In this document: piece after piece, positions 1 to 64,000 of the stretch | Layout: each line of letters opens with the position of its first letter | Numbering within the stretch: position 1 is the stretch's first letter | Origin: Escherichia phage PGN6866 | DNA length: 64,000 bases | Strand: one strand, 5' to 3' | Sequence record: MT127620 | Made by a program: the position numbers and the translations under genes | The notes under the pieces: generated by a model | What the model saw: the letters and a program-made list of their open reading frames with translations, nothing else | Databases searched by the model: none | Told to the model about the DNA's origin: nothing

Positions 1-1026
1 CAGAATGGTAAAAAACTTTCTTTTGCTAACTGGATTTCTGTTCTGTCCCCTCAGGATACCCCGTTCGTATCTATGACCGGTAAAGAGTCTATCAACCAGA
101 CTATCTTTAGCTGGCAGACCGATGCACTGGCAAGCGTTGACGGTAATAACGCACACGTCGAAGGCTCTCGTGCTGAAGACGGCGAAATGAAACCGACTGT
201 TATCAAATCTAACGTTACTCAGATTCTGCGTAAGGTTGTTCGTGTTTCTGATACTGCTAACACCACCGCTAACTACGGTCGTGGTCGTGAACTGATGTAT
301 CAGCTGGAGAAGAAAGGTAAAGAGATCAAGCGTGACCTCGAGAAAATCCTTCTGTCCGGTCAGGCTCGTACCGACGTTCTGGCTGACCAGTACCTGACTA
401 ACTCTGCAACTGATCCTGCAACTGTTGGTCTGAACGACACTCATGCAGCTCGTAAGACTGGTGCATTCCAGTTCCTGTGTGCTCACGGTGGTCTGGCTGG
501 TGGTGTTGTTGACAAGACCAAGAATGGTCCTGCTGACCCGGATACTGGTGCAGTAACTGTTAAAGTTGCACAGAATGCTTCTAACCCGACCACTAACATT
601 GGTTTCGACGAAGCTGATATCTTTGATATGACTCTGCAACTGTATACCGCTGGTTCTGAAGCAGATATCATCATGATTAACCCGGCTCATGCTAAGATCT
701 TTGCTGGTCTGCAAGAAAATACTCAGGGTTCACGTAAGCGTATCTTTGAGAACACCAAGCAGTTCATCTACGAAGTTAACAGCATCACTGACCCGCTGGG
801 CCAGAGCTACAAAATCATCGTTAACCGTTGGATGCCTACCGATGCAGTTTACTTCTTCCGTAGCGCTGACTGGACCCAGATGGTTCTGCGTGCTCCGAAA
901 CGTACTGAACTGGCGAAAGATGGTTCTTACGAGAAGTGGATGATTGAAATGGAAGTTGGTCTGCGTCACCGCAACCCGTATGCTTCCGGCGTTCTGTTCA
1001 CTGCTGCGGGAAAGGTGGCGGCGTAA
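1..1026 (+). CDS. Probable major capsid protein, 5'-truncated (frame open to window start; track ORF begins at 73)
   Basis: Frame 1 has no stop from nt 1; strongly biased high-expression codon usage (ctg/cgt/ggt/gct/aac); first gene of structural module; followed by -1 frame Ig-like ORF. Confidence 0.6.
   Translation, partial: QNGKKLSFANWISVLSPQDTPFVSMTGKESINQTIFSWQTDALASVDGNNAHVEGSRAEDGEMKPTVIKSNVTQILRKVVRVSDTANTTANYGRGRELMYQLEKKGKEIKRDLEKILLSGQARTDVLADQYLTNSATDPATVGLNDTHAARKTGAFQFLCAHGGLAGGVVDKTKNGPADPDTGAVTVKVAQNASNPTTNIGFDEADIFDMTLQLYTAGSEADIIMINPAHAKIFAGLQENTQGSRKRIFENTKQFIYEVNSITDPLGQSYKIIVNRWMPTDAVYFFRSADWTQMVLRAPKRTELAKDGSYEKWMIEMEVGLRHRNPYASGVLFTAAGKVAA
1008..1014 (+). other. Candidate programmed -1 ribosomal frameshift site, slippery heptamer G_GGA_AAG
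   Basis: X_XXY_YYZ heptamer 4 codons before capsid stop; -1 frame is open from 909 through the Big_2 ORF to 1550. Confidence 0.45.
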
Positions 1027-1037
1027 CAGTAGACAGT

Positions 1038-1550
1038 GTGACTGTTAGCCCTGCGTCTTTAGCTAGTCTAGAGACAGGGGCTACTCGGCAGTTCACTGCA
1101 AGCGCGGAGAAAAGTGATGGTTCTACCGAAACAACTGGCTTTACTTGGTCAGTGACAGGAGGTGGTTCTATCACTCAGTCGGGTTTGTATACTGCTCCGA
1201 GTGCGTCTCAATCCACTGATGTATCCATTACTGCAACTTTAGAAGGTGTTTCTGGAACAGCAACCATTTCTGAAATTGTTGCTCCTACTCCTACTATTGT
1301 AGCTAAGGGTCCAATTACGGGTAAAACTGGTGGTTCCTCCACTAATTTCACTACCATGTTTACTGTAACTAATTCTGCTGCTGCGGATTACACGTTTGTT
1401 GTAACTCCTACAGAAGCTGGTACAGTAAGCGCAGCTGGTGCGTTAACCTTAGATTCTGCTGCAAGTGGCGAAGTTACTGTTCAAGCAAGTTTGACAGCTG
1501 ATCCGTCCATCAATGCAACATGCACTTTTACTGGTGTAACACCTGCTTAA
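1038..1550 (+). CDS. Ig-like (Big_2) domain ORF, probably expressed as C-terminal frameshift extension of the capsid protein
   Basis: Translation has Big_2-like pattern (TxxFTASxxxxDGS...WSVTGG...SGLYTA); in -1 frame of capsid gene; GTG is the only start. Confidence 0.55.
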   Translation: MTVSPASLASLETGATRQFTASAEKSDGSTETTGFTWSVTGGGSITQSGLYTAPSASQSTDVSITATLEGVSGTATISEIVAPTPTIVAKGPITGKTGGSSTNFTTMFTVTNSAAADYTFVVTPTEAGTVSAAGALTLDSAASGEVTVQASLTADPSINATCTFTGVTPA

Positions 1551-1557
1551 AACTAGA

Positions 1558-1587
1558 CCCTGCCTTCGGGCGGGGTTTTTTCGTTTT
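1558..1587 (+). terminator. Rho-independent terminator (ccctgcc-ttcg-ggcgggg + T-run)
   Basis: 7-bp GC stem with UUCG tetraloop followed by tttttt. Confidence 0.6.
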
Positions 1588-1609
1588 AAGACCTATACAA
1601 GCAAGTGTG

Positions 1610-1619
1610 TAATGTATAT
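1610..1619 (+). promoter_or_regulatory. TAATGTATAT motif, candidate phage promoter element
   Basis: Same 9-10 nt motif recurs at 18537 and in the 28.4 kb intergenic region; lies between terminator and RBS of next gene. Confidence 0.35.
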
Positions 1620-1651
1620 TCTTTGTCTACATATAACAAGGAGGACAACCT

Positions 1652-2404
1652 ATGGCAATGCCAGATGTTCAATACCCCATCAATACCTATGGGTGGCTAA
1701 AGAAGGCCGTGGCCCTCTGGGCAGATAGGGACGACGATGAATTTGTTAATCAAATTCCAAACTTTATTAACTTTGCAGAGAAAGAGATTTATCGTAACTT
1801 ACGTATTCCTCCTCTGGAAAAAGAAGTATATTTAGATATTAAAGATGGAGTAGCTTACATTCCTCCTGATTACTTAGAAGCTCAATGGATGATGAGAGCC
1901 AAAGATGGCACAATCTTCCAAGTAACCTCTCCTGAAGAGATTAGCTATCGTAGACAGCATGGAACAATTAACCCATCTCACTGGAATAACCAACCTGTCA
2001 ACTTTGCTCGTTTCGGTAGTCGTTTCATTTTCTACCCTAGCATCGAAGCAGATACTCCGTACTACCCTGATGATGGAAGCCCTTTGATTCCAGCAGAAAA
2101 CTCAGTGATTCTTAGCTATTATGCAGACCCACCGGAATTCCATGAAGATACAGATACTAGTACTATTCTTACTATAGCACCAGAACTTCTTCTGTACTTC
2201 ACCCTACGTCATGCTTGTCTCTTTGTTCAAGATGATAATGGTGTTCAGAAATGGTCAGCATTAGGAAAAGCTATCCTTGATGAAATGGTAGAACAGAATA
2301 AGAAACAAGAGTACTCAGGTTCACCTATCGCAATTCCGAATAACATGACTCGACTTCAGAGCAGCCTGCCTGATATTTATGGTATTCGTACTTCTCGTGT
2401 ATAA
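1652..2404 (+). CDS. Hypothetical virion protein (250 aa)
   Basis: ORF with strong RBS aaggagg; position in structural module. Confidence 0.7.
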   Translation: MAMPDVQYPINTYGWLKKAVALWADRDDDEFVNQIPNFINFAEKEIYRNLRIPPLEKEVYLDIKDGVAYIPPDYLEAQWMMRAKDGTIFQVTSPEEISYRRQHGTINPSHWNNQPVNFARFGSRFIFYPSIEADTPYYPDDGSPLIPAENSVILSYYADPPEFHEDTDTSTILTIAPELLLYFTLRHACLFVQDDNGVQKWSALGKAILDEMVEQNKKQEYSGSPIAIPNNMTRLQSSLPDIYGIRTSRV

Positions 2405-2413
2405 GGAGACAAT

Positions 2414-5056
2414 ATGATCGTTTATAATAACCAAGCACCTGATGCAGTGAATAACGTTGGGCAGTTTGGTGCTACTGAAGGCTCTATCGGAGCTTACAAG
2501 CAAGCAGCAGAGTATGCAGCTGACTCCAAATATTGGGCACTGCTAGCGGAGTCTAAGTTTGGTACAATCGATGACTTGATCGCTGAAGTGGAACGTCTGT
2601 ATCAACAAGGTGTTCTGATGAAGCAAGATATCGAGGATCTTAAGCAGGATTTTAAAGATCAAGATGCTCGTCTAATGACGTTAATTGCTCAAACTAACGC
2701 AGCAGTCTCTGATGCAAATAACGCAGTCGCCCTGATTAACCAGAAACTCATTGAAGTCCAGAATCAGCTTGATGTTCTGTTAGGAATGTCTGTTGATGTA
2801 ACAACCCTCCCTCCGGGAACTCCGGCTACTGGTTCTTTTAATCCTAACACTGGTGTAATTTCTTTAGGTATCCCAGAAGGTGAACCCGGAAAAGATGGTT
2901 CTGTTAAAGACTTGGATACAGCACCTACAGGTGTTCCAGAGCTAGGTGACTTGGGTTTCTATGTTGACAAAGATGACAATACCGTCCATAAAACTACTCT
3001 AGAGAATATTGCTAACTTAATCCCATCTGTTCGTTCTGTTTCTGTTAATGGGGGACCAGCTCTTGATGGAGAGGTTGCTCTAACAATCAACAAAGAGACA
3101 GTAGGTTTAGGAAATGTTCTGAACGTTGCTCAATACAGTCGTCAAGAGATTAATGACAAATTTGACAAGACTACCAAGACATACCAATCAAAAGCAGAAG
3201 CTGATGCTGATGCTCAGTATCGTCAAGTAGGTGAGAAAGTTTTAGTTTGGGAAGCTACTAAGTATGAATTCTATACTGTTGCTGCTAACAAAACACTAAC
3301 TCCTGTTAAAACTGAAGGTAGGATCCTTACTGTTAACTCCCGTTCTCCAGATTCCAGTGGTAACATTGACATTACTATTCCAACAGGAAACCCTTCTCTG
3401 TATCTTGGTGAGATGGTGATGTTCCCTTATGACCCAACGAAGAATATCTCCTATCCGGGTGTTCTTCCAGCTGACGGTCGTCTAGTATCTAAAGAATCTG
3501 CTTCAGACTTAGGTCCATCTCTTGTCAGTGGACAACTTCCTGTTGTTTCTGAAACTGAATGGCAAGCAGGGGCTAAACAATATTTCTCATGGGGTAAGCT
3601 AGCAGATGGGATTACTGATGCGGATTCTACTAATTTCATCAATATTCGACTTCCTGATTGGACTGGAGGGGAGGCAATAAGAGCACCAGATTCTGATAAA
3701 GATTCTCAGTATAATGGGTCTGTACAGGCTCAGAAACCTTATGTTGTCACTGTAAATAACCAAGCTCCTGATGAGATTACTGGTAATGTGAACATCTCCA
3801 GATCTATCTTGGGAGCAGCTTCTTCTGGTGCAAACTCTGATATAACATCCCTGACAGGACTCACTACAGCTCTCTCTATCGCTCAAGGCGGTACAGGAGG
3901 GAAAACTCCATCTGAAGCTAGGGCAAACCTGAATCTTGAAAGATTTCAACAAGACAATTCGCAGACTTTGATATATTCTCCTGATTATGCCCGTCGTGTT
4001 TATGTTGACAACACTGGTGGTTCTTGGGGGTGCCAGAACGTAACAGATGGCGGTTTTATTGCTCTTGGTATTCCTCAAGGGGGTACGGGAGCTAAGGATG
4101 CTGCTGGTGCACGAAGCAATCTCGGTTTGGGTTCAGTGTCCACGCTAAACAATATACCCGTAGCTAATGGAGGTACTGGAGCAACTACTGCTGCTGGTGC
4201 TCGTTCCAACTTAGGTCTCGGGAGTGTTTCTACTCTAGATAACGTCCCTATCGCTAGCGGTGGGACAGGTGCTGGGGATGCTGCTGGTGCAAGGTTTAAC
4301 CTAGGGTTGGGGAGTTCAGCTACTCTAAACACTGGAACTACCAGCGGTAATGTTCTTAAGGTTGGTGATTTTGGAATTGGAAGACCTGACGGTGCTCTTG
4401 TTTTTGATACTACTTCACAAGACCAACTTCTTGCTGGACTTGACACTTATGGGCTGTGTGTGTTTAGGAATAACCAACAAATAGCAGCACCTTGGGATAT
4501 ATGGAATTACTCCTCAAACCTCTTCTTTAGGGCAGGAGACACATACAGTATGATAAGTATTCCGTTTGAGTCTGCCGGTAAGATAAAAGTTTTTGGTGGT
4601 GCAGCAGGCAGTGGGTGGAAAACCTCAAGGACGGTATATGATACTGTAAATACAACTGTTGACGTCAATGGCTTTATCAAAGCAGCGTCACCAATAGTTA
4701 AGGTATTCCATGACGGAAGTTTTGAAACAAATGAACAATCTGATGGAGTTAGTGTTAAGAAAATCTCCACTGGGGTTTATTTAATTTCAGGGTGTCTTGG
4801 TCTTAATTCTGATGCAGGATGGGGTGGGGTAGATGGAGGCTTTGAAATCCCAATAGACCGAAACAAACAACCTAGAGTTTGGCTTGACTATGAGGTTAAA
4901 GAGGATGGTTCTCTTTTAATTAAAACTTATCATAGAACCCATTCAACATCCCCAGCTTTTGCTAGAAACGAGTTGGAAGGTTTTTCTGACGGAGACCCTG
5001 TTGACATTCCTAAGGATGCGTTCATTTCGGTTCGTGTTGAAATGCCTTCTAAGTAA
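2414..5056 (+). CDS. Tail fibre protein with repeated GGTG-x(6-8)-AR-x-NLGLG motifs
   Basis: Four tandem copies of a GGTGA..AGAR.NLGLGS repeat typical of phage tail fibres; RBS taaggag. Confidence 0.8.
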   Translation: MIVYNNQAPDAVNNVGQFGATEGSIGAYKQAAEYAADSKYWALLAESKFGTIDDLIAEVERLYQQGVLMKQDIEDLKQDFKDQDARLMTLIAQTNAAVSDANNAVALINQKLIEVQNQLDVLLGMSVDVTTLPPGTPATGSFNPNTGVISLGIPEGEPGKDGSVKDLDTAPTGVPELGDLGFYVDKDDNTVHKTTLENIANLIPSVRSVSVNGGPALDGEVALTINKETVGLGNVLNVAQYSRQEINDKFDKTTKTYQSKAEADADAQYRQVGEKVLVWEATKYEFYTVAANKTLTPVKTEGRILTVNSRSPDSSGNIDITIPTGNPSLYLGEMVMFPYDPTKNISYPGVLPADGRLVSKESASDLGPSLVSGQLPVVSETEWQAGAKQYFSWGKLADGITDADSTNFINIRLPDWTGGEAIRAPDSDKDSQYNGSVQAQKPYVVTVNNQAPDEITGNVNISRSILGAASSGANSDITSLTGLTTALSIAQGGTGGKTPSEARANLNLERFQQDNSQTLIYSPDYARRVYVDNTGGSWGCQNVTDGGFIALGIPQGGTGAKDAAGARSNLGLGSVSTLNNIPVANGGTGATTAAGARSNLGLGSVSTLDNVPIASGGTGAGDAAGARFNLGLGSSATLNTGTTSGNVLKVGDFGIGRPDGALVFDTTSQDQLLAGLDTYGLCVFRNNQQIAAPWDIWNYSSNLFFRAGDTYSMISIPFESAGKIKVFGGAAGSGWKTSRTVYDTVNTTVDVNGFIKAASPIVKVFHDGSFETNEQSDGVSVKKISTGVYLISGCLGLNSDAGWGGVDGGFEIPIDRNKQPRVWLDYEVKEDGSLLIKTYHRTHSTSPAFARNELEGFSDGDPVDIPKDAFISVRVEMPSK

Positions 5057-5065
5057 ATTAACAAT

Positions 5066-5084
5066 GCTCCCTTCGGGGAGCTTT
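5066..5084 (+). terminator. Weak terminator/attenuator hairpin (gctccc-ttcg-gggagc, short T-run)
   Basis: 6-bp stem with UUCG loop and 3 T, immediately followed by RBS of next gene. Confidence 0.4.
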
Positions 5085-5096
5085 AAGGAGATTTAA

Positions 5097-7277
5097 ATGT
5101 CTAGAGAATTAATGCCCAAATCTGGTATAATGATGCCTCATGTGGTTGTAACCAGAGATGCGGCTGTTGTTGGTGTTTCTACCGTAGATGGACAGGCAGG
5201 GGCTATTGACCTCACTGGAAAATATCTACAGAAAACCGACGCAGCTGCTACATACCAAACTAAAACAGAAGGTGCATCTAAAGATTTTGTGCTGGATTCA
5301 ATTCAACCTATTATGTCTGGTGCTTTGTTCCGAGAAGACCCTTGGGTTGTTAACGATACCCCCTTCCGCTCTACTGGTGCTAATGGTGTAGAGTCTGTGG
5401 ATATGATGAAAGTTACTACTGATAACTCAATTAAGATTGGTAGTTATGCCTCTTCAGTTCAAGGTGTAGAGATTCATTCTGCTGGTCGTCTTCAGGTTGT
5501 TGACCAGAATGACTCTGGAGTAGAAACTAAGTATCCTGTTTATTCTAAACGTTATCGTCCTGAGGTTGAGGATTTGCCTTTTGCTGCAATTGGTTCTTAT
5601 GTTAAAGATTCCAAAGGTCGTACTGTTGGCGTAAGTCGTACTGGTATTAACTCTGATATCAAACAGCTCACACAGAAAGTTACTTTCACTCAACCAGTAA
5701 CTATTCCTGATGCAGTTGGTGATTATGATGCAGTCACTTTGAGACAACTTCGTAATAGTGGTGGCGGTTCTGGCGGTCCTACAATGAGTGGTATTTCTAA
5801 CTTTGGTATTGGTGATTTCCACTTACGTGATAGTCGAGCTTTCATTCCAGCTTTCGAAGTGGTATCTGATGGTCAACTTTTAAACCGTGCCGATTACCCA
5901 GACCTTTGGGCTTACGCACAACTGTTGTCACCTATCGAAGATTCAGAATGGGTAAGTAACATCTACCAACGTGGTAAATACTCTAAAGGTAATGGCACAA
6001 CTACTTTCCGTGTCCCTGACAGAAACGGTGTACAATCTGGTTCTATTCAAGGTCTTTTCGGGAGGGGTGATGCTGGTTCTTCTGGTAGCAATGGGGTTGT
6101 ATCAGATTCTGGTGCACCAAATATCACATACGCATCTCCTCATACAATGGTAACTCTCGCCTCTGCTCCTGGGCAAGTGGCAACTAATGGGGCAATCCAA
6201 TCTATCACTTCTACAGATGACGTTGCTCCTGTTGGCGCAGGAGGTAAATATATATCCACAAACTTTGATGCATCGCGTTCTAGCTCTATCTATGGTCGCT
6301 CTCCTTCTGAGATAGTTCCTCGTAACTTTATTGGTGTTTGGACTATCCGTGCACACGGTGGATTTACTGCTGCTAATACTTCTTGGTCTGTTATTAATAG
6401 TGACTCGACAGAACCTGCATCCGGAACGGTTGTCAGGGGTGGTAGTGTCAAATCTGAATATAAGATTGGTACAAGCCTAAGGTATCAAGCATATCTTCAG
6501 GCATATGGGAGAATTGGTGGGTTGGCGTCTGAACAAGGCGCTGTGGTATCCAATGGGGTGCAAGAATGGTCATTCAACCAAGCTGGTACTTTGTACTTCC
6601 CAAGCGCAGAGATTCAGATTGGCACACTACGGCCTGATGGCGCATTACATATTAACGCATACGTCAGACCGAATGATGTCGTTGTACAACCATTAAACTC
6701 TGTTGGGGTCGCAGCTTCAGAAAGAAACGCCATCAGGATGATAAACTACGCGAATGTGCCGGAAGGAGGTTATATAAACTCCGTTGGCGGCGACTGGTAT
6801 GACGGGAATTGGTTACTTGGCGGAGTCAGAAGTGGCACAACAGCATTAGACCGCGTGCAGATTAACGTCTCTGATGGGCTTGGTAGTGGTGCCTCATACT
6901 TATTTGGATCTGATGGTATAGCAAGATGCCAAGAATGGAGAAGTACATCTGATGAACGAGTTAAAAGCAATATTGAGCGCATCAGTGACCCACTCTCTAA
7001 GATGAAGAATATCAAGGGGGTTTCATGGGTTCTGGAAACCAATGGCTCAACAGGGTATGGATTCATCGCACAGGACGTAGAGAAGGATTTTCCTGAAGCT
7101 GTATCAGAAACAAAGGCTTCACCAGTCACTCTGCGAGATGGGTCTGTGTTGGATAACGTAAAGTCGGTTAACACCACGGGCGTTGCTGCTGCGTTGCACC
7201 ATGAAGCTATTCTTGAACTCATGAAGCAGATTGAAGAGCTTAAGAAAGAGGTGTCAGAGCTTAAGTCTAGTAAGTAA
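5097..7277 (+). CDS. Tail fibre/spike protein with C-terminal S74-type intramolecular chaperone domain
   Basis: C-terminal segment (SDERVKSNIERI...GYGFIAQDVEKDFPEAV...ELKKEV) matches autoproteolytic chaperone domains of tail fibres/endosialidases. Confidence 0.75.
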   Translation: MSRELMPKSGIMMPHVVVTRDAAVVGVSTVDGQAGAIDLTGKYLQKTDAAATYQTKTEGASKDFVLDSIQPIMSGALFREDPWVVNDTPFRSTGANGVESVDMMKVTTDNSIKIGSYASSVQGVEIHSAGRLQVVDQNDSGVETKYPVYSKRYRPEVEDLPFAAIGSYVKDSKGRTVGVSRTGINSDIKQLTQKVTFTQPVTIPDAVGDYDAVTLRQLRNSGGGSGGPTMSGISNFGIGDFHLRDSRAFIPAFEVVSDGQLLNRADYPDLWAYAQLLSPIEDSEWVSNIYQRGKYSKGNGTTTFRVPDRNGVQSGSIQGLFGRGDAGSSGSNGVVSDSGAPNITYASPHTMVTLASAPGQVATNGAIQSITSTDDVAPVGAGGKYISTNFDASRSSSIYGRSPSEIVPRNFIGVWTIRAHGGFTAANTSWSVINSDSTEPASGTVVRGGSVKSEYKIGTSLRYQAYLQAYGRIGGLASEQGAVVSNGVQEWSFNQAGTLYFPSAEIQIGTLRPDGALHINAYVRPNDVVVQPLNSVGVAASERNAIRMINYANVPEGGYINSVGGDWYDGNWLLGGVRSGTTALDRVQINVSDGLGSGASYLFGSDGIARCQEWRSTSDERVKSNIERISDPLSKMKNIKGVSWVLETNGSTGYGFIAQDVEKDFPEAVSETKASPVTLRDGSVLDNVKSVNTTGVAAALHHEAILELMKQIEELKKEVSELKSSK

Positions 7278-7283
7278 TCTAGT

Positions 7284-7301
7284 AGCCCCTTCGGGGGCTT
7301 T
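7284..7301 (+). terminator. Hairpin agcccc-ttcg-ggggct after tail fibre gene, weak T-run
   Basis: 6-bp GC stem with UUCG loop. Confidence 0.45.
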
Positions 7302-7371
7302 AGTAGTGAGTACCCTTAGTAAGTAATGAAACTAATATATCCCAAGAGGTTAATATATAGGAGACACTCAA

Positions 7372-7590
7372 ATGAAAATGATGAAACAAGCTGCATACGG
7401 TTTAATATGTTTAGGCGCAGGTGTTGTGGTGTCGACCGCAGTTCCTGTAGGCGCAGTTCATCCATTAGTAACTGTCCCTGCTCCAGTAGAGAAGCTTAGT
7501 TCTCAATGTAAGCAGAGAACAATTCAAAATAACTTAGTTGTTATTTGCCCTGATGCTGAATCTAACGCTCTGAGAAAGATACTACCTTAA
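7372..7590 (+). CDS. Small protein with N-terminal hydrophobic segment (possible holin-like or secreted protein)
   Basis: 72 aa with one hydrophobic helix; directly upstream of lysozyme gene. Confidence 0.5.
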   Translation: MKMMKQAAYGLICLGAGVVVSTAVPVGAVHPLVTVPAPVEKLSSQCKQRTIQNNLVVICPDAESNALRKILP

Positions 7591-7619
7591 TTTAAAGGGA
7601 CTACAAAAGGAGGTTAGAA

Positions 7620-8111
7620 ATGGATAACGTCGCATTGCCACCTGTACAACTAAACTTAAGCCCAGCGGGAATGGAATTCATCATGAAGCATGAGGGTATG
7701 AGAACCAAGGCTTATAAAGATTCCGCAGGTATCTGGACTATATGTGTAGGGGCTACGCGCGATATGAATGGTTATCCGGTTAGACAAGGATTAACGTATT
7801 CTATAGAGGATTGTCTAGCTCTGCTAGATAGAGACACACAAGACTCTGTTCGTGCTACTCAGAAGAACATAAAGGTTCCTTTACTAGTTCATGAGTTTGA
7901 TGCACTCACTTCTTTCAACTTCAACGTTGGCAGTGGGGCTTTGAGCACATCTAAGTTAAGGAAGGTAATCAATGGAGATGTTAAGGGGGATGTTTATTCC
8001 GAATTTCTTCGTTGGGATAAAATAACGGTCAAGGGAGAGAAGCAGAGAAGTCAGGGTCTTCATAATAGAAGAGTTGCAGAAGCTAATCTTTACACCGAAG
8101 GTAAATATTAA
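7620..8111 (+). CDS. Lysozyme, glycoside hydrolase family 24 (T4 lysozyme-like)
   Basis: Motif EG.R.KAYKD.AG.WTICVG matches the GH24 catalytic region; RBS aaaggagg. Confidence 0.85.
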   Translation: MDNVALPPVQLNLSPAGMEFIMKHEGMRTKAYKDSAGIWTICVGATRDMNGYPVRQGLTYSIEDCLALLDRDTQDSVRATQKNIKVPLLVHEFDALTSFNFNVGSGALSTSKLRKVINGDVKGDVYSEFLRWDKITVKGEKQRSQGLHNRRVAEANLYTEGKY

Positions 8112-8123
8112 TGGAGGTGCCTT

Positions 8124-8927
8124 TTGGCTATCGAAACTAATGCGGTAGTTATTACCGACTTAAACCCGCTCTATCCTAGAGACAGGGATTACATCTACGA
8201 AGGGGCGGCTCAAATCCGCCTCATTAAACAAACGTTACAGAACACGTTCCCCAATGTTACAGAGCCAGTTGATATAGATTCTGACACATTTAAGATTATG
8301 TCAGAGAAGCTCAAGTTTACTGGTGATGCAATGGATGTTGGTGGTCTAATGATTAAGAACGTTACTCCGGGAACTGGTGACAAGGATGTTGTTACTAAAG
8401 GCCAGATGGAAGCGTTCATGAAGAACTGGATGGAAAACAAGGTATTCCGTATTGGTGCTTACTACATCACTGAAGAAGATATTAATCCCGGTGATTCCAT
8501 CTCCTTAGGGTTTGGCTCTTGGGCTAAAGTGACTGGTGTCATTATGGGTACTGGTGTAGTAAACCCTGATGGAACTGTTCCTAATGCTCAGAGGGTTGAG
8601 TTCCAAGCAGGTGGTACTGGTGGTCGTGTTTTCAATACCATTCGAACAGAGAACGTACCTTTGATGACAGTTAATGGCTCCAGCTTCTCTCTATCCAGTA
8701 ACACTCACAGCCACAATATGGTATTTGGTCGTGGAGATGCTAGTGGTCATAACAGCTCACCAAACTGGTATAGCCCGGGTGGTGGTTACAGCCAGAGAAC
8801 TGATAATGACACACACACTCATACAATCTCTGGTAGTGTAAGTCTTGGTCGTGATGATATCTCTCGTCAACCTATTAACACTTTGCCACCATTCAGAGCA
8901 GCTCACATTTGGAGACGTATTAGCTAA
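8124..8927 (+). CDS. Tail fibre-like protein with His-x-His motifs (TTG start)
   Basis: NTHSHN and DTHTHT motifs resembling metal-binding receptor-binding tips of tail fibres; RBS ggagg. Confidence 0.55.
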   Translation: MAIETNAVVITDLNPLYPRDRDYIYEGAAQIRLIKQTLQNTFPNVTEPVDIDSDTFKIMSEKLKFTGDAMDVGGLMIKNVTPGTGDKDVVTKGQMEAFMKNWMENKVFRIGAYYITEEDINPGDSISLGFGSWAKVTGVIMGTGVVNPDGTVPNAQRVEFQAGGTGGRVFNTIRTENVPLMTVNGSSFSLSSNTHSHNMVFGRGDASGHNSSPNWYSPGGGYSQRTDNDTHTHTISGSVSLGRDDISRQPINTLPPFRAAHIWRRIS

Positions 8928-8936
8928 GGAGGAATT

Positions 8937-11900
8937 ATGGCGCTGTATCCAATAAAGTCACTAGGTGCTGTAGGCGTTATCGCTGACCAGGCTCCGACAG
9001 ACTTAGCTCCTAATGCTTTCACTAATGCTATAAATGCTCGATTTGTTGAGCAGAGAGTATTTAAGACGGGGGGCAATGCCCCTCTTTCTTATGTAGATGA
9101 AGATAAGGATTTAACCCCTCTGTCTTTCGTTTCTATGCCTTTCGATTATTATAGCGCAGGTAATAGCTTTCTTGTTGTAGGTACTAATAAGAAGTTATAT
9201 AAACTGACAGATGAAAGCTTGACTGATATTAGCCGTAAGGTTGCTACAGTCACTAAGAAGGCTTCTGCCTCAATTAAGATTTATCCAGTTGTTTCTCAGA
9301 TCGTTCCTAAAGAATCAACTATCTCAATGAACTTCAATCAGACCAAGAATCTAGAGGTTTCTCTTCTCCCTGCTGATGCTAACAATACTGATCTTATTTG
9401 GGAGGTTAGTAACTCATCCTATGGAAGTATTACGGTAGACCCTAGTGACTCTAAACTTGCTACTCTAACATCTTTTGAGAAAGAGGGTAATCTTGTAGTA
9501 ACTATCTCTACTGCCAATGAGTCCGTAGTGGCTCAGATTGCTGTTAATATCATCGATGGTGATTCAGGCATCTTCTTGAGTCAAGACACTGTTACAATTC
9601 GTAAAGGAGGGACTACTACCCTCACGGCTGTTACTGGCAAGACTCCTGTAACTTGGTCCAGCAATAACGCTTCTATTGTATCTGTAACCCCTAACGCCAA
9701 CTCTTTAACTGCTGTCATTACAGCGAATGGAGAAGGTAATGTAACAATCACTGCTGACAACGGAACTAAGACTGCTTCTTGTGAGATTGTTTCTATCCCT
9801 CAGATTGATAGTATCTCTTTAAGCCAGTCAGATGTTACTGTGAGTAGAGGTTCTCAGTACATCTTAACTGCTACCCTTTCTCCTGCTAACGCCCCTAATC
9901 AAAATATTACTTGGACCTCTTCTAATCCAAATATTGCAACAGTATCAGGGACTAGTACACAAGGGACGATCAACGCTCTACTTGCTGGTTTTACTGAGAT
10001 TACAGCTACCACTGAAGAAGGTAACAGAGTTGCTGTCTGTACTGTACGTGTGGATTTAGCTGGAAGGACAATGAGAACAAGTGCTATGGCATTTGCCGCT
10101 CCTGTGTCAGAGTCGGTAGAAACTCAAGAGGAAGAAGTAGTAACTCCTCCTGAAAGTGAAGAGACGGTTTATTTTGCTGAGCCTACATCCGGTATAGATA
10201 CGTCAGGGATGTATGAAGGTAACAACTTCTACGACTACTCTAACGTAAACGATATTGAAGGTTTTGCAAGAGCTTCTTTACTAGCAACTCCTTTGTCATC
10301 CGTAACTTTAGATGTTGTCAGCGCCTCTCTCGATGTTGGTGAGGAAATAGTTATCACAGCTACAGCTTCTCCAGAAGGTGATTATTCTTATCAGTGGTCT
10401 GTTGATAAGACTGGTTATGTTTCTACAACTTCAGTTACTGGTAAATCTATTAAACTGGTTGCTCTTCGTAAAGGAGAGATTAATGTAACATGTACTGTCA
10501 GCCAAATGACTCAGAAGGATTACGATGCTTTTGATGACTACCCTTGGTATCACGCTGTTATCTCTAACTGTGCAGTTGCTACAACTCACTATGAAACTCC
10601 TCAGGTAAAAGAATTCGAATCAGAATACTTTGTAGACCTTCCGGGATGGGGTGAGCAAACAGTTGTTGATAATGATGGAAACCCTTCAGTCAAGAAGTTT
10701 AACTGGAAATGTGAGAGAGTAAGATCTTTTAACAACCGTCTTTTTGCTCTGAATATGAGAGAGGCTAATGCTTCTGGTGTTACCACTAACTACCCGCTTC
10801 GTCTTCGTTGGTCTAACTTTGCCAATGAGAACAAGGCTCCTACACTGTGGGACGACTTTGCCTATGATCGAGTTGTGTCTTCGGACTTAGCTTCTAACAT
10901 CGTAGGGCAGACTCAGGCTCTAGAGAATGGATATGCTGGTTACATTGACCTAGCCGATTCTAATGGTAGCTTGATTGATATCCTACCTCTTAAAGACTAC
11001 TTGTTCGTTTATACAGAGTTTGAAACGTATATTGGTTCTCCGACTAATAACACGTACCAACCTCTAATGTTCAAGAAGCTCTTTAACGACTCTGGTATCC
11101 TTGCTCCTGAGTGTGTGGTTGAAGTAGAAGGTAGCCACTTCGTAGTTACTCAGAATGATGTAATCTTACACAACGGTGCAACCAAGAAGTCAATTGCATC
11201 TAACCGTGTCAAGAACATGCTGATTAACGAGGTGTGTCTGGTTAATCCTCTAGCAACTCGAGTACACTTGCATCAGGATAAGAAAGAAGTTTGGGTTCTG
11301 TACGTAGGTCCGGGAGAACCAAAAGAAAGCTTCGCTTGTACTAAAGCTGCTGTATGGAATTATGAGTTTGATACTTGGTCTTTCCGTACTATCCCATATG
11401 CTCAGTGTATTGGTCTGGTTGATCCTCCTGTTTTAGAAAGAGGTCCAATCTGGTCTGACTTCCAAGAAATCACTTGGGATGACCCATCTATTAAAGAACT
11501 CGTTTGGAGAAAGGATGCAACAAACTTTAGACAGAGGGTTACGATAGTAGGTTCATTCTTGAAGGGATTCTATCAAGTGGATGTAGGTGCTCTTGATTAT
11601 TTCTATGACAGGCTAAACGATGTTGTTATAGAGAAGCCTCTGGAAATGAGGTTGGAGAGGACTGGTATAGATTTTGATAATGTGACGAATGAGTGGAATC
11701 AGAAGCATATTAACAGGTTCCGACCTCAGACAACTGGCTCAGGTACTTACATATTTGAAGCTGGTGGTAGTCAATTCTCAAATGAATATGGACACCCACA
11801 CACATCTAAGACATATACGATCGGTGTTGACAGGCATGTCTCGGTGAGACTGAACCATCCATACCTTTTCTATAATGTTATAGATAATGATGTTAACAGT

Positions 11901-11954
11901 AATGCTGCTATCAATGGTTTAACGATAGAGTTTGCTGTTGGCGGGCGGAGATAA
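8937..11954 (+). CDS. Large structural protein with several Ig-like (Big_2) domains, probable tail spike/fibre
   Basis: Repeated Big_2-like segments; 1005 aa; RBS aaggagg. Confidence 0.75.
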   Translation: MALYPIKSLGAVGVIADQAPTDLAPNAFTNAINARFVEQRVFKTGGNAPLSYVDEDKDLTPLSFVSMPFDYYSAGNSFLVVGTNKKLYKLTDESLTDISRKVATVTKKASASIKIYPVVSQIVPKESTISMNFNQTKNLEVSLLPADANNTDLIWEVSNSSYGSITVDPSDSKLATLTSFEKEGNLVVTISTANESVVAQIAVNIIDGDSGIFLSQDTVTIRKGGTTTLTAVTGKTPVTWSSNNASIVSVTPNANSLTAVITANGEGNVTITADNGTKTASCEIVSIPQIDSISLSQSDVTVSRGSQYILTATLSPANAPNQNITWTSSNPNIATVSGTSTQGTINALLAGFTEITATTEEGNRVAVCTVRVDLAGRTMRTSAMAFAAPVSESVETQEEEVVTPPESEETVYFAEPTSGIDTSGMYEGNNFYDYSNVNDIEGFARASLLATPLSSVTLDVVSASLDVGEEIVITATASPEGDYSYQWSVDKTGYVSTTSVTGKSIKLVALRKGEINVTCTVSQMTQKDYDAFDDYPWYHAVISNCAVATTHYETPQVKEFESEYFVDLPGWGEQTVVDNDGNPSVKKFNWKCERVRSFNNRLFALNMREANASGVTTNYPLRLRWSNFANENKAPTLWDDFAYDRVVSSDLASNIVGQTQALENGYAGYIDLADSNGSLIDILPLKDYLFVYTEFETYIGSPTNNTYQPLMFKKLFNDSGILAPECVVEVEGSHFVVTQNDVILHNGATKKSIASNRVKNMLINEVCLVNPLATRVHLHQDKKEVWVLYVGPGEPKESFACTKAAVWNYEFDTWSFRTIPYAQCIGLVDPPVLERGPIWSDFQEITWDDPSIKELVWRKDATNFRQRVTIVGSFLKGFYQVDVGALDYFYDRLNDVVIEKPLEMRLERTGIDFDNVTNEWNQKHINRFRPQTTGSGTYIFEAGGSQFSNEYGHPHTSKTYTIGVDRHVSVRLNHPYLFYNVIDNDVNSNAAINGLTIEFAVGGRR

Positions 11955-11959
11955 CAACA

Positions 11960-11987
11960 AGGGGCTTCGTGCCCCTTTTATTGTTTT
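11960..11987 (+). terminator. Rho-independent terminator (ggggc-ttcgt-gcccc + T-run)
   Basis: GC stem, 5-nt loop, ttttattgtttt. Confidence 0.6.
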
Positions 11988-11997
11988 GGAGGAACTT

Positions 11998-12966
11998 ATG
12001 GGTGCAGGTGGTTTTCGTAAGAACACTGGTCGCAATAACACCACACTCCCGTACAACGTTGGGTTTCTCAATAATGTACAGGACACAGAAACATATAACG
12101 TAGCCGTATATGATGAGCTACAAAAAGTCAGTACAGCTACTAACCAAATGTTCCAAGCTATAGATGAAATTCACGAAGAGATTGATGTTCGTATTAAAGC
12201 TCTTAATGCAATGAATCTACAATTTGATGAGCTTGAGAATAGAATTACTACAGAGATAGAAACAGCTATTGCAGATATCCAAACCCAGATGGGGAACCTG
12301 TCCACTGAGGACATTTGGGATAATTCTGTTCAACCTCCTGTGAAGCTGGAAAGCACTGTATCTGGTTTTAAGACCAGCATCGAAGGTAACACAACTAAAA
12401 TTCAGACAGTAGAAGGTATTGTTAATGATCAAGGTCAAGAGATTGCTCTTGTTCAGACAGAACTACAAAATATCAACGGAAGCCTTTCTCAGTATATGAA
12501 ACTCTCTGAGTATGAAGCTACGTGGGGTATTAACTCTACAGTCAACGGAAGATATGCTGGGGTCAAGTTAACTAATAATGGTACAAACAGTCAATTCCAA
12601 GTAACAGCTAACAAATTTATTGTTGGTGATGGTAGCTCTGGGAATACTCCCTTCGTGTTTGAGGGTGGGCGAGCTAGGATGGAATTTGCTGATATAAAGA
12701 ATGTCAATATCACAACAGCTCAGATTGCTAACGCTAGAATCCAATGGGCACAGATCGATAACGTATCCATCTCCAATGCTCAGATTCAGAACTTGTCAGC
12801 GGATAAGATTACTGCTGGCTCTATGTGGGGTTCTAACTGGAGACTTACTGTTGGTGGGGACTTTGTTATGGGTGGCACAGGTGGGGCACAATTGTGGATG
12901 AATGGTAACAGAATAGACTTCTACGATGGAAGCGGTGCTCTGAGAATCAGGATAGGGAGTTGGTAA
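11998..12966 (+). CDS. Hypothetical virion protein (start moved to ATG after ggagg RBS; track ORF extends into terminator)
   Basis: Track ORF 11932-12966 overlaps the upstream terminator; ATG at 11998 has an RBS. Confidence 0.6.
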   Translation: MGAGGFRKNTGRNNTTLPYNVGFLNNVQDTETYNVAVYDELQKVSTATNQMFQAIDEIHEEIDVRIKALNAMNLQFDELENRITTEIETAIADIQTQMGNLSTEDIWDNSVQPPVKLESTVSGFKTSIEGNTTKIQTVEGIVNDQGQEIALVQTELQNINGSLSQYMKLSEYEATWGINSTVNGRYAGVKLTNNGTNSQFQVTANKFIVGDGSSGNTPFVFEGGRARMEFADIKNVNITTAQIANARIQWAQIDNVSISNAQIQNLSADKITAGSMWGSNWRLTVGGDFVMGGTGGAQLWMNGNRIDFYDGSGALRIRIGSW

Positions 12967-12967
12967 T

Positions 12968-13999
12968 ATGGCATACGGAATATGGACACAACCAGTAGGG
13001 CCGGGGCCAGCAACCCCCGCTCCCTTATTTATTGATAGCGGAAGCACTTTCCCTCAGTTCAAGAATAGTATAAGAGGGAGTTTTAACTTTAATGGGGCTG
13101 GGAGATCTTTCCCTATTAGTGGATGGGATGGCAGTGGTCAGATAGTTATTGTTCCTACCGGTTCTTTATGCTGGCAATGGGAAGTCCCTCCTAACCTAGT
13201 TCCTGATGTTTATTGTGTGAATAATATCTACGTAGAAAACAGTTCCTCTTTTAGAGTTACTCTGAATCAGAACCCCGGCAGTAACCCCTTGTTTGACTGT
13301 GGGTTCAACGTATATCAAATATGGCCTAGAGCGGATAGGAATTACGGAATTACCTTTTCTAATACAGCAGACTACTTCTCGATATCTGATAGTGGGGTCG
13401 TCGGTCAATGTATTTGGGCTTGGCAGGGGACCATAAACAATGCCCTTCAGATACCAAATATCGGTGGGTTCAATATGACCAATGCTGTTGTGTTTGCTAA
13501 TTGGTCTGATGGAGGGATAGGACTATCTTATACTTCTGATGACAGGGTTATTCGTGTTTATCAGAACAGACCTTACATAAACGGCAACACTAATGAGGGT
13601 GGTTCTGTGTTTGCTAGAGTTGCAGTATTCTGCAATGGAGCAGGAGTTCCGGAACATAATGGAGGTTTGAATATTTACTCTCCGGGTACCACGCAATGTG
13701 TCTTCTCTACTAACAGAACACCTTTCACTGTTGATACTTTTATAGGCTCAGGAGGTGGTAACACAGGAATGGCATACCCTATGATACCTCTTACCTCTGG
13801 AATAGGTGCGATAAAAGGCCAAGGCAGTGGATGGAGATATCAGCAAATGAGATCTCACACAATGAGTGGTTCTACGATAGGAACGGGCTATGGAAGGTAT
13901 TTATTTCAGTGGGATCAGAATTACGACCTAGGAGCTGATACTGTAGTTAATTTATCAGTTCCTGTAATAAATGCAGCTAAGGTTTTTGCTGGACTATAA
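12968..13999 (+). CDS. Hypothetical virion protein (343 aa)
   Basis: ORF translationally coupled to upstream gene. Confidence 0.6.
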   Translation: MAYGIWTQPVGPGPATPAPLFIDSGSTFPQFKNSIRGSFNFNGAGRSFPISGWDGSGQIVIVPTGSLCWQWEVPPNLVPDVYCVNNIYVENSSSFRVTLNQNPGSNPLFDCGFNVYQIWPRADRNYGITFSNTADYFSISDSGVVGQCIWAWQGTINNALQIPNIGGFNMTNAVVFANWSDGGIGLSYTSDDRVIRVYQNRPYINGNTNEGGSVFARVAVFCNGAGVPEHNGGLNIYSPGTTQCVFSTNRTPFTVDTFIGSGGGNTGMAYPMIPLTSGIGAIKGQGSGWRYQQMRSHTMSGSTIGTGYGRYLFQWDQNYDLGADTVVNLSVPVINAAKVFAGL

Positions 14000-14011
14000 C
14001 AAGGAGATATT

Positions 14012-14794
14012 ATGGCAATTAGAATGGGTATCGAAGAACTAGACCCAATGGTACAGCAAGCTTCAAAGAAGTATGGGATTCCTGCTGCTTTGATTCATGC
14101 TGTAATCCAAAGGGAGTCTAGTGGTCGTCCTACAGTGGCTTCTGGAACTGGTCCTGTAGGTTTAATGCAGATCAGTAAAGGGTTGGCTAAAGATTACGGT
14201 TACAAACTAGAAGACAGACTTGACCCAGCAAAGAATATTGATATGGGTGCTCGTTATATTAGAGATAACTTAAAAGCTTTTAATGGTGATGTTAAGAAAG
14301 CAATGGTTGGTTATTCAGAAGGTATCGGCGGAGCTAAGCAAATGTTCGCTGGTAAAAAGGGATTTACACCTCAAGCTCTTGACTCCATGAACAATAAACA
14401 CTTTCTTCCTTTCTATGGTGATGCAGCTTCTCAGATTGCTAACCCTGTTGGAGCTTTGCAAGCTGTTCAACCAGTCAATCAGTTTAGTTCTGACTTACTA
14501 GACAGAGAGAAAGCCGCACAAGCTCCAACTCAGGCAGAGATTGCTGCTTCTAAGACAGGTGCTTTAGGCGGAAATCCAGTAGAGTTTTACTCTGATGAAG
14601 TGCAGGAAGGTGAAAACCAGAAGCCTCAACAGAACTTTGGTAATGCAGTATTAGGGGTAGCTGCTATGCTTGCTGGCAAACCTCCCACCTCTCAAACAGT
14701 TCAGAGGGCAAGTGCACCACATGCAGCAGGTTCTCAGTACAGTCCACAAACACAAGCAGTGCTCAGACGTTTAGCTAGCATTGGTGTAAAGTAA
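14012..14794 (+). CDS. Virion-associated lytic transglycosylase (SLT domain)
   Basis: N-terminal motif ALIHAVIQRESSGRP...GPVGLMQI matches soluble lytic transglycosylase catalytic region. Confidence 0.8.
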   Translation: MAIRMGIEELDPMVQQASKKYGIPAALIHAVIQRESSGRPTVASGTGPVGLMQISKGLAKDYGYKLEDRLDPAKNIDMGARYIRDNLKAFNGDVKKAMVGYSEGIGGAKQMFAGKKGFTPQALDSMNNKHFLPFYGDAASQIANPVGALQAVQPVNQFSSDLLDREKAAQAPTQAEIAASKTGALGGNPVEFYSDEVQEGENQKPQQNFGNAVLGVAAMLAGKPPTSQTVQRASAPHAAGSQYSPQTQAVLRRLASIGVK

Positions 14795-14813
14795 TAATCT
14801 TTAAGGAGGACTT

Positions 14814-15866
14814 ATGTCTTTATTTGGAAAATCAGCTTCTAGCAAAACCACAGTGGCCCCTTCCTCTCAGGTTGATGCCCTGCTGAAGCAGATTGTTGCT
14901 AATGCTCAAAATATGCAGAACAACGATCCGGGATTCATCTCCCAACAGCTGGCTGGGTTTAATGGCAACCAACAAGGTGCTCTGAACAACTTAGCAGCTT
15001 CTATTACTCAGAAGAAACTAGCTGATATGTATACACCACGTACACAGCAAGGGTTGGACCAATTAAACTCTCTTGCCCAGCAGTATCAGAATATTGTTAA
15101 TGGTGGTGGAGTAACGGCTGAAGGGGTTAATAACTTTAGTAAAGGTTTGAATAACTCAGCCCTTGCACAAGCTACTAGCAAAGCAGCTTCTAATGTCTCT
15201 CTTGGCAATGGTTCTGATTCAGGTTCTCTCCGTAGAGCTGCTGCTCAAGGTGCTGCTCTGAACAGTGCTAATACAAACTTAGCTCGTACTATCAGTGGCA
15301 AGAATATGGGAATCAGCGCTCTTCAACAAGATCAAAACTTCCAGAGAGGCTTACTTGGCGCTCAGTCAGGATTGGCTGGACAGAATCTCAATCTTGGTGC
15401 TCAAGGTGTTCAGGCAACTCAACAAGCTATCCAGAATCAACTCATGGCTGGTAATCTACAACAACAACAAGCCCAAGCTCAAGCTGATATTAATTGGCAG
15501 AACGCTATTGGCTCTCAGCAGTATGGGTGGAATCAGCTTAACAACCAACTTAATGTATTAAATAGTGTAAGCCCAATGGCTGGGTATACGATTAAGAATG
15601 CCACTCCGGGCGTTAATACAGGACAGCAGATTCTCGGCGCTGGTATCACTGGATTAGGTATTGCAGGTCGTATGGGTGCTTTCTCTCCTAATCAACAGAC
15701 TCAGAATGCTTGGAGTTCCTATAACAACTCAGGTGGGCAATCTGGAATGGCTGGCCCTATGATTGGAGGTTCTAATCTTTCTCAACAGAGAGGTCAGTCT
15801 AACTGGTTATCCACAGCAGGTAGTAATATCTTAGGTGGTGTCTTAGGGGCGTTTGGAGCAAACTAA
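14814..15866 (+). CDS. Q/N/G-rich virion protein, paralog of next gene
   Basis: Shares N-terminal M.LFG...KTT and GFN.NQ..ALNNLA motifs with 15879-16847; Gly-rich hydrophobic C-terminus. Confidence 0.6.
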   Translation: MSLFGKSASSKTTVAPSSQVDALLKQIVANAQNMQNNDPGFISQQLAGFNGNQQGALNNLAASITQKKLADMYTPRTQQGLDQLNSLAQQYQNIVNGGGVTAEGVNNFSKGLNNSALAQATSKAASNVSLGNGSDSGSLRRAAAQGAALNSANTNLARTISGKNMGISALQQDQNFQRGLLGAQSGLAGQNLNLGAQGVQATQQAIQNQLMAGNLQQQQAQAQADINWQNAIGSQQYGWNQLNNQLNVLNSVSPMAGYTIKNATPGVNTGQQILGAGITGLGIAGRMGAFSPNQQTQNAWSSYNNSGGQSGMAGPMIGGSNLSQQRGQSNWLSTAGSNILGGVLGAFGAN

Positions 15867-15878
15867 AGGAGATTTGAT

Positions 15879-16847
15879 ATGGGACTTTTCGGAGGCGGGG
15901 GTAGTAAAACTACTTCCCAAATGATTCGCCCTGAATACATTCAACAGTATATTGACCAGCTTAACCAACAGATTGGTAATACTAGTTCAGGGGATTATGT
16001 TTATCACGACAATGTAGGGTTTAATAATAATCAGACAGAGGCACTTAATAACCTAGCACAATCTGGAGCTTTAGGCACTCTCTCACAGCAATACATGGAT
16101 GCAGCAGGTCAAGGGTTAGGATATCTGGATAATGCCTATAAAGGCTATCAGAGCCTCTCTGGACAAGGTGGGATTACTGGAGAACAGATTGGTGCTCTCG
16201 CTGGTCAACTGTATGATGATGACGCTGTGCAAGCAGCCATTACAGCTAATAATGAACAGGTTCAACAGAACTTGGCACGTAATGCTCTTCCTCAGTTAGC
16301 TCAACAGTTTGCTGGTCAACAAGGTTCAGGTGCTCGTATGGCTAAGTCTTTTGCCCAAGGTGATGCTCTGAATCAGATGCAAGGCCAAGCAACAGACATT
16401 ACCAATAGTGCCTATAACTCGGCTATTAGCCAAGCTGAAAGCATCCTCTCTGGTAATAGACAGAATCAGGCAGCTGCTCTCTCTGGTCTTTCTAATATTG
16501 GTTCTAACCTTTCTAATCTAGGTCAGCAGGGTGCTAATTTGTCTCAACAGCAAATAATGAATCAATGGAATGCAGGGTTGCAGCAACAACAGCAACAACA
16601 GAATGAATATGATAATGCCTACCAGAATGCTCAGAACGCAGCTAATTGGGGATGGCAAGATATCAATAACCAACTCGGTGCAGCAGGTGTACTTAACGGT
16701 GCTCTCGGACAAACCACAACTACTAAAACATCTGGTGGCAAAGGTGGTTTCCTTGGTGGAGCTATGAGTGGTGCAGCAGCTGGCTCTTCCTTTGGACCTT
16801 GGGGTGCATTAGCTGGGGGTGTAATCGGTGGGTTGGCTAGTACTTAA
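15879..16847 (+). CDS. Q/N/G-rich virion protein, paralog of previous gene
   Basis: See previous; RBS taaaggag. Confidence 0.6.
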   Translation: MGLFGGGGSKTTSQMIRPEYIQQYIDQLNQQIGNTSSGDYVYHDNVGFNNNQTEALNNLAQSGALGTLSQQYMDAAGQGLGYLDNAYKGYQSLSGQGGITGEQIGALAGQLYDDDAVQAAITANNEQVQQNLARNALPQLAQQFAGQQGSGARMAKSFAQGDALNQMQGQATDITNSAYNSAISQAESILSGNRQNQAAALSGLSNIGSNLSNLGQQGANLSQQQIMNQWNAGLQQQQQQQNEYDNAYQNAQNAANWGWQDINNQLGAAGVLNGALGQTTTTKTSGGKGGFLGGAMSGAAAGSSFGPWGALAGGVIGGLAST

Positions 16848-16860
16848 TTAGGAGATAAAT

Positions 16861-18516
16861 ATGCAACAGACAACTTACGCTCAGGTCAGAAGTCGTGACC
16901 CGAGAAATACTTTCTATGGTGTTAATCCGGGAGCGGCTTCGGCCTCTCCTTATATGGCTAGACCAACTCAGACAGCAGATATTTCTATGTATCAACGTCC
17001 TGCTGTACCTTCATCTCTTGCGGGTCTTGTCTCTCAGGCAGAAGAAGATCAGAATGCTATGGTTAATCCGGGATTCCAGCAACGTCTTATGGAACAGCAG
17101 AATCAAGGAACTCCTACCAGTCTTCAGGGTATTGATATTGGAGCACCGGCCCCTGTAGCAGCTAATCCTAACCTATCCACTGATCAGGGTTTACAGGATG
17201 CTGGGCTTATGCCTAGTGACCCTCTTCCGGTAACACCTCCTCCTAAACCACTAGAAGCTGGTCCTATAGAGTTTACTCCTTCTCAGGTGGAGCAGGCACA
17301 AGGTGTGATTAATACTCTTGCTCAAGGACAAGACGCTGGTGATGGGATGACTGCTGCTACTCGTGCTAAAGATCAAGAACGTGTTAACAATGATATCTTG
17401 CAAGTTGCGAAAGCTAAAGACCCTTCAGAAGCTTGGAACAAACTACAGAAAGAACCATTCTATCAGAACTCTAGTTTCTACACAGGGTTGATGGGTGTAG
17501 GTCTTTCCATTATGTCAGGTAAGTCTCCTATCGAAGCTTTCCAGATTGGTCAGGGAATGGCTAATCAAGATGAGACTAAGAAGCAACTGGAAGCTAACCG
17601 TGATGCTCTGATTGAACAAGGTTTCTCTCAAGACTCAATCGCAGCTGCTATTGCTAACGGAGACCCATCTCTTCTGAAGATGAAAGCTGTAGACCCTGCT
17701 CAGAAAGAAGCTCTGTATGCTGCTCGTGAAGAACGTCAGAATGCTGAATGGGACAGACGTCAACAGATTCAAGAGCAGGCTATGCGTGAACGTGCCGAGG
17801 AAACTCGTCGTGCTGCTGAAAAGAGAACTGATATGAACTTTGAACGTCAGAAAGAGTTGATTGGCTATCGTGATAAAGTTAAGGCTGAACGTGCTGAACA
17901 AGTTGCTCAAAGTTTCAACTTCCCCACGAAAGAAATTCGTAACGCTCAGAATACAGCTGAAGGTACTATCGCTAAGCAATGGGCAGAGAAAGGTGGCTTG
18001 TTTAACCAGTCTAATAAAGACTTGGATTTGGCTGATAAAGCTGTTAAGGACAAAGACTATCAGACGGCCCGTTCTGCTTACATGCAGGCTATCATGAACT
18101 CCGCAAGGGCTGAAATTGGTTCTACTCGTTCTCTCACTGAAGAAGATTTGGGACATTTTGCAGAAGACCCATCAATCTTTATCCGTGTAGGTAACAAGTT
18201 TGCTCTGAAGTCTGGATGGCGTCCTACTGATGCTGCTCTTGCTTATGCTCGTAAACAGGCTAACGTCGGTCACACCTCTGCTATGAAAGGTGTTGCTGAT
18301 GCTAAGAGAGATACCATCAACGCTTATATTGGTTCTGGTATGGATAAGAAGAGAGCTACTGCATTGGTTAACCGTGCAATTCCTTCTGGCGGTTTCTATG
18401 ACCCTCTTGGTGCTTTCTCTGAAGAAGCAGAGGAGGCAGTTGGTGGTGCAGCAACCAATCCTAAGCTTAACGGTGCTTTATCAGCTGTCGAAGACACTAG
18501 CTGGTTCACACAATAA
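16861..18516 (+). CDS. Hypothetical virion protein (551 aa), coiled-coil rich
   Basis: ORF with RBS ttaggag. Confidence 0.6.
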   Translation: MQQTTYAQVRSRDPRNTFYGVNPGAASASPYMARPTQTADISMYQRPAVPSSLAGLVSQAEEDQNAMVNPGFQQRLMEQQNQGTPTSLQGIDIGAPAPVAANPNLSTDQGLQDAGLMPSDPLPVTPPPKPLEAGPIEFTPSQVEQAQGVINTLAQGQDAGDGMTAATRAKDQERVNNDILQVAKAKDPSEAWNKLQKEPFYQNSSFYTGLMGVGLSIMSGKSPIEAFQIGQGMANQDETKKQLEANRDALIEQGFSQDSIAAAIANGDPSLLKMKAVDPAQKEALYAAREERQNAEWDRRQQIQEQAMRERAEETRRAAEKRTDMNFERQKELIGYRDKVKAERAEQVAQSFNFPTKEIRNAQNTAEGTIAKQWAEKGGLFNQSNKDLDLADKAVKDKDYQTARSAYMQAIMNSARAEIGSTRSLTEEDLGHFAEDPSIFIRVGNKFALKSGWRPTDAALAYARKQANVGHTSAMKGVADAKRDTINAYIGSGMDKKRATALVNRAIPSGGFYDPLGAFSEEAEEAVGGAATNPKLNGALSAVEDTSWFTQ

Positions 18517-18536
18517 GACCTAAGTCCTGCCTTCTA

Positions 18537-18547
18537 TAATGTATATA
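18537..18547 (+). promoter_or_regulatory. TAATGTATATA motif, candidate phage promoter element
   Basis: Recurs at 1610 and 28456; 37 nt upstream of the RBS of the large gene. Confidence 0.35.
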
Positions 18548-18583
18548 GGGGGTAGGACATTTTTATTTATAAAAGGAGACGTT

Positions 18584-21500
18584 ATGGCTAACATTAAACC
18601 GTGGGAAGAAGCTTCCAAAGCTCCTGCGTATCTGAATGCCTCTCCGGAGCAACAAGCTCAAATGAGAGAACAATATAAGGCAGCAGGTGGCTCTATTCCT
18701 GAGGAACAACCAGTAGCACAACCACAACAAGAAGAACGTGGTGCTATAGGTGAGTTTGCTCAAGGTGTGTCAAATGCTCTTCAATCTGGTGGTGCAAATA
18801 TTGCAGCTAGTGCTGCTAAAGGTATTGGTGGTTTAGTTGAGATTGGTGAGAATCTAGCTGGAGCACAGACTAGTTATGGTAAGCGTATCCAAGAGAACTC
18901 TCAGAACCTTCTGAAAGAACGTATGGATAAGATTGAGGATGGGATTGGCAAAACTGTCGGTCAGTATGCTGGCGTTGCTGGCGATATTGGTATGACTGTT
19001 GCTAACCCATTGGCTGCTGCTGCTATCATCGCAGGTCGTGAGACAGGTCGTGCATATGCAGACCAAACCCCTGAAGAGGGAGAAGATAAGTCTATTCTAG
19101 ATGCAGCCTTAGTTGGTGGTGCTAACTATGCGGCTCAGAGAATCCTTCCGGGTGCTGTTGGTACAGCTGAGTCCACACTTGGACGTATTGGTCAGAACGT
19201 TGCTAGTAACGCAGTGGCTGGTGCTAAAGGTGGTGCTCTTGTGGGTGCTGCTGAAGCTCAGAACAAGCACGGAGATGACACAACCTTTGCTAATGTATTA
19301 GAAAGTGCTATCGAAGAAGGTGCTATGGGTGCTGCATTCGGTGGTGCAGTTGGTGGGGTTCATGGTTTGATTAGCCGTCCGGATTCTGCTGTCTTCAAGA
19401 ATACTCCAGAGTATGCGAAGACTGATATTGCTGCTGATGACGAACTGATTCGTAGTGCTAAGAATATTGATGAATTGAAAGAAGCTTACTCTAAAGCTGA
19501 AACTGCTAACGCTGCTTCTGCTCTGAACCTTCTGGATGAGAATGGATTCCGTATTACAGATGCTGTTGCTGTAGATTCTCCTGCTGCTCAGCGTATTCTT
19601 AATACTGACCAAGCTCGTGCTGAGAAAGCTGCTTCCGTTCAGAAAGAACATTCCAACATTCCGGGCCTCAACCCTTTAGCTTCTCCTGCTAAGACTCGGG
19701 GTAAAGCATTCGCTGATAACGAGCACAACCAGAAGCAGGCTGTTGCTATGAAGGATGCAATGGCTGATTACACCAAAGACAACACGAAAGCCCTTACAGA
19801 TGTTCTAGATAACCTAGACCGTGAATTAACTTCTCTCCGAGCTTCTGGTGATTTTACTGGTAGTCCGATTGATATTAAGAACCGTACACAAGCCGACCGT
19901 GATTTCATTGATGCTTATAAGACTTTCTACAATGAAGCAAATCGATTCAAAGCTCGTGATGGTGAAGACTTTAATAACTTTGTAGAGAAAGCTGCTGAAC
20001 TACAGAAGATGGCTGATAATGTTTCTCCAGAGATGAAGAAAGCTATCGGTGGGTTGAAGAAACTGAAAGGTATGCCTGAAGGTTTTAATCCTATTCAAGA
20101 TGCTTACACTCTGAATAATACAGCTAAGTTTATGAGTAACCAAGATCGTGGTTGGACTTCCCTGACTGATGATGGATTCCGTGAGGCTTCTTCTCCTAGT
20201 CTGGTAATGAACACTCTCGGTGCTGCTAAATATGCTCTGAATCGCTTCTCTTCTCAGCGTGCCCGTTCTCAACGTGTTAAGCAACAAGAGTCTAACAGTG
20301 AAGCTATCCGCTCTCTGGCTCGTGGTGATTTGGAAGTTGCTCGTGCTAAATCTACTGCTGATGAAGCTCGTGCTAAAATGGAAGAAGAACCAGTTGTTGA
20401 TGACATTAAATTTAAGACGCAAAATGACGTAGAAACCGAACCGGTTCGGGAGCCTTCTTCTAGTACTGTGACGGAAGAAAATCTTCCTTCTTCTACTCCT
20501 CAAGAAACCCCTCTCACAGCTCGTGATTTAGTTGCGCAAAGACGCGCTATCCGTCAGGCTGAACAGCGTCGCGCTGAAGAAGAGGCAGCAGCAGCAGCTC
20601 AAGAAGCTCCGGTCGAACAAGCTCCACAGGCTGAACCTCTCCCTGCTCGTAACCCTCTAGAGGAGCGTCGTGCAATGGAACAGCAACGTGCTCAAGAAGA
20701 GGCCGCACAGGCTCCAGAACCAACCGTAGAGGAACCAACAGTCAAAGCTGAGCCATTACCTGCTCGTGCTCCTAAAGCTCCTAAGGAAGCTGTACAGGAC
20801 GTTAAACCGGCAAGTGGTGTAGAACGTTTAGCTGCTATGTCTAGTGCTGCTCGTCAGGCTACTAAAGATCGTGCAGAACGCTTTGCTCGTTCTCTGTACT
20901 CTAAGGCTGCTAAAGCTAAAGCTACTGCTGAAAACTTCTTGGCTTATAAAGGCGATCCTAAGGAACTGATGCGTCGTATTCGTCAGGAAGATAATGCTAT
21001 CAACACTGAACGTCATGAAGAAATGGCTCGTAACCAGCTGGCTTCTCAGCAAGGTATTGCTACTGCTAAGAACAACACTGTACGAACTAATTTTGCTGAA
21101 TGGGTTAAGGAACGTGGCCTGCCAGAAGATATTGCTACTAAGGCATTACGTGCTGAAGAGAAAGGCTTAGGTGGGAACGTAACTAACTTGGATAGTCTGA
21201 AACGTCGTGCTGAAAGGTTGTATCAGAAGCAGCGTGAGGATGAGTTTGATAGACTGTACCAACAAGCTCTAGAAGAGAACAAAGCTTTCGATAAGAAAGA
21301 TGCTCCTAAACTGGTTGATCAGAAGAAAGAGCTTCAGTCTGAGATTGATGCTTTGATTGATTCAGAACCTTTACGTCCTGCTCAGAAAGATGCTATGCGT
21401 AAGCTGATGAATGACTTTGTAGATGGGAAGTTTAAATCTTCAGAGAAGGCTGGTAGGGAAGAGGCTTTGGAAGTTGGTCAGATGAAGGATATTTGGGATG

Positions 21501-23008
21501 GGTTTATTAACACCTATAACAGAGAAGTGAATGCCTTCAACAAAGCTAACAAGAACTCTCAGTATGAAGCTGCTGCTAAGCATTTACAGGCTCGTGAAGA
21601 ACGTCTTGCTACCCTCAGGAAAAAAGCTCAGGCTCGTTCAGATGCTAAGGCTGCTGTTGAGAATGAACGTAAAACTCTAGAGGCTATTGCAGCTCAGAAG
21701 AGTGAGATTGAGAAGATGATGGAAGGTTTACCTAAACCTGTTCGTGAGGCTCAGGAATCTCGTACATTGAAACAGTTGGCTGCTCACCATGACAAGAACT
21801 CTCCAGTTCCTCCAGAGAAGTTCCGTAGTTACATTGAACGTATCCACAACGCCGAGTCAGATTACCTTGATCGTCAGCGTCGTTTAACTGATGCAGAGGA
21901 AGACGCTCGTCAGGCCAAGTGGAACAAGATGTATGAGCAAGCGGAAGAAATGAACCGTAAGTTTGATGTGGACAAGAGAGTTAAGCGCAGTGAAGAGCTT
22001 AAAGCGGCCCAAGAGCGTGAGAATGACCTTATGGCAGTACAACGTCAACGTGATGACATTCATCTCCGCCTGATGCGTACTATGGAAGATAAGGGCATAT
22101 CTAGAGAGGATGCTGAAGCATTTGCTGGTTCCTATATGGATAACCGTTATGCACTTCTTGAGAAGCCTATGACTCCCACTGAACATCAGAATGCTCGTTC
22201 TCGTATCGAAGCTGATGTTGAGAAGTTTGCTAAGAAGTACGAATCAATGACTCCTATCGAGAAAGAGATTGTTAAGGTTACTGGAGATACTGAAGGTAAG
22301 CTTGATAACTTGGATGCGGATACTAGGAAGGCTATTGAGGAGGCTCAGAAGGTTGACTCTGATATTAAGAAACTGCAAGAGGAAGAGTTGGAGATGGAGA
22401 AGATTCGTTCTGCTCTGCCTGATGATGAAAGATCTCAAGCAAATTCTGATATCTTGGAAAGCATTAAACAACAGGAAGAGGTCTTTGCTGATAAAGTAGA
22501 GAAAGCTTTCTTGAGTGGGAAGAGCTTGGATGAGTTGGCTAGTGTGGCTGAAGTTTTAGACAGGGTTCATGGTGCAGATAAGGCTGGTAACAACCGTCGC
22601 TTTGTACGTGCATTGCAGACTGCTGCTGAAAACAAGAAGAAGTATGGTGATAATCCAGTAGCTTGGTTTAGTGCTGATGATTACTCTGCCATTGCTAAAC
22701 TTGGTGCTTCTTCCGCAGGTGGTAACAAATCCAGAGCACTGGAGAAGATCTTTGGTTCTACAGCTGAACAGGCTAAGAGTAAGTTGCTTGGTAGGGATGA
22801 TGTAGCGAAGATTAGACGTGTGATTGAAGAGAACCCTGATATCAAGATTCCTTCTTACAAGACAACGAATCGTACTGAGTACTTGCAGTTCTTGGAGAAG
22901 TTTAATGACGAAGGGAAGCCGAAGATTAAACGTGGCTCATTGTCAGAGAAGCTTGAACGCAGTAAGCGTCAATCGAGACTCCGTGTAAGAGTTCGACCTA
23001 AGGAGTGA
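18584..23008 (+). CDS. Large coiled-coil-rich virion protein (~1470 aa), candidate internal/ejection protein
   Basis: Start moved to ATG with RBS aaaaggagac; long charged alpha-helical repeats; last gene of structural module. Confidence 0.7.
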   Translation: MANIKPWEEASKAPAYLNASPEQQAQMREQYKAAGGSIPEEQPVAQPQQEERGAIGEFAQGVSNALQSGGANIAASAAKGIGGLVEIGENLAGAQTSYGKRIQENSQNLLKERMDKIEDGIGKTVGQYAGVAGDIGMTVANPLAAAAIIAGRETGRAYADQTPEEGEDKSILDAALVGGANYAAQRILPGAVGTAESTLGRIGQNVASNAVAGAKGGALVGAAEAQNKHGDDTTFANVLESAIEEGAMGAAFGGAVGGVHGLISRPDSAVFKNTPEYAKTDIAADDELIRSAKNIDELKEAYSKAETANAASALNLLDENGFRITDAVAVDSPAAQRILNTDQARAEKAASVQKEHSNIPGLNPLASPAKTRGKAFADNEHNQKQAVAMKDAMADYTKDNTKALTDVLDNLDRELTSLRASGDFTGSPIDIKNRTQADRDFIDAYKTFYNEANRFKARDGEDFNNFVEKAAELQKMADNVSPEMKKAIGGLKKLKGMPEGFNPIQDAYTLNNTAKFMSNQDRGWTSLTDDGFREASSPSLVMNTLGAAKYALNRFSSQRARSQRVKQQESNSEAIRSLARGDLEVARAKSTADEARAKMEEEPVVDDIKFKTQNDVETEPVREPSSSTVTEENLPSSTPQETPLTARDLVAQRRAIRQAEQRRAEEEAAAAAQEAPVEQAPQAEPLPARNPLEERRAMEQQRAQEEAAQAPEPTVEEPTVKAEPLPARAPKAPKEAVQDVKPASGVERLAAMSSAARQATKDRAERFARSLYSKAAKAKATAENFLAYKGDPKELMRRIRQEDNAINTERHEEMARNQLASQQGIATAKNNTVRTNFAEWVKERGLPEDIATKALRAEEKGLGGNVTNLDSLKRRAERLYQKQREDEFDRLYQQALEENKAFDKKDAPKLVDQKKELQSEIDALIDSEPLRPAQKDAMRKLMNDFVDGKFKSSEKAGREEALEVGQMKDIWDGFINTYNREVNAFNKANKNSQYEAAAKHLQAREERLATLRKKAQARSDAKAAVENERKTLEAIAAQKSEIEKMMEGLPKPVREAQESRTLKQLAAHHDKNSPVPPEKFRSYIERIHNAESDYLDRQRRLTDAEEDARQAKWNKMYEQAEEMNRKFDVDKRVKRSEELKAAQERENDLMAVQRQRDDIHLRLMRTMEDKGISREDAEAFAGSYMDNRYALLEKPMTPTEHQNARSRIEADVEKFAKKYESMTPIEKEIVKVTGDTEGKLDNLDADTRKAIEEAQKVDSDIKKLQEEELEMEKIRSALPDDERSQANSDILESIKQQEEVFADKVEKAFLSGKSLDELASVAEVLDRVHGADKAGNNRRFVRALQTAAENKKKYGDNPVAWFSADDYSAIAKLGASSAGGNKSRALEKIFGSTAEQAKSKLLGRDDVAKIRRVIEENPDIKIPSYKTTNRTEYLQFLEKFNDEGKPKIKRGSLSEKLERSKRQSRLRVRVRPKE

Positions 23009-23017
23009 TAAAAGAAA

Positions 23018-23050
23018 AGCCCCCAACCGAAAGGAAGGGGGCTTTATTAT
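23018..23050. terminator. Bidirectional terminator between convergent modules
   Basis: aagccccc/gggggctt 8-bp stem flanked by A-run upstream and T-run downstream. Confidence 0.55.
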
Positions 23051-23198
23051 TTCTAAGTTTTAAAAACCATCAAATTCGTCATACATCCCAATTTTCTTCA
23101 GAGGTCTGGATGTTCATCTTCAAAGCACCCTGAGATACCACCAGTGAACCAATCTGCTTTACTACCAAGAATTACAACTTCTTCACTCATACGTCCTC

Positions 23199-23360
23199 CT
23201 ATATTGTGTTTATAAAATTAGTAAGTTTCTCTTCACTTTCATCAAAAGCTTTTCCAGCTGCTTCCATCTCCCAAGTATCGGCATTGTCAATAAAGCTCTG
23301 AGCTTCTAATAGGTCGTGGATTAAGTCGAAGAGTTTATTTTTATCTGCTTGTGTGATCAT
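23199..23360 (-). CDS. Small hypothetical protein (53 aa)
   Basis: Hand-translated ORF below track size cutoff; acidic helical protein. Confidence 0.3.
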   Translation of the reverse strand: MITQADKNKLFDLIHDLLEAQSFIDNADTWEMEAAGKAFDESEEKLTNFINTI

Positions 23361-23368
23361 GTCAGTTC

Positions 23369-23596
23369 CTAGATTAAATCGTAATACTGAATAATGTCAG
23401 AGAGTTTGAACTCTCGAATCTCATCTTTCTCTACATCTATCGCTGTCATAATCCAACAAGGTTTGCCACCGTTATGAAAACGGGAGCTAGCAACGGAGGT
23501 TCGGAGTGGAATAACGGACCGGTCAGCAACCTCGCCTCTCCAATTGCGATAGCGAAAGCGAAGCACTTGTTGCGTAGATTTTTGATCATCACTCAT
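23369..23596 (-). CDS. Hypothetical protein (start trimmed to internal Met to avoid overlap with HNH gene)
   Basis: Track ORF 23369-23737 overlaps the HNH gene by ~150 nt in another frame. Confidence 0.4.
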   Translation of the reverse strand: MSDDQKSTQQVLRFRYRNWRGEVADRSVIPLRTSVASSRFHNGGKPCWIMTAIDVEKDEIREFKLSDIIQYYDLI

Positions 23597-23990
23597 TTCC
23601 TTTTTTGAATTGTTTTCTTGCATCATTCTCTTCTTTTGTTTTAATCTTATGACAAGGGTCTTTACACAGAACCTGAAAACCTTCTTTCTCACATAGAGCA
23701 CGAGAGATGATTTCATCCCAAGTTGCTTCATGGTCAAGAGGAACTATAGGCTCTATGTGGTCAATAGCCATATCCTTTACAGGGCGGTCAGAACCACACA
23801 TGGCGCACTTAAAGTGCATTGCCAGTCTGCCTGTCTTTGGATTAATCTTTTGCTCTGTCTTGGCGTCTGCTAGTGCATCGAACATTGGCTTCCACTTTCT
23901 AGTCAGAGAACGAATCCCTGACTTGATGAAAGAGTTGTAACGAGCTTCAGTCCACATTCCAGAGCATCTAGTCTTCTCAGCTTTCGCCAT
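23589..23990 (-). CDS. HNH endonuclease
   Basis: C..C...IDHIEPI...LC..CH motif. Confidence 0.75.
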   Translation of the reverse strand: MAKAEKTRCSGMWTEARYNSFIKSGIRSLTRKWKPMFDALADAKTEQKINPKTGRLAMHFKCAMCGSDRPVKDMAIDHIEPIVPLDHEATWDEIISRALCEKEGFQVLCKDPCHKIKTKEENDARKQFKKGNE

Positions 23991-24168
23991 AACCTACACT
24001 CATATCATCTTCTTCCCATACACGTTTATCCACTCGGTGTGATACTTTTTCACGTTTTTCTTTGATATAGCGGTTGCCTAATTCGTGGCTATATTTAATA
24101 CGCTGCTCTTTACGAGATTCACGGTTGGAGGAGTTTTCATCATATGAACGATAATCAAATTTACCCAT
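23977..24168 (-). CDS. Small basic hypothetical protein
   Basis: ORF, 63 aa. Confidence 0.45.
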   Translation of the reverse strand: MGKFDYRSYDENSSNRESRKEQRIKYSHELGNRYIKEKREKVSHRVDKRVWEEDDMSVGYGES

Positions 24169-24181
24169 TATAATATCCTTA

Positions 24182-25000
24182 TTACCAAGATTTATCTAAC
24201 CATGTCCAGTCGAACAGGTCTTCCGGAGTCTGACCAACAAAGAGCAGCCGAGCATTCTCAAGCATCTTCTCTTCATCTTCAGTATCGAACTTCTTATAAT
24301 ATTCCATTCGTACTATATGATACATGGTCCACTTATCTGTAACACCAGCCAACAGATTAGCTGCTGCTTTCTTTCCAACACCTTGGCGTCGTAGCTGGAG
24401 CTTACCACCCCACATAACTTCTTTACGTTCACCGCATCCGGGGATATTATCTGTACCATCCCCAATCAACATTTGATAGAAGAAGTTTTGCCATGATACC
24501 AAATCAGATACATAATGAGGAGGTACTTCTCTTTGTTTCTCTCCACAAGCCCAGCGATAATGCCATCCGGGGGTTATTAATAAATCTTTGTCTCTAGTAC
24601 AGATGATGGTGTTCTTATCCCTACGCTGTCTCTCAGCTAGCGCATCATCAGCCTCTCTTCCAAACACATCAATGTATTCGTACTTGTCTTTGATGTAATC
24701 TCCAACATTCTGCCAATGGAATGGTCTTTCTCCAGGAGGTCTATTTGCTTTGTAACCTTGTTGCTTGGCAACATCGAAACGGAAGTTACCACCTTCGCTG
24801 AAGTAGAATACAACCTTACTACAACCCGAGCGAGCTATGATTGTATCGATCTTGTACTGAAGTCGTTCAATCATGAAATTGTAATCAACTGGAACACGTC
24901 CTGTGTCAAGAAAGGGATGCTCCTGAGTAAGAGCACCCACTTCATATCGAAGAACGTCAGCATCCACTATAGCTACCTCAGGGAGCTTAACGTCTTCCAT
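24182..25000 (-). CDS. 5'-3' exonuclease / flap endonuclease (PIN-like, T4 RNase H / T7 gp6 class)
   Basis: Acidic motifs D..VL.Y, YKANR, E.DD, TRDKD, IGD.TDNIPG typical of FEN-family nucleases. Confidence 0.8.
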   Translation of the reverse strand: MEDVKLPEVAIVDADVLRYEVGALTQEHPFLDTGRVPVDYNFMIERLQYKIDTIIARSGCSKVVFYFSEGGNFRFDVAKQQGYKANRPPGERPFHWQNVGDYIKDKYEYIDVFGREADDALAERQRRDKNTIICTRDKDLLITPGWHYRWACGEKQREVPPHYVSDLVSWQNFFYQMLIGDGTDNIPGCGERKEVMWGGKLQLRRQGVGKKAAANLLAGVTDKWTMYHIVRMEYYKKFDTEDEEKMLENARLLFVGQTPEDLFDWTWLDKSW

Positions 25001-25001
25001 A

Positions 25002-25528
25002 TTATTCTCCTAACAACTTACGGATTTCATTGCGGAAGTTATCATACTCTTCAGGGTATTCAAACCCACACTCAAGAAGGGCGTAGTGAACAACCTTCAA
25101 CAAATCCTGAACCTTATTCTTATCTTTGTGTCGATAAGCGTATTTGATCATATTGGTTTGTTGGAAGTTCAACTGAGGGTTTGCATGGTAAAACTCAACA
25201 GGCTGAATGATTTTAGATTCAGGGTTATAGTGTGCACCCCCAACCATAGTATCTAAAGCTGGATTTCTTTTGCTGGTTTGTTCAGTTGTAGGCTTAAAAC
25301 TGACTACAGGAACAGAGGAATAAATTGGATACTCTTCACCTACTGGCGGCTTTACTATCAACCTTTTCATTGCATACCGAATTTCTGTATCAGCAGAACA
25401 CGAAGAGATTTCTTCAACAGATTTACGATAGCTATCAATAACTGCACGTAACATAGAAATCGTTCTGGTCTTATCTCTTAATTTGTGACACAGATCAGCA
25501 ATCTCTTCTTCCATAAGGTTAAACTTAT

Positions 25529-25538
<10 letters not shown>
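25002..25538 (-). CDS. Hypothetical protein (178 aa)
   Basis: ORF adjacent to FEN gene. Confidence 0.55.
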
Positions 25539-27024
<1,486 letters not shown>

Positions 27025-27025
<1 letters not shown>

Positions 27026-27288
27026 TATTCTATTCCACGCTCTTTCAGAGCTTCTAACAATCCGTTGTGATTGGCAGCACATTCTGTGTACTGGTCCTGA
27101 TACCACTCCAACGTAGTGGCTAGTGCTTTTCCTTGAGCACTTTCTAAAAGAGGCAGGTCAACCCTACATTCAGCTTTTAGGTTTGTTGGTAAGGGCATTG
27201 ATTGCCTGCTGTTGTCGCTCATTGAACAAGCTGACATACTCATCACTAGCGCAGACATTATAAAAAACTGGTTTAGTTTTCTCATAAT
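27025..27288 (-). CDS. Candidate o-spanin (Rz1-like lipoprotein) overlapping the i-spanin gene in another frame
   Basis: Signal peptide with lipobox-like MSAC followed by Pro-containing region; start overlaps 27170-27520. Confidence 0.5.
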
Positions 27289-27520
27289 GCATCTCTTTAT
27301 AAACGGTTTCCGTGTTCTTCTTCCAGTTAGATAAACCGGTAAGAACCCTCTGAGCAACTTCATCAGCTGCTCTACTTCTTTCAATCTCTAACTCTTGCTG
27401 GTGCTTCTCTTTGTCCAGATTACTGCTGTCTGTTTGATATTCGTTAAACTTCATACCACCAAAGAATACAAGAGCTGAGAAAACGATAAACCCTAAGTTG
27501 TCACTTAATGTGTTTTGCAT
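27170..27520 (-). CDS. Candidate i-spanin (Rz-like: N-terminal TM helix plus coiled coil)
   Basis: LGFIVFSALVFFGG TM then charged helical region; ATG with RBS ggaga chosen over track GTG inside the terminator. Confidence 0.5.
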   Translation of the reverse strand: MQNTLSDNLGFIVFSALVFFGGMKFNEYQTDSSNLDKEKHQQELEIERSRAADEVAQRVLTGLSNWKKNTETVYKEMHYEKTKPVFYNVCASDEYVSLFNERQQQAINALTNKPKS

Positions 27521-27531
27521 GTTGTCTCCAA

Positions 27532-27556
27532 CGAAAAAAGCCACCCGGAGGTGGCT
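27532..27556 (-). terminator. Rho-independent terminator after SSB-like gene
   Basis: gccacc-uccg-ggtggc hairpin followed by U6 on the minus strand. Confidence 0.5.
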
Positions 27557-27577
27557 AAGCTATAACAAGGAGAGTTA

Positions 27578-28324
27578 TTAGAATGGGCTATCGTTGTCGT
27601 CTTCGTAAGTAGAAGCAGGCTCTTTATCAATCGTAGGGATTGAAGGGGTAGCTTCTTTCTGCTCTGTTTCAGAAGCACGAGTAATTTCACGACCAGCCAG
27701 AGGCATGTTCTTAGCGTCATTAGCTTGAGTAAGCAGGTTGCGCTGGAACGGGAACATCAGTTGATAGGATGCTACGTTCTCATCGGTTTCAGCATACGGT
27801 TCGAAGAATACCAGAGGACTACGAGCTTCACCAACTGCTGCACGATATTTGGTTGGGATTGGAGAAATAGTCTTGATGGAGTTTTTAACTTCACCAGCTT
27901 TGTTAGTGTAAGAGTTAACCAGAATGTTAACAGGCTGACCTAACAGAACATCCTTGAACCAAGACAGATCACCTTTCAGTGCTTGAATACTTGGGTCAAT
28001 CATCTTGCAAAGATCAAGAATACCAGAGTTCTTAGCTCGTGGGTTTACATCATAGCTCTTGAACTGGCAAGCCGGACGTGGTTCTAATGCCTTACCATCG
28101 GAATCTTTACCAGTAGCATCAACACCAATCAGCTCGAAAGCTAAATCCATACGGAAAGCCGGATTCTTAGGAGTCACTGCTTTGGTCTTCGGGTCAACCC
28201 AAGGGTCACGATTGTGAACACCCAAACCTACTACACGAACGATACGTGCTTCGTACTCACCATCAGGGATGATGTCGTAGTTGGATTTACGAGAAGAAGT
28301 TGCGATAGTTGGAATCATAGACAT
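27578..28324 (-). CDS. Candidate single-stranded DNA-binding protein (T7 gp2.5-like acidic C-tail ending in Phe)
   Basis: C-terminus YEDDNDSPF; position in replication module. Confidence 0.5.
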   Translation of the reverse strand: MSMIPTIATSSRKSNYDIIPDGEYEARIVRVVGLGVHNRDPWVDPKTKAVTPKNPAFRMDLAFELIGVDATGKDSDGKALEPRPACQFKSYDVNPRAKNSGILDLCKMIDPSIQALKGDLSWFKDVLLGQPVNILVNSYTNKAGEVKNSIKTISPIPTKYRAAVGEARSPLVFFEPYAETDENVASYQLMFPFQRNLLTQANDAKNMPLAGREITRASETEQKEATPSIPTIDKEPASTYEDDNDSPF

Positions 28325-28383
28325 ATTTTAATTTCCTTATTTAATTTGAAAGATTGTTGCTCTCTTTGAGCGGTTATGTATAG

Positions 28384-28392
28384 TATACATTA
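28384..28392 (-). promoter_or_regulatory. TAATGTATA motif in minus orientation, candidate promoter for leftward genes
   Basis: Reverse complement of the motif seen at 1610 and 18537; located in AT-rich intergenic region. Confidence 0.35.
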
Positions 28393-28455
28393 CGCTTATA
28401 CCGATAAGAGTACTATATAATATAAGTATCTTTGGTAGTAGATATAACACACTAG

Positions 28456-28466
28456 TAATGTATATA
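28456..28466 (+). promoter_or_regulatory. TAATGTATATA motif in plus orientation
   Basis: Third plus-strand copy; would drive transcription antisense to minus-strand genes. Confidence 0.3.
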
Positions 28467-28560
28467 TTGTATAGCTGATAAAGTTATTGCAGGCTTGTAT
28501 ATTGGGCAATTCACAGAATCCCTTGCAAGTACCGAAGGGCAGGAGCCACCTGCGAGATAA

Positions 28561-28626
28561 AAATAGAGAATTAAGGAATCCTTGATTTAGGTTGTAGGGA
28601 CTCCTAGGGACTTTGATTCTCTATTT
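28561..28626. repeat. 11-bp inverted repeat (aatagagaat / attctctatt) enclosing tandem tagggact direct repeats
   Basis: Perfect IR arms ~45 nt apart; tagggact at 28595 and 28605. Confidence 0.5.
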
Positions 28627-28740
28627 AAAAGAATATTAATTACTTATTACCTAAATAATTAACTAACTTACTTAAACCAAATTCAATAAGAATAGATAAA
28701 AAGATTATTCCTAAGAAAGCTAAAAAGTAAAGGATATAAG

Positions 28741-28917
28741 TTACCATTCAAGTAAACCTTTAAAGTTAGACTGTTCTACTATCCTCTGATAACGAAGATT
28801 AGAATCAGCTTGTTTCTTTAACATCTCATTATATTTATCTCTGATAGAGTCTTTATAAACTACAGGTTCTTTAAATAATGAGATCTTCTTTTTCTCAGAG
28901 TTAGATAGTACATCCAT
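28741..28917 (-). CDS. Small hypothetical protein
   Basis: ORF; start trimmed to internal Met. Confidence 0.35.
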   Translation of the reverse strand: MDVLSNSEKKKISLFKEPVVYKDSIRDKYNEMLKKQADSNLRYQRIVEQSNFKGLLEW

Positions 28918-29128
28918 CACAAGTAAGATCTCCGAGAAGGGACAGCGATAACAAACGAGACTGCTCATCGCTATACAGTTGATCAATCTCTTCTTTAAGT
29001 TTTGCCAACTCGATGAAATTTATAAGTTGACCATGTTCAAGACAGTCTGTTTTTAGTATAAATAAAACTTCAGCGTCTGTTGAATCTTCAGTTGAATATT
29101 TATCAATGTATTCCATTTTCACTCCCAT
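28901..29128 (-). CDS. Small acidic hypothetical protein
   Basis: ORF. Confidence 0.45.
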   Translation of the reverse strand: MGVKMEYIDKYSTEDSTDAEVLFILKTDCLEHGQLINFIELAKLKEEIDQLYSDEQSRLLSLSLLGDLTCDGCTI

Positions 29129-29131
29129 AAA

Positions 29132-29275
29132 TTATGACCAAGACTTAGCTTTTACTTCAACATATGTTTTAACTTCACCTTTCAAGACTTCCTGAGAAGC
29201 ATTTGCACTTTCCTCAGAGTGATGTACAACGGTGATCTCTTTCTTTCCAATCTTATAAGTGTGAATCCAAATCAT
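29132..29275 (-). CDS. Small hypothetical protein (47 aa)
   Basis: Hand-translated; start overlaps upstream stop (ATGA). Confidence 0.35.
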   Translation of the reverse strand: MIWIHTYKIGKKEITVVHHSEESANASQEVLKGEVKTYVEVKAKSWS

Positions 29276-29439
29276 ACTTCTTCCTTGTATTCCCAATTTC
29301 TTTCATAATACCCAGAGTTATAGTTTAGGGCGCACTTCTCGGCCTCTTCTATGTCGTCAGTGTTTAGGATATTTACCCATCCTCCAACTTCATCAAAACC
29401 TTCTTCTACTTCGTTAAACCATACACTATACTTTTTCAT
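29272..29439 (-). CDS. Small hypothetical protein
   Basis: Start trimmed to ATG overlapping stop of upstream small ORF. Confidence 0.45.
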   Translation of the reverse strand: MKKYSVWFNEVEEGFDEVGGWVNILNTDDIEEAEKCALNYNSGYYERNWEYKEEV

Positions 29440-29612
29440 CGAGAAGTTCTTCCCCAATCTTTTACATAGCATCGACCGTTAACCCACTTTGTCTCTGACT
29501 TAAATTCCTGAGACAATCTCACTTCACAGTCTTCTCTACTGGCATCTCCTCCGATATCAATCAGATACAGGAAAAGAGCTATACCTAAAGCCCAAAGAAT
29601 TATCTTTTTCAT
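29436..29612 (-). CDS. Small membrane protein (58 aa, one N-terminal TM helix)
   Basis: Hand-translated MKKIILWALGIALFLYLI...; ATGA coupling to upstream gene. Confidence 0.4.
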   Translation of the reverse strand: MKKIILWALGIALFLYLIDIGGDASREDCEVRLSQEFKSETKWVNGRCYVKDWGRTSR

Positions 29613-30019
29613 CGAATCACCAAAGGCTCTTCAGAGTACACAGGAGCGGCTATTTCTACAGGAGGTGCTGCCCTAAGGTCATTAAGTCTTACGCCCTTCA
29701 GCATACCATCTAGGTGGTCCTTTTTGGGGATTCCAACAGGGAAGTCATCAATCCAGATATCGACGAAGAAACCTAACTGTCGACACACCTCATCCTTCTG
29801 CACACCATTACAAAAGATGACAGGGATTTGCAGGGTCTCTGCATCATAGAGGATATCCACGTTATCATAACCATTAGGCTCTGAGAAACGGAAAGTAACG
29901 AATCTTACATCATGTCCATACCCTTTCATCAATCCTATCACATCTCTCCACAGTCGTCTGTCTGCTGTGTAAGTGTCATCATAATCTAAACCAATATTCA
30001 TGTCAAACCCTTTAGACAA
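29609..30019 (-). CDS. HAD-superfamily phosphatase (possible nucleotidase)
   Basis: Motif I DYDDT near N-terminus and WIDD motif. Confidence 0.5.
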   Translation of the reverse strand: MSKGFDMNIGLDYDDTYTADRRLWRDVIGLMKGYGHDVRFVTFRFSEPNGYDNVDILYDAETLQIPVIFCNGVQKDEVCRQLGFFVDIWIDDFPVGIPKKDHLDGMLKGVRLNDLRAAPPVEIAAPVYSEEPLVIR

Positions 30020-30020
30020 G

Positions 30021-30043
30021 AAAAGCCGCCCGAAGGCAGCTTC
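30021..30043 (-). terminator. Rho-independent terminator (gcugcc-uucg-ggcggc + U-run on minus strand)
   Basis: Hairpin with UUCG loop followed by uuuuc. Confidence 0.5.
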
Positions 30044-30047
30044 TTAT

Positions 30048-30224
30048 TTAACTGTTCACTTTAGCTTCAAGTGTTTCGTTTTCAATACTCAAGTCAATCA
30101 CTACACCAGTAAGCTCAACGACTGCTTGGCGAAGGGCATCTTTACCCATAGAGTGTACTTGAGATAAGAAGAAAGCTTTACCTTCTTCAGTGGATAGGGT
30201 TTCTTTTAATTCAGAAGCAGTCAT
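30048..30224 (-). CDS. Small hypothetical protein (58 aa)
   Basis: Hand-translated ORF below track cutoff. Confidence 0.4.
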   Translation of the reverse strand: MTASELKETLSTEEGKAFFLSQVHSMGKDALRQAVVELTGVVIDLSIENETLEAKVNS

Positions 30225-30233
30225 TGATATTCC

Positions 30234-30428
30234 TTATGTTATGTTATAAATTCGCATGATTGTACCACCATTGGCTTCAATAGCAGCAACCATTTGGTTT
30301 CGTTCTTCATCCGTGTAAACTAACACACTTCTAAACTCGCCTGTTGCATCAGTATAAAGGATGTTATATTTTGGAGGCGGTTTACGGTAAATACCTTCCA
30401 TCACTCTTTCTCCTCTCGTTCTTTCCAC
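30234..30428 (-). CDS. Small hypothetical protein
   Basis: ORF. Confidence 0.5.
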   Translation of the reverse strand: MERTRGERVMEGIYRKPPPKYNILYTDATGEFRSVLVYTDEERNQMVAAIEANGGTIMRIYNIT

Positions 30429-30584
30429 AGTTCGGCTAGCTCTAGATAGAACTCAGCCTCATCAGGACGACCTTGTTCATTACAGATGGCGCTCTGACGA
30501 TAACACCAATCCGATGGCATCTCTTCCACTTCAATCTCCTTGTTACGAACCAATCAATAAGAATAGTTCATTCGTCTTATTTAT

Positions 30585-30779
30585 TCACTCTACCAATGCA
30601 GGTACTTCTATCCTTTTAACTGTGAATGTCTTGTTTGGAAACTTTCGAACTAGCTCTGCTGCTTTGGTTATTGCTAAGTTCTCTGTCTCAAAGATACACA
30701 GTTGACCATTTAATGCTACGAGAGTGGAGCCACCGCTGAAGACGGCCCAAGATTCATAATAACCACGAACACTCATCAC
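30585..30779 (-). CDS. Small hypothetical protein
   Basis: ORF. Confidence 0.5.
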   Translation of the reverse strand: MMSVRGYYESWAVFSGGSTLVALNGQLCIFETENLAITKAAELVRKFPNKTFTVKRIEVPALVE

Positions 30780-31144
30780 TCAACCTCAATATTATATAGA
30801 GTTTTCAGTGTATCTTTAATCCAAGTAATTCTTTTTTGGTTCTTGTGGTGTGATCTGTTATCCCTATCTCTGAAATATTGGTCACAGCCAAAAGGGTATG
30901 TATGGTCCGAGAATTTATCTTGGTTAAACATATTCTTCATGTCATCCACGTCTAGATGTTTTGTGAAATAATAATACTTCTTATAACAGCGGAAGTTGAA
31001 GCATAGTCCGTGATCTTCGTTAAACCAAGGAGGACACTCTTCTGTTTGAGTTATATGATAATACTGGAGGAGGAAATCTTCCATCCCTCTCTCCTTGAAT
31101 AAACACCTAAGTGTTCTATAGATTATATTAGTTTCTTTCATCAC
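30776..31144 (-). CDS. Hypothetical protein (122 aa)
   Basis: ORF. Confidence 0.55.
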   Translation of the reverse strand: MMKETNIIYRTLRCLFKERGMEDFLLQYYHITQTEECPPWFNEDHGLCFNFRCYKKYYYFTKHLDVDDMKNMFNQDKFSDHTYPFGCDQYFRDRDNRSHHKNQKRITWIKDTLKTLYNIEVE

Positions 31145-31149
31145 TCACC

Positions 31150-32994
31150 TTAGTGTGTGTGCATCCAGTTAAGTCCAATCTGACAATCAGATGCCAGAGG
31201 ACATTCCATGTTCAGATACTCGCCAGCTTTCTTAACACAAAGCTCAGTGTGCTCTTTGAGTTTCTGTACATCATTACGGTTTACTGAGAATTGACCTTCA
31301 TCGTGCATATCAATTACCTTAGCACAACGAACCTTATCTTTCTCAATCCACTTGTTAAGGAACATCATAGCATATTTCATAACAACAGCACCAGCACATT
31401 GCAGGAGTGTGTTAAGGGCTTTATGAACCATAACCTTACCAGTGGCATCCCGTCTCATTGTAATCTTACGACCATCAACTCCAATCAAGTATCCTTGAGC
31501 AGCTTTCTCTGTCATACGATCAATGAGGATTGCAATACATGGGTTCTCTGCTAAGAAACGTGCTCGCATCACTGAACCTTCGTCAGCCCCACCACCTACA
31601 ATTGAACCAAGCTTAGCGTCACCAGCACCATAGTTGAATGCGTAGATAAACGTCTTAGCGTTGTCACGAGTAGGAAGACCAGCAAGTTTCTGGTTGTGGG
31701 AGTGGATATCACCTTCAAGGAGAATATCACGATACATAATAGCAGAAGCTAAACCACGTTCTGCCAGAGCTTTCTTAGCTGGGTTGTTCTCTTCGATTGC
31801 CTCAGCAAGCATATCCCTACACTCTTTAATGAGGTAGTGAGCGAGCATACGAAGTTCAAGTCCAGAACCATCATACCCTAAGAATACTTCTTTACCAGCG
31901 GGTATGTAATATTTGTAAGCACCTACAGGTTTGTCTTTCTTCCCCGGCTTACCTTTCTCGTAAATTACGTTAGTACCTTTTCGTATATAACAACCATCAG
32001 GAACAACGTTAGTAATAACGAAAGGACGAGAGTGATCACTGTCTGAGTTATAGTCAGACTCAAACAAACTGCGACACTCGTGACCAAACAAACCACGGGA
32101 GGGAATATTAACCACGATACGATGTTTGAATCGAAAAGTTGGCGTAGCGCAGCTGTTAGCTTCTGCCGAAAGTTTACCATCTTCGCGTTCCTTTGCTATA
32201 AGTCCACTGATAAGACCCAGCCTGTGAGCCGCTACAACGCGTCTCTTAAGCAAACTTCCGACACTCCCTAGCTCACCCCCTAACCCTTCTTCAAGAGTCT
32301 CCTCGAGGTTTGTAGGAGCTGTAGGCCACTTGTTTGATGTGGCTAGTGCTTTCTTAATCTCATCAAACGTTACAGGATTACGTCGATTAGGGTTTAATCC
32401 CAAACCAAATACGTAAGCCTTCATATAGTTCTTAGTTTTAAACCTAAAATGCTTTTCTAAGAACTTCTTAATATCAGCGTCAACCATCTCGGCTGTCTGT
32501 TTTTGCTTAGCATTACCTCGCATCCAAGCAGTATACCATGCTTGGTATGTTCCATACTTTCTCATATCTTTCTTAATTTCGAAAGTATTCCAAGGCTTCT
32601 TAGATACGTTAAACTCTGGAGGAAGAAAGCCCTCATCCATAAGAGCTTCTTTAACTCGTGCATCTTTCGATGGGTCAAAGTCTACGTATTCGACACAGGT
32701 GAAAGCTCCACCAATATCTTCTCTCTTCAGCCCAACCCTATCACAATAGGCTTGAGGCCACTTCTGTAAAGCTCCAGACTTCTTAAACGGCTTCATATAA
32801 GTAGAGCCATCTAATCTCATCTTAGGTAAGAGAGGAATCAGTTCTTTGTCAATATTAACAATAATCTCTTTAAGGAGGTGAACATACCACCGAGCATTTC
32901 TTCGGTTGAAACTCACTCCGTGCTTTGCTTGCTTAGAGATTATATCAGCGACAGTCATCTCTGTCAAAAATGGAAGAGCGTCCGGGTTGCTCAC
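31150..32994 (-). CDS. DNA polymerase, family A (polymerase domain only)
   Basis: Motif A DGSGLELR, motif B K..N...YG, motif C VIDMHDE; no exonuclease motifs. Confidence 0.85.
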   Translation of the reverse strand: MSNPDALPFLTEMTVADIISKQAKHGVSFNRRNARWYVHLLKEIIVNIDKELIPLLPKMRLDGSTYMKPFKKSGALQKWPQAYCDRVGLKREDIGGAFTCVEYVDFDPSKDARVKEALMDEGFLPPEFNVSKKPWNTFEIKKDMRKYGTYQAWYTAWMRGNAKQKQTAEMVDADIKKFLEKHFRFKTKNYMKAYVFGLGLNPNRRNPVTFDEIKKALATSNKWPTAPTNLEETLEEGLGGELGSVGSLLKRRVVAAHRLGLISGLIAKEREDGKLSAEANSCATPTFRFKHRIVVNIPSRGLFGHECRSLFESDYNSDSDHSRPFVITNVVPDGCYIRKGTNVIYEKGKPGKKDKPVGAYKYYIPAGKEVFLGYDGSGLELRMLAHYLIKECRDMLAEAIEENNPAKKALAERGLASAIMYRDILLEGDIHSHNQKLAGLPTRDNAKTFIYAFNYGAGDAKLGSIVGGGADEGSVMRARFLAENPCIAILIDRMTEKAAQGYLIGVDGRKITMRRDATGKVMVHKALNTLLQCAGAVVMKYAMMFLNKWIEKDKVRCAKVIDMHDEGQFSVNRNDVQKLKEHTELCVKKAGEYLNMECPLASDCQIGLNWMHTH

Positions 32995-33010
32995 TTTATA
33001 CTCCTTTAAA

Positions 33011-33433
33011 TTATTGGTAAAGTAAATCTGTAAATGCTTGGTTATCTTCTACTACATTCAGCATGGTTGCTTCATCACTATAAGCCCTAACTGTCCCGTT
33101 GACAACTGTCCAAGGAGGGGGCGGAGGTGGTGTATGTGTAGCTCTGGCTTCACGAGGTTGTTCTCGTACCAGATGAGCCACAACCCTCTGATTAGCAACT
33201 TCTTCTCTTTCTCTAATAGCTCTCTGAATGTAGGCCAGCTTCATACCCCAAGCTTCTTCAAACTCTTGAGGGTGTTTATCACTGATAACCACATACTGAC
33301 GTTCAGGAATACCAGAGCGAATCTCTGATAATAATTCATGGAACAAATCTAGTTCATGTTCAGTGAGATTCATTTCGATATCATCCCACTTTAGAACTAA
33401 GAAACGGTTTTGGTGTCTAGCTGGTAATGGCAT
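33011..33433 (-). CDS. Hypothetical protein with poly-Pro stretch
   Basis: ORF upstream of polymerase. Confidence 0.55.
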   Translation of the reverse strand: MPLPARHQNRFLVLKWDDIEMNLTEHELDLFHELLSEIRSGIPERQYVVISDKHPQEFEEAWGMKLAYIQRAIREREEVANQRVVAHLVREQPREARATHTPPPPPPWTVVNGTVRAYSDEATMLNVVEDNQAFTDLLYQ

Positions 33434-33434
33434 C

Positions 33435-33593
33435 CTACTCCACCTCTACTTCAATGTAAGTTCTCTCGCCAACGTCGTCTTTTAAGACCCATGACTTGGC
33501 ATCTTCTTCAGACTTAAAAGCTTTCACAACGCTGTATCCCCCTTCCCATTCATCACCGAACCAGCGCTGTCCTACGTAAATGTATTCTTTCAT
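33435..33593 (-). CDS. Small hypothetical protein (52 aa)
   Basis: Hand-translated ORF. Confidence 0.35.
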   Translation of the reverse strand: MKEYIYVGQRWFGDEWEGGYSVVKAFKSEEDAKSWVLKDDVGERTYIEVEVE

Positions 33594-33596
33594 TAT

Positions 33597-33881
33597 TTAA
33601 CCTTTTGGGAACGGCATTAAAAATTCCATAGCAGATTTAATTTCATTATTGATTCGTGCATCTCGATAAGAGATAAACTTACCTTTGCTATCACGTAACA
33701 TTACATGAGTTCTAGCCGTTTTATGAGGAAGTAAAGTGATACTGGTTGGGATAGTATCAATCCCCACAGAGAACGAATTAACAGTCTTACTCTTGGTTAA
33801 CAGGTAAGACCAAGTACGTGGTTTCTGCTCTGGGCGGTTAGGGTATGTGTCTCGAATCTGTACCATAGCTAACTTATTCAT
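33597..33881 (-). CDS. Small protein, tandem paralog A (C-terminus ...FLMPFPKG)
   Basis: Shares TART.V.LR...GKFISY......PFPKG pattern with next gene. Confidence 0.55.
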   Translation of the reverse strand: MNKLAMVQIRDTYPNRPEQKPRTWSYLLTKSKTVNSFSVGIDTIPTSITLLPHKTARTHVMLRDSKGKFISYRDARINNEIKSAMEFLMPFPKG

Positions 33882-33882
33882 A

Positions 33883-34137
33883 TTAAACTCCTTTGGGGAA
33901 CGGGATGAGGTTTTCTACTGCAACACGGAAAGATTTTTCTACGTTCTTATTCTTATAAGAGATAAATTTTCCATCAGCTCCTCGAAGGAGTACGTTAGTG
34001 CGAGCTGTATTTGGGTTTTGTTGAATCATAGAACGAATGATGTTCTCTGAACCTCTATGCTTATTGGTGAATTTCCAACTGATAGTTTTACCGGTACGAG
34101 TTACATCAATGATATTTACGATTTTTACAATAGACAT
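33883..34137 (-). CDS. Small protein, tandem paralog B (C-terminus ...NLIPFPKGV)
   Basis: See paralog A. Confidence 0.55.
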   Translation of the reverse strand: MSIVKIVNIIDVTRTGKTISWKFTNKHRGSENIIRSMIQQNPNTARTNVLLRGADGKFISYKNKNVEKSFRVAVENLIPFPKGV

Positions 34138-34206
34138 ATTTATTACCTAAGAAGTTTAATTTGGTTTATATAAAAGAAAAGGCCACCTGATTAGGCAGCC
34201 TTTGTT

Positions 34207-34500
34207 CTAGAGACGAAGCCAAGTTTGATAGTCAGCTTCAGTGTAATGGTTGTTTCGAGAGTTGTTTTTCATTTCCTTGAGAGTAGCTCTCAGGTCAATG
34301 TTATGCTCTCTCCTTGTTCTATTCGGGTCTGTATCTTCTAATAGATGGGAGTGATCACTACAAGAGTAGTGCTTATAGTGGTCCCTGTATCCTCTACTTG
34401 GAGAATACTTGGTCATTAAAGTTGCAACTCTTTTTACACCCTCTGCTTTACAGAATTTACAATAAGTGTGAATTGTACATCTTTTTGTTTCTGCTGACAC
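34207..34500 (-). CDS. Cys/His-rich hypothetical protein
   Basis: ORF with CxxC-like motifs. Confidence 0.5.
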   Translation of the reverse strand: MSAETKRCTIHTYCKFCKAEGVKRVATLMTKYSPSRGYRDHYKHYSCSDHSHLLEDTDPNRTRREHNIDLRATLKEMKNNSRNNHYTEADYQTWLRL

Positions 34501-34510
34501 TATAACCTCT

Positions 34511-34825
34511 TTATGAGCTTAAAGCTCCTTTGCGTGCTCCAGCTGCTTTTCCAGCTCGATCACCACTTTTGCCGCCGTTTGAACGGTTTGAGCTGACTGA
34601 TTCAACACGTAAGTTGCTTGACGCATTAGAGCCTCCAGACTTGACAGCTCGTTTGTGTCCAACGTCTTTACCTCTGACAGCAGCTTTTCCATCGCGCTTT
34701 TCAACGATGCGACGTGCACGGTGGCGCTGAGCATCTCCGCTCTTGCTCCCAATTCCCGTTTCACCGCGCTTGATCGCAGTCCTTCTTTCTTGTGCATAGT
34801 CTCTTTTTCCTACATGATCTGCCAT
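34511..34825 (-). CDS. Basic Gly/Lys-rich low-complexity protein
   Basis: RBS aggag, TAATG coupling to upstream gene; locally GC-rich. Confidence 0.45.
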   Translation of the reverse strand: MADHVGKRDYAQERRTAIKRGETGIGSKSGDAQRHRARRIVEKRDGKAAVRGKDVGHKRAVKSGGSNASSNLRVESVSSNRSNGGKSGDRAGKAAGARKGALSS

Positions 34826-35154
34826 TAGATTTCTCCTGATTCTCTTTGATTAAAGGTGTGGATGGCGTGGCAATTAGCACACAATATCCTGCACTTCCTC
34901 ATCTCTTCTTTTACTTGAGATAAAGATCTGGTGTGCCCTTTGGAGAGTTCGAATGACTTAGTTAATGGATTTAAATGATCAAACTGAAGAGCAGATGCGT
35001 GGCCCTTAAAGCCACACTCAGAGCATCCATAGAATGTTTTAACTCTACGGATAAAAGCTAGTTGCCTAACTCTTCTTTTCTCGTTATCTGCCTTTCTCTT
35101 ATCTCTATTTCCTGGGTCGGCCCATCTACACGAGTCATTGCAAAACCTCTGCAT
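34825..35154 (-). CDS. HNH endonuclease
   Basis: C.EC......FDHLNP...LC.NCH motif. Confidence 0.7.
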   Translation of the reverse strand: MQRFCNDSCRWADPGNRDKRKADNEKRRVRQLAFIRRVKTFYGCSECGFKGHASALQFDHLNPLTKSFELSKGHTRSLSQVKEEMRKCRILCANCHAIHTFNQRESGEI

Positions 35155-35242
35155 TATATACTTCGTTACAAATGGTACCTTACAGGTTTCACATTCCTTG
35201 TGGTATGTTGCTATTTGGACCCCCTTGTGTGAACTATAAGAA

Positions 35243-35692
35243 TCAACTCTCTTCTAGTATAATCCTGTACATTGCTTCCTGAGCATCTTTCATATCTACA
35301 TATGGACCAAGCACCTCACTATCTTTTCTGATGAACCAATCACCTTCTTTGAATATCAGAGATACGTGAACATCTTTATTATTTGCTTTGACTGCTCGCC
35401 CCCATGCTGGGTTATGTCGGGATAAATTATCAATATGACAATTATCAGTGCGCCCATCCAGATGGTGTAAATAAGATTGAGGCCACTGGCCTGTCTCTTT
35501 ATACCATACGGCTTTCTTCAATTCAACAATGCCACATGGTAGTCCTATGTATAGGATATTAGGCTGTAAGCTAAAATTATACCACTTAGATGTGAAAGGG
35601 ATTAGAGGTTCCCTTTTGGTGAAAAACATCGGCCCCTCTCGAATGTATTCTAGACTATCTATACACTTCAAAATCTTTTCACTATAAAGCAT
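35243..35692 (-). CDS. HNH homing endonuclease with AP2-like DNA-binding domain
   Basis: HHLDGRTDNCHIDNL (HNH_3-type) motif plus C-terminal AP2-like segment. Confidence 0.7.
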   Translation of the reverse strand: MLYSEKILKCIDSLEYIREGPMFFTKREPLIPFTSKWYNFSLQPNILYIGLPCGIVELKKAVWYKETGQWPQSYLHHLDGRTDNCHIDNLSRHNPAWGRAVKANNKDVHVSLIFKEGDWFIRKDSEVLGPYVDMKDAQEAMYRIILEES

Positions 35693-36432
35693 TAACTGTT
35701 TACCTTTTCCATAGCTTTAACAATAGCTTTACAGAAACCAGAACGAACAATGTCATCTGATTCGCCGTCTACAATCTCAGCAAACTCATACAGATCGTGT
35801 TCATCAATAAAGTTAGTAGCCCAAGTAAGACCGCTCTCACGACCACGCATATCATGCTGGTTAGTATCACCCATGCAGAACAGCTGAGAGGTTTCTCCCA
35901 ATCGAGTCATGATTGAGAAGGCTTCATCTTTAGTGGTGTTCTGGAACTCATCAACAATAACAATAGCATCATTGAAAGAACGACCACGGAGATATTCCAG
36001 AGGTACGAACTCAATGTTACTGTTACCGAGCTGGCATTCATAGAACCCCTTACCGTATCGCTGAGTAATAACATCAATGATAGGCATCAGGTACGGTTCA
36101 AACTTCTCACGCATTCCTCCCGGAAGTAACCCAAGAGAGTTGCCCATGCCGACAGAAGGGCGACTCAGAATGATCTTCTGAATCTTACCGCTCTTCAGTG
36201 CATCAATAACTGTGGAAGTGATTACAAAGGTCTTACCACAGCCCGCAGGAGCGTCTGTGAACACAACTTGTTTAGTCTTAATAGCATTGAGTAGCTCAGA
36301 CTGAAACTGGTTCTGAGGGACTACAGGCTTTGCTAAAACCACCTCTTCATACTCTCGCTTACCTTTACGAGTAACAAGTGCTTCCCGACGAAGGTCTTTC
36401 CGTGATTCTTTCCGTGATTGACGACGACTCAT
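35692..36432 (-). CDS. phoH: PhoH-like ATPase
   Basis: Walker A APAGCGKTF and overall PhoH pattern. Confidence 0.85.
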   Translation of the reverse strand: MSRRQSRKESRKDLRREALVTRKGKREYEEVVLAKPVVPQNQFQSELLNAIKTKQVVFTDAPAGCGKTFVITSTVIDALKSGKIQKIILSRPSVGMGNSLGLLPGGMREKFEPYLMPIIDVITQRYGKGFYECQLGNSNIEFVPLEYLRGRSFNDAIVIVDEFQNTTKDEAFSIMTRLGETSQLFCMGDTNQHDMRGRESGLTWATNFIDEHDLYEFAEIVDGESDDIVRSGFCKAIVKAMEKVNS

Positions 36433-36614
36433 TTACGCTCTCCAATTTCTTCGTAATGACACTCAGTAGTTAAGCAGTCTTTACAGATTGCTGTATAAAC
36501 CCTGACGTTAGTAAATCGTTTGTTCTTCCCTTTGGTTGGAGAGCCTTTGGCAAGCTCTCTGATAACCTTGTTACTTAAGTGAAGGTTTGTTCCTTCACAT
36601 TTAGAGCACTTCAT
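36429..36614 (-). CDS. Small Cys-containing hypothetical protein
   Basis: ORF. Confidence 0.5.
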   Translation of the reverse strand: MKCSKCEGTNLHLSNKVIRELAKGSPTKGKNKRFTNVRVYTAICKDCLTTECHYEEIGERK

Positions 36615-36930
36615 GGTTCATATCTTTATGAATCCTGTAAACAGCTGTCGCCATACAAGCAACAGCCTCGTTGTGTGGGAGGTGCATCCCTGTAGAACCA
36701 TCCCAATCTTTGAACTCATTGTCAAAGACTCCGGTAGGCTCTGGATATAGAGCTTGCAGCTCCACTAGATCATTAGCAACTTGTTGCCATTTATCATCAG
36801 ACCAGATAGGGTCATCCAACCAGTAATACAAATAGGAATGGATGATCAATTGCCTTCTATGCCGATTTATTACTTCAGCGGGACTTATCTCACTTCCATT
36901 TGAAGTCCTAAATGTATTACTGTCAATCAT
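36601..36930 (-). CDS. Hypothetical protein (109 aa)
   Basis: ORF. Confidence 0.5.
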   Translation of the reverse strand: MIDSNTFRTSNGSEISPAEVINRHRRQLIIHSYLYYWLDDPIWSDDKWQQVANDLVELQALYPEPTGVFDNEFKDWDGSTGMHLPHNEAVACMATAVYRIHKDMNHEVL

Positions 36931-37112
36931 TTTACAACCTTAAATTTGAATGTTGTTGGGTGGTAATAGTGCAATCTATTGATAGTGTGCTTTGTTTCAA
37001 GGTATATCCTGCAAGAGTGGCACATGACATGGGTCAGACCAGTCACAGGGTTGGGTTTGAAGTTAGCGATAGGTTTCTCTTTCTTACAGAAGCTACAGAC
37101 TTTCTTTTCCAT
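36927..37112 (-). CDS. Small Zn-ribbon-like protein
   Basis: CSFC...CHSC motif; start trimmed to internal Met. Confidence 0.45.
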   Translation of the reverse strand: MEKKVCSFCKKEKPIANFKPNPVTGLTHVMCHSCRIYLETKHTINRLHYYHPTTFKFKVVK

Positions 37113-37326
37113 CTTTTCTCCAGTGGTCAACGAATTGCTGAAACACTTTACGGTCAAATGTGAAATTACGAGCAATTCCGCATTCTCTAAAAGTGGCAGG
37201 CATATAATCTACATCACCTTCAGATGTATGACCATAGACTTGAATAAGCTTCTTAATCTTATCCTTCTCTCTTCGAGGAAGCATTCTAAATGCCTCCTGA
37301 ATATCTGTAATATGTTTGATTTTCAT
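37093..37326 (-). CDS. Small hypothetical protein
   Basis: ORF. Confidence 0.5.
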   Translation of the reverse strand: MKIKHITDIQEAFRMLPRREKDKIKKLIQVYGHTSEGDVDYMPATFRECGIARNFTFDRKVFQQFVDHWRKDGKESL

Positions 37327-37338
37327 CAGAAATTCCTG

Positions 37339-37473
37339 CTAATCCTCTGGATTATGAGAACAGCAATACTCACATACTCCACAACAAGGGCAAATTTCTA
37401 CACTTGGGTCATATGCATCATCAACTGTCATCCCACACTTGGTGCAGAACACATCGTCATCTTCTTCCAACAT
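37339..37473 (-). CDS. Small Cys-rich protein (44 aa)
   Basis: Hand-translated; TAATG coupling. Confidence 0.35.
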   Translation of the reverse strand: MLEEDDDVFCTKCGMTVDDAYDPSVEICPCCGVCEYCCSHNPED

Positions 37474-37721
37474 TAATTCTCCAAACAAGAATCATTCATC
37501 AGTAGCTCCAAACTATCAAGTGTGTAGTAATAACCAAAGAATGGGGCTGTTGACTTGGAAACCTTTTTATCAAAAAGAGATTGAGAAAGATTTATTTCTA
37601 CTCCAGCATCTTCAAGCTGTTGTTTTGTGGGGTATGTAATGAAAGAGCAAAGCACTTCTGTGTACTCCCCTCTGTCTGTCTCTTCAACACGACTCAGAAT
37701 CCAAATACTTTTACTAGCCAT
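37473..37721 (-). CDS. Small hypothetical protein
   Basis: ORF. Confidence 0.5.
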   Translation of the reverse strand: MASKSIWILSRVEETDRGEYTEVLCSFITYPTKQQLEDAGVEINLSQSLFDKKVSKSTAPFFGYYYTLDSLELLMNDSCLEN

Positions 37722-37722
37722 T

Positions 37723-38379
37723 TTAACTCTCCAAAGTTTTCTTCAGAGCTGCCCATGAGATTGGGTAGAGTTTAGCCATCTCTTCATCTAGAGATTTAGC
37801 AAACACTCGAACTTCATATTGAGCGTGAGAGGAGAGTCGCTGACGGCACAACTCAAACCAGCCATACAAAGAACCAGTCCACACCCACTCAGTGATCATC
37901 CCCTGAGGAAGAACAAATCGAGCTTGCTCTGGTGCAATAAATTCAATCAACTTGTCATATGCTGCTAGAGAAGCTTCATATGCATCGTTAATCAGCATTA
38001 ATGCTTCAGCTCGCTCTCCGTCGATGAGTTGAATCCCTGAACCTGCATGGAGGTCCGAAGGTCTCGCAAAAATCTCTTTAGGGATGAAGACTTCAACTGC
38101 TCCATCTTTATACCGCCGGGACATTTCGTTCCACGAGAATCCAACCTGATGCTTCTGTAGTTGACGAGCGATTGCAATTGGAGCCTTACAACGAAAGGAC
38201 ACTTGTGGATGACGGAACGGGGTGCAATGTTTCTCTCTAGCTAAGAAGTTAATCAGCCGAGTATCACGATCATTCAAATCACCCTCTCGAACAACACCAA
38301 AAGAAACCCTTGCAGCATTAACAACAGTTTTATCACTGCCCATAGCTTCAATCAATGTTGCTTGCAATTGTTCATTCAT
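37723..38379 (-). CDS. thyX: Flavin-dependent thymidylate synthase (ThyX)
   Basis: RHP...S.......S.NE.SRRY pattern resembling the ThyX signature. Confidence 0.8.
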   Translation of the reverse strand: MNEQLQATLIEAMGSDKTVVNAARVSFGVVREGDLNDRDTRLINFLAREKHCTPFRHPQVSFRCKAPIAIARQLQKHQVGFSWNEMSRRYKDGAVEVFIPKEIFARPSDLHAGSGIQLIDGERAEALMLINDAYEASLAAYDKLIEFIAPEQARFVLPQGMITEWVWTGSLYGWFELCRQRLSSHAQYEVRVFAKSLDEEMAKLYPISWAALKKTLES

Positions 38380-38851
38380 ACTTCAACTTCTCCTTGTTAT
38401 AAGCAATCTCTGCTTCCTCTGGAGTGTGGAAAGTTCCTAAATGCTTAGTCTTTCCATTAACTCCGATGATAGCTCTGAATTTTGTACCACTAGCCGTTTC
38501 TCTGATGTAAACACCCATTGGAAGTTTTCCAGCTTTTCCGGCTCTGTTGTATTGTTTTCTGTTATGACAGTTTGTAGATGGGTCAACATCTCTTAGATTT
38601 TTAAGAGAGTCATCCAGTTTAATCTGGTTGATATGATCAATCTCAAACTCAGGCATCTTTCCATAAGAGAAAAACCAAGCTAATCGACACGCTCTGTAAG
38701 ATTTCCCTTCATAATAAATGTACCTGTAACCGGATGTTGAGACACACCCAGCAATGCTCCCTGATACTCTCCTACCTTTAGTATTCTTCCACCTAAAGAT
38801 TCCAGTATCAGGGTCATATGCTAGGTCTTCTTTTATCTTATCAGTTAACAC
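38372..38851 (-). CDS. HNH homing endonuclease with AP2 domain
   Basis: EIDHINQIKLDDSLKNL plus AP2-like GVY....GTKFRA...NGK..HLGTFHTPEEA. Confidence 0.75.
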   Translation of the reverse strand: MLTDKIKEDLAYDPDTGIFRWKNTKGRRVSGSIAGCVSTSGYRYIYYEGKSYRACRLAWFFSYGKMPEFEIDHINQIKLDDSLKNLRDVDPSTNCHNRKQYNRAGKAGKLPMGVYIRETASGTKFRAIIGVNGKTKHLGTFHTPEEAEIAYNKEKLKYE

Positions 38852-39116
38852 CTAAAGCTGTATCCAAAAATGCTTTCAGGTTTGCTTCAGTCTGCATACC
38901 AGAGAGGCTGTAGTGTGCACCACTGTTACGGTCAGGAACAACGAAAGCAGGGATACTTCGTACACCATACTTAACAGCTTGCTCACGACCATCACCTTCA
39001 AGGATGTTAATCTCTTCCACTTCTACATCAAACTCCTTAACAACCTTCTCAAAGGTAGGAGCCATTGCTTTACATGGAGCACACTGATCACTATAAAACT
39101 TAATTACTTTAGACAT
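38841..39116 (-). CDS. Thioredoxin/glutaredoxin-like protein
   Basis: CAPC active-site motif near N-terminus; 91 aa. Confidence 0.75.
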   Translation of the reverse strand: MSKVIKFYSDQCAPCKAMAPTFEKVVKEFDVEVEEINILEGDGREQAVKYGVRSIPAFVVPDRNSGAHYSLSGMQTEANLKAFLDTALGVN

Positions 39117-39124
39117 GTAAATCC

Positions 39125-39304
39125 TTATGCAGTCAGGAGGTGAAGCAGGAATGGGATAACAACAGCTACGATAACCATGATGGTTGATGCTGTTTGAATC
39201 TCACCTTTCTTATCAGGAGTTTCTTCAATAAGCTTACCAGAAGCCCAATAAATACCACCACCAATAAAGATAGCCCAAATACCCCATACGATTGCTGATA
39301 ACAT
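39125..39304 (-). CDS. Small two-TM membrane protein (59 aa)
   Basis: Hand-translated frame has genome-typical codon usage (ggt/gct/atc/gtt) unlike overlapping track ORF 39166-39438. Confidence 0.45.
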   Translation of the reverse strand: MLSAIVWGIWAIFIGGGIYWASGKLIEETPDKKGEIQTASTIMVIVAVVIPFLLHLLTA

Positions 39305-39364
39305 ATATCTATATCCTTATAAATAAGTTCGCCCCACCTCGGGTTAGGAGACAGGGCGGAGGTT

Positions 39365-48230: not shown

Positions 48231-50261
48231 TTAACCTCTATTCAATGAACATTTAGGAGAATTACAATAAACTTGATTCATAGAACCAAGCGTACAACTT
48301 TCAGCATCGCGCCACGGAATCTGCTTAAAACACTCTGAGCAGTATCCGAGGGTTGACCACATGGCTTTGGTGAAGTCAGTGCTTCGGTTTCCGTCGAAGC
48401 TGACAACAGTTTTGCGGAGAGCTGTTCGTGATTCAGGAAACACACCTGCTTTCTCAGCAGGTTCCTCCTTTTTTGGCTTAGTTGAGATTGCAAAAATACT
48501 GTTGCTACGTTTCTCAACATAAGCATCAACAACATCCTCCAGAGTGATGCCTGTCTGTTTCGCTGAGGAAGGTAATACAGTCATACGACCAATCATATCT
48601 TCAGTTACACGTAAAGCAAATTCAGGACGACGGGCGTTTGTTGTATCTGTTGCTTTAATCCATACATAACCATCTTTGATCGTAGCATTAGACACTTTCT
48701 TCTTTACTTCTACAGCGCAGACTTTACAGATATCTTCACCACGAAGACGACTAAGTTCATCATCGAACTCATTCTCTGTTTTAACTTCACCGCAGATTTC
48801 ACAAACACCAATAGGAGTTTCCTCCTCTTCTTCCTCTTTAGGTTTAGTCAAACCTTCCAGACATTCAGGATGCCAATAGCACTGATATGCGAAGACTGCT
48901 TTAGGTGCATCCTTCCAATCAATGTGTTTGTCACAACCACCACAATCACCATGAGAGTGTGCTTCCCAGAATTTACGAGTGATAGTAACGCCATTCTTGT
49001 TGACGAAACTATCATTCATATCAAAAGGGATATCATCATCGAAGTCAGCAGTAGTTGACTCAGGCTCCTTTTTCTCCAGAGATGGGTCAACAAAACGACC
49101 TGCTGTGATCACTAAACGGACCATAGCATTGACTTCGGAGATGCAGGATACTGTCCCACGGTAAACGATCTTAGGGTCTTTCAGTGCGTCCTGATAAGCC
49201 TTAATATCTACGTTATGAACATCACCTTCGATGTACTCTTGAGACTTCTCATCGTAGATATAACCAATCATCTTACCACGAGAAGGAACAGCACCGGCAG
49301 TTGCATAAGGGACAAACTCATGCGGAGTGATTTCAACAGTCATATCACGACGGATATCAATGTTTCGATCGCTTGCGATTTTGTTTTGACTTACCACTGC
49401 GTTTCTTCGACGAACGTCTGCCGCTGTCACACCCGGCTTCGTGTCGTAAGGATTGCTTGTACTGCTTTTTGAGGAACTTTGATAGTTGCTTTGGCTGTAG
49501 TTGTTCGAGTAATAACTGCCCCAACGATTGGCTACCGTAAAAACCGGAAGCTCGTGGGCGACCTCTTCAACCAGAGTCATACTATTGTTTGACATATCAA
49601 AGATATATTCTGTACCAACTTTACATTCAAAATGCTCATCAATACGGTTCTTGTGAGATCTAGAACGCTTCAGAATCCACATCAACATATCTTCTTCAGA
49701 AGCACCAAACCAATCCCTGTTACAACGTGCGAGGTGGAATGGACGCTCTTCGTTACGGATGATATGAAGACGGTTATCAGAAGCATCATGCCAGATTAAG
49801 GTGAAAGCACCATCCAGCTTTTGAATAGTCTCTGCTGCACCAATAGTGTTAATAGAGTGGCAGATGTTCTCACTGTCTACCTCGAAGTTTTTGCTGTCAG
49901 GTAACAGATCTTGGTCCATCAAGGTTCCGTTATGAACCAGAGTGATGTTACCATGTTGGAAAGGATGGGCGTTCTTGGCGTTAACTGCACCTTTCGTTGC
50001 ATGACGACTGTGACCAACAATCCATGAAGGTGCTACAGTGTAAGCTGTTTCACCAGTGGTGTGCTTCTTGTACTCATCTTGTAGGATGAATGCGAAAGAA
50101 GGAAGAGCTTCTTTATAAGTGAAGACTTCCTTAGTGCTTTTACGCTGACCAAAGATACCGGAGGAGTGTTGTCCTCGGAATACTCCAGCATAAAAGAGTT
50201 GGTTGAATACGTCTAAATCAGTGCTTGACAGATTACCGCCAGCTAATACGATGCCACAAAT
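48231..50261 (-). CDS. Class II glutamine amidotransferase (Ntn-hydrolase) domain protein with C-terminal Zn-ribbon modules; apparent AUU start
   Basis: Frame upstream of track ORF reads (I)CGIVLAGG...RGQHSSGI...HSRHATKG...HNGTL; three CxxC...CxxC clusters C-terminally; only SD-preceded codon before the Cys is ATT at 50259-50261. Confidence 0.6.
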   Translation of the reverse strand: MCGIVLAGGNLSSTDLDVFNQLFYAGVFRGQHSSGIFGQRKSTKEVFTYKEALPSFAFILQDEYKKHTTGETAYTVAPSWIVGHSRHATKGAVNAKNAHPFQHGNITLVHNGTLMDQDLLPDSKNFEVDSENICHSINTIGAAETIQKLDGAFTLIWHDASDNRLHIIRNEERPFHLARCNRDWFGASEEDMLMWILKRSRSHKNRIDEHFECKVGTEYIFDMSNNSMTLVEEVAHELPVFTVANRWGSYYSNNYSQSNYQSSSKSSTSNPYDTKPGVTAADVRRRNAVVSQNKIASDRNIDIRRDMTVEITPHEFVPYATAGAVPSRGKMIGYIYDEKSQEYIEGDVHNVDIKAYQDALKDPKIVYRGTVSCISEVNAMVRLVITAGRFVDPSLEKKEPESTTADFDDDIPFDMNDSFVNKNGVTITRKFWEAHSHGDCGGCDKHIDWKDAPKAVFAYQCYWHPECLEGLTKPKEEEEEETPIGVCEICGEVKTENEFDDELSRLRGEDICKVCAVEVKKKVSNATIKDGYVWIKATDTTNARRPEFALRVTEDMIGRMTVLPSSAKQTGITLEDVVDAYVEKRSNSIFAISTKPKKEEPAEKAGVFPESRTALRKTVVSFDGNRSTDFTKAMWSTLGYCSECFKQIPWRDAESCTLGSMNQVYCNSPKCSLNRG

Positions 50262-50341
50262 TTTCTAATCCACCTGAAGGGTAAACCCTTTCATCTAATT
50301 AACCTTTAAATTGTGCCCCCTTTGTCAGAGGCACCCATTGA

Positions 50342-51445
50342 TTACAGCGCTTGTTCTAACTGATTTTCCAGATGGTCTGGAATGTACCCTGTGATATTGC
50401 TATCACTGTGACCTGACTCACGTAGTAAGTCAAAAATAGCACGGATACGTTGTTCTGGAGCGTGTCTTACTTGAGATAGGTCTGCTGTACGAAGCATAAC
50501 CAAAATCTCTTGATACAAGTTGTTAGCGTTCCCTCGGACATAACCAAGGAATCCATAGAAGTCTGACATAAGACGTAAGTCAACAAGAACATCTCCGTTG
50601 GAGTTGGTTCGACGTAAACGAATACGACCAGACTGTTCTACTTCATGAGAACGGCAATACAAAACATCACGGGCCATACAATATCCTGAATGCAAATCAG
50701 ATTCATCCAGATTGTAATCCAGAGGAAGGTAAGGAAGCATTGGGGCAAATCGTACAGTATTTAAGTGCTCAATAAACTGATCATTGCTCATATCTGCGTT
50801 ATCTAAAGCCAGCTTCTTCAACATCAAGAAGCGGTTAACCAGATTGAGAAGTTGACCACGTTTCCACTTAGGCTCACTGATACGGAACTCAATTGAACCG
50901 TATTGGGCAAGTGGCAGAAGGTTCAGAGATGTATATTTATCCCATGAACGAACCAGACGGTTGAAGAATTCTTCACCATCGTAGTTAAATGCGTCAGAGG
51001 CATTCATTACCTGTGCTTGTACCACTGCAAACGCAGGACAGAAATTGCTACGGTAACGATGGTAGCCTGAACACTTGAACAACATCTTTTCATAGAAGGT
51101 CCAAGCAAGGATGGTCTTCTTGAGGATATTACTATCAGCATCCCTCATATCCATATGAACGTGAGTAGAGCAACGCCAAGTCCCCTCGGCGTGCGATTCA
51201 GCTACTGCTTCACTCAGGTTGTTGATAGCGTCTAACAACTCCTGTCCGTTGTAAGGTCGTGAACATACCATTTCACAACCGTTACGCAGGGAACCATCCT
51301 CTGTGCAATCCCACATATCTGCTTCGATATGTTCAGAACCTTCGAGTTCAAGTTCAATACCGACACCGCACTGAAGTGCAATTGAACTATGCGCCTCAGT
51401 TAAACGACCTTCTCGATATCCAAAAGTTTGCGCTACAGTTGTCAT
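50342..51445 (-). CDS. GS-fold amidoligase (glutamate-cysteine-ligase-like)
   Basis: GVGIELELEG and CSTHVHMD motifs. Confidence 0.6.
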   Translation of the reverse strand: MTTVAQTFGYREGRLTEAHSSIALQCGVGIELELEGSEHIEADMWDCTEDGSLRNGCEMVCSRPYNGQELLDAINNLSEAVAESHAEGTWRCSTHVHMDMRDADSNILKKTILAWTFYEKMLFKCSGYHRYRSNFCPAFAVVQAQVMNASDAFNYDGEEFFNRLVRSWDKYTSLNLLPLAQYGSIEFRISEPKWKRGQLLNLVNRFLMLKKLALDNADMSNDQFIEHLNTVRFAPMLPYLPLDYNLDESDLHSGYCMARDVLYCRSHEVEQSGRIRLRRTNSNGDVLVDLRLMSDFYGFLGYVRGNANNLYQEILVMLRTADLSQVRHAPEQRIRAIFDLLRESGHSDSNITGYIPDHLENQLEQAL

Positions 51446-52059
51446 AACGAATCCACCAACGTAATATTATAATTGCTAAGGTTTTCAGAGATGTGATGAA
51501 AATGTTCCAGAAGTCGCATCGGTTGTTGACCGTAAGAGTCACGAGGCGCTTCCAGATCTACCTGACCTACCAGTGCACCTTTATAATGCACTTTACCATC
51601 TGTAGGATTGATGTAAATATAACGAGTAACCAATCCATCAAATTCAGGATTGAACAGACTGTAAACCATTTCACCAGAGATTGAACGACCAATCCCCGGA
51701 GCGTTTCGAATCTTGTTACCCATCAAACCCTTCGCTCTCTGACGAACAGGATTGATATGAGTCCAGCTTACAGTGTTACCGTTATGGAACAGATAACCAA
51801 CATCAGGTGATTCGAGAATCAAGGTTGGGTCGAACACTGGAATATTCATCGTAGTGTTTCGGAGATTCCCATGCTCGTTCTTGTACCACTGCTCTACAAC
51901 AAAATACAGAGCCTGTTCTGCTTCATGCGAGAAGTCATCGCTGCGGAAGTTACCGCTCTGCTCAACACCAATCACAAAACACGGAAGGTTGATATTGCCT
52001 GCTCGTTTAGCAATCCATGTACCATTATAGTAATGAGAAAAATCAGCTACTAAGCTCAC
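51442..52059 (-). CDS. Hypothetical protein in ligase cluster (205 aa)
   Basis: ORF overlapping amidoligase start by 4 nt. Confidence 0.55.
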   Translation of the reverse strand: MSLVADFSHYYNGTWIAKRAGNINLPCFVIGVEQSGNFRSDDFSHEAEQALYFVVEQWYKNEHGNLRNTTMNIPVFDPTLILESPDVGYLFHNGNTVSWTHINPVRQRAKGLMGNKIRNAPGIGRSISGEMVYSLFNPEFDGLVTRYIYINPTDGKVHYKGALVGQVDLEAPRDSYGQQPMRLLEHFHHISENLSNYNITLVDSL

Positions 52060-52068
52060 GATAACCTC

Positions 52069-52875
52069 TTATGCTACCTGAAGGAGTTTGATCTGCTGGT
52101 CAGCTTCTTTAACGTTGTTCCCGTTAATGATTTCATGAAGCTTCTCAATCGGAAGGCGAGAGTGCAATGCCATCAGAGTGGACATATCACACTGCTGAAC
52201 AACCTTGTCAACCTGATCGTAAACAAACTTACGGTTTTCACGATCACTAATCCAGAAGTTAGACAGAGAACGGTATTCAATACCATAGTCTTTATAACGG
52301 ATTGCAGATGCTTTACCGTAGAGTTCTTTACGGCGAGTATCTTTGTCCATAATTACTGCTGGGAGAGACAGGAAGTAGTCACACAGCACACCCAGCATCA
52401 TCTGAGTTTGCAGAGTGATATCCAAAGCACCAACTACGCCAAGATGTACGTGACCACCGGCAGTACGAAGTCCCTTATTCTGAGAAGTCGGGGACGGGTT
52501 TTTCTGACCAGTGAAGGCGTTGAAATCAGGAGTGCACCCGAAGATGAACGCTGATTCATTAAAGGTCTTCATCTCTTCTTCAGTGAAGATGTGAGAGCTA
52601 ACACCCGGAGCTGTTTCCATGTCCAGCTTGTTCAGGACATTATTGGTGAGATCAATACCACGTTGCATGTTATCGTTAAACGCTTCAAAACCGCTCTGTG
52701 GGTCAATATCAAACTCAGCCAGTACGTTGTCCTCTTGGAGACGAACATCCTTAGCCAGAGCGATCTTATCGTCCTTAGAGCAGCCTAATAAACCGGCTAC
52801 AGAAGTGATGATACCACTGCTAGTACGAACAAACATTTCAGGGTCAGAGCCGATAAGGAATTTGCGCTTAGTCAT
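52069..52875 (-). CDS. Hypothetical protein, possibly a second amidoligase-like enzyme
   Basis: LIGSDPEMF and TAGGHVHLGV resemble divergent E-x-E / HxH motifs; weak. Confidence 0.5.
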   Translation of the reverse strand: MTKRKFLIGSDPEMFVRTSSGIITSVAGLLGCSKDDKIALAKDVRLQEDNVLAEFDIDPQSGFEAFNDNMQRGIDLTNNVLNKLDMETAPGVSSHIFTEEEMKTFNESAFIFGCTPDFNAFTGQKNPSPTSQNKGLRTAGGHVHLGVVGALDITLQTQMMLGVLCDYFLSLPAVIMDKDTRRKELYGKASAIRYKDYGIEYRSLSNFWISDRENRKFVYDQVDKVVQQCDMSTLMALHSRLPIEKLHEIINGNNVKEADQQIKLLQVA

Positions 52876-53839
52876 TGTAATACTCCACTAGTTCAGAAAA
52901 GAGAGATGAGATTGTGTTACCAACTTCTTCAAGAGTAAGACCGGAATCTGCTCCAGTTCTTTGAATCAGTCGGGCTGTAAAGTTTTGTACTGTAATGTTT
53001 CCCAACTTGTCGTCTATTGCTTCACGTTTGTGACCATAACAGTTGGACCAGAGTCTTAACCACTCTGACATTGTTTCATACTCGTCCGGGTCTTGATCTT
53101 TAGCACGAGCAAATCTTCGTAAGGCATCTTGGTTATGGTTACGAACATAACCATTCTCGTTGTCGCCAACACCGAAGGGGTTTTGAACCCATACTTGCTT
53201 CGTGTATTCATCAGAGTCTACAACCAAAGGAAGGAATGCTGCTGCTGACATATTGTTGTTAATAACAATAGAGGTGCTCTCGCTACTACCATTGGCTCTT
53301 CCTCGTTGAGACCATCCACCGAAGAAGTCACGACCCAACCCAGCTAACACTAGAGCGATGCCGATGCGTTTACGCTTCAGCCACTCTTCCCTGTCTTCAA
53401 TTCCTTCTGCTAGGAAATCCATTCCACGATATTGCCCTTCCAGAATACTACGGAAGAGCATAAGTCCTGTGAAGATCTGATCTGCTGGATGCTCACGAAG
53501 ATTGACAGCAACACTGTTCGCTGAAGTGATAGTAAATACATCACGATAGCAAGACATAGAATTCATAATGTCTGCTGTTTCAATCAAGTTCTTTTCAATA
53601 TCAGATGGAACATGACCATGAAAAGAGTGGGTCCAGTAATTCAACATCTCCAATTGCAAGTTAATGTCACGGTTGAAGCGTTTATGGCGCCCATCTTCCA
53701 TTACACATTCGTCATTAACATCATATACGACTTGACCTTGCATGTAGTTGTGGATACCGAAGCACCCACGACCTAAGAACTTCTGTTCCCCTAAATCCTG
53801 TTGAAGATTAAGAGGTACGATCGTTGTGGAGATTGACAT
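52868..53839 (-). CDS. Hypothetical protein in ligase cluster (323 aa)
   Basis: ORF. Confidence 0.55.
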   Translation of the reverse strand: MSISTTIVPLNLQQDLGEQKFLGRGCFGIHNYMQGQVVYDVNDECVMEDGRHKRFNRDINLQLEMLNYWTHSFHGHVPSDIEKNLIETADIMNSMSCYRDVFTITSANSVAVNLREHPADQIFTGLMLFRSILEGQYRGMDFLAEGIEDREEWLKRKRIGIALVLAGLGRDFFGGWSQRGRANGSSESTSIVINNNMSAAAFLPLVVDSDEYTKQVWVQNPFGVGDNENGYVRNHNQDALRRFARAKDQDPDEYETMSEWLRLWSNCYGHKREAIDDKLGNITVQNFTARLIQRTGADSGLTLEEVGNTISSLFSELVEYYND

Positions 53840-53849
53840 AACTAACCTT

Positions 53850-55049
53850 TTATTTTCCTAAAAATAATCCGCTCATAACACCATCCCACTCAGAGGATGG
53901 AATCACTGAATACTCCGAACTTTGGTCCAGAGTTCCACTACTAAATCGCTGAATAATGTTGTAGATGTTGAACAGGTCTTTAGCCTCGGCACGAATGCCG
54001 TAGATTAACCTGTTAGCTGTTCTCTCATTTTTAGACACGCGACGGGTAAAGTTAACCAAAAGATTATCACCTTTAAGTATCTCTGACCCATCTTTTACTA
54101 GATCGGGGTGCATCACTGGCAAGAACATTGAGTTGTTAACTCGTAATTCTGCTGTTTCATCATTCTCGTAATGAATCCACTTAAAATCTTCATCACGAAA
54201 GTGACCGCATCCATCTCTGTATGACTGTTGGCGCCAAGGCACTTGAAATGCTTCAGCGTATTTATCAGCCATGCCAACCGTAAATAGTGACGCTGGGAAA
54301 ATACAAGCATCCCAATCATTACCAACCAGAGTTGCTTTCGTTTCACCCAAGAGGTTAGTGTAAGTGCTAACCATTCGTGAGTAAACGTAAGCCTGAAGAA
54401 TTGTCCAGCCTTCAACCAACCATTTGTGGAGGAAGGTTTCAACTTGACTCTCTTCATCTTCACAATAGAAGGTTCGGTCTAACATCAAATAGAACAGACA
54501 ACGATCAGCAGGGATGTTCTCAGTTGCTACCCCCATAAAACCTTTATCGTGCCAGCGTAAACAGGAGGGACGATCTTTGTCCACAAATGCTTCCATAGCT
54601 TCCAGTACAGCACGAGGTGTGGTTTGATGTTCAGGGTTTTTGTCGTTCCAACGATCAATGTTATTCTTAGGAGGTGTGTCTTCGTCTTCATACGAACACC
54701 AACTTAAAGCTTCAGCTACATGCTTTTCATCACGCCAACGTCTAAAACCTAACATCTTCATATGAGTTCCAGAGTTCCAGATATGCTTGATTTTACACAT
54801 ATCCATCTCTCGGCTTAACCGGAACTCTTCTCCATCAGCACTACGAACGTTAGCTTCTTCATGCCACACTCGAACGTGCATATTCCACCCATGAGTTGCC
54901 TCATAAGTGTTAGGTTCAAAATATTCATCATACTCTTCATCGTCTTCATCAACGCCACCATTATAGTTGCGAAGCTGAAGGAACCCATAACAAGGAGGGT
55001 TGACTGTTAAAACATTACCTTCAGTATCTTCTAATGTTACTGGAAACAT
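53850..55049 (-). CDS. Hypothetical protein in ligase cluster (399 aa)
   Basis: ORF. Confidence 0.55.
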   Translation of the reverse strand: MFPVTLEDTEGNVLTVNPPCYGFLQLRNYNGGVDEDDEEYDEYFEPNTYEATHGWNMHVRVWHEEANVRSADGEEFRLSREMDMCKIKHIWNSGTHMKMLGFRRWRDEKHVAEALSWCSYEDEDTPPKNNIDRWNDKNPEHQTTPRAVLEAMEAFVDKDRPSCLRWHDKGFMGVATENIPADRCLFYLMLDRTFYCEDEESQVETFLHKWLVEGWTILQAYVYSRMVSTYTNLLGETKATLVGNDWDACIFPASLFTVGMADKYAEAFQVPWRQQSYRDGCGHFRDEDFKWIHYENDETAELRVNNSMFLPVMHPDLVKDGSEILKGDNLLVNFTRRVSKNERTANRLIYGIRAEAKDLFNIYNIIQRFSSGTLDQSSEYSVIPSSEWDGVMSGLFLGK

Positions 55050-55060
55050 TATACCAACCT

Positions 55061-55423
55061 CTATTGGTTTTTAATCAACTCGATCGACTTACGAATATAA
55101 AGAATATCTCGGAAGTTTCGATAGTTGTTCATAAATTGGTGCTTCTGGAAAGTAGCTTCTTCCAGAGCTTTCTTTGCTTCTGCGTAGCTTTTACGGGCAA
55201 GATGTACAACCCGCTCTGGTAGCATGTTTGCACGACGGATGATATACTTGTGAGCTTTCATGTTGCTTTGCTCACGAGCAATCTTACCTTTAGCAACTTT
55301 GATACCATTTGCAATCCAAGCAAGTTCTTGCTCAAGTTCATCGTTGGACATTCCACCGAGATTTGATGCAACCTTGTTCAGAGTTTCAATATTAACGTTG
55401 CCCTTGATGGGACGTGTATTCAT
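55061..55423 (-). CDS. Hypothetical helical protein (120 aa)
   Basis: ORF. Confidence 0.5.
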   Translation of the reverse strand: MNTRPIKGNVNIETLNKVASNLGGMSNDELEQELAWIANGIKVAKGKIAREQSNMKAHKYIIRRANMLPERVVHLARKSYAEAKKALEEATFQKHQFMNNYRNFRDILYIRKSIELIKNQ

Positions 55424-55425
55424 AC

Positions 55426-55578
55426 TTACTCCTGTTGTTTACACTCGTCAATAACCCACTGATAAGTGGATTGCCCAGAAAAGAAACACTGAATAAATCC
55501 AGATGTTCTCTGCGTTACCAGTGCTAGTGCACAAATCACTACCGCTGCTGCTAGCAGTTTTAAATCTAATTTAGACAT
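55426..55578 (-). CDS. Small protein with N-terminal signal/TM segment (50 aa)
   Basis: Hand-translated; RBS gagga. Confidence 0.35.
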   Translation of the reverse strand: MSKLDLKLLAAAVVICALALVTQRTSGFIQCFFSGQSTYQWVIDECKQQE

Positions 55579-55596
55579 ATTTCCTCTCTTTGAATT

Positions 55597-55622
55597 TAAA
55601 AAAGGACTCTCCGAAAAGAGTC
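55597..55622 (-). terminator. Terminator-like hairpin (gacucu-uuucgg-agaguc + U-run on minus strand)
   Basis: 6-bp stem followed by cuuuuuu. Confidence 0.45.
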
Positions 55623-55685
55623 AAGCTTTAAATACAAAAAGATATTACCCAATATCTGTGGATAACCTGCTCTTAAAATATCTAT

Positions 55686-55799
55686 CCGACGGATGTTCGA
55701 GGAATGTTCCTCTCCCTAGCATCGGCCCCATACGGGAAATATATTAAGATTAGGTTAGTTGAGTCAGAATAACTCACATAGCCCTCCGAAGAAGGCTAT
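55686..55799 (-). repeat. Conserved composite intergenic element, copy A
   Basis: Shares GGATGTTCGAG...CTCTCCCTAGC and CTCACATAGCCCT-hairpin blocks, same spacing, with copy at 61574-61678. Confidence 0.6.
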
Positions 55800-55813
55800 A
55801 GGCGTTACTACAA

Positions 55814-56029
55814 CTAAAAATCACTTGATTTTACAAAATCATCACTAAGGATTTCGTCAATTTCTTTGTTAGTCAAGTCTTTCCTGAACCAACAACAAGG
55901 TACATCCACCCATTGACCAGAGTTGTTTTCTACAGAGCATCTATTGCCTGTCTTACTCTTGCACTTATAGGTTTTACCTTTGTCTAGACGGTAGTGTATT
56001 CTGTAAACGATCGACACAAGTGTTATCAT
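55814..56029 (-). CDS. Small Cys-containing hypothetical protein
   Basis: ORF. Confidence 0.5.
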   Translation of the reverse strand: MITLVSIVYRIHYRLDKGKTYKCKSKTGNRCSVENNSGQWVDVPCCWFRKDLTNKEIDEILSDDFVKSSDF

Positions 56030-56496
56030 TACTCTACCTTAACAGAAGGACAATACTTCTCTTTCTTGCTGCGGTACATAACAACAATCCAGTTTGAATC
56101 ACGACGCTCTTTCTTACGTCGTTTCTTTTCAGCACGAGTTTCATATGTGCTAGTTCGGTGGTCACGGTATATTCCACGAAGTTCATAAAATGCCCAACCA
56201 CCACCAAACACTACACCAGCCAAAGCAGCCAAAGATAAGGCACCAAGAGCAGGGGCAGTGAACCATGTCCACCAACTGAATGACAAAATATTTTCATGTC
56301 CGAGGAAAGTCCCGCCAATCATGGATAATGCTGCATACACGGTAAATAAAAGTACAGATAGTAAAACAAAATGCAGAACTGTTCTCCAGAAGTATTCACA
56401 AAAGTTGGTCATATTGTCCCAATGAGAGTTTGGTAAACTTGACATGGTTTTGTTGAATCTGTGCAACCAGCCGTTCTTGTTAATCTTGATCATCAT
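56029..56496 (-). CDS. Membrane protein (3-4 TM helices, basic C-terminal tail)
   Basis: Hydrophobic segments plus KKRRKKERR tail. Confidence 0.55.
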   Translation of the reverse strand: MMIKINKNGWLHRFNKTMSSLPNSHWDNMTNFCEYFWRTVLHFVLLSVLLFTVYAALSMIGGTFLGHENILSFSWWTWFTAPALGALSLAALAGVVFGGGWAFYELRGIYRDHRTSTYETRAEKKRRKKERRDSNWIVVMYRSKKEKYCPSVKVE

Positions 56497-56726
56497 TCGC
56501 CTTTCTTAGCACGATCTTTGGCAGTTTTGCCAGTGCGGATGCGATGAGAAACGTTAACCAGAGTGCCACCATCAACTACAGTAACGCTCTTATTTTTAGC
56601 CAGATCAAACACAGTCTTCTCTGTGCCGCCCAAGCGAATTTGCTTAGGTTCGCTGAAGGTTTGGGTTGATTTAGATTGGAACTGAAACGGTTGACGGATC
56701 GCATCAATTGCACTTACTTTAGACAT
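56493..56726 (-). CDS. Small hypothetical protein
   Basis: ORF; 5' UTR has gcgtag(a)ggg-aatt-ccctacgc hairpin. Confidence 0.5.
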   Translation of the reverse strand: MSKVSAIDAIRQPFQFQSKSTQTFSEPKQIRLGGTEKTVFDLAKNKSVTVVDGGTLVNVSHRIRTGKTAKDRAKKGE

Positions 56727-56957
56727 AGTGGAAATTCCTTAAAAAGTTATGGCTGCGTAGAGGGAATTCCCTACGCAAATTGGGCCGCCTAAAAAGAGGC
56801 GTCATAGTACTAAAAGGAGGAGAGAAGAGAGCCTATTTAGCTACTTTTTTCTGTCCGTTTACGAACCAGATAATTGAACCGTCAGGCTGTCGTTGACCGA
56901 AGCCTTTCTGGTTAATCATATCGTCATAAGAATATGCTTTACGTCTCATTTGTTTTC

Positions 56958-57212
56958 CTACGAAGTTAAGATGATTTCAGCCTTAATAAACTTCTCACCA
57001 ACAACCATATCACCAGAGATGACACGTAGTTCTCCAGTGCCTAGGTTAACAGCTCCAGCAGGTTGACAACCCCTGCTTTTAGCTGTCATCATATAAACCT
57101 TTTGATTTTGGCACTCTTGGAGAGTGAACACATCTGACATATTTAGATCTCTGACGCGGAGGATTTTTTCCTCTTTGTCTTTAACTTTAATGTTAATAAT
57201 GCTCATATGCAC
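56958..57212 (-). CDS. Small protein, member of 8-copy paralogous family
   Basis: Shared pattern L..L..G.VF ... VNL.TG ... V. Confidence 0.5.
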   Translation of the reverse strand: MHMSIINIKVKDKEEKILRVRDLNMSDVFTLQECQNQKVYMMTAKSRGCQPAGAVNLGTGELRVISGDMVVGEKFIKAEIILTS

Positions 57213-57457
57213 TACTCCTGAACCACTGACATACGAATCATTTCTACCTGATCATCAAGACCTTTAACAGATAACACACCTGTGGAAAGGTTTACCACAG
57301 GAACCCAACCACTGGCTATACGGATGTTACCAGAAGCATTTTCAACCCTCATGTAATACTGAGGAGAGGCACTTCCGTTCTGAACCACGAAAGGGTTTCC
57401 GGGAATGATTGTTTCCAATCGTACCGTATTATCCTTTTTCTTTGGGATGATTTTCAT
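57212..57457 (-). CDS. Small protein, paralogous family member
   Basis: Same family pattern. Confidence 0.5.
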   Translation of the reverse strand: MKIIPKKKDNTVRLETIIPGNPFVVQNGSASPQYYMRVENASGNIRIASGWVPVVNLSTGVLSVKGLDDQVEMIRMSVVQE

Positions 57458-57705
57458 TGCGTATTATCCACCAAAAGTTCTGCTGATACAGGAACAACCT
57501 GACAACGACCAAGAGGGGCTGAAACAACCCCATCACCTAGCCGGAGAGTAGGTATCCGGTTATCTGGGATTTTGATGTTAGGACTTAAGGTAACAATCCC
57601 TTTCACATAAAGATCTTCATTGTGTGGGAATTTAAACACAGAACCATTAGCTAGAGAGCTTAGCTCTACTGCTTCTACTTCCTCTTTCTTATATGTGATT
57701 TTCAT
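57454..57705 (-). CDS. Small protein, paralogous family member
   Basis: Same family pattern. Confidence 0.5.
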   Translation of the reverse strand: MKITYKKEEVEAVELSSLANGSVFKFPHNEDLYVKGIVTLSPNIKIPDNRIPTLRLGDGVVSAPLGRCQVVPVSAELLVDNTQ

Positions 57706-57713
57706 ATTGATTC

Positions 57714-58025
57714 CTATTTAAGTTTGAGGCTAATGTTAAGGTGCATACATGCCCTGTTCTGTACAGCAGCATAACTTCTACCGAGCATGTCAGCCATTCT
57801 CTGAATAGACATGAACCCAGCATTACGGATAAGGAACTGATCTTCTTCTTCAGACCACTTAACTCGGATTGAGGCTCTTGATATTCCGAATTTAGTACAA
57901 GCTGTGTTAACTGCATTCTCCGTTACATTCATAATCTGAGCAACTTCTTGAACCGAGTACTCTTTGATTAGTCTCCGAAGATTTTCAATCTGCATCGGAG
58001 TCCATATAGTTCTTCGTGCTTTCAT
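57714..58025 (-). CDS. Putative transcription regulator with two HTH-like segments
   Basis: YSVQEVAQIMNVTENAV and MSIQRMADMLGRSYAAV resemble sigma region-4 / HTH motifs. Confidence 0.5.
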   Translation of the reverse strand: MKARRTIWTPMQIENLRRLIKEYSVQEVAQIMNVTENAVNTACTKFGISRASIRVKWSEEEDQFLIRNAGFMSIQRMADMLGRSYAAVQNRACMHLNISLKLK

Positions 58026-58053
58026 ACATCCTCCAATTAGCTATTATTCAATT

Positions 58054-58199
58054 TGGTTACAGGTGTAGGATTCGAACCTACGCTCGGACTCCCTAGCCAT
58101 CACCAAAGGAATGCATCCAATGGGCATACGGTCATTCGACCACGGGCGACTGCTTTACCGTAGACTCTGCATTACTGAGTCCCATAAGCTATACCTGTA
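58054..58199 (-). ncRNA. tRNA-like element (147 nt): canonical T-arm, 7-bp acceptor-like closing stem, encoded CCA, ~70 nt extra internal sequence
   Basis: 5' tacaggt pairs with 3' acctgta; T-arm gtagg-ttcgaat-cctac; ends a-cca; no canonical D or anticodon arm found. Confidence 0.3.
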
Positions 58200-58559
58200 A
58201 TTAAAAGGTTGTTCCACATTTACCCTAAAGTTATTGGGGAGTACACTAGCTCTGGGCCACGCTGTAGATATCGGCCTACCTTCCACAGCTAATCAGCTAA
58301 TGTACTCTCCTAATAGTTTATGAATAGGGGGAGGGGACGAATCCTCCCTTATCCTATTAATTAATATTGCATGTAAGACCTAACAATCGGTTGCCTTTGT
58401 AGGAATAAGCGTTATGCTAATCCAGCACTAAACTCCCGCCCCCTTAGTGGGCTGGGTTATTAAAGGGTAACGCCCTTATGGGCTAGTTACATGAATGTTA
58501 GTTTGATAGGAGATCTGAAGTCCTATCTCAAAGGACTCTCGTAAGAATCCTTCACGATA

Positions 58560-58691
58560 TTACTTATTCATCTCTCGTCGGCTATCTCTCCAAGCCAACC
58601 AAGTGTAGGTTTTCAGTTCTTCAAAGTCTTCTGGAGAGAATAGATACTCTTTGAAGGTGTTTCCAAACCACTCTAAAAATTCTTTAGTCAT
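58560..58691 (-). CDS. Small hypothetical protein (43 aa)
   Basis: Hand-translated; TAATG coupling to upstream gene. Confidence 0.3.
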   Translation of the reverse strand: MTKEFLEWFGNTFKEYLFSPEDFEELKTYTWLAWRDSRREMNK

Positions 58692-58933
58692 TAGTCCTCA
58701 TACTTTTTGTTAGGAAGGATGAAATCCCACAGGGCAGCCCACAAGACAAGGGATATAAAAACCACAGCAACGATAGGCCATAGAAAAACTATAATTGCTA
58801 TCTTTGATAGGTTTGGTTCGTTGTTCCACCCTCTGAACTCCACACTACCTTTTACGTCAAGGAATTTTATCAGAGCTGAAACCATTACCATACCTGTCAA
58901 GTAAGTAATCAAGATACTAACAGGACTGATCAC
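58691..58933 (-). CDS. Small membrane protein (2-3 TM helices)
   Basis: Hydrophobic profile. Confidence 0.5.
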   Translation of the reverse strand: MISPVSILITYLTGMVMVSALIKFLDVKGSVEFRGWNNEPNLSKIAIIVFLWPIVAVVFISLVLWAALWDFILPNKKYED

Positions 58934-59090
58934 AAGGTTGATCTCCGCATGTTTTACAGATCACTGGTGAGTAACTACAGGCAGGGTATACTGACACCCC
59001 ATCAAATGTCTCACACCCACAGTCAGGGCATGTACCATTGGATTCCATGTCGTCGTCATCACACACTTCACCGCCACCAAAACAACTCAT
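58917..59090 (-). CDS. Small Cys-rich Zn-ribbon-like protein (57 aa)
   Basis: Hand-translated; CPDCGC...CKTCG motifs. Confidence 0.35.
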   Translation of the reverse strand: MSCFGGGEVCDDDDMESNGTCPDCGCETFDGVSVYPACSYSPVICKTCGDQPCDQSC

Positions 59091-59099
59091 ACAGACTCC

Positions 59100-59321
59100 C
59101 TAATAAACTAAACCTACAGCCTTTGCATCAGGTTGAGGGACTACCTTTGCGCTAGGGCGATAACCATCCACTGAACCGTTCCAAAGATTGACACAGGTGA
59201 TATATCCATCGTTTATGATGTCTGTTTTAATCCAGAAGTGTTTATCATGACCAAAAATACTTCCGTTTGGCAGCGTGGACAGCTCAACGGTTTTAAGGGA
59301 CTGCTTAGAGTCTAGTTTCAT
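59100..59321 (-). CDS. Small protein, paralogous family member
   Basis: VELSTLPNGSIF ... CVNLWNGSV pattern. Confidence 0.5.
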   Translation of the reverse strand: MKLDSKQSLKTVELSTLPNGSIFGHDKHFWIKTDIINDGYITCVNLWNGSVDGYRPSAKVVPQPDAKAVGLVY

Positions 59322-59328
59322 AATAACC

Positions 59329-59577
59329 TCAATTATCGTAGCATGTATTCCAATACATGTAGTTAACGTACGTTCTCGGTTTGATTCCGTACATGATGAA
59401 GTGAGTCTTCTTAATCCTTTCCTTCAGCTTGTAATAAAGGCCATCACTGAAGTTACCAATCTTTACTTGGAAGCGTAAGGAGCGAGCATCCATTCGAAGC
59501 ATAGAGATTAGCTGTACCCTACTACCTCCAGCCATCTCTTCAAGAAGCTTCTTTGTATTCCAATAATGAGCTGTCAT
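59329..59577 (-). CDS. Small hypothetical protein
   Basis: ORF. Confidence 0.5.
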   Translation of the reverse strand: MTAHYWNTKKLLEEMAGGSRVQLISMLRMDARSLRFQVKIGNFSDGLYYKLKERIKKTHFIMYGIKPRTYVNYMYWNTCYDN

Positions 59578-59578
59578 A

Positions 59579-59860
59579 TTACCACTCCTTACCGGTTGTT
59601 GTTACAGAACCACCACACCACTGCGCATCGGATAAGGTTTTAGTCTCCTCATCTACTGCTGCACCATTCAGGCATGAGATACCACTGTAACGCATATCAA
59701 TTTCACCAGAAGGAACCTTCTCGCCCTTATGCCAGCGAGAAACACAAACACCTTCCACTGCTACTGCACACCATCCATCAGGACGGCTCTGTACGCAGCC
59801 TGTAAGGGCTATGCAGACAAGGAAGATACAGATTAAGGATATTACACCACCCCAACTCAT
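59579..59860 (-). CDS. Small lipoprotein (candidate superinfection-exclusion or envelope-targeted protein)
   Basis: Signal peptide with lipobox ALTGC; RBS aggagg. Confidence 0.55.
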   Translation of the reverse strand: MSWGGVISLICIFLVCIALTGCVQSRPDGWCAVAVEGVCVSRWHKGEKVPSGEIDMRYSGISCLNGAAVDEETKTLSDAQWCGGSVTTTGKEW

Positions 59861-60000
59861 AACTACCTCCTATTTGATTTGGTGGACTATCTGGAATCGA
59901 ACCAGAAGCTCACTAAGAAAGTAATTCCCACTGTTATAAAAGCACTTGCCTCAACAGGGATACACTAACTCTGGTGCCGCACCCATACTAGCCCTAAATG

Positions 60001-60076
60001 TGGTGCGCCCTACAGGACTCGAACCTGTAACCAATAGCTTAGAAGGCTACTGCTCTATCCATTGAGCTAAGAGCGC
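60001..60076 (-). tRNA. tRNA-Arg (anticodon UCU), CCA encoded
   Basis: Manual fold: acceptor GCGCTCT/AGGGCGC, D-arm GCTC/GAGC, anticodon stem GTAGC/GCTAT with loop CTTCTAA, T-arm ACAGG-TTCGAGT-CCTGT. Confidence 0.85.
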
Positions 60077-60084
60077 AGAATTAT

Positions 60085-60249
60085 TTAGATCATATCTCGC
60101 TTGGTGATATGACCACATGTTTTACATCGAAGTATATAACGAGTACCTGTGTCTTCTATTTGACCGATCTCATTGTATATGTGTAAACGAATTTCTTTTA
60201 TTGTCTCCCAATCATGGAGATGGAAGAAACGTTTAAACCACTTGAACAT
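60085..60249 (-). CDS. Small hypothetical protein (start trimmed)
   Basis: ORF; C-terminal CKTCGH motif. Confidence 0.4.
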   Translation of the reverse strand: MFKWFKRFFHLHDWETIKEIRLHIYNEIGQIEDTGTRYILRCKTCGHITKRDMI

Positions 60250-60256
60250 ATTAACC

Positions 60257-60508
60257 TCAAGCACAAGCAGGGAGTGTGATGATCTTATACTTACCATCAA
60301 ACTCTCCAAATAAACCTAAGAATGTAGGACTGTAAGTACCAGTACAAACAAACTCATCAAACAGTGCGTTATAACTAGGCTTGATCTTCCAAGCCCATAC
60401 ATAGCCCATCTTATCGATTGCAATGTAACGAGTGTTCAGAGGAACAGTCATCATCACACTGTCAACTTCGATCACTTTAGTGATTGGTGCAGCTTGAAAG
60501 TTTTTCAT
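60257..60508 (-). CDS. Small hypothetical protein
   Basis: ORF. Confidence 0.5.
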   Translation of the reverse strand: MKNFQAAPITKVIEVDSVMMTVPLNTRYIAIDKMGYVWAWKIKPSYNALFDEFVCTGTYSPTFLGLFGEFDGKYKIITLPACA

Positions 60509-60738
60509 TATATAACCACCAATTTTAACGTTGCTTTATATTCTGTGACTGGAGCATCACCTGCAAATGAGAGCATGTGAGCGGGACAAGGTAGTCGCAC
60601 AGCTCGACCACCTGCAATCTTCATATAGAAACTCTTTTTATCATCAAGAAGATTGTCATCCAGTGTGAAGATGGACCCGACGGTCAGATCTCTGTATATC
60701 TTTTTAGTCGGTTTCGAAGAGTCTAGAATTATGTTCAT
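60508..60738 (-). CDS. Small protein, paralogous family member
   Basis: RDLTVGSIF ... pattern. Confidence 0.5.
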   Translation of the reverse strand: MNIILDSSKPTKKIYRDLTVGSIFTLDDNLLDDKKSFYMKIAGGRAVRLPCPAHMLSFAGDAPVTEYKATLKLVVI

Positions 60739-60911
60739 ACTTTACCTTTGATAAAAATGTCATTACCACAGACACAGCATGAACGAACAACAGTAGCGCC
60801 ACGCTGAACGATACGAACCTCTTCCTTAACCAGATTAACACGAGCACCACAGCAAGGAGAGTTGACATAAGAGTAACCAGCTTGCGTATGTTTGATTGTT
60901 TGCTTAGACAT
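60735..60911 (-). CDS. Small Zn-ribbon protein (58 aa)
   Basis: Hand-translated; SPCCG...CCVCG; RBS aagaggaag; ATGA coupling downstream. Confidence 0.45.
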   Translation of the reverse strand: MSKQTIKHTQAGYSYVNSPCCGARVNLVKEEVRIVQRGATVVRSCCVCGNDIFIKGKV

Positions 60912-60950
60912 TTTAGCTTCCTCTTGTTAGTTTAAGTAAGAGTTGTCCCT

Positions 60951-60985
60951 TAATTAAAACAACAAAGGCTGCCCGAAGGCAGCCT
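60951..60985 (-). terminator. Rho-independent terminator (aggcugcc-uucg-ggcagccu + U-rich tail on minus strand)
   Basis: Perfect 8-bp stem with UUCG loop. Confidence 0.6.
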
Positions 60986-60989
60986 CTCT

Positions 60990-61241
60990 TTATTGACTCA
61001 CACCACGAATCAGATGATTCTGTAGCGTCCCGTCTTCTGCATTATACAGGAATGCGAACATCAACTCCTTAGCCACATCTCTTGAGCAATTAAGACACTT
61101 GGAGATTTGCGTTAGTTGCATGTTACGTTCAGTGTGTTCCATCAAGGCAATGCGAATGATTTCTCGCATACCTATTACATGAATTGTTTTAACCGGCATA
61201 GGTCCAATTGCCTTGCTTGTTACGGATGGCTGACATTGCAT
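60990..61241 (-). CDS. Small hypothetical protein (start may be internal Met at 61199)
   Basis: ORF. Confidence 0.5.
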   Translation of the reverse strand: MQCQPSVTSKAIGPMPVKTIHVIGMREIIRIALMEHTERNMQLTQISKCLNCSRDVAKELMFAFLYNAEDGTLQNHLIRGVSQ

Positions 61242-61329
61242 GAATCCAGAAGCCTTCCAGTTTCAGAGCACCATTAGCTACTGCATCCATACGTTCAGGG
61301 CGGTTCATACGTTTGGTTGATATTTTCAT
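61189..61329 (-). CDS. Small hypothetical protein (46 aa)
   Basis: Hand-translated; weak RBS. Confidence 0.3.
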   Translation of the reverse strand: MKISTKRMNRPERMDAVANGALKLEGFWIHAMSAIRNKQGNWTYAG

Positions 61330-61573
61330 ACCTATCTCTCTTTGTTAGTGGAGGCATTATTGCCAGTTGATATAAGGGATAGCCCTAGTCAGTAGACTAA
61401 TCCTGACCGCGTACTCATTGCCGACCCTCTCTGCCTAAGAGTTCAGGTTCTAGAGCTATCTCTTATTCCAACTGGTGAAGACTCCCTACCCCTAGGAAGT
61501 CTCCTGAATCCCAAACCAATATGTACCCCTACATATCAGAAAGTCTTTCGAAAATTAACAGGTTTTAGTCTAA

Positions 61574-61678
61574 CACCGGATGTTCGAGCAAGCTCTCCCT
61601 AGCGGTGTGGCATATGCCTGAATTAATAAGTTAATGAGGAACACCCTCACATAGCCCTCTGATAAACACAAGGGCTAT
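61574..61678 (-). repeat. Conserved composite intergenic element, copy B
   Basis: See copy A at 55686-55799. Confidence 0.6.
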
Positions 61679-61687
61679 AAGTCGGTG

Positions 61688-61906
61688 TTACTTTTGAGTC
61701 AAATACAAATCAGGGCGAGGCATAACAGTGGTTGATGGATTGAAATTACCAACATAACCAGTGCTTAGATTGGCAGCCCTACGTAGTCCATTAGAGAGAT
61801 CGTCATCTAGCATCAGCCAGAATTTTTGATCATAAGAGAAAACATCTCCCCCTTTAAGGTCTTCCACATTTGCATATTTAGGAGTCTCAACTACTTTAAT
61901 TTCCAT
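61688..61906 (-). CDS. Small protein, paralogous family member
   Basis: VEDLKGGDVF ... ANLSTG pattern. Confidence 0.5.
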   Translation of the reverse strand: MEIKVVETPKYANVEDLKGGDVFSYDQKFWLMLDDDLSNGLRRAANLSTGYVGNFNPSTTVMPRPDLYLTQK

Positions 61907-62164
61907 CTACTTACCCTTGTTGGTAATAATAACATCATGAAGAAGAACAATCTTGCTTTTCGAGCTAAGCTTAAGGACTTGCTTATTTGTCAGACTAAGG
62001 ACGACACAACCACCATCAGAAGGTTTAGTCTCCTCGACCTGTGATTTGAACAACTGAACAACCATGTAGAAATCTGCCCGTGTTTCCCTGATTTGGAATA
62101 CATCTCCAATTTTGAGATCACCAACACATAGAGATGGTTCATTTACCTTCAAATCAATCTTCAT
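61907..62164 (-). CDS. Small protein, paralogous family member
   Basis: VGDLKIGDVF pattern. Confidence 0.5.
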   Translation of the reverse strand: MKIDLKVNEPSLCVGDLKIGDVFQIRETRADFYMVVQLFKSQVEETKPSDGGCVVLSLTNKQVLKLSSKSKIVLLHDVIITNKGK

Positions 62165-62414
62165 CTTTAGCCTCTATGTTGGTTATGTGGAGATCACTGC
62201 GTACTTGGCAAACTTCGTCCCGTTTAAAAGGCATGAGCTTTCCAGTTACCACATCAACACAGTTGACATAATTGTCTGCGTACAATGTGTCGGTTCTAAT
62301 GTAAAGAGAATCTTTACGCTCAAATAGAACGCCCGGCTTCATGTTATTTAAGCGAAGCATTGTACGATCGGATTTAATATTAACTTTCACTGTTAATCTC
62401 CTGCTGCTTAGCAA
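62154..62414 (-). CDS. Small protein, paralogous family member
   Basis: LRLNNMKPGVLF ... VDVVTG pattern. Confidence 0.5.
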   Translation of the reverse strand: MLSSRRLTVKVNIKSDRTMLRLNNMKPGVLFERKDSLYIRTDTLYADNYVNCVDVVTGKLMPFKRDEVCQVRSDLHITNIEAKDED

Positions 62415-62676
62415 TAGCTACTCGCAAGTCTTCATTAGCACGAGCAAGGCGCAACACTTCATGATTAAGGTTCTGAAGACGTTTGTTTCTGTCTTCAACT
62501 TGCATAATAAGATCGTTGAGTGTTACTTTAACTTTCTCATTATACATCTCATCCACTCGGACTAGTGATTTATACATTCTTTCCCAGCTTGCTGCTTTGT
62601 TTCTGAGAACAATAAATCCTATAACGCTGATAGTTAAACAGCTTACAAAAAGGAATTTATATACTTCTAAAGTCAT
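62380..62676 (-). CDS. Membrane-anchored coiled-coil protein
   Basis: N-terminal TM helix then heptad-like charged region. Confidence 0.5.
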   Translation of the reverse strand: MTLEVYKFLFVSCLTISVIGFIVLRNKAASWERMYKSLVRVDEMYNEKVKVTLNDLIMQVEDRNKRLQNLNHEVLRLARANEDLRVAIAKQQEINSES

Positions 62677-62876
62677 ATCATTTTACCCTTTATCAGAGAT
62701 TAAAAGTAATATTATTTAAGTAAGTTATATTTAGTAAACTTATTTTCTAAGAAATTTTCAAAGGGTCTATATACAGAGCATTACCCATAGTCCCAGAATA
62801 CTACCATCTTTTTCGATAAATTTACTAAGTGGTTGGTTTATAAAGGAATTTAGTTTGTCAAATCTGGCACTAGTGA

Positions 62877-63317
62877 TTATTCCCTAGAGCTATTATCGAA
62901 CACTAAATCACCACAATACATAGGATTGGCATACCATTTTGGCACCCCTTCGCTCTTACTCTGAAAGTAAGTCCCACTGTACAGAGGAACATAATTCTTC
63001 TTAAGGGCACGTTTAGCTAGCCGCTCGCTTTCTCCAATGGCTTGCTTAGTCATCGGATTTTTATCACGAATCAGCTTTACATAACGTTTATAAGGTTTCT
63101 CCTGTTTTAATAGTACCGGAATCCACTCAAACTGGTTCTTTTGTCTTATCACCTGTTCAGCGGTCAGTTTTCGTTGGGCCATTCTATTTATCACGGTATC
63201 CGCAACTAAAGCCTTACATGCGGTTGGCTGGTTCCCTGCCTCATAATAAATAGTCAATGTCAACATTAGCTGTGCCGTTGTTATCAGAACTTGATACCTC
63301 CTATTTTGTTGTTTCAA
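62877..63317 (-). CDS. Cell wall hydrolase, SleB-like (Hydrolase_2 family)
   Basis: LTIYYEAGNQ...VADTVINRMA...QKNQF pattern. Confidence 0.6.
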   Translation of the reverse strand: MKQQNRRYQVLITTAQLMLTLTIYYEAGNQPTACKALVADTVINRMAQRKLTAEQVIRQKNQFEWIPVLLKQEKPYKRYVKLIRDKNPMTKQAIGESERLAKRALKKNYVPLYSGTYFQSKSEGVPKWYANPMYCGDLVFDNSSRE

Positions 63318-63376
63318 TAAACACCCTCGAAAAGATGCTTATAGAAACACCCCTCCCTTTCGGGAGAGGCACTATC

Positions 63377-64000
63377 TTACCACTCGTAACTTACACCAGC
63401 GCCCAGAACAGCGTCACTCTCTGAAGTCATTGCCACTGATGCTTTAGTTACTACGTTTTCATTGAAACGAGCACTAACACCAACAGCAAGAGCAGATTCA
63501 CCATCGTAAGCACCTACCCCAGCACCAACAGAGAAAGCAGATCCTTGACTTACTTGCGGGATGTTAGCCATTGCAGCCACGCCAGAAATACCAGCAGAGG
63601 CATGATCACGGTTACGGTCTACTTGTTTTTGCAAAGAAGCAAAACGTTTGTTGGTGGATTGTTCCAGAGCTTTGATGGATTTGGCGTTAGCATTAACGGC
63701 AGACATATCTGCATCTTTACCATTTTTGCCATTTAATCCGTCAACGCCATTCAAGCCTGCTGCACCAGTTAGGCCAGTTTCGCCTTTCTTACCATCTGCA
63801 CCAGAATCACCTTTTTCACCTTGAGCGCCATCTTTACCATCAATGCCATCTTTACCATCAATGCCATCTTTACCATCAATGCCATCTTTACCATCAATGC
63901 CATCTTTACCATCAATGCCATCTTTACCATCAATGCCATCTTTACCATCAATGCCATCTTTACCATCAATGCCATCTTTACCATCAATGCCATCTTTACC
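63377..64000 (-). CDS. Collagen-like (Gly-X-Y) repeat protein with YadA-type C-terminal anchor domain; N-terminus beyond window
   Basis: Frame is open upstream of the track TTG start and reads continuous G-X-Y triplets; C-terminus AGISGVAAMANIPQ...SVGAGVGAY...AVGVSARFNEN...GAGVSYEW. Confidence 0.6.
   Translation of the reverse strand, partial: GKDGIDGKDGIDGKDGIDGKDGIDGKDGIDGKDGIDGKDGIDGKDGIDGKDGIDGKDGAQGEKGDSGADGKKGETGLTGAAGLNGVDGLNGKNGKDADMSAVNANAKSIKALEQSTNKRFASLQKQVDRNRDHASAGISGVAAMANIPQVSQGSAFSVGAGVGAYDGESALAVGVSARFNENVVTKASVAMTSESDAVLGAGVSYEW
63826..64000. repeat. Perfect 18-bp tandem repeat (atcaatgccatctttacc, ~10 copies, continues past window end)
   Basis: Identical units; encode (GKDGID)n on the minus strand. 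Confidence 0.9.

Follow-up and report, generated by a model that had tools for sequence, protein, structure and literature searches.

Probable −1 ribosomal frameshifting from the major capsid gene into a tandem Ig-like extension in the Kuravirus-type Escherichia phage PGN6866

The capsid gene and its slippery site

The stretch of DNA analyzed here (the window, 64,000 nt of Escherichia phage PGN6866, record MT127620) is 98–99% identical to the genomes of phages phiEco32 and IMEP8, the value for Kuravirus IMEP8 being 99.2%. It opens inside the gene for the major capsid protein (MCP), whose frame can be read from position 1 to the TAA at 1024–1026, the end that had also been assigned to it in a sequence-only reading of this DNA. 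According to the phiEco32 annotation, 11 codons are cut off by the window start, and the ATG at position 73 given by the ORF listing is internal to the gene. The encoded protein belongs to the Pfam family SU10_MCP (PF17236; 229.5 bits vs. a cut-off of 24.1), and the DNA of the gene is 98–99% identical to the major head protein genes of phiEco32, IMEP8, and SU10. The features of the locus are collected in Table 1.

Table 1. Features at the 3′ end of the capsid gene and in the downstream −1 frame (positions in the window).
Feature	Position	Strand	Evidence or remarks
Major capsid protein (MCP) gene, 3′ 342 codons including stop	1..1026	+	SU10_MCP family, HK97 fold
Slippery heptamer G_GGA_AAG	1008..1014	+	X_XXY_YYZ register, checked against the MCP frame
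−1 frame extension, 178 codons (GGGVTVDSVTVSPASL...TGVTPA) plus TAA 1548–1550	1014..1550	+	
Candidate hairpin S1, UAACAGU (1024–1030)/ACUGUUA (1041–1047), 10-nt loop	1024..1047	+	
Ig-like domain 1 (Big_2 type), extension residues about 5–88	1026..1277	+	Pfam, AlphaFold2, Foldseek
GTG, start codon in most GenBank annotations	1038..1040	+	Anti-SD duplex −1.7 kcal/mol; GTA/ATA in relatives
Candidate conserved hairpin S2, 1048–1052/1077–1081 and 1055–1059/1071–1075	1048..1081	+	
Ig-like domain 2, extension residues about 90–178	1281..1547	+	AlphaFold2 strands 94–176; LigA match
Intrinsic terminator 3′ of the extension ORF	1555..1588	+	Annotated as terminator in the SU10 record

The final codons of the MCP gene are TTC ACT GCT GCG GGA AAG GTG GCG GCG TAA. 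Read in this frame, the heptamer near the stop that the sequence-only reading had singled out is indeed in the X_XXY_YYZ register; its AAG is followed by three sense codons before the stop. The bare motif GGGAAAG is not enriched in the window (6 copies vs. 7.7 expected); the significance of the heptamer lies solely in its register and context. In fact, it is the sole heptamer on both strands of the 64 kb that is in register, has A or T as Y, falls within an ORF of 100 codons or more, and is followed by a −1 frame that continues for at least 60 codons beyond the zero-frame stop.

The −1 frame extension and its putative start codon

The first codon after a slip at this site would be the GGT at 1014, from which the −1 frame is open for 178 codons. 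Upstream, the frame is limited by a TGA at 945–947 and is thus open from 948 to 1550; the sequence-only reading had it open from 909, which is wrong and leaves the slip site unaffected. The 170-codon ORF with a GTG start that this reading had placed within the frame is present at 1038–1550, and its lack of a ribosome-binding site holds: no anti-SD duplex 5′ of the GTG is stronger than −1.7 kcal/mol, a background level matched by 59% of random positions. By comparison, the median is −8.7 for 15 long ATG-started plus-strand ORFs in the window, and clearly SD-led late genes lie between −7 and −12. Other Kuravirus-group phages have GTA or ATA in place of this GTG; their first NTG, within the Ig domain, is codon 15, 33, or 46 of the extension, and gene callers have set the starts of the homologues at three different positions. 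The GTG is most likely an internal valine codon rather than a start, and the data support that the extension is reached only via frameshift. No promoter-like or terminator-like site was found between the MCP gene and the extension, and both are part of one transcription unit.

The AlphaFold2 model of the extension (pLDDT 96.6) consists of two tandem bacterial Ig-like domains. Its first β-strand comprises residues 6–12 and begins 5′ of the GTG codon (residue 9). The best PDB match of the model in Foldseek is the tandem Big_2 structure of LigA (E 3.6e-11, 24% identity, both domains covered), and further matches include a LigB Ig-like domain, invasin, Big_2–CBM56, the BIG2 domain of phi29 gp8, and the Ig domains of T5 pb6; the predicted fold of the extension thus resembles solved Big_2 domains. 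At the level of sequence profiles, Pfam Big_2 (PF02368) aligns with extension residues 6–83 at 21.0 bits (E 3.2e-4), just under the gathering score of 22.8, whereas some homologues carry a precomputed PF02368 match; Ig-like domain 2 has no Pfam match. The earlier description of the ORF as Big_2-like holds for the fold, which in the model is clearly that of a bacterial Ig tandem, and falls slightly short on the Pfam score.

Conservation of the slip site and the extension

A search for related loci among viral contigs returned 11 loci, and patterns built on conserved MCP C-terminal anchors recovered more; several chance matches of these patterns in unrelated GC-rich contigs were ignored. GGGAAAG is present in register in all 17 Kuravirus-group loci of the first set, and further distinct metagenomic sequences of the Kuravirus type, retrieved with an anchor upstream of the site, contain it as well. 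The spacer between the heptamer and the MCP stop measures 9 or 12 nt, indels within it having lengths divisible by three. Within the extension, conservation at the amino-acid level sets in at the slip site, and from there onward the peptide G(G/S)GVTVD(S/T)(V/I)TVSP is kept despite synonymous changes. The −1 ORF, with a length of 178–540 codons, is open in every relative examined except for the deposited SU10 sequence, in which a 1-nt insertion ends the frame after 11 codons; this could be either a peculiarity of SU10 or an error of sequencing. PGN6866 carries the short version, of 178 codons, and some relatives have longer extensions, of 217–540 codons.

Beyond the group, capsid relatives at 57–66% identity also have Ig-like extensions that are reached in the −1 frame. 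For example, the Privateervirus slip site is GGGAAAG directly 5′ of the UAA, other distant capsid relatives have G_GUA_AAG with a GC-rich hairpin 6 nt downstream, and two loci (L027 and L066) have C_CCU_UUC.

Downstream RNA structure

The search for a downstream stimulatory hairpin, a feature the sequence-only reading had envisaged, provided two candidates (S1 and S2) and no strong structure at the canonical distance of 5–9 nt. The minimum free energy z-scores of the segments 1015–1060, 1015–1085, 1015–1110, and 995–1030 lie between −1.2 and −1.9, none of them convincing for a stimulator, and no SD-like element was recognized by reading the bases upstream of the heptamer (TTCACTGCTGC). S1 begins 9 nt past the heptamer, or 12 nt in the relatives with a 3-nt insertion. 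Its seven pairs are invariant in 17 distinct sequences and its loop varies, no covariation being seen; it competes with a longer hairpin and is possibly a weak stimulator. Synonymous-site conservation around S1, judged by eye in the alignments, was dropped as evidence: the invariance of a GTA nearby is due to the overlapping TAA stop, and the other three invariant third positions are unremarkable, as some 40% of sites of this kind do not vary in the alignment.

S2 has 99.4% of its cells paired across the alignment, with two pairs changed on both sides (UA/GC/AU and GC/UG), and can be extended to a long hairpin at about 1038–1096. RNAalifold gives structure conservation indices (SCI) of 0.78–0.84 for segments spanning 1016–1103 vs. 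0.09–0.54 in the remaining extension, and the single-sequence z-scores of the S2 region are just −1.2 to −1.5. The compensatory changes link a Ser site, at which they are synonymous, with a site in the Ig domain at which they alter the amino acid. The first possible stem lies 9–12 nt past the heptamer, and S2 or the long hairpin starts 24–34 nt past it, distances that are greater than those of classical stimulators. A stimulatory element is not obligatory for frameshifting of this type, and the λ G–T frameshift is not known to need a strong downstream structure. That a conserved RNA structure, either S1 stacked on S2 or the long hairpin, tunes the ratio of capsid protein to fusion is a doubtful proposal. 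The modestly supported candidate structure at about 1024–1096 is the sole unpublished element of the locus; a downstream element of this kind has not been described for Kuravirus, where the sole published proposal is a stem-loop enclosing the heptamer (SU10 paper). This stem, CUGCUGC/GCGGCGG with the heptamer in its loop, forms in silico (−12.1 kcal/mol, z −1.89); its role as a classical stimulator was ruled out because its 5′ arm would be melted by the ribosome standing on the heptamer.

Probable frameshifting and its alternatives

We put the probability at about 90% that the extension is joined to the capsid protein by −1 programmed ribosomal frameshifting at G_GGA_AAG, an event of the type known from Kuravirus (phiEco32/SU10-like phages). 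This proposal of the sequence-only reading gained support from the conserved heptamer and frame, from a GTG that is unconserved and devoid of an SD, and from an Ig domain that starts 5′ of it. Under this model, most ribosomes would read GGA AAG GTG GCG GCG and terminate at the MCP stop, releasing a capsid protein of 352 aa (38.7 kDa; calculated mass 38.66 kDa). In a minority, a backward slip by one base would re-pair the P-site tRNA-Gly, first on GGA, with GGG and the A-site tRNA-Lys, first on AAG, with AAA; these ribosomes would resume at the GGT, translate a Gly-rich linker and the two tandem Ig-like domains (178 aa), and end at 1548–1550 with a minor capsid protein of 349 + 178 = 527 aa (55.7 kDa; calculated mass 55.66 kDa). 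From the identical heptamer of λ G–T, an efficiency of a few percent is to be expected for this presumed slippage, and about 25 of 715 subunits would be extended if incorporation is proportional. The first 349 residues of the long form are those of the capsid protein, and it should therefore be built into the prolate shell together with the short form; its Ig domains would be displayed there on the surface and probably contribute to weak adhesion to carbohydrates or surfaces. By this reasoning, PGN6866 itself would make the fusion and put it into its capsid, and the frameshift predicts a tryptic peptide, GGGVTVDSVTVSPASLASLETGATR, directly after MCP Lys349.

Alternatively, the Ig-like ORF might be a separate gene, translated from the GTG at 1038 by weak independent initiation or by termination–reinitiation to give a free decoration protein of 16.6 kDa. 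The GTG lies only 11 nt past the MCP stop in the window, two CDSs are annotated in the records of phiEco32, IMEP8, and ShigP1, and gp10 was taken as a separate putative minor capsid protein in the SU10 cryo-EM paper. However, such a gene would have to start without an SD, at an anti-SD value that is background, and from a codon that other Kuravirus-group phages have replaced by GTA or ATA, their next NTG being 15–46 codons into the conserved Ig domain. The predicted first β-strand and the Pfam match also begin 5′ of the GTG, amino-acid conservation starts as far upstream as the slip site, and about 60 codons of the Privateervirus −1 ORF precede the annotated start of the "Ig" gene. We consider a separate gene very unlikely; its product, of 16.6 kDa, would be free and start with the peptide fMet-TVSPASLASLETGATR, and independent initiation would give (f)MTVSPASLASLETGATR and no peptide that contains GGGVTVDS.

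A heptamer that is there by coincidence, followed by an unexpressed ORF that is the decaying remnant of an acquired Ig-domain cassette, would fit the background frequency of the bare motif in the window and the deposited SU10 sequence, whose phage has apparently lost the extension and is viable. A decaying remnant is nevertheless difficult to reconcile with an ORF that is open over 178–540 codons in every other relative examined and shows synonymous-type changes and gains of whole domains, with the pLDDT of 96.6 of the extension model, or with the proteomic detection reported in relatives, and it seems more improbable still than a separate gene. Least credible is that the long form stems from a stuttering RNA polymerase (transcriptional slippage) or from heterogeneous DNA at the G3A3 tract, a view to which we give almost no weight. 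The site does contain short homopolymer runs, GGG and AAA, but they are 3 nt long. In bacteria and phages, runs of about 6–9 or more identical bases are required for transcriptional slippage to be productive. Moreover, what is conserved is the exact tandem-slippage heptamer in its exact codon register, a property relevant to ribosomes alone. A separate observation, which counts against the fusion, comes from cryo-EM of SU10, where neither extra capsid density nor a long MCP band was seen; the deposited SU10 sequence, however, carries the truncating 1-nt insertion.

Known systems and implications

The capsid–Ig frameshift of this locus is already published for the phage group, in SU10 (citing phiEco32), Privateer, and YF01. 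The SU10 paper describes slippage at GGGAAAG "as in phiEco32" and head protein forms of 38.5 and 55.4 kDa; mass spectrometry of Privateer virions revealed the minor capsid protein (Privateer paper and record); and the YF01 paper reports the same slip site and cites a rate of about 3.5% for λ G–T. phiEco32 gp11/gp12, SU10 CDS9/CDS10, and YF01 gp8 correspond to the same locus, with the same heptamer, distance to the stop, and Big_2 extension, the YF01 and Paul products being about 890 aa in total vs. 527 aa here. Proteus phage Privateer has a homologous MCP (about 57% identity), the same GGGAAAG at the gene end, and an Ig-like extension in the −1 frame; its heptamer abuts the stop (GGG AAA G, then UAA), whereas here it is placed three codons upstream, and its extension has an I-set-like domain followed by Big_2, unlike the one described here.

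The correct annotation model is a joined CDS, as already used in GenBank for YF01 and Privateer, and the practical value of the present analysis is one of annotation: most GenBank records of the genus, those of the closest relatives included, treat the Ig ORF as a gene of its own, with an arbitrarily chosen start that varies by record. No new principle is involved in the capsid–Ig fusion. It would equip the prolate capsid with a few Ig-like domains, a recurring phage strategy that is thought to aid weak adhesion to carbohydrates or mucus. Since Kuraviruses are under development as therapeutics targeting gut E. coli, it may matter for their behavior in mucus how many Ig domains they carry and of which type.

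Outside the group, the λ G/G–T pair has the identical G_GGA_AAG, an E. coli host, and −1 tandem slippage that occurs at low efficiency shortly before the upstream ORF ends. The proteins, however, are unrelated, those of λ being a tail assembly chaperone absent from the virion, and the product here a capsid subunit with a display domain. T7 10A/10B and T3 gene 10 are closer in outcome, with a −1 shift near the end of a podophage capsid gene that gives a minor, C-terminally extended, co-assembling subunit; the T3 extension is Ig-like, as here, and that of T7 is not, and the MCP family of both phages is not closely related to the present one. The slip sites also differ, that of T7 being G_GUU_UUC. 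Finally, in phi29 gp8 and Salmonella phage 7-11 gp009, capsid proteins of prolate-head podophages, the C-terminal Big_2-type domain is encoded in frame, without recoding. Phage 7-11, whose capsid protein is a relative of the MCP family found here, has two paralogous MCP genes, one for a short form and one for a 585-aa in-frame fusion; in phi29 the domain is present on every subunit, and its gp8 aligns with the extension at 27–28% identity over about 105 columns (Foldseek).

Identity of the locus

The first ORF of the window matches the Pfam family SU10_MCP (229.5 bits) and the gene downstream of the frameshift locus matches SU10_adaptor. Bases 1-1700 share 99.2% identity with Escherichia phage vB_EcoP_IMEP8 and 98.1% with phiEco32; 77 phage records span at least 80% of them in a single match, and the close matches are nearly all E. 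coli podophages of Kuravirus or Gordonclarkvirinae. These matches place the locus at the 3' terminus of the gene for the major capsid protein (MCP) in a prolate podophage of the phiEco32/SU10 type; judging from the annotation of phiEco32, the first 11 codons of this gene precede the window. The frameshift itself is the published Kuravirus capsid frameshift and is already known. The SU10 genome paper describes GGGAAAG slippage joining the major head protein to an Ig-like domain, "as in phage phiEco32", and the YF01 paper covers the heptamer, the isoform extended in the -1 frame and the exceptional case of SU10. Ig-like domains appended by frameshifting to phage structural proteins have also been reviewed as a general phenomenon. 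The CDSs are joined in the YF01 and Privateer GenBank records; two separate genes are annotated in most others, the window's nearest relatives included. The residual interest lies in a candidate downstream RNA structure and in the correction of this annotation.

Coordinates of features in the window and in homologous loci
Feature	Sequence	Position
TGA closing the -1 frame upstream	TGA	945-947
Opening of the -1 frame		948
Slippery heptamer	G_GGA_AAG	1008-1014
First codon after the -1 slip	GGT	1014
MCP stop	TAA	1024-1026
Annotated start of the Ig-like ORF	GTG	1038
Extension stop	TAA	1548-1550
Terminator		1555-1588
Hairpin S1		1024-1030/1041-1047
Hairpin S2		1048-1052/1077-1081 and 1055-1059/1071-1075
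Long form of S2		~1038-1096
Lowest consensus energies		1016-1103
SU10 (L003, KM044272), homologous to window 1008-1048		1508-1549
Uncultivated 82-90 kb phages (L009-L011), slip site and downstream hairpins	G_GUA_AAG	4397-4480
Aeromonas phage LAh_8 (L012), slip site	G_GUA_AAG	4394
Metagenomic contig L027, slip site	C_CCU_UUC	~11068 (- strand)
Metagenomic contig L066, slip site	C_CCU_UUC	~338 (- strand)
Salmonella phage 7-11 (L017), MCP paralogues		1949-4725
Cronobacter phage A24 (L018), MCP paralogues		2974-5078
Bas86 (L021), HNH endonuclease gene		4045-4557
XT18 (L026), HNH endonuclease gene		3209-3721

Slip site and proposed mechanism

The MCP frame closes with ...TTC ACT GCT GCG GGA AAG GTG GCG GCG TAA, so that both the end of the capsid ORF and the slippery heptamer proposed by the sequence-only reading are borne out, the latter sitting in the G_GGA_AAG register of that frame. 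The -1 frame, said there to be open from 909, is wrongly placed, as it is interrupted by a TGA and opens only after it; the slip site is unaffected. After a -1 slip, 178 codons are open until the next stop. As a bare string, GGGAAAG is found in the window without enrichment (6 observed, 7.7 expected), and the MCP copy is the sole in-register X_XXY_YYZ heptamer on both strands of the 64 kb within a long ORF whose -1 frame runs far past the zero-frame stop. No promoter- or terminator-like site was found between the MCP frame and the extension, and a terminator lies 3' of the latter.

A -1 programmed ribosomal frameshift at G_GGA_AAG, fusing the MCP to the Ig-like extension, is very probable (about 0.9). 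The heptamer is that of the lambda G/G-T frameshift; in E. coli, tRNA-Lys readily moves from AAG onto AAA, and the tRNA-Gly reading GGA pairs anew with GGG. By analogy with lambda, tandem -1 slippage would occur at a few percent, the G/G-T frequency being cited as about 3.5% in the YF01 paper. The SU10 capsid holds 715 MCP copies (SU10 cryo-EM study), and a few percent of these, with proportional incorporation, would amount to some 25 long subunits in each head. Codon usage is consistent with heavy translation of the MCP and infrequent translation of the extension: codons preferred in E. coli make up a fraction (Fop) of 0.80 in the MCP (1-1023) versus 0.62 in the extension (1014-1547), and GC3 is 0.45 versus 0.25. 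The change is sharp at the frameshift site, and in these values the extension resembles the adjacent tail genes (Fop 0.48-0.53).

With the phiEco32 N-terminus filling the 11 missing codons, the computed products are an MCP of 352 aa (38.66 kDa) and a fusion of 527 aa (55.66 kDa) with the predicted junction ...VLFTAAGK-GGGVTVDS..., the free Ig ORF product being 16.6 kDa. For SU10, the proteomics paper reports the major head protein at 38.5 and 55.4 kDa.

The extension as a probable part of the capsid gene

The alternative of an independent downstream gene is very unlikely, according to four lines of evidence. The GTG start had been described as lacking a ribosome binding site, and indeed its 17 upstream nt pair with the anti-Shine-Dalgarno at only -1.7 kcal/mol, a value equalled by 59% of random positions; 15 long + strand ORFs with an ATG start have a median of -8.7 kcal/mol, and late genes with a clear Shine-Dalgarno sequence reach -7 to -12. 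The GTG is not kept either, being GTA or ATA in KBNP1711-, NJ01- and Suseptimavirus-type relatives, where the earliest ATG, GTG or TTG in the extension frame comes 15, 33 or 46 codons on, within the Ig domain; in line with this, the database gene calls of homologues begin at three different places. From the slip site on, relatives share the peptide G(G/S)GVTVD(S/T)(V/I)TVSP(A/S)S despite synonymous codon changes, and a spacer of 9 or 12 nt separates the heptamer from the MCP stop, which means that the frame relation survives indels. Finally, the GTG codon is residue 9 of the extension, and both the Pfam Big_2 match (residues 6-83) and the predicted first beta-strand (residues 6-12) start before it.

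The AlphaFold2 model of the extension (22 sequences; mean pLDDT 96.6) comprises two beta-sandwich domains, residues ~5-88 and 90-178. Its best Foldseek match in the PDB is the tandem Big_2 domains of Leptospira LigA (E 3.6e-11), followed by invasin, S-layer and Big_2-CBM56 domains; phage Ig-like matches include the phi29 capsid protein gp8, T5 pb6, RB49 Hoc and the SU10 nozzle. The label Big_2-like is thus correct for the predicted fold, even with a Pfam score of 21.0, slightly below the gathering threshold (22.8).

Conservation and other routes in relatives

GGGAAAG is in register in 17/17 Kuravirus-group loci of the first set, and is also present in every further Kuravirus-type sequence recovered through an anchor which, being upstream of the slip site, does not bias this outcome. 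Extensions of 178, 180, 217, 264, 271, 351, 370, 455, 459 and up to 540 codons occur among relatives. Whole Ig-like modules gained or lost account for this range, with the slip site and the first Big_2 domain constant (loci L019, L021, L024, L025, L044, L045 and L053); the evolution of the capsid display domain is cassette-like. In Bas86 and XT18, an HNH endonuclease gene lies between the extension and the adaptor gene, a place without such a gene in the window (1551-1651).

The deposited SU10 sequence has one additional base (TGTCTACTG versus TGT-GACTG in the window), which closes the -1 frame after 11 codons. This truncation is consistent with the remark of the YF01 authors and with the SU10 cryo-EM study, where no long form of the MCP was seen, and is at odds with the 55.4 kDa form of the proteomics paper; either SU10 has truly lost the frame or the deposited sequence contains an error.

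More distant MCP relatives (57-66% identity) carry Ig-like extensions in the same -1 frame with different sites. For example, GGGAAAG directly adjoins the UAA in Privateervirus, and G_GUA_AAG is found in three uncultivated phages (MCP 64-66% identical) and in Aeromonas phage LAh_8. This heptamer is non-canonical, A_AAG being its only shifty part. A GC-rich tetraloop hairpin lies 6 nt past the site in the three uncultivated phages, and L009, where the folding z-score is -4.8, has a second one of ~12 bp after it; it looks as if a weaker slip site were offset by a strong stimulator. An in-register C_CCU_UUC at the MCP end of two metagenomic contigs, with -1 extensions of 123 (L027) and 114 codons (L066), would be a third slip-site type in the family. 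MCP duplication in Salmonella phage 7-11 and Cronobacter phage A24 is an alternative route to a short-plus-long pair: two adjacent paralogues occur without a frameshift site, those of 7-11 being 312 aa and 585 aa, the second fused in frame to a C-terminal extension. As several genetic routes lead to a short and an extended capsid protein, the arrangement is kept by selection.

Candidate stimulatory RNA

A functional role of RNA structure downstream of the heptamer is unlikely. Single-sequence folding is unremarkable there (z -1.2 to -1.9), and hairpin S1, 9-12 nt past the heptamer, is uninformative because it is invariant. Hairpin S2, whose start is more distant from the slip site than that of classical stimulators and which can be extended to a long hairpin, has 99.4% of cells paired among 17 distinct Kuravirus-group sequences, and two of its pairs are altered on both sides (UA/GC/AU and GC/UG); these sequences represent only about four haplotype groups, and the number of covarying pairs in their alignment does not exceed that in shuffles. 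In a sliding RNAalifold scan (720 nt), the lowest consensus energies fall around S2, with an SCI of 0.78-0.84 at 82-85% identity versus 0.09-0.54 at 66-81% identity in the rest of the extension. In the inner stem of S2, compensatory changes link the silent third base of a Ser codon (TCT, TCG, TCA) to the middle base of a variable codon, which reads GAG, CAG, CCG or CTG (E, Q, P or L). A residue replacement in the Ig domain thus goes together with a silent change 14 nt upstream.

Follow-up and report, generated by a model that had tools for sequence, protein, structure and literature searches.

Two overlapping genes on the minus strand of the 64,000-nucleotide stretch of DNA analysed here (the window) very probably encode the two-component spanin of a phiEco32-like Kuravirus, completing a lysis gene set of holin, endolysin, i-spanin and o-spanin. 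The window shares 98.5-98.8% nucleotide identity with phiEco32 and ShigP1. Both open reading frames of the spanin-like pair named in a preliminary description of this DNA are present on the minus strand, where they overlap by 116 nt in different (+1) frames, and, by the criteria of Summer (2007) and Kongari et al. (2018), the two-component arrangement proposed there is borne out by each feature open to testing in silico, the coiled coil excepted. The interval originally assigned to the pair, 27025-27544, is sound as the union of the longest possible frames (GTG start at 27544, TTG start at 27384), although the true starts lie inside it. The spanin function of the pair rests on architecture, annotation and gene context, and a non-systematic look at the literature turned up no experimentally tested member of this spanin sequence family. 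Both the pair and its distance from the other lysis genes are real, correctly read and ordinary; the identical pair has been listed before, by Kongari et al. (2018, PMC6139136), in RefSeq and in the ShigP1 annotation, and nothing about it is new.

The i-spanin gene (27170-27520, minus strand), the orthologue of phiEco32 gp39, begins with an ATG and encodes 116 aa; reading of the sequence places a Shine-Dalgarno element, GGAGA (27525-27529, minus strand), 4 nt 5' of this start. The product has one hydrophobic segment only, at residues ~9-23 (Kyte-Doolittle 15-residue maximum mean of 2.23 at residue 9), specified by the codons at 27452-27496 on the minus strand (LGFIVFSALVFFGGM). An AlphaFold model of modest confidence (pLDDT 63.5) has a helix over residues 3-80, a break, and a second helix over residues 93-111, and the phiEco32 i-spanin was scored as 61% helix by Jpred (Kongari et al., 2018, Table S2). 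The protein would thus consist of an N-terminal transmembrane anchor and a helical periplasmic domain in a presumed N-in/C-out placement, a topology that the positive-inside rule alone does not predict, as the N-terminal tail carries no positive charge. The coiled coil initially attributed to the Rz-like protein is not supported: helices are predicted, but Pepcoil finds 0 coiled-coil segments in the phiEco32 i-spanin, as is also the case for more than 120 accepted i-spanins (Kongari et al., 2018, Table S3 and text). For this reason the details of the coiled-coil mechanism of lambda may not apply to this protein. Its family membership is well marked, with residues 3-116 aligning to positions 6-127 of the 127-position profile of PHROG 1152, 'Rz-like spanin' (E=2.7e-37), complete (100%) identity to the ShigP1 'Rz-like spanin', and annotation of the family as spanin in 434 phage records. 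The single invariant cysteine, C90, and the motif EKTKPVFYNxC are kept across four phage genera.

The o-spanin gene (27025-27285, minus strand), orthologous to phiEco32 gp38 with a corrected start, also opens with ATG and encodes an 86-aa precursor with a predicted mature form of 67 aa. Its N-terminus comprises MRK, a hydrophobic core and the lipobox M17-S18-A19-C20 (MSAC; codons 27226-27237, minus strand), which was located by regular expression and satisfies the PROSITE PS51257 rule, in agreement with the overlapping lipoprotein frame first noted at this position. Cys20 is the predicted site of lipidation and of signal peptidase II cleavage, and Ser21 at +2, a position free of Asp, predicts sorting to the outer membrane. 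Three frames in the window satisfy the PS51257 rule, the other two being a COOH-NH2 ligase enzyme and a 43-45-aa frame with a non-hydrophobic N-terminus. Residues 6-84 align to positions 3-82 of the 86-position profile of PHROG 2425 (E=3.7e-26), a family labelled 'unknown function', and the protein also matches the spanin family PHROG 456 weakly. In tblastn searches similarity extends over residues 1-86, with 94-100% identity in most of the listed kuraviruses (75-100% overall; 96.5% to the NJ01 o-spanin and 100% to the FS2B and ev_rybdy8 proteins); for Sashavirus, Gorganvirus and Erwinia/Ounavirinae phages the figure is 28-40%. The lipobox cysteine is invariant across the family within the variants MSAC, MSSC, LSAC, MLGC, TLGC, IAGC and ISAC, and C40, C69 and a CAxxHNGL motif are likewise invariant. 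Jpred predicts the protein to be ~46% helical, it contains three prolines, and its AlphaFold model is uninformative (pLDDT 49.6).

The two genes share 116 nt of dual-coding sequence (27170-27285, minus strand), in which the same bases specify the i-spanin motif (YEKTKPVFYNVC) and the start and signal peptide of the o-spanin (MRKLNQFFIMSA). The o-spanin reads in the +1 frame relative to the i-spanin and runs 145 nt past its stop codon. Relatives were recovered productively by tblastn against phage genomes, while an IMG/VR locus scan gave only 6 loci. The +1 lipoprotein frame accompanies the i-spanin motif in all 12 related loci that carry it, down to 55% i-spanin identity; the overlap junction is kept as far as Felixounavirus and both frames are retained in relatives down to ~30% identity. 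Among 14 distant representatives of the family, the lipobox is present in each of the 13 complete sequences, the remaining one being an N-terminally incomplete fragment. In the divergent relatives L010, L011, L004 and L005 the overlap has diverged by 6-28%, compared with 15-42% and 26-40% in the single-coding flanks, and third-codon-position substitutions follow the i-frame in the part that encodes the i-spanin only and the o-frame in the 145-nt part that encodes the o-spanin only. As judged from these comparisons, the pair is linked, +1-overlapped and conserved to a degree that exceeds chance.

The wider setting of the locus bears on how the pair is expressed. The preliminary description placed it in a minus-strand replication module; the strand is right, and the more exact label is middle-gene cluster, with genes for a DNA polymerase, an exonuclease, a dNMP kinase, the sigma factor and a Macro-domain protein. 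The dispersal of lysis genes described there was also found: the plus strand carries endolysin and holin at 7.4-8.1 kb, the minus strand carries the spanins at 27.0-27.5 kb, and 18.9 kb separate the end of the endolysin gene from that of the o-spanin gene. The lysozyme it had recognized is a 163-aa GH24 endolysin (7620-8111, plus strand; PF00959, E=3.7e-32; PHROG 7, endolysin) encoded among late structural genes, and it has no hydrophobic N-terminus (Kyte-Doolittle 19-residue maximum mean 0.95). Directly 5' of it, the possible holin-like frame is a 72-aa protein (7372-7590, plus strand) that matches phrog_11161, 'holin' (E=2.8e-50), and has a single N-terminal hydrophobic segment (Kyte-Doolittle 19-residue maximum mean 2.15); by annotation it is a putative holin. 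The corresponding annotations in phiEco32 are 'holin' for gp16 and 'endolysin' for gp17. Lipobox and open reading frame screening of the 64 kb returned no other spanin candidates: a lipobox-like frame at 52069-52836 was dismissed as a COOH-NH2 ligase enzyme, and those at 22681-22845, 55260-55454 and 61990-62127 were dismissed as having neither family support nor a membrane-protein partner. A second wall hydrolase near the spanins was also considered, since in a relative a gene upstream of them gave a faint hint of Peptidase_M15_4; the frame at 29609-30019, its presumed counterpart in the window, contains a DxD-type motif (GLDYDDT) and looks more like a phosphatase fold, and the candidate was dropped.

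Upstream of the pair and of the gene-40 homologue, for which a PDB sequence search gave no match, lies an exact match to the gp36 sigma consensus promoter (TAATGTATA; 28384-28392, minus strand). Of the promoters identified, it lies closest upstream of the 40-39-38-37 gene string, and both the gp36 consensus and a mapped promoter before phiEco32 gene 40 have been described (PMC8948821, PMC4331800). Between the gene-40 homologue and the i-spanin ribosome-binding site is a G+C-rich, terminator-like hairpin with a U-tract (27533-27556, minus strand, the hairpin occupying 27539-27556; dG -13.7 kcal/mol, z = -3.85), which is kept in L004, L005, L010 and L011, the stem of L004 showing a compensatory change. 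Transcripts that start at the upstream promoter and extend into the spanin genes must read through this element. Given this setting, a middle-gene cluster in which a gp36-sigma promoter and a conserved hairpin/U-tract precede the pair, and with the temporal class of genes 38 and 39 taken from secondary descriptions, the spanins are probably made earlier than the products of the late lysis genes, and at a low, read-through level.

The sequence of events that such a pair would mediate can be proposed on the model of lambda Rz/Rz1. The i-spanin would be anchored in the inner membrane, its helical domain extending into the periplasm, and the Lol system would deliver the o-spanin, lipidated at Cys20 and cut by signal peptidase II, to the inner leaflet of the outer membrane. 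The two proteins would bind one another via their C-terminal parts, and disulfide-linked dimers may form, the candidate cysteines being C90 of the i-spanin and C40 and C69 of the o-spanin. The resulting complexes would cross the periplasm through the peptidoglycan mesh and would be inert while that mesh is intact. Once the action of the putative holin (7372-7590) has enabled the GH24 endolysin (7620-8111) to destroy the peptidoglycan, the complexes would be freed to fuse the inner and outer membranes, and lysis would be complete. Because such a complex would be harmless until the wall is gone, the spanin genes need neither proximity to the holin and endolysin genes nor expression at the same time.

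Existing annotation gives a different picture of the downstream gene. In the GenBank records of phiEco32 and ShigP1 the o-spanin starts at an internal methionine, Met31, giving a 57-aa product from which the signal peptide is lost, and most metagenome gene calls, retrieved by a word-indexed protein search that returned close relatives only, also correspond to this form. Such records could be taken to mean that only the i-spanin-like gene is real and that the downstream gene encodes a 57-aa cytoplasmic protein with an accidental 'signal peptide' in front of it. This is extremely unlikely, as relatives that have Thr (L004-L007, P0006) or Val (L011) in place of Met31 still retain the upstream start, the hydrophobic core and the lipobox cysteine; tblastn similarity that reaches residue 1, a lipobox in every complete distant representative and the same start correction made for NJ01 and phiEco32 (Kongari et al., 2018) all argue against it. 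Wrong o-spanin starts are a common annotation error (Kongari et al., 2018), and internal-methionine starts in phiEco32-type records and in at least one Felixounavirus record remove both signal peptide and lipobox; it is because these features are dropped that automatic pipelines label the o-spanin 'hypothetical protein'. That the overlapping +1 frame is merely open by chance and has no product is scarcely conceivable. Frames of ~100 codons do occur by chance in the window, an example being the 107-aa antisense frame at 26793-27116, but this explanation is already contradicted by the conservation data, in which the frame, the lipobox, three cysteines and the C-terminal motif persist to ~30% identity and the 145-nt non-overlapping part has a third-position bias in the o-frame.

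If both proteins are made, they might still serve some other envelope system unrelated to lysis, such as superinfection exclusion or receptor masking, in which a phage lipoprotein would act with a membrane partner, of the kind exemplified by T5 Llp or the lambdoid Cor. The neighbours of the pair, middle genes for DNA and nucleotide metabolism and transcription in place of a holin and endolysin, would suit such a role, as would the 'unknown function' label of PHROG 2425 and a literature look that yielded no experimental data for the family. Even so, this is very unlikely: homologues in Sashavirus and Gorganvirus take the place of a spanin immediately behind holin and endolysin, the 434 records mentioned above annotate the i-spanin family as spanin, strict pairing, +1 overlap and conserved periplasmic cysteines agree with the definition of a spanin, and the window offers no alternative spanin candidate. 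Spanins are normally required by phages whose host is Gram-negative and whose endolysin is soluble. A two-component spanin is the preferred reading of the pair.

The combined features of the locus also invite a more specific proposal, namely that this spanin family differs from lambda Rz/Rz1 in detail and provides an early, low-level, dosage-limited lysis step; taken as a whole this is tentative and rather doubtful. Its parts are that the i-spanin is a short helical protein without a predicted coiled coil, that the o-spanin is structured and partly helical, with two invariant cysteines and the CAxxHNGL motif, rather than a proline-rich thread, and that transcription of the kuravirus pair may start at a middle promoter, P40, and depend on reading through the hairpin/U-tract directly next to the i-spanin ribosome-binding site. 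Were all of this true, the final step of lysis would be pre-positioned and uncoupled from the late holin-endolysin genes. The findings have little consequence beyond correct annotation, with some relevance to the engineering of therapeutic coliphages, in which the spanin genes are part of a middle-gene cluster, are coupled to the genes for the Macro-domain protein and the sigma factor, and share 116 nt of dual-coding sequence.

Comparison with known systems places the pair on familiar ground. The same locus is found in phiEco32 (gp39/gp38) and in the other Kuravirus pairs of ShigP1, NJ01, ECBP2, KBNP1711 and SU10, and the gene lengths, the 116-nt overlap and the flanks (gene 40, Macro-domain gene, sigma factor) are the same, with no substantive difference. 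The ShigP1 genes are named 'Rz-like spanin' and 'o-spanin', and gp39 is 'Rz-like spanin' in the phiEco32 RefSeq record. In the catalogue of Kongari et al. (2018, PMC6139136) PhiEco32 belongs to the overlapped class, with an i-spanin of 116 aa, an o-spanin of 86 aa (67 mature) and a 116-nt overlap, the o-spanin having the same length and coordinates in their Table S4; its i-spanin falls in the family 'JH2', which includes Felix O1, and its o-spanin in a group with those of NJ01, ECBP2 and KBNP1711. A 2026 paper on Kuravirus likewise reports a transmembrane domain in the i-spanin and a lipobox in the o-spanin. Felixounavirus has the motif EKTKPxFYNxCxTDxY and the position of the o-spanin start in common with the pair in the window. 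More distant homologues occur in Sashavirus (9NA-like; gp55/gp56) and Gorganvirus (Proteus phage PM-CJR), with 33-34% identity for the i-spanin and 28-40% for the o-spanin, and these too are overlapped in the +1 frame and have the lipobox and the conserved cysteines. The 9NA/Sasha and phiEa104 o-spanins were placed in separate groups by Kongari et al. (2018), whereas tblastn and profile searches link them here at 28-40% identity. In Sashavirus and Gorganvirus the pair closes a contiguous holin-endolysin-spanin cassette, whereas that of the window lies 19 kb away on the opposite strand.

Lambda Rz/Rz1 likewise combine an N-terminally anchored inner-membrane protein having a helical periplasmic domain with a +1-frame outer-membrane lipoprotein, with periplasmic cysteines in both, and on this analogy the same membrane-fusion role is presumed for the pair in the window. 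Sequence homology to lambda was not detected, hhalign giving a probability of 0.2% against Rz and of 8% against Rz1, in the lipobox region only, and neither protein matched a Pfam or NCBIfam spanin model (Pfam at E<=1), including Rz PF03245 and Rz1 PF06085. Rz1 is fully embedded in Rz, proline-rich and unstructured with 40 mature residues, whereas the o-spanin of the window is partly overlapped and has 67; moreover, Rz/Rz1 follow S and R directly, whereas the pair in the window does not adjoin its holin and endolysin genes. Similar sizes, and a Felixounavirus pair that adjoins a polynucleotide kinase gene as in T4, prompted a comparison with T4 PseT.3/PseT.2. Sequence similarity to these proteins was not detectable by BLASTP (the i-spanin gave E=0.33 and the o-spanin did not align), and the T4 pair is of the 'separated' architecture, in contrast to the 116-nt overlap here. 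The T4 proteins are of similar size (117 aa compared with 116 aa for the i-spanin, 83 aa compared with 86 aa for the o-spanin), a C-terminal helix is predicted in the o-spanin, and the genes are also unlinked from holin t and endolysin e, among early and middle metabolism genes. Unlinked spanin genes are thus a documented situation, with T4 pseT.3/pseT.2 as an example; linkage is not obligatory, and the dispersal seen here has precedents. The overlap itself takes the form seen in the prototype of its class, LysB/LysC of P2, whose o-spanin gene begins within the i-spanin gene, is read in the +1 frame and runs on past the i-spanin stop codon (Kongari et al., 2018), as here; P2 keeps LysB/LysC inside its lysis cassette.

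It is clear that the overlapping pair of open reading frames (ORFs) claimed in the preliminary description at 27025-27544, an interval that covers both ORFs in their longest possible forms, is present on the minus strand. The i-spanin gene occupies 27170-27520 (minus strand), with an ATG at 27520 and GGAGA 4 nt upstream of it, and encodes 116 aa. The o-spanin gene (27025-27285, minus strand) begins with an ATG at 27285 and encodes 86 aa; the two have 116 nt in common, with the o-spanin frame displaced by +1, one base downstream. The reading of this pair as a two-component spanin is borne out by its topology signals, pairing and conservation, all of which are directly observed, so the feature is real and its interpretation correct, although the pair was known before. 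The 2-kb stretch at the locus is 98.5-98.8% identical to Escherichia phage phiEco32 and Shigella phage ShigP1 and is matched by 98 phage records, nearly all of them coliphages, the matching phages belonging to the genus Kuravirus of the subfamily Gordonclarkvirinae. As in phiEco32, the minus-strand order is gene 40, gp39 (the i-spanin), gp38 (the o-spanin), gp37 (a Macro-domain protein) and gp36 (a sigma factor), followed by genes for a GTP-binding protein, a dNMP kinase and an exonuclease, with the DNA polymerase gene farther upstream.

The sole hydrophobic segment of the i-spanin is LGFIVFSALVFFGGM (residues 9-23), and the remainder of the protein is highly charged. In an AlphaFold model of modest confidence (9 input sequences, pLDDT 63.5) a long helix (3-80) and a second helix (93-111) are separated by a break at 81-92 that surrounds the conserved KPVFYNVC. 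The coiled coil at first attributed to this protein is unsupported, the tables of Kongari et al. (2018) recording zero Pepcoil coiled coils for phiEco32; a predicted helical domain is supported instead. The 86-aa o-spanin starts with MRKLNQFFIMSALVMSMSAC, followed by S, in which a basic start precedes a hydrophobic core and then the lipobox M-S-A-C; its Cys is residue 20, and Ser occupies +2. It is one of only three ORFs in the window (1456 candidate starts, at least 40 codons, six frames) that pass the PROSITE PS51257 lipoprotein rule. The second of these encodes a COOH-NH2 ligase enzyme, and the third, of 43-45 aa, has an N-terminus that is not hydrophobic; no further spanin candidates were found in the window.

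The annotated start of the o-spanin requires correction. The GenBank/RefSeq entries phi32_38 and ShigP1_00076 begin at an internal methionine, Met31 (57 aa; window 27025-27198, minus strand), as do most metagenome gene calls, and with this start the signal peptide and lipobox are lost. Because several relatives with the full upstream signal have Thr or Val in place of Met31, the 86-aa form is the right one. The Felixounavirus entry finno_42 is also shortened, beginning MSGC, and the ORF from MKKLSQSFIMFVLLITMSGC is intact there (3200-3469 of the comparison locus L016).

An antisense chance ORF of 107 codons is present in the same region, and ORF length alone is therefore no proof of the o-spanin frame. 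Judged by their conservation, the spanin frames are more than chance. A lipobox-bearing +1 ORF overlaps the i-spanin 3' end in all 12 of the related loci in which the i-spanin motif was found, including metagenomic relatives at only ~55% i-spanin identity, with lipobox variants MSAC, MSSC, LSAC, MLGC and TLGC and an ATG or TTG start codon. In the more divergent comparisons the 116-nt overlap differs less from the window (6-28% of nucleotides) than does either single-coding part (i-only 15-42%, o-only 26-40%). Substitutions cluster at i-frame third positions in the i-only part and at o-frame third positions in the o-only part, and each frame is therefore under purifying selection where it is singly read. 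Within the overlap the changes fall mainly at i-frame third positions, and thus the i-spanin motif is the more constrained, with the o-spanin signal peptide absorbing changes. The same bases specify the most conserved i-spanin motif and the beginning of the o-spanin with its signal peptide (M[RK]KL.QFFIMS), a junction that is kept out to Felixounavirus.

The family extends well beyond Kuravirus. A tblastn search of 50,697 phage genomes gave 434 records with the i-spanin and 194 with the o-spanin. Distant matches, at 28-40% identity over nearly the whole length, come from Felixounavirus and related Erwinia-infecting Ounavirinae, Sashavirus (9NA-like), Gorganvirus (Proteus phages) and Klebsiella phages; many of these homologues carry i-spanin/o-spanin annotation. 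One Cys is invariant in the i-spanin alignments, inside EKTKPxFYNxCxTDxY, and the o-spanin invariants are three Cys, one of them that of the lipobox, and the C-terminal motif CAxxHNGL. When 1.84 billion cluster representatives were searched with an o-spanin profile, just 24 clusters matched at E<=0.001; 14 representatives were inspected, and in all 13 complete ones a lipobox precedes the same motifs, whereas the 14th is an N-terminally incomplete fragment.

Dispersal of the lysis functions, with a lysozyme and a possible holin-like ORF on the plus strand at 7.4-8.1 kb, had also been proposed at the outset and proves to be real. The endolysin (7620-8111, plus strand; Pfam Phage_lysozyme, E=3.7e-32) and an annotated, putative 72-aa holin (7372-7590, plus strand), whose one hydrophobic segment is N-terminal and whose family support comes from a phage-specific PHROG only, lie between tail genes in the late cluster, and 18.9 kb separates the endolysin stop from the o-spanin stop on the opposite strand. 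A 2026 Kuravirus paper describes a 'SAR endolysin' with the spanin genes adjacent to it (PMC13417854), whereas the endolysin of the window, with the catalytic pattern E-x8-D-x5-T, lacks a hydrophobic N-terminus (Kyte-Doolittle 19-residue mean at most 0.95) and is separated from the spanins by 19 kb. The homologous pair of Salmonella phage Sasha ends a contiguous cassette of holin, endolysin, membrane protein, i-spanin and o-spanin, and that of Proteus phage PM-CJR comes after a holin and a peptidoglycan hydrolase; of the indirect evidence that the pair acts in lysis, this is the strongest. The Felixounavirus pair is found near the rIIB and polynucleotide kinase genes.

On the model of lambda Rz/Rz1, which is established knowledge (summarised in PMC6139136), the i-spanin would be anchored in the inner membrane, and the o-spanin would be lipidated at Cys20 and then sorted to the outer membrane. 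The two would bind via their C-terminal parts, held as disulfide-linked dimers, and the complexes would cross the periplasm through the peptidoglycan mesh, freed for membrane fusion only once holin and endolysin had destroyed the wall. For the present pair we infer lipidation, complex formation, fusion and timing. Because the action of the complex would depend on wall loss, the spanin genes could tolerate earlier expression and an unlinked position.

The middle and late genes of phiEco32 are transcribed by host RNA polymerase with gp36, which targets the single element tAATGTAtA, and one of the six mapped promoters precedes gene 40 (PMC8948821, PMC4331800). An exact match to this P40 element, TAATGTATA, lies at 28384-28392 (minus strand), 60 nt upstream of the gene-40 homologue; window-wide, the count of one-mismatch matches is not above chance. 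The element sits inside a near-palindrome, TAATGTATAcTATACATaA (region 28374-28473), with a second exact copy at 28456-28464 (plus strand) and a neighbouring one-mismatch copy at 28465-28473, all within the AT-rich gap of ~310 nt that separates gene 41 from gene 40. Downstream of gene 40, before the i-spanin gene, is a terminator-like, G+C-rich hairpin with six U (hairpin 27539-27556, with U-tract 27533-27556, minus strand; dG -13.7 kcal/mol, z = -3.85), which ends 10 nt before the ribosome-binding site. Hairpin, U-tract and spacing are kept in relatives at only 55% protein identity, with a compensatory stem change in the related locus L004, and this hairpin may terminate transcription leakily and so keep the spanin dose low compared with gene 40. 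L004 also has an HNH endonuclease gene inserted ahead of the hairpin. In the sequence TAATG (27023-27027, minus strand) the o-spanin stop codon runs into the start codon of the Macro-domain (Appr-1-p processing) gene, an arrangement suggesting that the spanin genes and gp37 are translationally coupled in one operon. At the 3' end of that gene, just upstream of the sigma-factor gene, is a strong match to a sigma-70-type promoter (26584-26613, minus strand; TGGACA, 18-nt spacer, TATAAT; 11 of 12 positions match), in agreement with the published statement that gene 36 has its own host-type promoter. The cluster with the polymerase and sigma factor has been described as middle class, and we infer that the spanin genes likewise belong to the middle class and that their expression depends on read-through of a leaky terminator.

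The gene-40 homologue itself (27578-28324, minus strand; 248 aa), which has its own gp36-type promoter and the downstream hairpin, belongs to PHROG 6599 (unknown function) and gave no match in Pfam or in a PDB sequence search. Its product has an acidic C-terminal tail, ...STYEDDNDSPF, which we take to resemble the C-terminal tails of single-stranded DNA-binding proteins. Farther along, a 58-aa ORF (29436-29612, minus strand) with an N-terminal hydrophobic segment, MKKIILWALGIALFLYLIDIGG..., adjoins a 136-aa ORF (29609-30019, minus strand) with a DxD-type motif, GLDYDDT. A relative's presumed equivalent of the latter carries a 'faint' Peptidase_M15_4 flag, and the protein was set aside as a wall hydrolase since it looks like a phosphatase-type fold instead.

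Exactly this pair has been catalogued before. Kongari et al. (2018; PMC6139136) listed PhiEco32 under 'overlapped' two-component spanins, placing its i-spanin in family JH2 together with Felix O1 and its o-spanin in the NJ01/ECBP2/KBNP1711/PhiEco32 group. In their Table S4 the genes are at i 35417-35768 and o 35272-35533 and overlap by 116, and elsewhere in their tables the proteins are 116 aa and 86 aa (67 mature residues) long, with 61% and 46% helix; the gene lengths, 116-nt overlap and protein lengths derived from the window equal these figures. RefSeq names gp39 'Rz-like spanin', the ShigP1 record annotates both genes, and two recent Kuravirus papers mention spanins. Apart from the pair itself, the points of note are the correction to the o-spanin annotation and the conserved hairpin before the spanin genes. 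Unlinked spanin genes are documented in T4, and dispersed lysis genes have been noted in the related phage Privateer. By sequence the pair falls outside both lambda Rz/Rz1 and T4 PseT.3/PseT.2, and it is a functional analogue of these systems, with a catalogued family of its own.

Follow-up and report, generated by a model that had tools for sequence, protein, structure and literature searches.

The known promoter P40, with a candidate divergent gp36 promoter and a predicted non-coding RNA, in the gap upstream of gene 40 of a phiEco32-like Escherichia phage

Genes, composition and repeats of the gap

The DNA analysed is a stretch of 64,000 nucleotides from Escherichia phage PGN6866 (sequence record MT127620), which is referred to as the window throughout and is ~98% identical to Escherichia phage phiEco32, a member of Kuravirus (Gordonclarkvirinae). 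The 2 kb surrounding the gap considered here show 98% identity to phiEco32 and are matched by 98 related phage records; window coordinates are converted into those of NC_010324 by the addition of 8248. All genes around the gap lie on the minus strand, with gene 40 on its left and genes 42, 43 and onward from position 28741 on its right. According to the annotation of phiEco32, genes 39-37 and then the sigma factor gene 36 follow downstream of gene 40, and the DNA polymerase gene 53 is located upstream of the gap, likewise on the minus strand. A perfect sigma-70 consensus promoter, composed of TTGACA, a 17-nt spacer and TATAAT with an extended -10 TG, was observed at 32939-32967 (-), where the DNA polymerase ORF (31150..32994) has its 5' edge. 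The tRNA-Arg(TCT) at 60001-60076 (-) is the known single tRNA of the phiEco32-like phages.

A sequence-only reading had described positions 28325-28740 as an AT-rich, gene-free region that represents the largest non-coding gap of the replication module. Its composition was borne out, as the region contains 29.8% G+C compared with 42.5% in the window, and only 0.06% of the 416-nt windows across the 64 kb are equally AT-rich. The description as gene-free holds for ~315 bp (28325-28639) and fails for 28640-28740, since the latter part is covered by phi32_41, a small ORF annotated in phiEco32 and its relatives, which reduces the truly non-coding part accordingly; within the 8 kb whose annotation was inspected, no other gap is larger. 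The phi32_41 peptide reads MVTYILYFLAFLGIIFLSILIEFGLSKLVNYLGNK. Where the ORF starts, it overlaps the gene-42 stop, and only some relatives possess it. Apart from phi32_41, no credible small ORF was found in the gap, where the scans for sigma-70 promoters and for terminators gave background-level results.

The motifs that had been pointed out in the gap are all present. The nonamer TAATGTATA occurs in both orientations, at 28384-28392 (-) and 28456-28464 (+), and the 64 kb holds four exact copies against 0.65 expected, with none of 100 shuffles reaching at least four. The direct repeat TAGGGACT is found at 28595-28602 and 28605-28612, which are its only two copies in the window, and their occurrence 10 nt apart is not striking when taken alone (P ~0.16 in Markov-1 simulations). 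The 11-bp inverted repeat AAATAGAGAAT / ATTCTCTATTT has perfectly matching arms spaced 45 nt apart and reaches P ~0.03 by itself in simulations. The repeats are therefore weak on their own, and it is the conservation of the gap motifs across three genera (Kuravirus, Suseptimavirus and Nieuwekanaalvirus) that marks them as more than chance. In XT32, EK010, ECBP2 and L058, both copies of TAGGGACT have lost one G in parallel (GAGGACT..TAGGACT) and the 5' arm of the surrounding hairpin has gained one A; the changes look concerted. The features of the locus are compiled in Table 1.

Table 1. Annotated and predicted features in and around the gap (window coordinates)
Feature	Position	Strand	Remark
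Strong canonical terminator AGCCACCTCCGGGTGGCT, then T5	27556..27539	-	directly after gene 40
Gene 40 (phi32_40 homologue, 248 aa)	27578..28324	-	ORF list and phiEco32 annotation
P40, -10-like element TAATGTATA	28384..28392	-	known gp36-dependent middle promoter
Candidate promoter Pnew, -35 region TTGGTAGTAGATAT	28432..28445	+	identical to the P68 block
Candidate promoter Pnew, -10-like element TAATGTATATA	28456..28466	+	100% conserved
Predicted 5'-terminal hairpin AUAGCU GAUAA AGUUAU	28471..28487	+	begins exactly at the predicted +1; 6 bp
Variable central domain, type A here	28488..28530	+	closing helix UUGCA.../...UGCGA conserved
Predicted small hairpin GCAGG-AGCCA-CCUGC with A-rich linker GAGAUAAAAAU	28531..28560	+	in both type A and type B
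66-nt hairpin	28561..28626	+	base formed by the 11-bp inverted repeat, extended with G.U pairs
Very AT-rich stretch, 19% G+C, mostly phi32_41	28627..28740	.	variable or absent among relatives
phi32_41, 35-aa hydrophobic ORF	28640..28747	-	annotated in phiEco32 and relatives; PHROG 24970, E=6e-26

P40 and a candidate promoter on the opposite strand

Experiments have identified six gp36 promoters, which precede genes 6, 13, 26, 40, 58 and 68 (PMC8948821, PMC4331800). The promoters read by E. coli RNA polymerase together with the phage sigma factor gp36 are characterized by a single consensus element, tAATGTAtA, with the transcript beginning 6-8 nt beyond it (PMC8948821 section 3.1; PMC12276001). 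Among them, P40 has been published as a gp36-dependent middle promoter (PMC8948821 sections 3.1, 3.2, Table S3; PMC4331800), and aagcgtaatgtatactatacataaccgctcaaagagagcaa, located between CDS37 and CDS38, is entered in Table S2 of the SU10 study (PMC4281155). The minus-strand promoter sequence at 28392..28384 is identical to this SU10 entry and lies upstream of gene 40 in the direction of transcription; the minus-strand copy of TAATGTATA is P40 and hence already known. Its -10-like element is 100% conserved in 11 phages. With the numbering of the P68 open complex, the start is predicted at ~28377, which leaves a 53-nt 5' UTR with the ribosome-binding site AAGGAA at 28335-28340. The -35 region of P40 reads AGTA at -37..-34 where P68 has GGTA, so that -34A is present and position -37 is occupied by A.

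The product of gene 40 belongs to PHROG 6599, a family without annotated function, and is annotated as SSB in two records. Its C-terminus ends in ...EDDNDSPF, an acidic tail similar to the C-terminal tip of bacterial SSB, and the protein is probably an ssDNA-binding protein. Searches with gp40 returned no PDB or Pfam matches, and its single-sequence AlphaFold2 model (pLDDT 36.6) was too low in confidence for a fold search. P40, gene 40 and the terminator directly behind the gene appear to constitute an independent expression cassette. An HNH endonuclease gene is situated between gene 40 and the canonical terminator in several relatives.

The plus-strand copy of TAATGTATA is embedded in an arrangement termed Pnew, which reproduces the published promoter P68 box by box. 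P68 is composed of TTGGTAGTAGATAT-gataactctc-AAATGTATATA and Pnew of TTGGTAGTAGATAT-aacacactag-TAATGTATATA; the two have in common the -35 14-mer TTGGTAGTAGATAT, the 10-nt spacer length and the -10 block [T/A]AATGTATATA, whereas the sequence of the spacer and the flanks are unrelated. The combination of the same boxes and spacing with unrelated spacers and flanks argues for selection on the boxes and against a recent duplication. Exact TGGTAGTAGATA occurs in the window only in Pnew and P68. According to the cryo-EM structure of the open complex at P68, AATGTA occupies -14..-9, and gp36 contacts -14A, -13A, -12T, -11G, -37G and -34A, the last two of which are bound by the gp36 CTD; mutation of the contacted bases reduced (-10 region) or abolished (-35 region) transcription (PMC12276001). 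All six of these bases are found in Pnew, which carries TTGGTA at -39..-34, and both TAATGTATA copies of the gap are exact for -14A, -13A, -12T and -11G.

The composite motif, consisting of the -35 block, the spacing and the -10 block, occurs exactly twice per kuravirus-like genome, as P68 and as Pnew, in IMG/VR genomes and metagenome contigs, and the metagenome scan yielded no lineages more divergent than those in GenBank. When 17 distinct sequences of Kuravirus, Suseptimavirus and Nieuwekanaalvirus are compared, the boxes of Pnew are kept and the spacer varies in sequence at constant length. Pnew stands back-to-back with P40, the -10 elements being ~64 bp apart. In phage ES17, ~150 bp with a small ORF have been inserted between P40 and Pnew and both promoters remain, which indicates that they are separable modules. 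The inserted ORF encodes 47 aa in ES17 and its close relatives and lies at 682-825 (-) of the ES17 record (L014).

Pnew points against all neighbouring genes from a predicted start at A28471, which corresponds to phiEco32 position 36719, and a search for a gene downstream of it on the plus strand found neither an AUG nor a conserved ORF. Judged from its boxes, Pnew is a candidate gp36 promoter of the P68 class and has apparently gone unreported. For the plus-strand TAATGTATA, the literature searched mentions no promoter, though one may figure in Pavlova 2012 or Savalia 2008, and the feature tables among the matches listed contain no promoter annotation at this position. A bioinformatic study of 2015 covered the gene-direction strand of intergenic regions only, and Pnew, which lies on the other strand, would thus have been missed by design.

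The gp36 promoters appear to form classes according to their upstream region. The late promoters P13 (1610; 1580-1618, +) and P26 (18537; 18507-18545, +) share TAAGACCTA at -38..-30, and the middle promoter P68 (40322-40288, -) shares TTGGTAGTAGATAT at -39..-26 with Pnew (28432-28466, +); -34A is common to all five gp36 promoters compared, and -37G is confined to the P68 class. No exact copy of the published P58, in which TAATGTATA precedes gene 58, exists in this phage. Segment 34625-35700 (-) is 99.6% identical to ES17. The gene-58 start codon forms the end of phiEco32 homology there and is abutted by the end of an HNH-like ORF (...CANCHAIHTFNQRESGEI), and the nearest P58-like motif is AAGTGTATA, with one mismatch, at 35668..35660.

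The predicted RNA and the 66-nt hairpin

Transcription from A28471 would produce a structured RNA of ~156 nt (182-184 nt in the type-B phages described below), antisense to every neighbouring gene and devoid of an AUG or a credible ORF downstream of Pnew. Its predicted order comprises a 5' hairpin, a swappable central domain within a closing helix, a small hairpin, an A-rich linker and the 66-nt hairpin. In the 5' hairpin, compensatory changes were observed at two of five pairs (UA/GC and CG/AU/UA) together with a GC/GU change at a third, and the resulting covariation score was reached by 1 of 500 shuffles. The covariation is limited to this one 5-bp helix; the other 42 pairs are invariant, and the invariant helices speak neither for nor against the predicted structure.

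The central domain exists in two types, A (39 nt) and B (65 nt), which are unrelated in sequence and differ by 26 nt, and this difference in length excludes coding. The two types are mixed across the genera and paired with different 5' hairpins in a mosaic pattern, and the minimum-energy folds of both keep the UUGCA/UGCGA closing helix. A search for the type-B domain outside the phiEco32 phage group gave chance hits only. The following 96 nt at the 3' end of the RNA, which encompass the small hairpin, the linker and the 66-nt hairpin, show 95% mean pairwise identity across the phages, compared with 86% for the gene-40 CDS, 72% for the third codon positions of gene 40 and 54% for the inter-promoter DNA. 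Such strict conservation would fit a site acting at the DNA level equally well. With regard to strand, G.U pairs on the plus strand occupy seven pair positions at which the minus strand would have A.C, and for each of the 17 variants the plus-strand fold is more favourable by 3-10 kcal/mol; the fold z-scores of -2.0 to -2.7 are modest.

Searches of Rfam 15 with the predicted RNA gave no match at the gathering threshold and two chance-level hits at E up to 10, and the tRNA/tmRNA scan reported the distant tRNA-Arg alone. Within the window, no trans target of at least 12 nt was found, the complementary 11-mers being at chance level, and no similarity to the RNA was detected in E. coli genomes. 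Taken as a prediction, a conserved non-coding RNA transcribed from Pnew is well supported at the level of sequence and appears to be new.

The 66-nt hairpin accommodates both copies of TAGGGACT, the first in its apical region and the second as part of its 3' arm. It folds with -22.5 kcal/mol on the plus strand versus -17.7 kcal/mol on the minus strand, and it has three G.U positions and, in addition, an A-to-G change by which the pair is kept on the plus strand only. On either strand, the 5' arm is A-rich and the 3' arm is U-rich, and an inner hairpin of ~-9.5 kcal/mol is followed by the U-rich arms. The U-tract after the hairpin comprises 5 nt on the minus strand (TATTTTTATCTC, conserved T5) versus 2-3 nt on the plus strand, and the terminator scan did not call the hairpin. 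On the minus strand, it lies 14 nt past the phi32_41 stop codon. In XT32, Bas86, EK010, ECBP2 and Bas94, homology extends no further than the hairpin, and gene 41 is missing or has been replaced, which implies that the conserved unit extends from the promoter to the hairpin and is independent of the gene beyond it.

Most likely, the 66-nt hairpin forms a shared 3' end of the predicted rightward RNA and of the upstream leftward operon. We infer this and do not put it more firmly because the hairpin is non-canonical, was not called by the scan and is followed by only 2-3 U on the plus strand. In the leftward mRNA, it may instead be a processing site of the RNase III type.

Interpretation and comparison with known systems

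The organisation of the gap had been regarded as typical of a replication origin or a regulatory hub. The second half of this proposal stands, as P40 is published and the plus-strand copy of TAATGTATA has all the features of the P68 class, and the first half found no positive sign. The hub is real, and its P40 half is already known; the half made up of Pnew and the predicted RNA appears to be new. In the reading preferred here, to which a probability of roughly 0.6 is assigned, the gap would be a transcription hub in which P40 is combined with a divergent promoter for the predicted non-coding RNA and with a transcript-end hairpin shared by both directions. Leftward, P40 (-10 at 28392..28384) would start the gene-40 mRNA near 28377, which would end at its own terminator after gene 40. 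Rightward, Pnew, with TTGGTAGTAGATAT, 10 nt and then TAATGTATATA, would be read by gp36, and the 66-nt terminal hairpin would mark the convergent ends of the rightward RNA and of the upstream leftward operon. The predicted RNA is most likely a middle-phase regulatory RNA acting via its conserved 3' part.

It might be argued that leftward transcription alone matters, the 66-nt hairpin being a terminator or an RNase III-type processing or stabilising site of the leftward mRNA, after which P40 restarts transcription, and Pnew being silent or a convergent roadblock or insulator with a functionless product. This would agree with the conserved T5 (TATTTTTATCTC) and the 14-nt distance from the phi32_41 stop codon on the minus strand, and also with the invariance of all helices other than the 5' hairpin; moreover, terminators are commonly followed at once by a promoter. 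However, such a scheme leaves unexplained why all genera keep a complete P68-type -35/-10 pair, its spacer variable, on the opposite strand, why compensatory changes occur in a hairpin that starts at the predicted +1, why G.U pairs appear on the plus strand where the minus strand would have A.C mismatches, and why ~90 nt of structure lie between the hairpin and Pnew. Leftward transcription as the sole function is accordingly considered unlikely. If Pnew were silent, the gap would consist of P40 and a transcript-end hairpin, which is ordinary.

A more ambitious version of the hub would be a modular middle RNA made by gp36, in which a conserved 3' effector is combined with a swappable specificity domain and which primes or activates replication at the adjoining AT-rich DNA or controls phage or host expression in trans. 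This elaboration is rather doubtful, and slightly more so is a transcription-primed origin of the T7/T4 type, in which the rightward middle promoter would fire together with the replication proteins and the transcript would activate or prime the leading strand in the AT-rich DNA past the hairpin. An origin of this kind would account for a phage-specific promoter without a downstream gene, located inside the replication module beside the probable SSB gene and followed by DNA of 19% G+C right after the hairpin, and the strict conservation of the 3' part is compatible with a DNA-level site. There are precedents in the primary origin of T7, which consists of promoters 1.1A/1.1B and an AT-rich region, and in oriF/oriG of T4, which combine a middle promoter with an unwinding element.

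The features expected of an origin, on the other hand, did not appear. GC skew, which the sequence-only reading had named as a check, changes sign only near 24 kb, where the gene orientation flips, and shows no inflection at the gap (28.4 kb). DnaA boxes (TTATNCACA) are absent from the region, and for an iteron array of three or more units there are two 8-mers only, both within an RNA-type hairpin. The AT-rich stretch lacks conservation, some relatives having only ~50 bp of it. Between this stretch and the promoter lie 156 nt of predicted structured RNA with a higher GC content, and more distant relatives lack the element: those with a gp40 that is 67-69% identical have ~146 bp upstream of gene 40 and the element is absent. 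The upstream regions of L008-L010, ECO319P1 and PJNS034 are short and unrelated and give no comparative leverage, and the literature searched contains no mapped origin for the phiEco32 phage group. A replication origin has no positive support, although the sequence leaves room for one of the T7 or T4 type.

Very improbable is an RNA decoy against host defence that mimics a CRISPR repeat or an antitoxin, in which GCAGG-AGCCA-CCUGC and GAGAUAAA would imitate the repeat and the swapping of the domain would reflect an arms race; the two-allele central domain exchanged between genera would suit it, as would the small hairpin, a GCCA-loop hairpin followed by AUAAA that loosely resembles the E. coli type I-E repeat, but neither a CRISPR-DR nor any other Rfam family falls on the small hairpin even at E up to 10. 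The sole DR hit (E=2.7) maps to a different site on the opposite strand, and nothing similar was detected in E. coli genomes. CRISPR-repeat mimicry by the small hairpin was set aside, no Rfam model supporting the resemblance.

The hub with its divergent candidate promoter would be of interest since work on phage-encoded sigma factors and on the gp79/gp36 switch has phiEco32 as the reference system. Six promoters have been on the phiEco32 list since 2012, to which Pnew would add a seventh and, if true, with it a non-coding product in a transcription programme that had been considered completely mapped. Pnew is set apart by the combination of its P68 class, its wrong-way orientation and the conserved structured RNA predicted downstream, and for gp36/gp79 biochemistry it would offer a template that can be tested at once. 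Broader interest would attach to the predicted RNA if it served to prime replication or had a specificity domain that can be exchanged, and the replication-priming version, if true, would define the first origin for the Gordonclarkvirinae.

Several known systems can be set beside this locus. A middle-class phage promoter without a downstream gene and with AT-rich DNA further on recalls T4 oriF/oriG and the T7 primary origin, from which the present arrangement differs in the intervening 156-nt structured segment and in the lack of conservation of the AT-rich part. As in bidirectional intrinsic terminators, A-rich and U-rich arms flank a central hairpin at a point of convergence, although the central stem of the 66-nt hairpin is long, imperfect and AT-rich. 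The OOP RNA of phage lambda is a short antisense RNA whose promoter faces the 3' end of cII, and it shares with the predicted RNA the small size, the non-coding nature, a promoter converging on the end of the upstream operon and a hairpin at the end. In contrast with OOP, several relatives retain the predicted RNA but have lost or exchanged the gene beyond the 66-nt hairpin, which argues against a dedicated cis-antisense target. P68 itself heads the middle operon and is followed by a ribosome-binding site and a gene, whereas the sequence downstream of Pnew is non-coding and predicted to be structured.

Follow-up and report, generated by a model that had tools for sequence, protein, structure and literature searches.

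A cysteine-less HNH-like protein in the replication module of Escherichia phage PGN6866 and related podophages

Introduction

Two long open reading frames (ORFs) overlap, in different frames, within a short GC-rich segment of the genome of Escherichia phage PGN6866 (sequence record MT127620). This locus raises the question of which frame is expressed, what kind of protein it encodes, and whether its base composition marks it as foreign. We addressed this question in a stretch of 64,000 nucleotides, here called the window, and in the corresponding loci of related phages.

Results and Discussion

Gene order and signals at the locus

The window is the genome of a Kuravirus (phiEco32-like) coliphage with 97% identity to phage ES17, and the approximately 4 kb around the 104-aa ORF are 97.3% identical to the same Escherichia phage. 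This region matches 99 phage records, almost all of them Escherichia/Shigella Kuravirus-like (phiEco32-like) podophages. On the minus strand, a gene for a PhoH-like ATPase is followed by ORFs of 149, 109, 104, and 97 aa and by a hairpin, after which four small ORFs precede the DNA polymerase gene (Table 1). Orthologs of the 104-aa gene are ES17_54, SU10 gp56, phiEco32 phi32_58, 7-11 gp068, and LUZ24 gp26.

Both of the long overlapping ORFs reported by a first-pass annotation of the sequence are present on the minus strand, one of 104 aa and one of 92 aa in the +1 frame relative to it. The ribosome-binding site and the TAATG junction described for the longer ORF can also be read in the sequence: its start codon is preceded by AGGAG, and the TAA of the upstream ORF (34827–34825) shares a base with its ATG. 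The upstream ORF of this pair lies in an insert of about 876 nt (34827–35702) that holds both upstream HNH ORFs and is missing from most of the Kuravirus-like loci compared; the coupling is therefore to a mobile insert.

The downstream flank varies as well. The 97-aa ORF is missing from two phiEco32-like loci (L010 and L008), where the segment without a counterpart is 34202–34512. In the window its product shows full identity to SU10 gp55, a protein for which mass spectrometry found 1 peptide. In phage 4E8, a different HNH homing endonuclease gene lies directly 3′ of the homolog of the 104-aa gene. A scan for related loci with the 104-aa protein as the single query returned 7 loci, and comparison of loci shows variable flanks around a 104-aa gene that forms a conserved island between inserts and is itself no insert. 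The gene sits between insertion hot spots for mobile HNH genes.

Table 1. Features of the locus and of the 104-aa gene, in order of transcription, with window positions.
Feature	Position	Strand	Basis or remark
PhoH-like ATPase gene	35692–36432	−	First in local transcription order
149-aa HNH_3-like ORF, second ORF of insert	35243–35692	−	Pfam HNH_3, E = 4.2e-5
109-aa HNH endonuclease ORF, upstream neighbor	34825–35154	−	Pfam HNH, E = 3.6e-4; PHROG 2255, E = 1e-26
Ribosome-binding site AGGAG	34833–34837	−	7 nt 5′ of the ATG (34825–34823); read from sequence
CDS of 104-aa basic protein, ATG start	34511–34825	−	Stop codon 34511–34513
Second ORF, 92 aa, ATG start, +1 frame relative to 104-aa ORF	34519–34797	−	Judged non-coding
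N-terminal family-specific region, residues 8–45	34691–34804	−	Predicted helices 10–20 and 30–45; pLDDT 72–88
47-nt block, codons K28–E42	34698–34744	−	Nucleotide sequence unchanged in 12 Kuravirus-like phages, even at synonymous sites
Cysteine-less HNH (ββα-Me) core, residues 52–82, GKDVGHKRAVKSGGSNASSNLRVESVSSNRS	34580–34672	−	Conservation, Pfam, AF2 model, Foldseek
Core codon H57	34655–34657	−	
Core codon N71	34613–34615	−	
Core codon N80	34586–34588	−	
C-terminal Gly/Lys/Ala/Arg-rich basic tail, residues 83–104, NGGKSGDRAGKAAGARKGALSS	34514–34579	−	Predicted helix; pLDDT ~71–79
97-aa Cys/His-rich ORF, downstream neighbor	34207–34500	−	PHROG 9585, E = 5.5e-46; presence variable
Terminator-like hairpin 3′ of 97-aa ORF	34178–34203		Terminator scan

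The predicted 104-aa product (10.9 kDa) has a pI of 11.5 and 26 Lys+Arg residues, and cysteine is absent from its whole sequence. The first-pass annotation had called it basic and Gly/Lys-rich. Basic it is, but its commonest residues (16 Gly, 15 Arg, 14 Ala, 13 Ser, and 11 Lys) make it Gly/Arg/Ala/Ser-rich rather than Gly/Lys-rich. The description of the protein as repetitive is weakly true, in that a single short motif, [SG]KSGD, recurs (residues 27 and 85), but a KGG motif is lacking.

Reading frame and expression

Among Kuravirus-like sequences, dN/dS is 0.08–0.25 in the 104-aa frame versus 1.6–4.5 in the +1 frame, and the variable columns fall 24/12/47 on the three codon positions of the 104-aa frame. 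The GC content at third codon positions (GC3) is 0.34 in this frame; the +1 frame would give 0.61, unlike any neighboring gene. The SU10 ortholog gp56 is identical to the window protein at 102 of 104 positions, and its mass is calculated as 10.83 kDa; mass spectrometry revealed it as the product of a middle gene (2 peptides, 18.3% coverage, 10.8 kDa; PMC4281155). In phiEco32, the DNA polymerase/nucleotide-metabolism gene cluster likewise belongs to the middle class (PMC8948821). The 104-aa frame is the coding gene, as dN/dS, conservation across genera, and mass spectrometry of the SU10 ortholog all attest, and the original choice of this frame was correct. The frame evidence and the SU10 data therefore speak for expression in this frame, rather than for a silent locus or for expression of the alternative frame.

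A large phage protein family

The 104-aa protein is a full-length member of PHROG 4590 (E = 1.4e-40), a family that itself carries no functional annotation and whose members share the same length and the same gene position. By tblastn, homologs of the gene were found in 252 phage records, with 50–68% (about 60%) identity in phages of Pseudomonas, Aeromonas, Salmonella, Cronobacter, Proteus, Vibrio, and Photobacterium. The Pseudomonas phages concerned are Bruynoghevirus (PaP3, LUZ24 with gp26, and tf), and the Salmonella phage is 7-11 with gp068. Among the named relatives in PHROG 4590 (phi32_58, SU10 gp56, 7-11 gp068, and LUZ24 gp26), identity ranges from 60 to 100%. The wider family amounts to 1079 representatives at E ≤ 1e-3 and to at least 7153 clusters at 90% identity. 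Its domain is also found at the C-terminus of some proteins of 350–960 aa, but no Pfam domain is present in the N-terminal parts of these fusions, which consequently give no functional clue. Some database records title the homologs “HNH endonuclease”; no functional work on phi32_58, SU10 gp56, LUZ24 gp26, or any other family member came to light in our literature search.

Evidence for an HNH-type core

Conservation was assessed in 149 representatives with a mutual identity of at most 50%. The family consensus of the core, GKDVDHKxxxxxGGSNxxSNLRVRSxSxNRS, corresponds to an HNH motif without cysteines, and its key residues are nearly invariant (H57, 99%; N80, 95%; N71 and G65, 94% each; G64, 91%). 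Two further conserved motifs, R8-D-Y10-x-x-E13 and R34-x-x-A37-R38-R39, define the N-terminal region (R38, 95%; R34, 94%; R8, 93%; E13, 91%; Y10, 89%; A37, 86%). The tail motif GGKxGxxAGKAAGARKG is kept in the close family and is variable in the wider one.

The window protein itself has no match to the HNH families of Pfam at E ≤ 1 and none in NCBIfam, so that its membership among HNH proteins rests on transitive and profile evidence. Of 32 family members, 11 match Pfam HNH (best E = 8.8e-5), 7 match HNH_3 (best E = 2e-5), and 7 match the NCBIfam IscB model, the last by way of its HNH domain. One relative (P0180), which matches the family profile with E = 3e-13, reaches 24.9 bits against Pfam HNH, for which the gathering score is 21.4.

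A first AlphaFold model, built from 32 sequences, had a pLDDT of 68; a second model (AF2) from 148 sequences reached 80.6, with approximately 88 over the core. In the latter, the two N-terminal helices are followed by strands at residues 54–57 and 72–75, a helix at 77–86, and a C-terminal helix. H57 is placed on the first strand, N71 just before the second strand, and N80 on the helix that follows. Foldseek comparison with BFVD yielded significant matches to small phage proteins that bear the name “HNHc domain containing” (E = 1.4e-4 to 8e-3). Against the PDB, about two-thirds of the listed weak matches were HNH nucleases, among them the Gme HNH nickase 4h9d, HNH-Cascade, colicins E9/E7, pyocin S2, EsaD, McrA, and Rhs-CT; the best of these fold matches (E = 0.86–1.6, TM ≤ 0.42) are non-significant. 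Neither the sequence-profile search nor the fold search of the PDB gave a significant match, the best profile match being the Cas9 HNH domain (DHIVPRTDGGSN...NL...CN, E = 6.5).

On this transitive and profile evidence, the 104-aa protein is a divergent cysteine-less HNH (ββα-Me) domain set between basic helices and a basic tail. Membership in the zinc-ribbon (CCCC/CCCH) subgroup of HNH proteins, of the McrA or HK97 gp74 type, is ruled out by the absence of cysteine from its 104 residues.

The acidic residue that precedes the histidine deserves attention. Residue 56, directly before His57, is Gly in the window protein and the Kuravirus clade and Asp in most relatives; Asp54 is present. An Asp or Glu at position −3 from the histidine is found in 17 of 17 members without Asp at −1, versus 16 of 53 with Asp at −1, counts that are not independent because the members are phylogenetically related. 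This pattern of acidic residues points to a relocation of the metal ligand (here to Asp54) rather than its loss. It could also be that the replacement of the usual metal-binding Asp by Gly has reduced or abolished activity in the Kuravirus clade.

Comparison with known HNH proteins

The 104-aa protein shares its size of about 100 aa, and the helices before a ββα-Me core, with the small stand-alone phage HNH nicking endonucleases (Gme HNH, 4h9d; HK97 gp74). The Geobacter enzyme (Gme HNH, 4h9d) was its top or second fold match in the PDB, though a non-significant one (E = 0.86–3.0, TM ~0.4). Small stand-alone phage HNH nickases of the HK97 gp74 type keep Cys/His zinc ligands and adjoin terminase genes. 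Unlike these enzymes, the 104-aa protein has no Cys and is located in the replication module.

A core with H...N...N and no zinc-binding cysteines, of the type DH-x-GG/N-N-x-NL-x-x-x-x-N, is also characteristic of the nicking homing endonucleases of the I-HmuI type (HNH_3). The 104-aa protein differs from these in having no added DNA-binding domains, no sporadic distribution, and no association with introns or insertion sites. Its likeness to Cas9, to IscB (through the NCBIfam model), and to the type I-F HNH Cascade (through the fold matches) is confined to the catalytic core of some 35 residues; the 104-aa protein is not RNA-guided and is no part of a larger protein.

Proposed activity and role

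The 104-aa gene is consistently found in the nucleotide-metabolism/replication module, with the DNA polymerase gene 0.7–1.9 kb downstream on the same strand in all relatives examined. The gene order is shared by six genera, namely Kuravirus, Nieuwekanaalvirus, Moazamivirus, Lahexavirus, Crifsvirus, and Bruynoghevirus; in Bruynoghevirus, the homolog overlaps the end of the gene for the polymerase exonuclease subunit. This constant location points to a likely role in processing DNA while it is replicated or recombined, or in breaking down host DNA. Judging by the gene neighborhood, the candidate functions are the processing of replication/recombination intermediates, host-DNA breakdown, and nicking of the genome.

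In all likelihood the 104-aa protein serves the replication module as a small metal-dependent nickase or nuclease acting on DNA; the nicking chemistry of the stand-alone HNH nickases is the model for the mechanism proposed here. The basic helices and the tail would hold the DNA. At the end of strand 1, His57 would activate a water molecule, and one divalent metal ion could be held by Asn80 together with an acidic residue of strand 1 (Asp54 here, Asp56 in most relatives), while Asn71 would brace the hairpin. From the established chemistry of ββα-Me nucleases we infer a one-metal, His-activated hydrolysis of DNA. Because some 100 residues offer just one active site, the DNA would probably be nicked, or cut with little sequence specificity. 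Our best explanation of the locus, to which we assign a probability of roughly 60%, is therefore an expressed middle gene whose cysteine-less HNH protein acts as an active small nuclease or nickase.

It is unlikely, yet deserves to be weighed, that the HNH fold has been domesticated and is catalytically dead, leaving purely a small basic DNA- or RNA-binding protein such as an architectural or accessory factor of the replisome. The high pI and the abundance of Lys and Arg fit such a protein, as does the Gly in place of Asp56 in the Kuravirus clade; the Arg-rich N-terminal motifs are conserved as strongly as the HNH residues, and a few family members (P0067 and P0075) have eroded HNH motifs. The 94–99% conservation of His57, Asn71, and Asn80 throughout a very large family would, however, be unexpected had the chemistry been lost, and an acidic residue is found at −1 or −3 from the histidine in every member. 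The first-pass annotation had offered a basic nucleic-acid-binding protein as one possibility, a fair description in our judgment and one to which the non-catalytic reading comes close.

A possible link to the nicks of LUZ24-like phages

A more specific role for an active nickase would be a connection with the LUZ24-like Pseudomonas phages tf and Rembedalsseter, whose genomes carry strand-specific nicks at TACTRTGAC (PMC3517423, PMC11780129). We found no paper that names the nickase behind these nicks. Both phages carry the family gene, and in all LUZ24-like genomes matched by tblastn this gene adjoins that for the DNA polymerase exonuclease subunit. In the PaP3 proteome, no ORF had a Pfam HNH-family match at E ≤ 0.01 among the matches listed (best 25 of 27 families), so that no other HNH candidate was seen there. 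PaP3's own family member likewise escapes recognition by Pfam HNH. It is conceivable, if rather improbable, that PHROG 4590 is the site-specific nickase of LUZ24-like phages, or a replication-module nickase of short-terminal-repeat podophages. In a nickase of this second kind, the nicks would be used for replication, recombination, or duplication of the terminal repeats, and the specificity in Kuravirus would be different or looser.

A scan for strand asymmetry in PaP3 recovered TACTATGAC, which occurs 8 times on one strand versus 0 on the other (expected 0.12, p = 7e-13). The same scan of the 64-kb window gave nothing comparable, with a best p of about 1e-6 before correction, and TACTRTGMC shows no enrichment there (2 occurrences versus 2.09 expected). 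Scans of the window for strand asymmetry of exact and gapped k-mers, validated on PaP3, picked up nothing beyond a tandem coding repeat of 18 bp and patterns with codon periodicity. The nick-motif system of tf and LUZ24 is thus rejected for the window on the lack of motif enrichment and of any comparable strand-exclusive motif. The proposed link has a low probability, given that the family is distributed far more widely than the nick motif and that the window holds no nick-like motif.

GC content and origin of the gene

The rise in GC content that first drew attention to this segment is real: GC is 0.505 over 34511–34825, versus a window mean of 0.425 (sd 0.034, windows of 315 nt), which places the segment at the 98.5th percentile. 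The same level is reached by six other stretches of the 64-kb window. By codon position, GC is 0.60, 0.57, and 0.34 (GC1, GC2, and GC3), and GC3 of the neighboring genes is 0.30–0.40. When the GC content was predicted from the protein and the codon usage of the phage, a value of 0.504 ± 0.015 was obtained, against an observed 0.510 (z = 0.39). The high GC content follows from the make-up of the protein, in which Gly, Arg, Ala, and Ser abound and hydrophobic residues are few.

The first-pass annotation had taken the shift in composition as a sign of horizontal acquisition, a suggestion contradicted by the native GC3, the resampling of expected GC, and the synteny; a horizontally acquired island was rejected on these same grounds. 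Of the 99 Kuravirus-like records matching this region, 98 carry the 104-aa gene, in the same position, and its recurrence at the same place in six genera indicates that it is old and vertically inherited.

These observations bear on whether the gene could be a free-standing HNH homing endonuclease, that is, a selfish mobile gene of recent acquisition, an origin that would suit the horizontal acquisition suggested in the first-pass annotation. Mobile HNH genes are common in these phages, with two of them directly upstream here, and some homologs bear the name of HNH endonucleases in the databases. Against such an origin stand the near-universal presence of the gene at one position in Kuravirus-like phages, its synteny across the six genera, purifying selection, and native GC3 and codon usage; moreover, a protein of some 100 aa has no separate DNA-recognition domain, and the variable inserts are its neighbors, the 104-aa gene itself being the conserved island. 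We consider this origin quite improbable.

The overlapping frame and an invariant block

The 92-aa ORF in the +1 frame could in principle be the expressed gene, or an overlapping gene expressed together with the 104-aa gene. The +1 frame is open in the window, in ES17, in EP335, and in PaP3, where it is annotated as ORF.38; in addition, the 104-aa gene has diverged at synonymous sites about half as much as phoH, and one block of 47 nt is invariant. This must be set against the high dN/dS and the alien GC3 of the +1 frame described above and against 5–7 stops that interrupt it in the homologs of 7-11, LAh_8, and A24. Moreover, an open +1 frame of at least 96 codons arose in 14% of synonymous resamplings with the window's own codon usage. 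Such openness follows from the rarity of T at the second codon position, where it stands in just 13 of the 104 codons. Neither PHROG nor Pfam yields a noteworthy match for the 92-aa ORF, and the published SU10 identification is of the annotated gp56 at 10.8 kDa, which equals the mass of the 104-aa protein, whereas a 92-aa product would have 10.1 kDa. As a candidate, an overlapping +1-frame gene was rejected on dN/dS, the stops in distant homologs, and synonymous resampling, and expression of this frame, alone or alongside the 104-aa gene, is very improbable. The 92-aa ORF is judged to be a non-coding by-product of the main gene's amino-acid composition, that is, of its wealth of Gly, Arg, Ala, and Ser and its paucity of hydrophobic residues. 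ORF.38 of PaP3 is annotated in the wrong frame.

The invariant block (Table 1) is a feature in its own right (permutation p < 5e-5); the phoH genes of the same 12 phages differ by up to 15–19%. A 63-nt stretch at the block has at least 93.7% identity across 98 records, and distant homologs use other synonymous codons at its position. As to RNA structure, no mRNA window had z < −2, and no sigma-70-like promoter was found within the 104-aa gene. Plausibly, the block owes its constancy to the mobile HNH genes next to it, either through gene conversion associated with them or because it serves as their target site.

Finally, the resemblance to KGG-repeat stress proteins proposed in the first-pass annotation is refuted, and a KGG-repeat or other low-complexity stress protein has next to no likelihood: the tail is rich in Gly, Lys, and Ser and the composition basic, but there is no Pfam KGG match at E ≤ 1 and no KGG tripeptide, and the conserved positions fit an HNH fold.

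Implications

As found, the 104-aa gene is an ordinary conserved middle gene, and the result in itself matters little. It offers a worked example of a local rise in GC content and a long overlapping ORF that can both be explained by amino-acid composition alone. For the family, the consequence is one of labeling: a gene already annotated as “hypothetical” can now be described as encoding a cysteine-less HNH-type protein of the replication module, and the “hypothetical protein” of about 250 sequenced phages, with more than 7000 clusters at 90% identity, could be relabeled as cysteine-less HNH-type nuclease-like. Were the link to the LUZ24-like phages true, the family would supply the so far missing enzyme that makes the strand-specific nicks in these therapeutic phages, and the gene would matter more.

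An invariant block within the 104-aa gene

The gene for the 104-aa basic protein (PHROG 4590), which has a cysteine-less HNH core, contains a 47-nt block with zero variable positions in 12 Kuravirus-like phages (see table). In these 12 phages the constancy extends to 15 third-codon positions (permutation p < 5e-5), and the palindrome CGTGCACG lies within the block on the - strand. The same positions are free to vary in distant homologs of the gene. No RNA-structure signal was found for the block, and no sigma-70-like promoter was found within the gene.

Homologs and domain architecture

In the Pseudomonas phage PaP3 (AY078382.2), the annotation places ORF.38 (29062-29331) in the +1 frame. The conserved homolog of the 104-aa gene is a 102-aa ORF (29066-29374) that overlaps the end of the gene for the DNA polymerase exonuclease subunit. 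Six metagenomic proteins of 450-960 aa (P0143, P0146, P0150, P0160, P0182, and P0203) carry at their C-terminus the same HNH-plus-N-terminal-helix module as the 104-aa protein. No Pfam domain was found outside this module in any of the six; P0143 begins with the nucleotidyltransferase-like motif G-x-Y-H-G-P-x-x-x-H-H.

Repeats and strand-biased words

An 18-bp tandem repeat, GGTAAAGATGGCATTGAT, is present in at least 10 copies in an array truncated by the window end. It codes for a collagen-like Gly-Lys-Asp-Gly-Ile-Asp repeat, and the gene that holds it is presumably that of a tail fibre or surface protein. The 8-mer TGTCTAAA has 8 copies on the coding strand versus 0 on the other (expected 0.9), an excess that is not significant once the number of k-mers is corrected for. 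This 8-mer may belong to a promoter or another regulatory motif.

Neighboring ORFs and variable flanks

Two small ORFs in the window are adjacent and both match PHROG 6814, and are therefore tandem paralogs. In the ~97% identical phage ES17 one of the two is labeled "autotransporter adhesin," a name that appears to be erroneous. The ES17 record also lacks an annotation for the 109-aa HNH ORF, and the adjoining HNH_3-like ORF is only partially annotated there (ES17_55, 279 nt).

Variable inserts lie on either side of the conserved 104-aa gene and are missing from many relatives. In phage 4E8 the downstream junction is occupied by a different HNH homing endonuclease. The flanks of this gene thus resemble a hot spot where mobile endonuclease genes insert.

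Features of the window and, where listed, of the ES17 locus
Feature	Window coordinates	Strand	ES17 locus	Content or match
47-nt invariant block	34698-34744	-		
Upstream insert	34827-35702			HNH-type ORFs of 109 aa and 149 aa
Downstream insert	34202-34512			97-aa Cys/His-rich ORF, PHROG 9585
109-aa HNH ORF	34825-35154	-	4817-5146	Pfam HNH, E = 3.6e-4; PHROG 2255, E = 1e-26
84-aa ORF	33883-34137	-		PHROG 6814, E about 1e-37 to 1e-39 for the pair
94-aa ORF	33597-33881	-		PHROG 6814, E about 1e-37 to 1e-39 for the pair
18-bp repeat array	63829-64000	-		
8-mer TGTCTAAA (+ coordinates)	11526, 22555, 30011, 39108, 40338, 54030, 55570, 56718	-

Follow-up and report, generated by a model that had tools for sequence, protein, structure and literature searches.

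An AUU start codon supported by sequence comparison for a class II glutamine amidotransferase gene of phiEco32-like coliphages, and the possible homing endonuclease origin of its leader

Described AUU starts and endonuclease insertions

Class II glutamine amidotransferases (GATs) require their Cys nucleophile at a free N-terminus, and the cellular enzymes have either an ATG-TGY start or a cleaved propeptide, unlike the phage gene considered here, which reads ATT-TGT. In Escherichia coli, infC (IF3) and pcnB are the only two genes confirmed to be initiated at AUU, which in both follows a Shine-Dalgarno (SD) sequence and is accompanied by lower expression (PMC3592434; bioRxiv 10.1101/063800). 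In one reporter system, AUU and AUC starts gave N-terminal Met at 1-2% of AUG (10.1101/063800), while in another they were 4- to 8-fold below it (PMC3592434). The rare ATT start of ebpA from Enterococcus faecalis, a single chromosomal gene, was experimentally proven to attenuate expression, and annotation pipelines had substituted a downstream ATG for it (PMC4447247). Regarding mobile elements, the closest systems are the seg/mob genes of T4-like phages, which encode free-standing homing endonucleases, and nrdA of Aeromonas phage Aeh1, which is split by mobE. There, an HNH gene that brings its promoter along occupies a highly conserved active-site-coding target, insert-borne signals keep the host gene functional and the flanks are co-converted (PMC2988022, PMC3045599).

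The phage GAT locus shares with infC and pcnB the AUU after an SD sequence and probably the lower expression, and its UAG-AAA-AUU matches the thrS-infC geometry UAA-GGU-AUU (PMC3592434), whereas the IF3 autoregulation of infC is without obvious counterpart. It differs from both genes in that the AUU is forced next to a catalytic Cys, that such starts occur in about 20% of the family and that they were apparently delivered by a mobile element. The rare ATT and its replacement by pipelines are shared with ebpA, which has neither an N-terminal nucleophile constraint nor a link to a mobile element. Compared with seg/mob and mobE-nrdA, to which it is similar in the traits listed above, the GAT cassette lies between codons 1 and 2 and replaces the start codon by a non-ATG one; in our window, the cassette's 3' tail alone would remain.

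The amidotransferase gene and its start site

The window is the whole stretch of 64,000 nucleotides analysed, from Escherichia phage PGN6866 (MT127620). The features of the gene are as follows:

48231-50261, minus strand: full-length GAT gene, homologue of phiEco32 phi32_83, 676 codons plus stop
Residues 2 to about 225: predicted N-terminal class II (Ntn) GAT domain (Pfam, PDB profile matches)
C-terminal region, about 450 aa: Cys-rich, without Pfam match
50259-50261, minus strand: ATT, putative initiation codon (AUU), from layout, dN/dS, conservation and prior GenBank use
50256-50258, minus strand: TGT, codon of the predicted catalytic nucleophile Cys; C1-G2-I3-V4 invariant in alignment A1
50269-50275, minus strand: SD AGGTGGA, exactly 7 nt 5' of ATT
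49920-49922, minus strand: TTG, first canonical in-frame start, followed by ATG 49919-49917; the catalytic Cys is lost if it is used
50342-51445, minus strand: upstream Amidoligase_2 gene, phi32_84 homologue, ending 80 nt 5' of ATT

The minus strand reads ...AAGGGTTTACCCTT C AGGTGGA TTAGAAA ATT TGT GGC ATC GTA TTA GCT GGC GGT..., with * K I C G I V L A G G as the translation across the start. The Cys codon TGT (50258-50256), the ATT before it (50261-50259) and the SD-like AGGTGGA 7 nt upstream (50275-50269), all proposed in the first-pass annotation, are found on this strand, and at the SD it is CAGGUGG that pairs best with the 3' end of 16S rRNA (-7.2 kcal/mol). The in-frame TAG proposed 5' of the ATT is also present (50267-50265), but it lies two codons off (TAG AAA ATT) rather than adjoining it. 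AAA and ATT are the only sense codons between this stop and the Cys, with ATT as the sole near-cognate start. The ORF list agrees with the earlier statement that no in-frame ATG, GTG or TTG precedes the TTG at 49922, which is 113 codons past the ATT. It must be noted that an out-of-frame UUG (50259-50257) and a GUG (50257-50255) overlap the AUU site and could be rivals for the same SD, which counts against AUU initiation.

Pfam matches of the 675-aa protein were GATase_6 (1.1e-14; 55 bits, cut-off 27), GATase_7 and GATase_4, and PDB profiles matched the N-terminal domains of GlmS, PurF and AsnB (1xff, 1ecb, 6gq3). Residues R85, T88, N110, G111 and D128 were invariant in A1 and align to R73, T76, N98, G99 and D123 of GlmS 1xff. 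In addition, the TGT follows the ATT directly, which puts the Cys next to the putative initiator Met, and homologues carry ATG, ATT or ATC followed by TGY-GGN. The N-terminal domain is predicted to be a class II (Ntn) GAT, and thereby a glutaminase, which has in common with GlmS, PurF, AsnB and GltB the Cys1 nucleophile, the conserved Arg, the Asn-Gly and the Asp. Unlike in these enzymes, the phage GAT domain is not succeeded by a SIS, PRTase or synthetase domain; residues 230-675 gave no Pfam match, the two SIS domains expected of GlmS being absent. For these reasons, the RefSeq name 'L-glutamine-D-fructose-6-phosphate aminotransferase' is unsupported. Together with genes for ATP-grasp, amidoligase and COOH-NH2 ligase proteins, the GAT gene forms a conserved cluster, and a correct GAT protein sequence is a prerequisite for biochemistry on the enzyme of this cluster.

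The 112 codons between the Cys and the first canonical start, when compared with three other genera, showed a dN/dS of 0.065-0.10 at a dS of 1.4-2.6, with changes mostly at third positions. This strong purifying selection indicates that the stretch is translated in the GAT frame. Of 96 Gordonclarkvirinae records, all 96 contained the 35-mer GGGTTTACCCTTCAGGTGGATTAGAAAATTTGTGG, including the ATT, at 100% identity, and therefore the ATT is no sequencing accident; the same search gave no perfect match to the ATG version of the 35-mer. Whether the Cys of homologues is preceded by ATG had been suggested as a check, and distant homologues (Privateer, GAP52, 7-11-like phages and LAh_9) do read ATG-TGY, giving MCGIV. 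In locus L179, which has a homologous leader, TAG TAA stands immediately 5' of the ATT, so a read-through propeptide is excluded there. The gene also presents the tested traits of AUU-initiated genes of the infC/pcnB type: no canonical start available, an AUU at SD distance, and conservation of both the start and the downstream coding sequence. All comparative tests (selection, ATG-TGY in homologues, the stops of L179 and the recurrence of ATT/ATC starts) thus favour the initiation at AUU put forward in the first-pass annotation. We infer from these comparisons that translation of the coliphage GAT gene initiates at AUU, making the catalytic Cys residue 1.

At such a start, the SD AGGUGG(A) would place the 30S subunit and the initiator tRNA would decode the near-cognate AUU (50261-50259) as fMet, after which deformylase and Met-aminopeptidase would uncover the Cys1 nucleophile. 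Judging from the published measurements, lower expression is plausible, and the AUU may set it several-fold to about 100-fold under AUG. As for infC and pcnB, it may also make expression respond to IF3, ppGpp and temperature.

Leaders, start codons and endonuclease genes across the phage family

Upstream of the start, the leader contains these features:

50277-50290, minus strand: hairpin AAGGG-TTTA-CCCTT, 1 nt 5' of the SD
50265-50294, minus strand: mini-ORF ATG AAA GGG TTT ACC CTT CAG GTG GAT TAG (MKGFTLQVD*), in frame with GAT
50254-50311, minus strand: 58-nt island, a putative relic of the 3' flank of an HNH homing endonuclease cassette (stop-codon region, hairpin, SD, ATT) with the 5'-terminal 8 nt of the CDS
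50313-50334, minus strand: terminator-like hairpin 3' of the amidoligase gene, GTGCCTCT...GGGGGCAC, differing between genera

The hairpin stem is kept in phage BUCT695 (loop TTAA) and in L179 (AAGGGA-TTTA-TCCCTT, with one extra A-T pair). Based on exact matches against SU7 and on leader comparison, the 58-nt island is identical in Kuravirus and Suseptimavirus and near-identical in Nieuwekanaalvirus (identical from AAAGG on). The leader motif has no second occurrence within the 64-kb window.

The start codons of 131 distinct homologues were ATG (104), ATT (19), ATC (4), GTG (2) and TTG (2). ATT or ATC (ATY) directly 5' of the Cys was thus present in about 20% of the family, in every case with an SD at 4-8 nt, and 14 of 16 ATY loci had no canonical in-frame start upstream. 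A stable hairpin adjoining the SD was found in 11/15 ATY leaders vs 7/85 ATG leaders (Fisher p = 2e-7, a significance overstated, as are the Fisher p-values in general, by the phylogenetic non-independence of the ATY loci). One further leader brought the count to 12 of 16, where shuffled leaders averaged 0.97, and the stems were all of different sequence. A scan of genome contigs gave 7 loci, mostly on phage-like contigs within bacterial assemblies, and therefore does not provide a bacterial control set. A literature search for ATT/AUU starts in phage amidotransferases returned nothing relevant, and this frequency of ATT/ATC starts, usually after a hairpin abutting the SD, appears to be new. 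Together with the invariant AUU of the coliphage gene, the family with its hairpin-SD module constitutes a natural series on how non-AUG starts work.

An HNH_3 endonuclease was encoded directly upstream in 4/16 ATY loci vs 0/60 ATG loci of IMG/VR; the HNH ORF (Pfam HNH_3) occurs in L222, L223, L224 and L257. Adding L179, the Zobellviridae phage T2S1 (TTG) and BUCT695, whose copy is decayed, gives seven genes adjacent to a homing endonuclease gene (HEG); all seven have a non-ATG start, which also appears to be new. In T2S1, ORF59 is annotated as an endonuclease and matches the HEG by tblastn and motif.

A presence/absence polymorphism with a precise junction was observed between L250 (ATG, without HEG) and L257 (ATT, with HEG). 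Their flanks share 91-94% DNA identity and their GAT N-terminal domains 97% protein identity, and they differ by an insert of about 490 nt, located in L257 exactly between ATG and TGT and supplying the ATT. The L250-type site is …TATAATGTGTGGAATCG…. At the left junction of L257 the SD-ATGTGTGG is retained and followed by TAG, TTGACA-17-TATAAT, AAGGAG and the HEG ORF, and at the right junction the HEG ORF is followed by ...CCTAAA ATT TGTGGAATCG. The lineage of the window itself showed no polymorphism of this kind. In alignment A2, the window leader aligns just past the HEG stop of BUCT695 and L179, starting at TTTAAA, which in BUCT695 is the stop region of the HEG, and continuing over hairpin, SD, TAG and ATT to TGYGG, a similarity that extends over only about 50-55 nt and two other phages.

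According to these data, the window leader (hairpin, SD, ATT) most likely derives from a free-standing HNH HEG cassette, of which it would be the 3' untranslated tail. Such a cassette would target phage GAT-II genes at their extreme 5' end, separating the ATG from the Cys codon and bringing a surrogate non-ATG start, so that the Cys stays at position 2. The Gordonclarkvirinae would later have lost the endonuclease ORF, the stop-codon region, hairpin, SD and ATT being left and now fixed and invariant. The HEG had no match in the six frames of the window, nor at the site in 96 relatives, and the amidoligase-GAT gap is only 74-79 nt in Gordonclarkvirinae; given the missing HNH ORF and the short gap, the window holds at most a cassette relic. 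A left-junction remnant (old SD plus ATGTGTGG) was absent upstream of the window leader and in the older HEG-bearing loci, L257 alone having one. It must also be considered that a relic is expected to drift, yet 58 nt are frozen across genera with saturated synonymous sites, and the relic interpretation therefore requires additional selection or gene conversion. We consider it probable, all the same, that AUU initiation and a leader left by a HEG cassette hold together. If this origin is true, a selfish element has rewritten the start codon of its host gene and left a functional regulatory scar.

The wider proposal, to which we give somewhat less than an even chance, is that a family of HNH cassettes is specialised on the opening codons of phage Ntn amidotransferase genes, with ATG|TGY GGN ATH GT as target and insertion between ATG and the Cys codon, and carries a portable hairpin-SD-non-ATG restart module. 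The ATG would not be regenerated, which may immunise the allele against the nuclease, and the AUU/AUC starts, including that of the window leader, would be co-opted footprints of invasion.

Alternatively, the hairpin-SD-AUY leader could be an autonomous element under selection for translational control, adjusting the level of a glutaminase that is potentially harmful, with HEGs secondarily favouring such sites. The association of hairpin and ATY persists despite a complete turnover of stem sequence, around half of the ATY loci lack a HEG, and the freezing of the 58-nt leader across genera at dS >1.4 implies function. However, in the L250/L257 pair the pre-insertion allele has ATG and the ATT came with the insert, the non-ATG start is constant beside HEGs (7/7), and the hairpin is at or adjoining the HEG stop codon in HEG-bearing loci. 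The leader types AGGAGATGAGAAAATT, GGAGGATAGT... and AAGGAACTATTATC, moreover, were each found with and without a HEG. We therefore hold an independent origin of the leader to be unlikely.

Reinitiation, read-through and database records

A mode of translation that might add to or replace de novo initiation at the SD is termination-reinitiation, in which ribosomes would read the 9 codons of the mini-ORF (50294-50265), terminate at its UAG and resume translation at the AUU 3 nt further on. The mini-ORF is in frame, its stop being exactly 3 nt 5' of the AUU as in thrS-infC (UAA GGU AUU), and its last codons contain the SD, an arrangement typical of coupled genes; at the infC junction the reinitiation and de novo shares are about equal (PMC3592434). 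BUCT695 retains the mini-ORF and a long upstream ORF in L179 terminates at the same TAG. On the other hand, the mini-ORF lacks its ATG in L179, its ATG has no SD in BUCT695 and only a weak one in the window (AAGG, 8 nt), and in the remaining ATY leaders no uORF terminates close to the start codon. Reinitiation is thus rather improbable as the explanation.

Read-through of the UAG from the mini-ORF ATG would yield a 12-residue propeptide (MKGFTLQVDxKI) with autocatalytic removal. The ATG at 50294 is in the GAT frame, and Ntn amidotransferases made from a propeptide are known, e.g., PurF of Bacillus subtilis. This is extremely doubtful, as the window encodes no suppressor tRNA (tRNA-Arg(TCT) only), L179 has two consecutive stops 5' of the ATT, an upstream in-frame start is absent in 14/16 ATY loci and the 12 codons show no synonymous variation, unlike coding sequence.

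Other signals around the leader were also searched for. The Rfam scan of 50100-50450 gave only chance-level matches at a permissive E-value, and the fold of the whole leader RNA was not significant (z = -1.75). Its minimum free energy long-range stem (GGUUAAU/AUUAGCU, GAUG/CAUC) and an alternative SD-sequestering stem (GGUUUACC/GGUGGAUU) were dropped, both being broken in BUCT695. The consensus of the phage sigma factor gp36 is AATGTA, centred at -11.5 (PMC12276001, PMC4281155). It occurs upstream in BUCT695, GAP52 and others, while the Kuravirus leader reads AAGGTT instead, and matches to TAATGTATA across the window were at chance level. A plus-strand sigma-70-like promoter antisense to the leader (50225-50252) was rejected, with one match vs 0.7 expected and a -35 box not conserved in other genera.

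As an annotation, the AUU start is not new, since the CDS of phiEco32 (EU330206, GenBank, 2008) and SU10 (KM044272) already begin at ATT. Of 60 public records sampled, 9 had a CDS reaching the first 37 nt of the gene. In the four inspected records (Paul, KBNP1711, SU7 and BUCT695) and in EP335, the CDS begins at a downstream ATG, GTG or TTG; such calls drop the catalytic Cys, and some records lose up to 113 residues. Annotation pipelines should permit ATT and ATC starts at this gene. That the product really starts at TTG 49922 or ATG 49919 (562-563 aa), with the upstream Ntn region as a decaying remnant, agrees with the gene callers and several GenBank records and with the 63.8 kDa of the SU10 proteomics table, but is hardly credible given a dN/dS of 0.065-0.10 and intact catalytic residues in the part that would be untranslated, the lack of a convincing SD 5' of 49922 and the fact that the 63.8 kDa was not measured but is the mass listed in the database for the truncated model. 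In that proteome the protein was detected with 9 peptides (PMC4281155); as the truncated 563-aa model is behind the listed mass, N-terminal peptides were undetectable. In the 676-aa model the N-terminal tryptic peptide is CGIVLAGGNLSSTDLDVFNQLFYAGVFR.

Start site of the amidotransferase gene

The window phage is a phiEco32-like coliphage (Kuravirus, Gordonclarkvirinae). Its class II (Ntn) glutamine amidotransferase (GAT) gene would open at an ATT directly before the catalytic Cys codon, in the minus-strand order AAGGGTTTACCCTT-C-AGGTGGA-TTAGAAA-ATT-TGT-GGC-ATC-GTA..., with the following elements:

50294-50265, minus: mini-ORF MKGFTLQVD*, nine codons, from an in-frame ATG at 50294 to the TAG at 50267-50265
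50290-50277, minus: 5-bp hairpin AAGGG-TTTA-CCCTT, within the mini-ORF
50275-50269, minus: Shine-Dalgarno (SD)-like AGGTGGA, 7-nt spacer to ATT
50267-50265, minus: in-frame TAG
50261-50259, minus: ATT, inferred start
50258-50256, minus: Cys codon TGT

The first-pass annotation had described the ATT, Cys codon, SD and TAG in this way; however, an AAA codon separates TAG from ATT, AAA and ATT being the only sense codons between the stop and Cys, and the ATG at 50294 had been overlooked. The ORF list agrees with it that, after the TAG, the TTG at 49922 is the first canonical in-frame start. A 901-nt query around the site found matches in 96 phage records (95-99% identity in 58), and the ATT before Cys was invariant in 96/96 Gordonclarkvirinae genomes.

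The window was compared with EP335 and KBNP1711 (Nieuwekanaalvirus) and with EK010 and SU7 (Suseptimavirus). Over the 112 codons from Cys to TTG 49922, dN/dS was 0.065-0.10, synonymous sites were saturated (dS 1.4-2.6) and third positions held 55-63 of about 85-97 differences; the following 108 codons gave a like substitution pattern. These substitutions indicate that the region upstream of TTG 49922 is translated, and a truncated product from a downstream start is ruled out by the dN/dS. Since the protein matches Pfam GATase_6 and GATase_7, a nine-homologue profile matches the Ntn domains of GlmS, PurF and AsnB, and R85, T88, N110, G111 and D128 align with GlmS R73, T76, N98, G99 and D123, the N-terminal part appears to be a working class II amidotransferase domain in which Cys is required as residue 1, as had been proposed. 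The Cys codon context in homologues, a suggested check, was consistent with this: ATG stands directly before TGY in six distant ones (Privateer, GAP52, PKM.Hi.22.6, SeKF_80, LAh_9 and LUZ24).

Genes initiated at AUU have been described before (infC, pcnB, ebpA), and the window-type ATT start has been in GenBank, as an annotation, since 2008. The GAT CDS is annotated from it in the original phiEco32 record (ABY52884, 676 aa), its RefSeq copy and the SU10 record, and other records open it at a downstream ATG, GTG or TTG; 9/60 records listed a CDS spanning the first 37 nt of the gene. The GAT protein was detected in the SU10 proteome with 9 peptides (PMC4281155 Table 2). This is silent on its N-terminus because the tabulated mass, 63.8 kDa, is that of a truncated 563-aa model (full length 76.1 kDa). 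The search database carried the truncated protein although S1 Table of that paper gives 677 aa (PMC4281155). Early enzymes were found in a concentrated phage preparation (ATP-grasp 6 peptides, GAT 9; PMC4281155 Table 2).

Of the mechanisms considered, direct SD-guided initiation at AUU has the strongest support, and we consider it very probable. In one reporter AUU and AUC gave 1-2% of AUG, with an N-terminal Met (10.1101/063800), and in a second system they were 4- to 8-fold below AUG (PMC3592434). A contribution of reinitiation after the mini-ORF seems unlikely: the UAG-AAA-AUU junction copies that of thrS-infC, but the mini-ORF ATG is missing in locus L179, lacks an SD in Aeromonas phage BUCT695, and no such uORF occurs in other ATT or ATC (ATY) leaders. 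Read-through of UAG, followed by removal of a propeptide, can in effect be discarded, given the double stop in L179, the absence of a suppressor tRNA and the freezing of these codons at the nucleotide level.

Start codons and leader hairpins in the family

Relatives of the GAT N-terminal domain were surveyed in IMG/VR, metagenomes and genomes. The codon before Cys in 131 distinct proteins was ATG in 104, ATT in 19, ATC in 4, GTG in 2 and TTG in 2; after similar leaders were collapsed there were 86 ATG, 12 ATT, 4 ATC, 2 TTG and 2 GTG. About 20% of phage GAT-II genes have ATT or ATC starts directly before the catalytic Cys. ATY loci from IMG/VR and metagenomes were L047, L049-L053, L059, L068, L074, L080, L086, L114, L179, L180 and L184. 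A canonical in-frame upstream start was absent from 14/16 ATY loci, and the SD was somewhat stronger before ATY (median -8.0 vs -6.35 kcal/mol for ATG, p = 0.016).

A stable hairpin adjoining the SD and ending 11-21 nt before the start was found in 11/15 ATY but only 7/85 ATG leaders (Fisher p = 2e-7); with one ATY leader added the count was 12/16, and shuffled leaders gave a mean of 0.97. The stem sequences of these ATY hairpins were all different. In three of the four ATT/ATG pairs below, the ATT member carried a hairpin insertion of roughly 20 nt beside the SD.

Related loci with different start codons (protein identity)
L086 ATT, L079 ATG: 97%
L047 ATT, L135 ATG: 85%
L179 ATT, L101 ATG: 83%
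L080 ATT, L067 ATG: 74%

Possible roles for the hairpin are stacking on the SD helix, stabilising the mRNA and shielding GAT from translation of an upstream homing-endonuclease gene (HEG). A literature search found no description of the ATT/ATC recurrence in this family, the coupled hairpin or the HEG link, and we treat these sequence patterns as new observations.

Short scaffolds of the actinobacterial assembly Herbiconiux daphne NZ_JANLCJ01 (L176-L179) carry differing phage-type GAT genes with TTG, GTG and ATT starts, and are probably phage contamination, not host genes.

Homing endonucleases and a possible origin of the leader

IMG/VR loci were refetched with 2.5-kb flanks and the ORF directly upstream of GAT was classified. 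At 60 ATG loci it was an amidoligase (49), peptidase_C26-like (8) or other (3), an endonuclease in 0/60, and it mostly overlapped or abutted the GAT start (gap -13 or -1). In contrast, an HNH_3 homing endonuclease was upstream at 4/16 ATY loci (Fisher p about 0.0014, hand calculation), those of L222, L224 and L257 forming one family and that of L223 being HNH_3 plus AP2. The C-terminal half of the former family lies beside GAT in L179, BUCT695 has a decayed HNH copy (GDCWLWTGCINSDGYP... plus an HTH_3 domain), and in T2S1 (Zobellviridae) the copy is intact, with hairpin, SD and TTG-TGT after it. All seven HEG-adjacent GAT genes thus have a non-ATG start.

The insertion can be read from locus L250 (ATG, no HEG) and L257 (ATT, with HEG), whose flanks are 91-94% identical around an insert of about 490 nt (L257:1998-2500 vs L250:2493-2505). 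The left junction of L257 is ...AAAGGTACATCTATA-ATGTGTGG, the old SD-ATGTGTGG being still there. It is followed by TAG, the cassette's own perfect promoter (TTGACA-17 nt-TATAAT), its own SD (AAGGAG) and a 145-aa HEG ORF, and the right junction is ...GGAACCTAAA-ATT-TGTGGAATCG. The cassette therefore separates the ATG from the Cys codon and is the source of the ATT. That a start which is never ATG avoids regenerating the nuclease target is an attractive candidate reason.

Homology links the window leader to the stretch after the HEG in BUCT695 and L179, the three sharing TTTAAA (which holds the HEG stop codon in BUCT695), hairpin, SD, GATTAG, ATT and TGYGG; the hairpin loop is altered in BUCT695 and L179 has one A-T pair more. 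Given this homology, and with no HEG of the GAT-adjacent family in the window, we lean towards the view that a cassette once stood here, lost its ORF by deletion and left its 3' tail behind as the leader. The homologous stretch is a 58-nt block (50254-50311) identical to SU7, around which synonymous sites have diverged to saturation; it is the second-longest exact SU7 match across 48 kb, two mosaic blocks excluded. This freezing could reflect gene conversion, or selection acting on several signals that overlap here (mini-ORF, hairpin, SD, start and perhaps a promoter).

The BUCT695 remnant (NC_070977, about 705-930) is unannotated and frame-broken, between a gamma-glutamylcysteine-ligase-like gene and the GAT gene, whose annotated CDS opens at a downstream ATG and thus lacks Cys1. 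SU7 has two HNH genes missing from the window (11423-11899 and 32468-32938). By hmmsearch (6e-12), SU7_50 is a member of the GAT-targeting HNH family; its neighbours on both sides are CDSs annotated as DNA polymerase. The other HNH gene, SU7_85, is inside the amidoligase cluster. Two more intergenic islands identical to SU7, 58503-58566 (64 nt) and 61635-61684 (50 nt, with hairpin ATAGCCCT...AGGGCTAT), sit in otherwise diverged early-region sequence and may be regulatory elements. Two blocks of the window, 28577-28847 and 34676-37452, are nearly identical to SU7 (longest exact match 203 nt) while the rest of the genome is diverged, which looks like recent mosaic exchange (PhoH/ligase region). 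The only tRNA of the window is a tRNA-Arg (anticodon TCT; 60001-60076, minus).

C-terminal region and gene cluster

Pfam gave no domain match in the C-terminal ~450 aa of GAT (48231-49586), where several CxxC...CxxC pairs of zinc-ribbon-like appearance were seen (HGDCGGCDKH...CYWHPEC; CEICGEV...CKVC; CSECFKQ...CNSPKC). As the SIS domain is absent, the protein is misnamed in RefSeq ("L-glutamine-D-fructose-6-phosphate aminotransferase"). The gene belongs to a conserved early-gene cluster (46594-53839), with these other members:

46594-47787: ATP-grasp
50342-51445: Amidoligase_2
52069-52875: COOH-NH2 ligase type 2
205-aa and 323-aa proteins without assigned function

In ATG-type relatives the GAT and amidoligase genes mostly share 1 or 13 nt, an arrangement suggestive of translational coupling.
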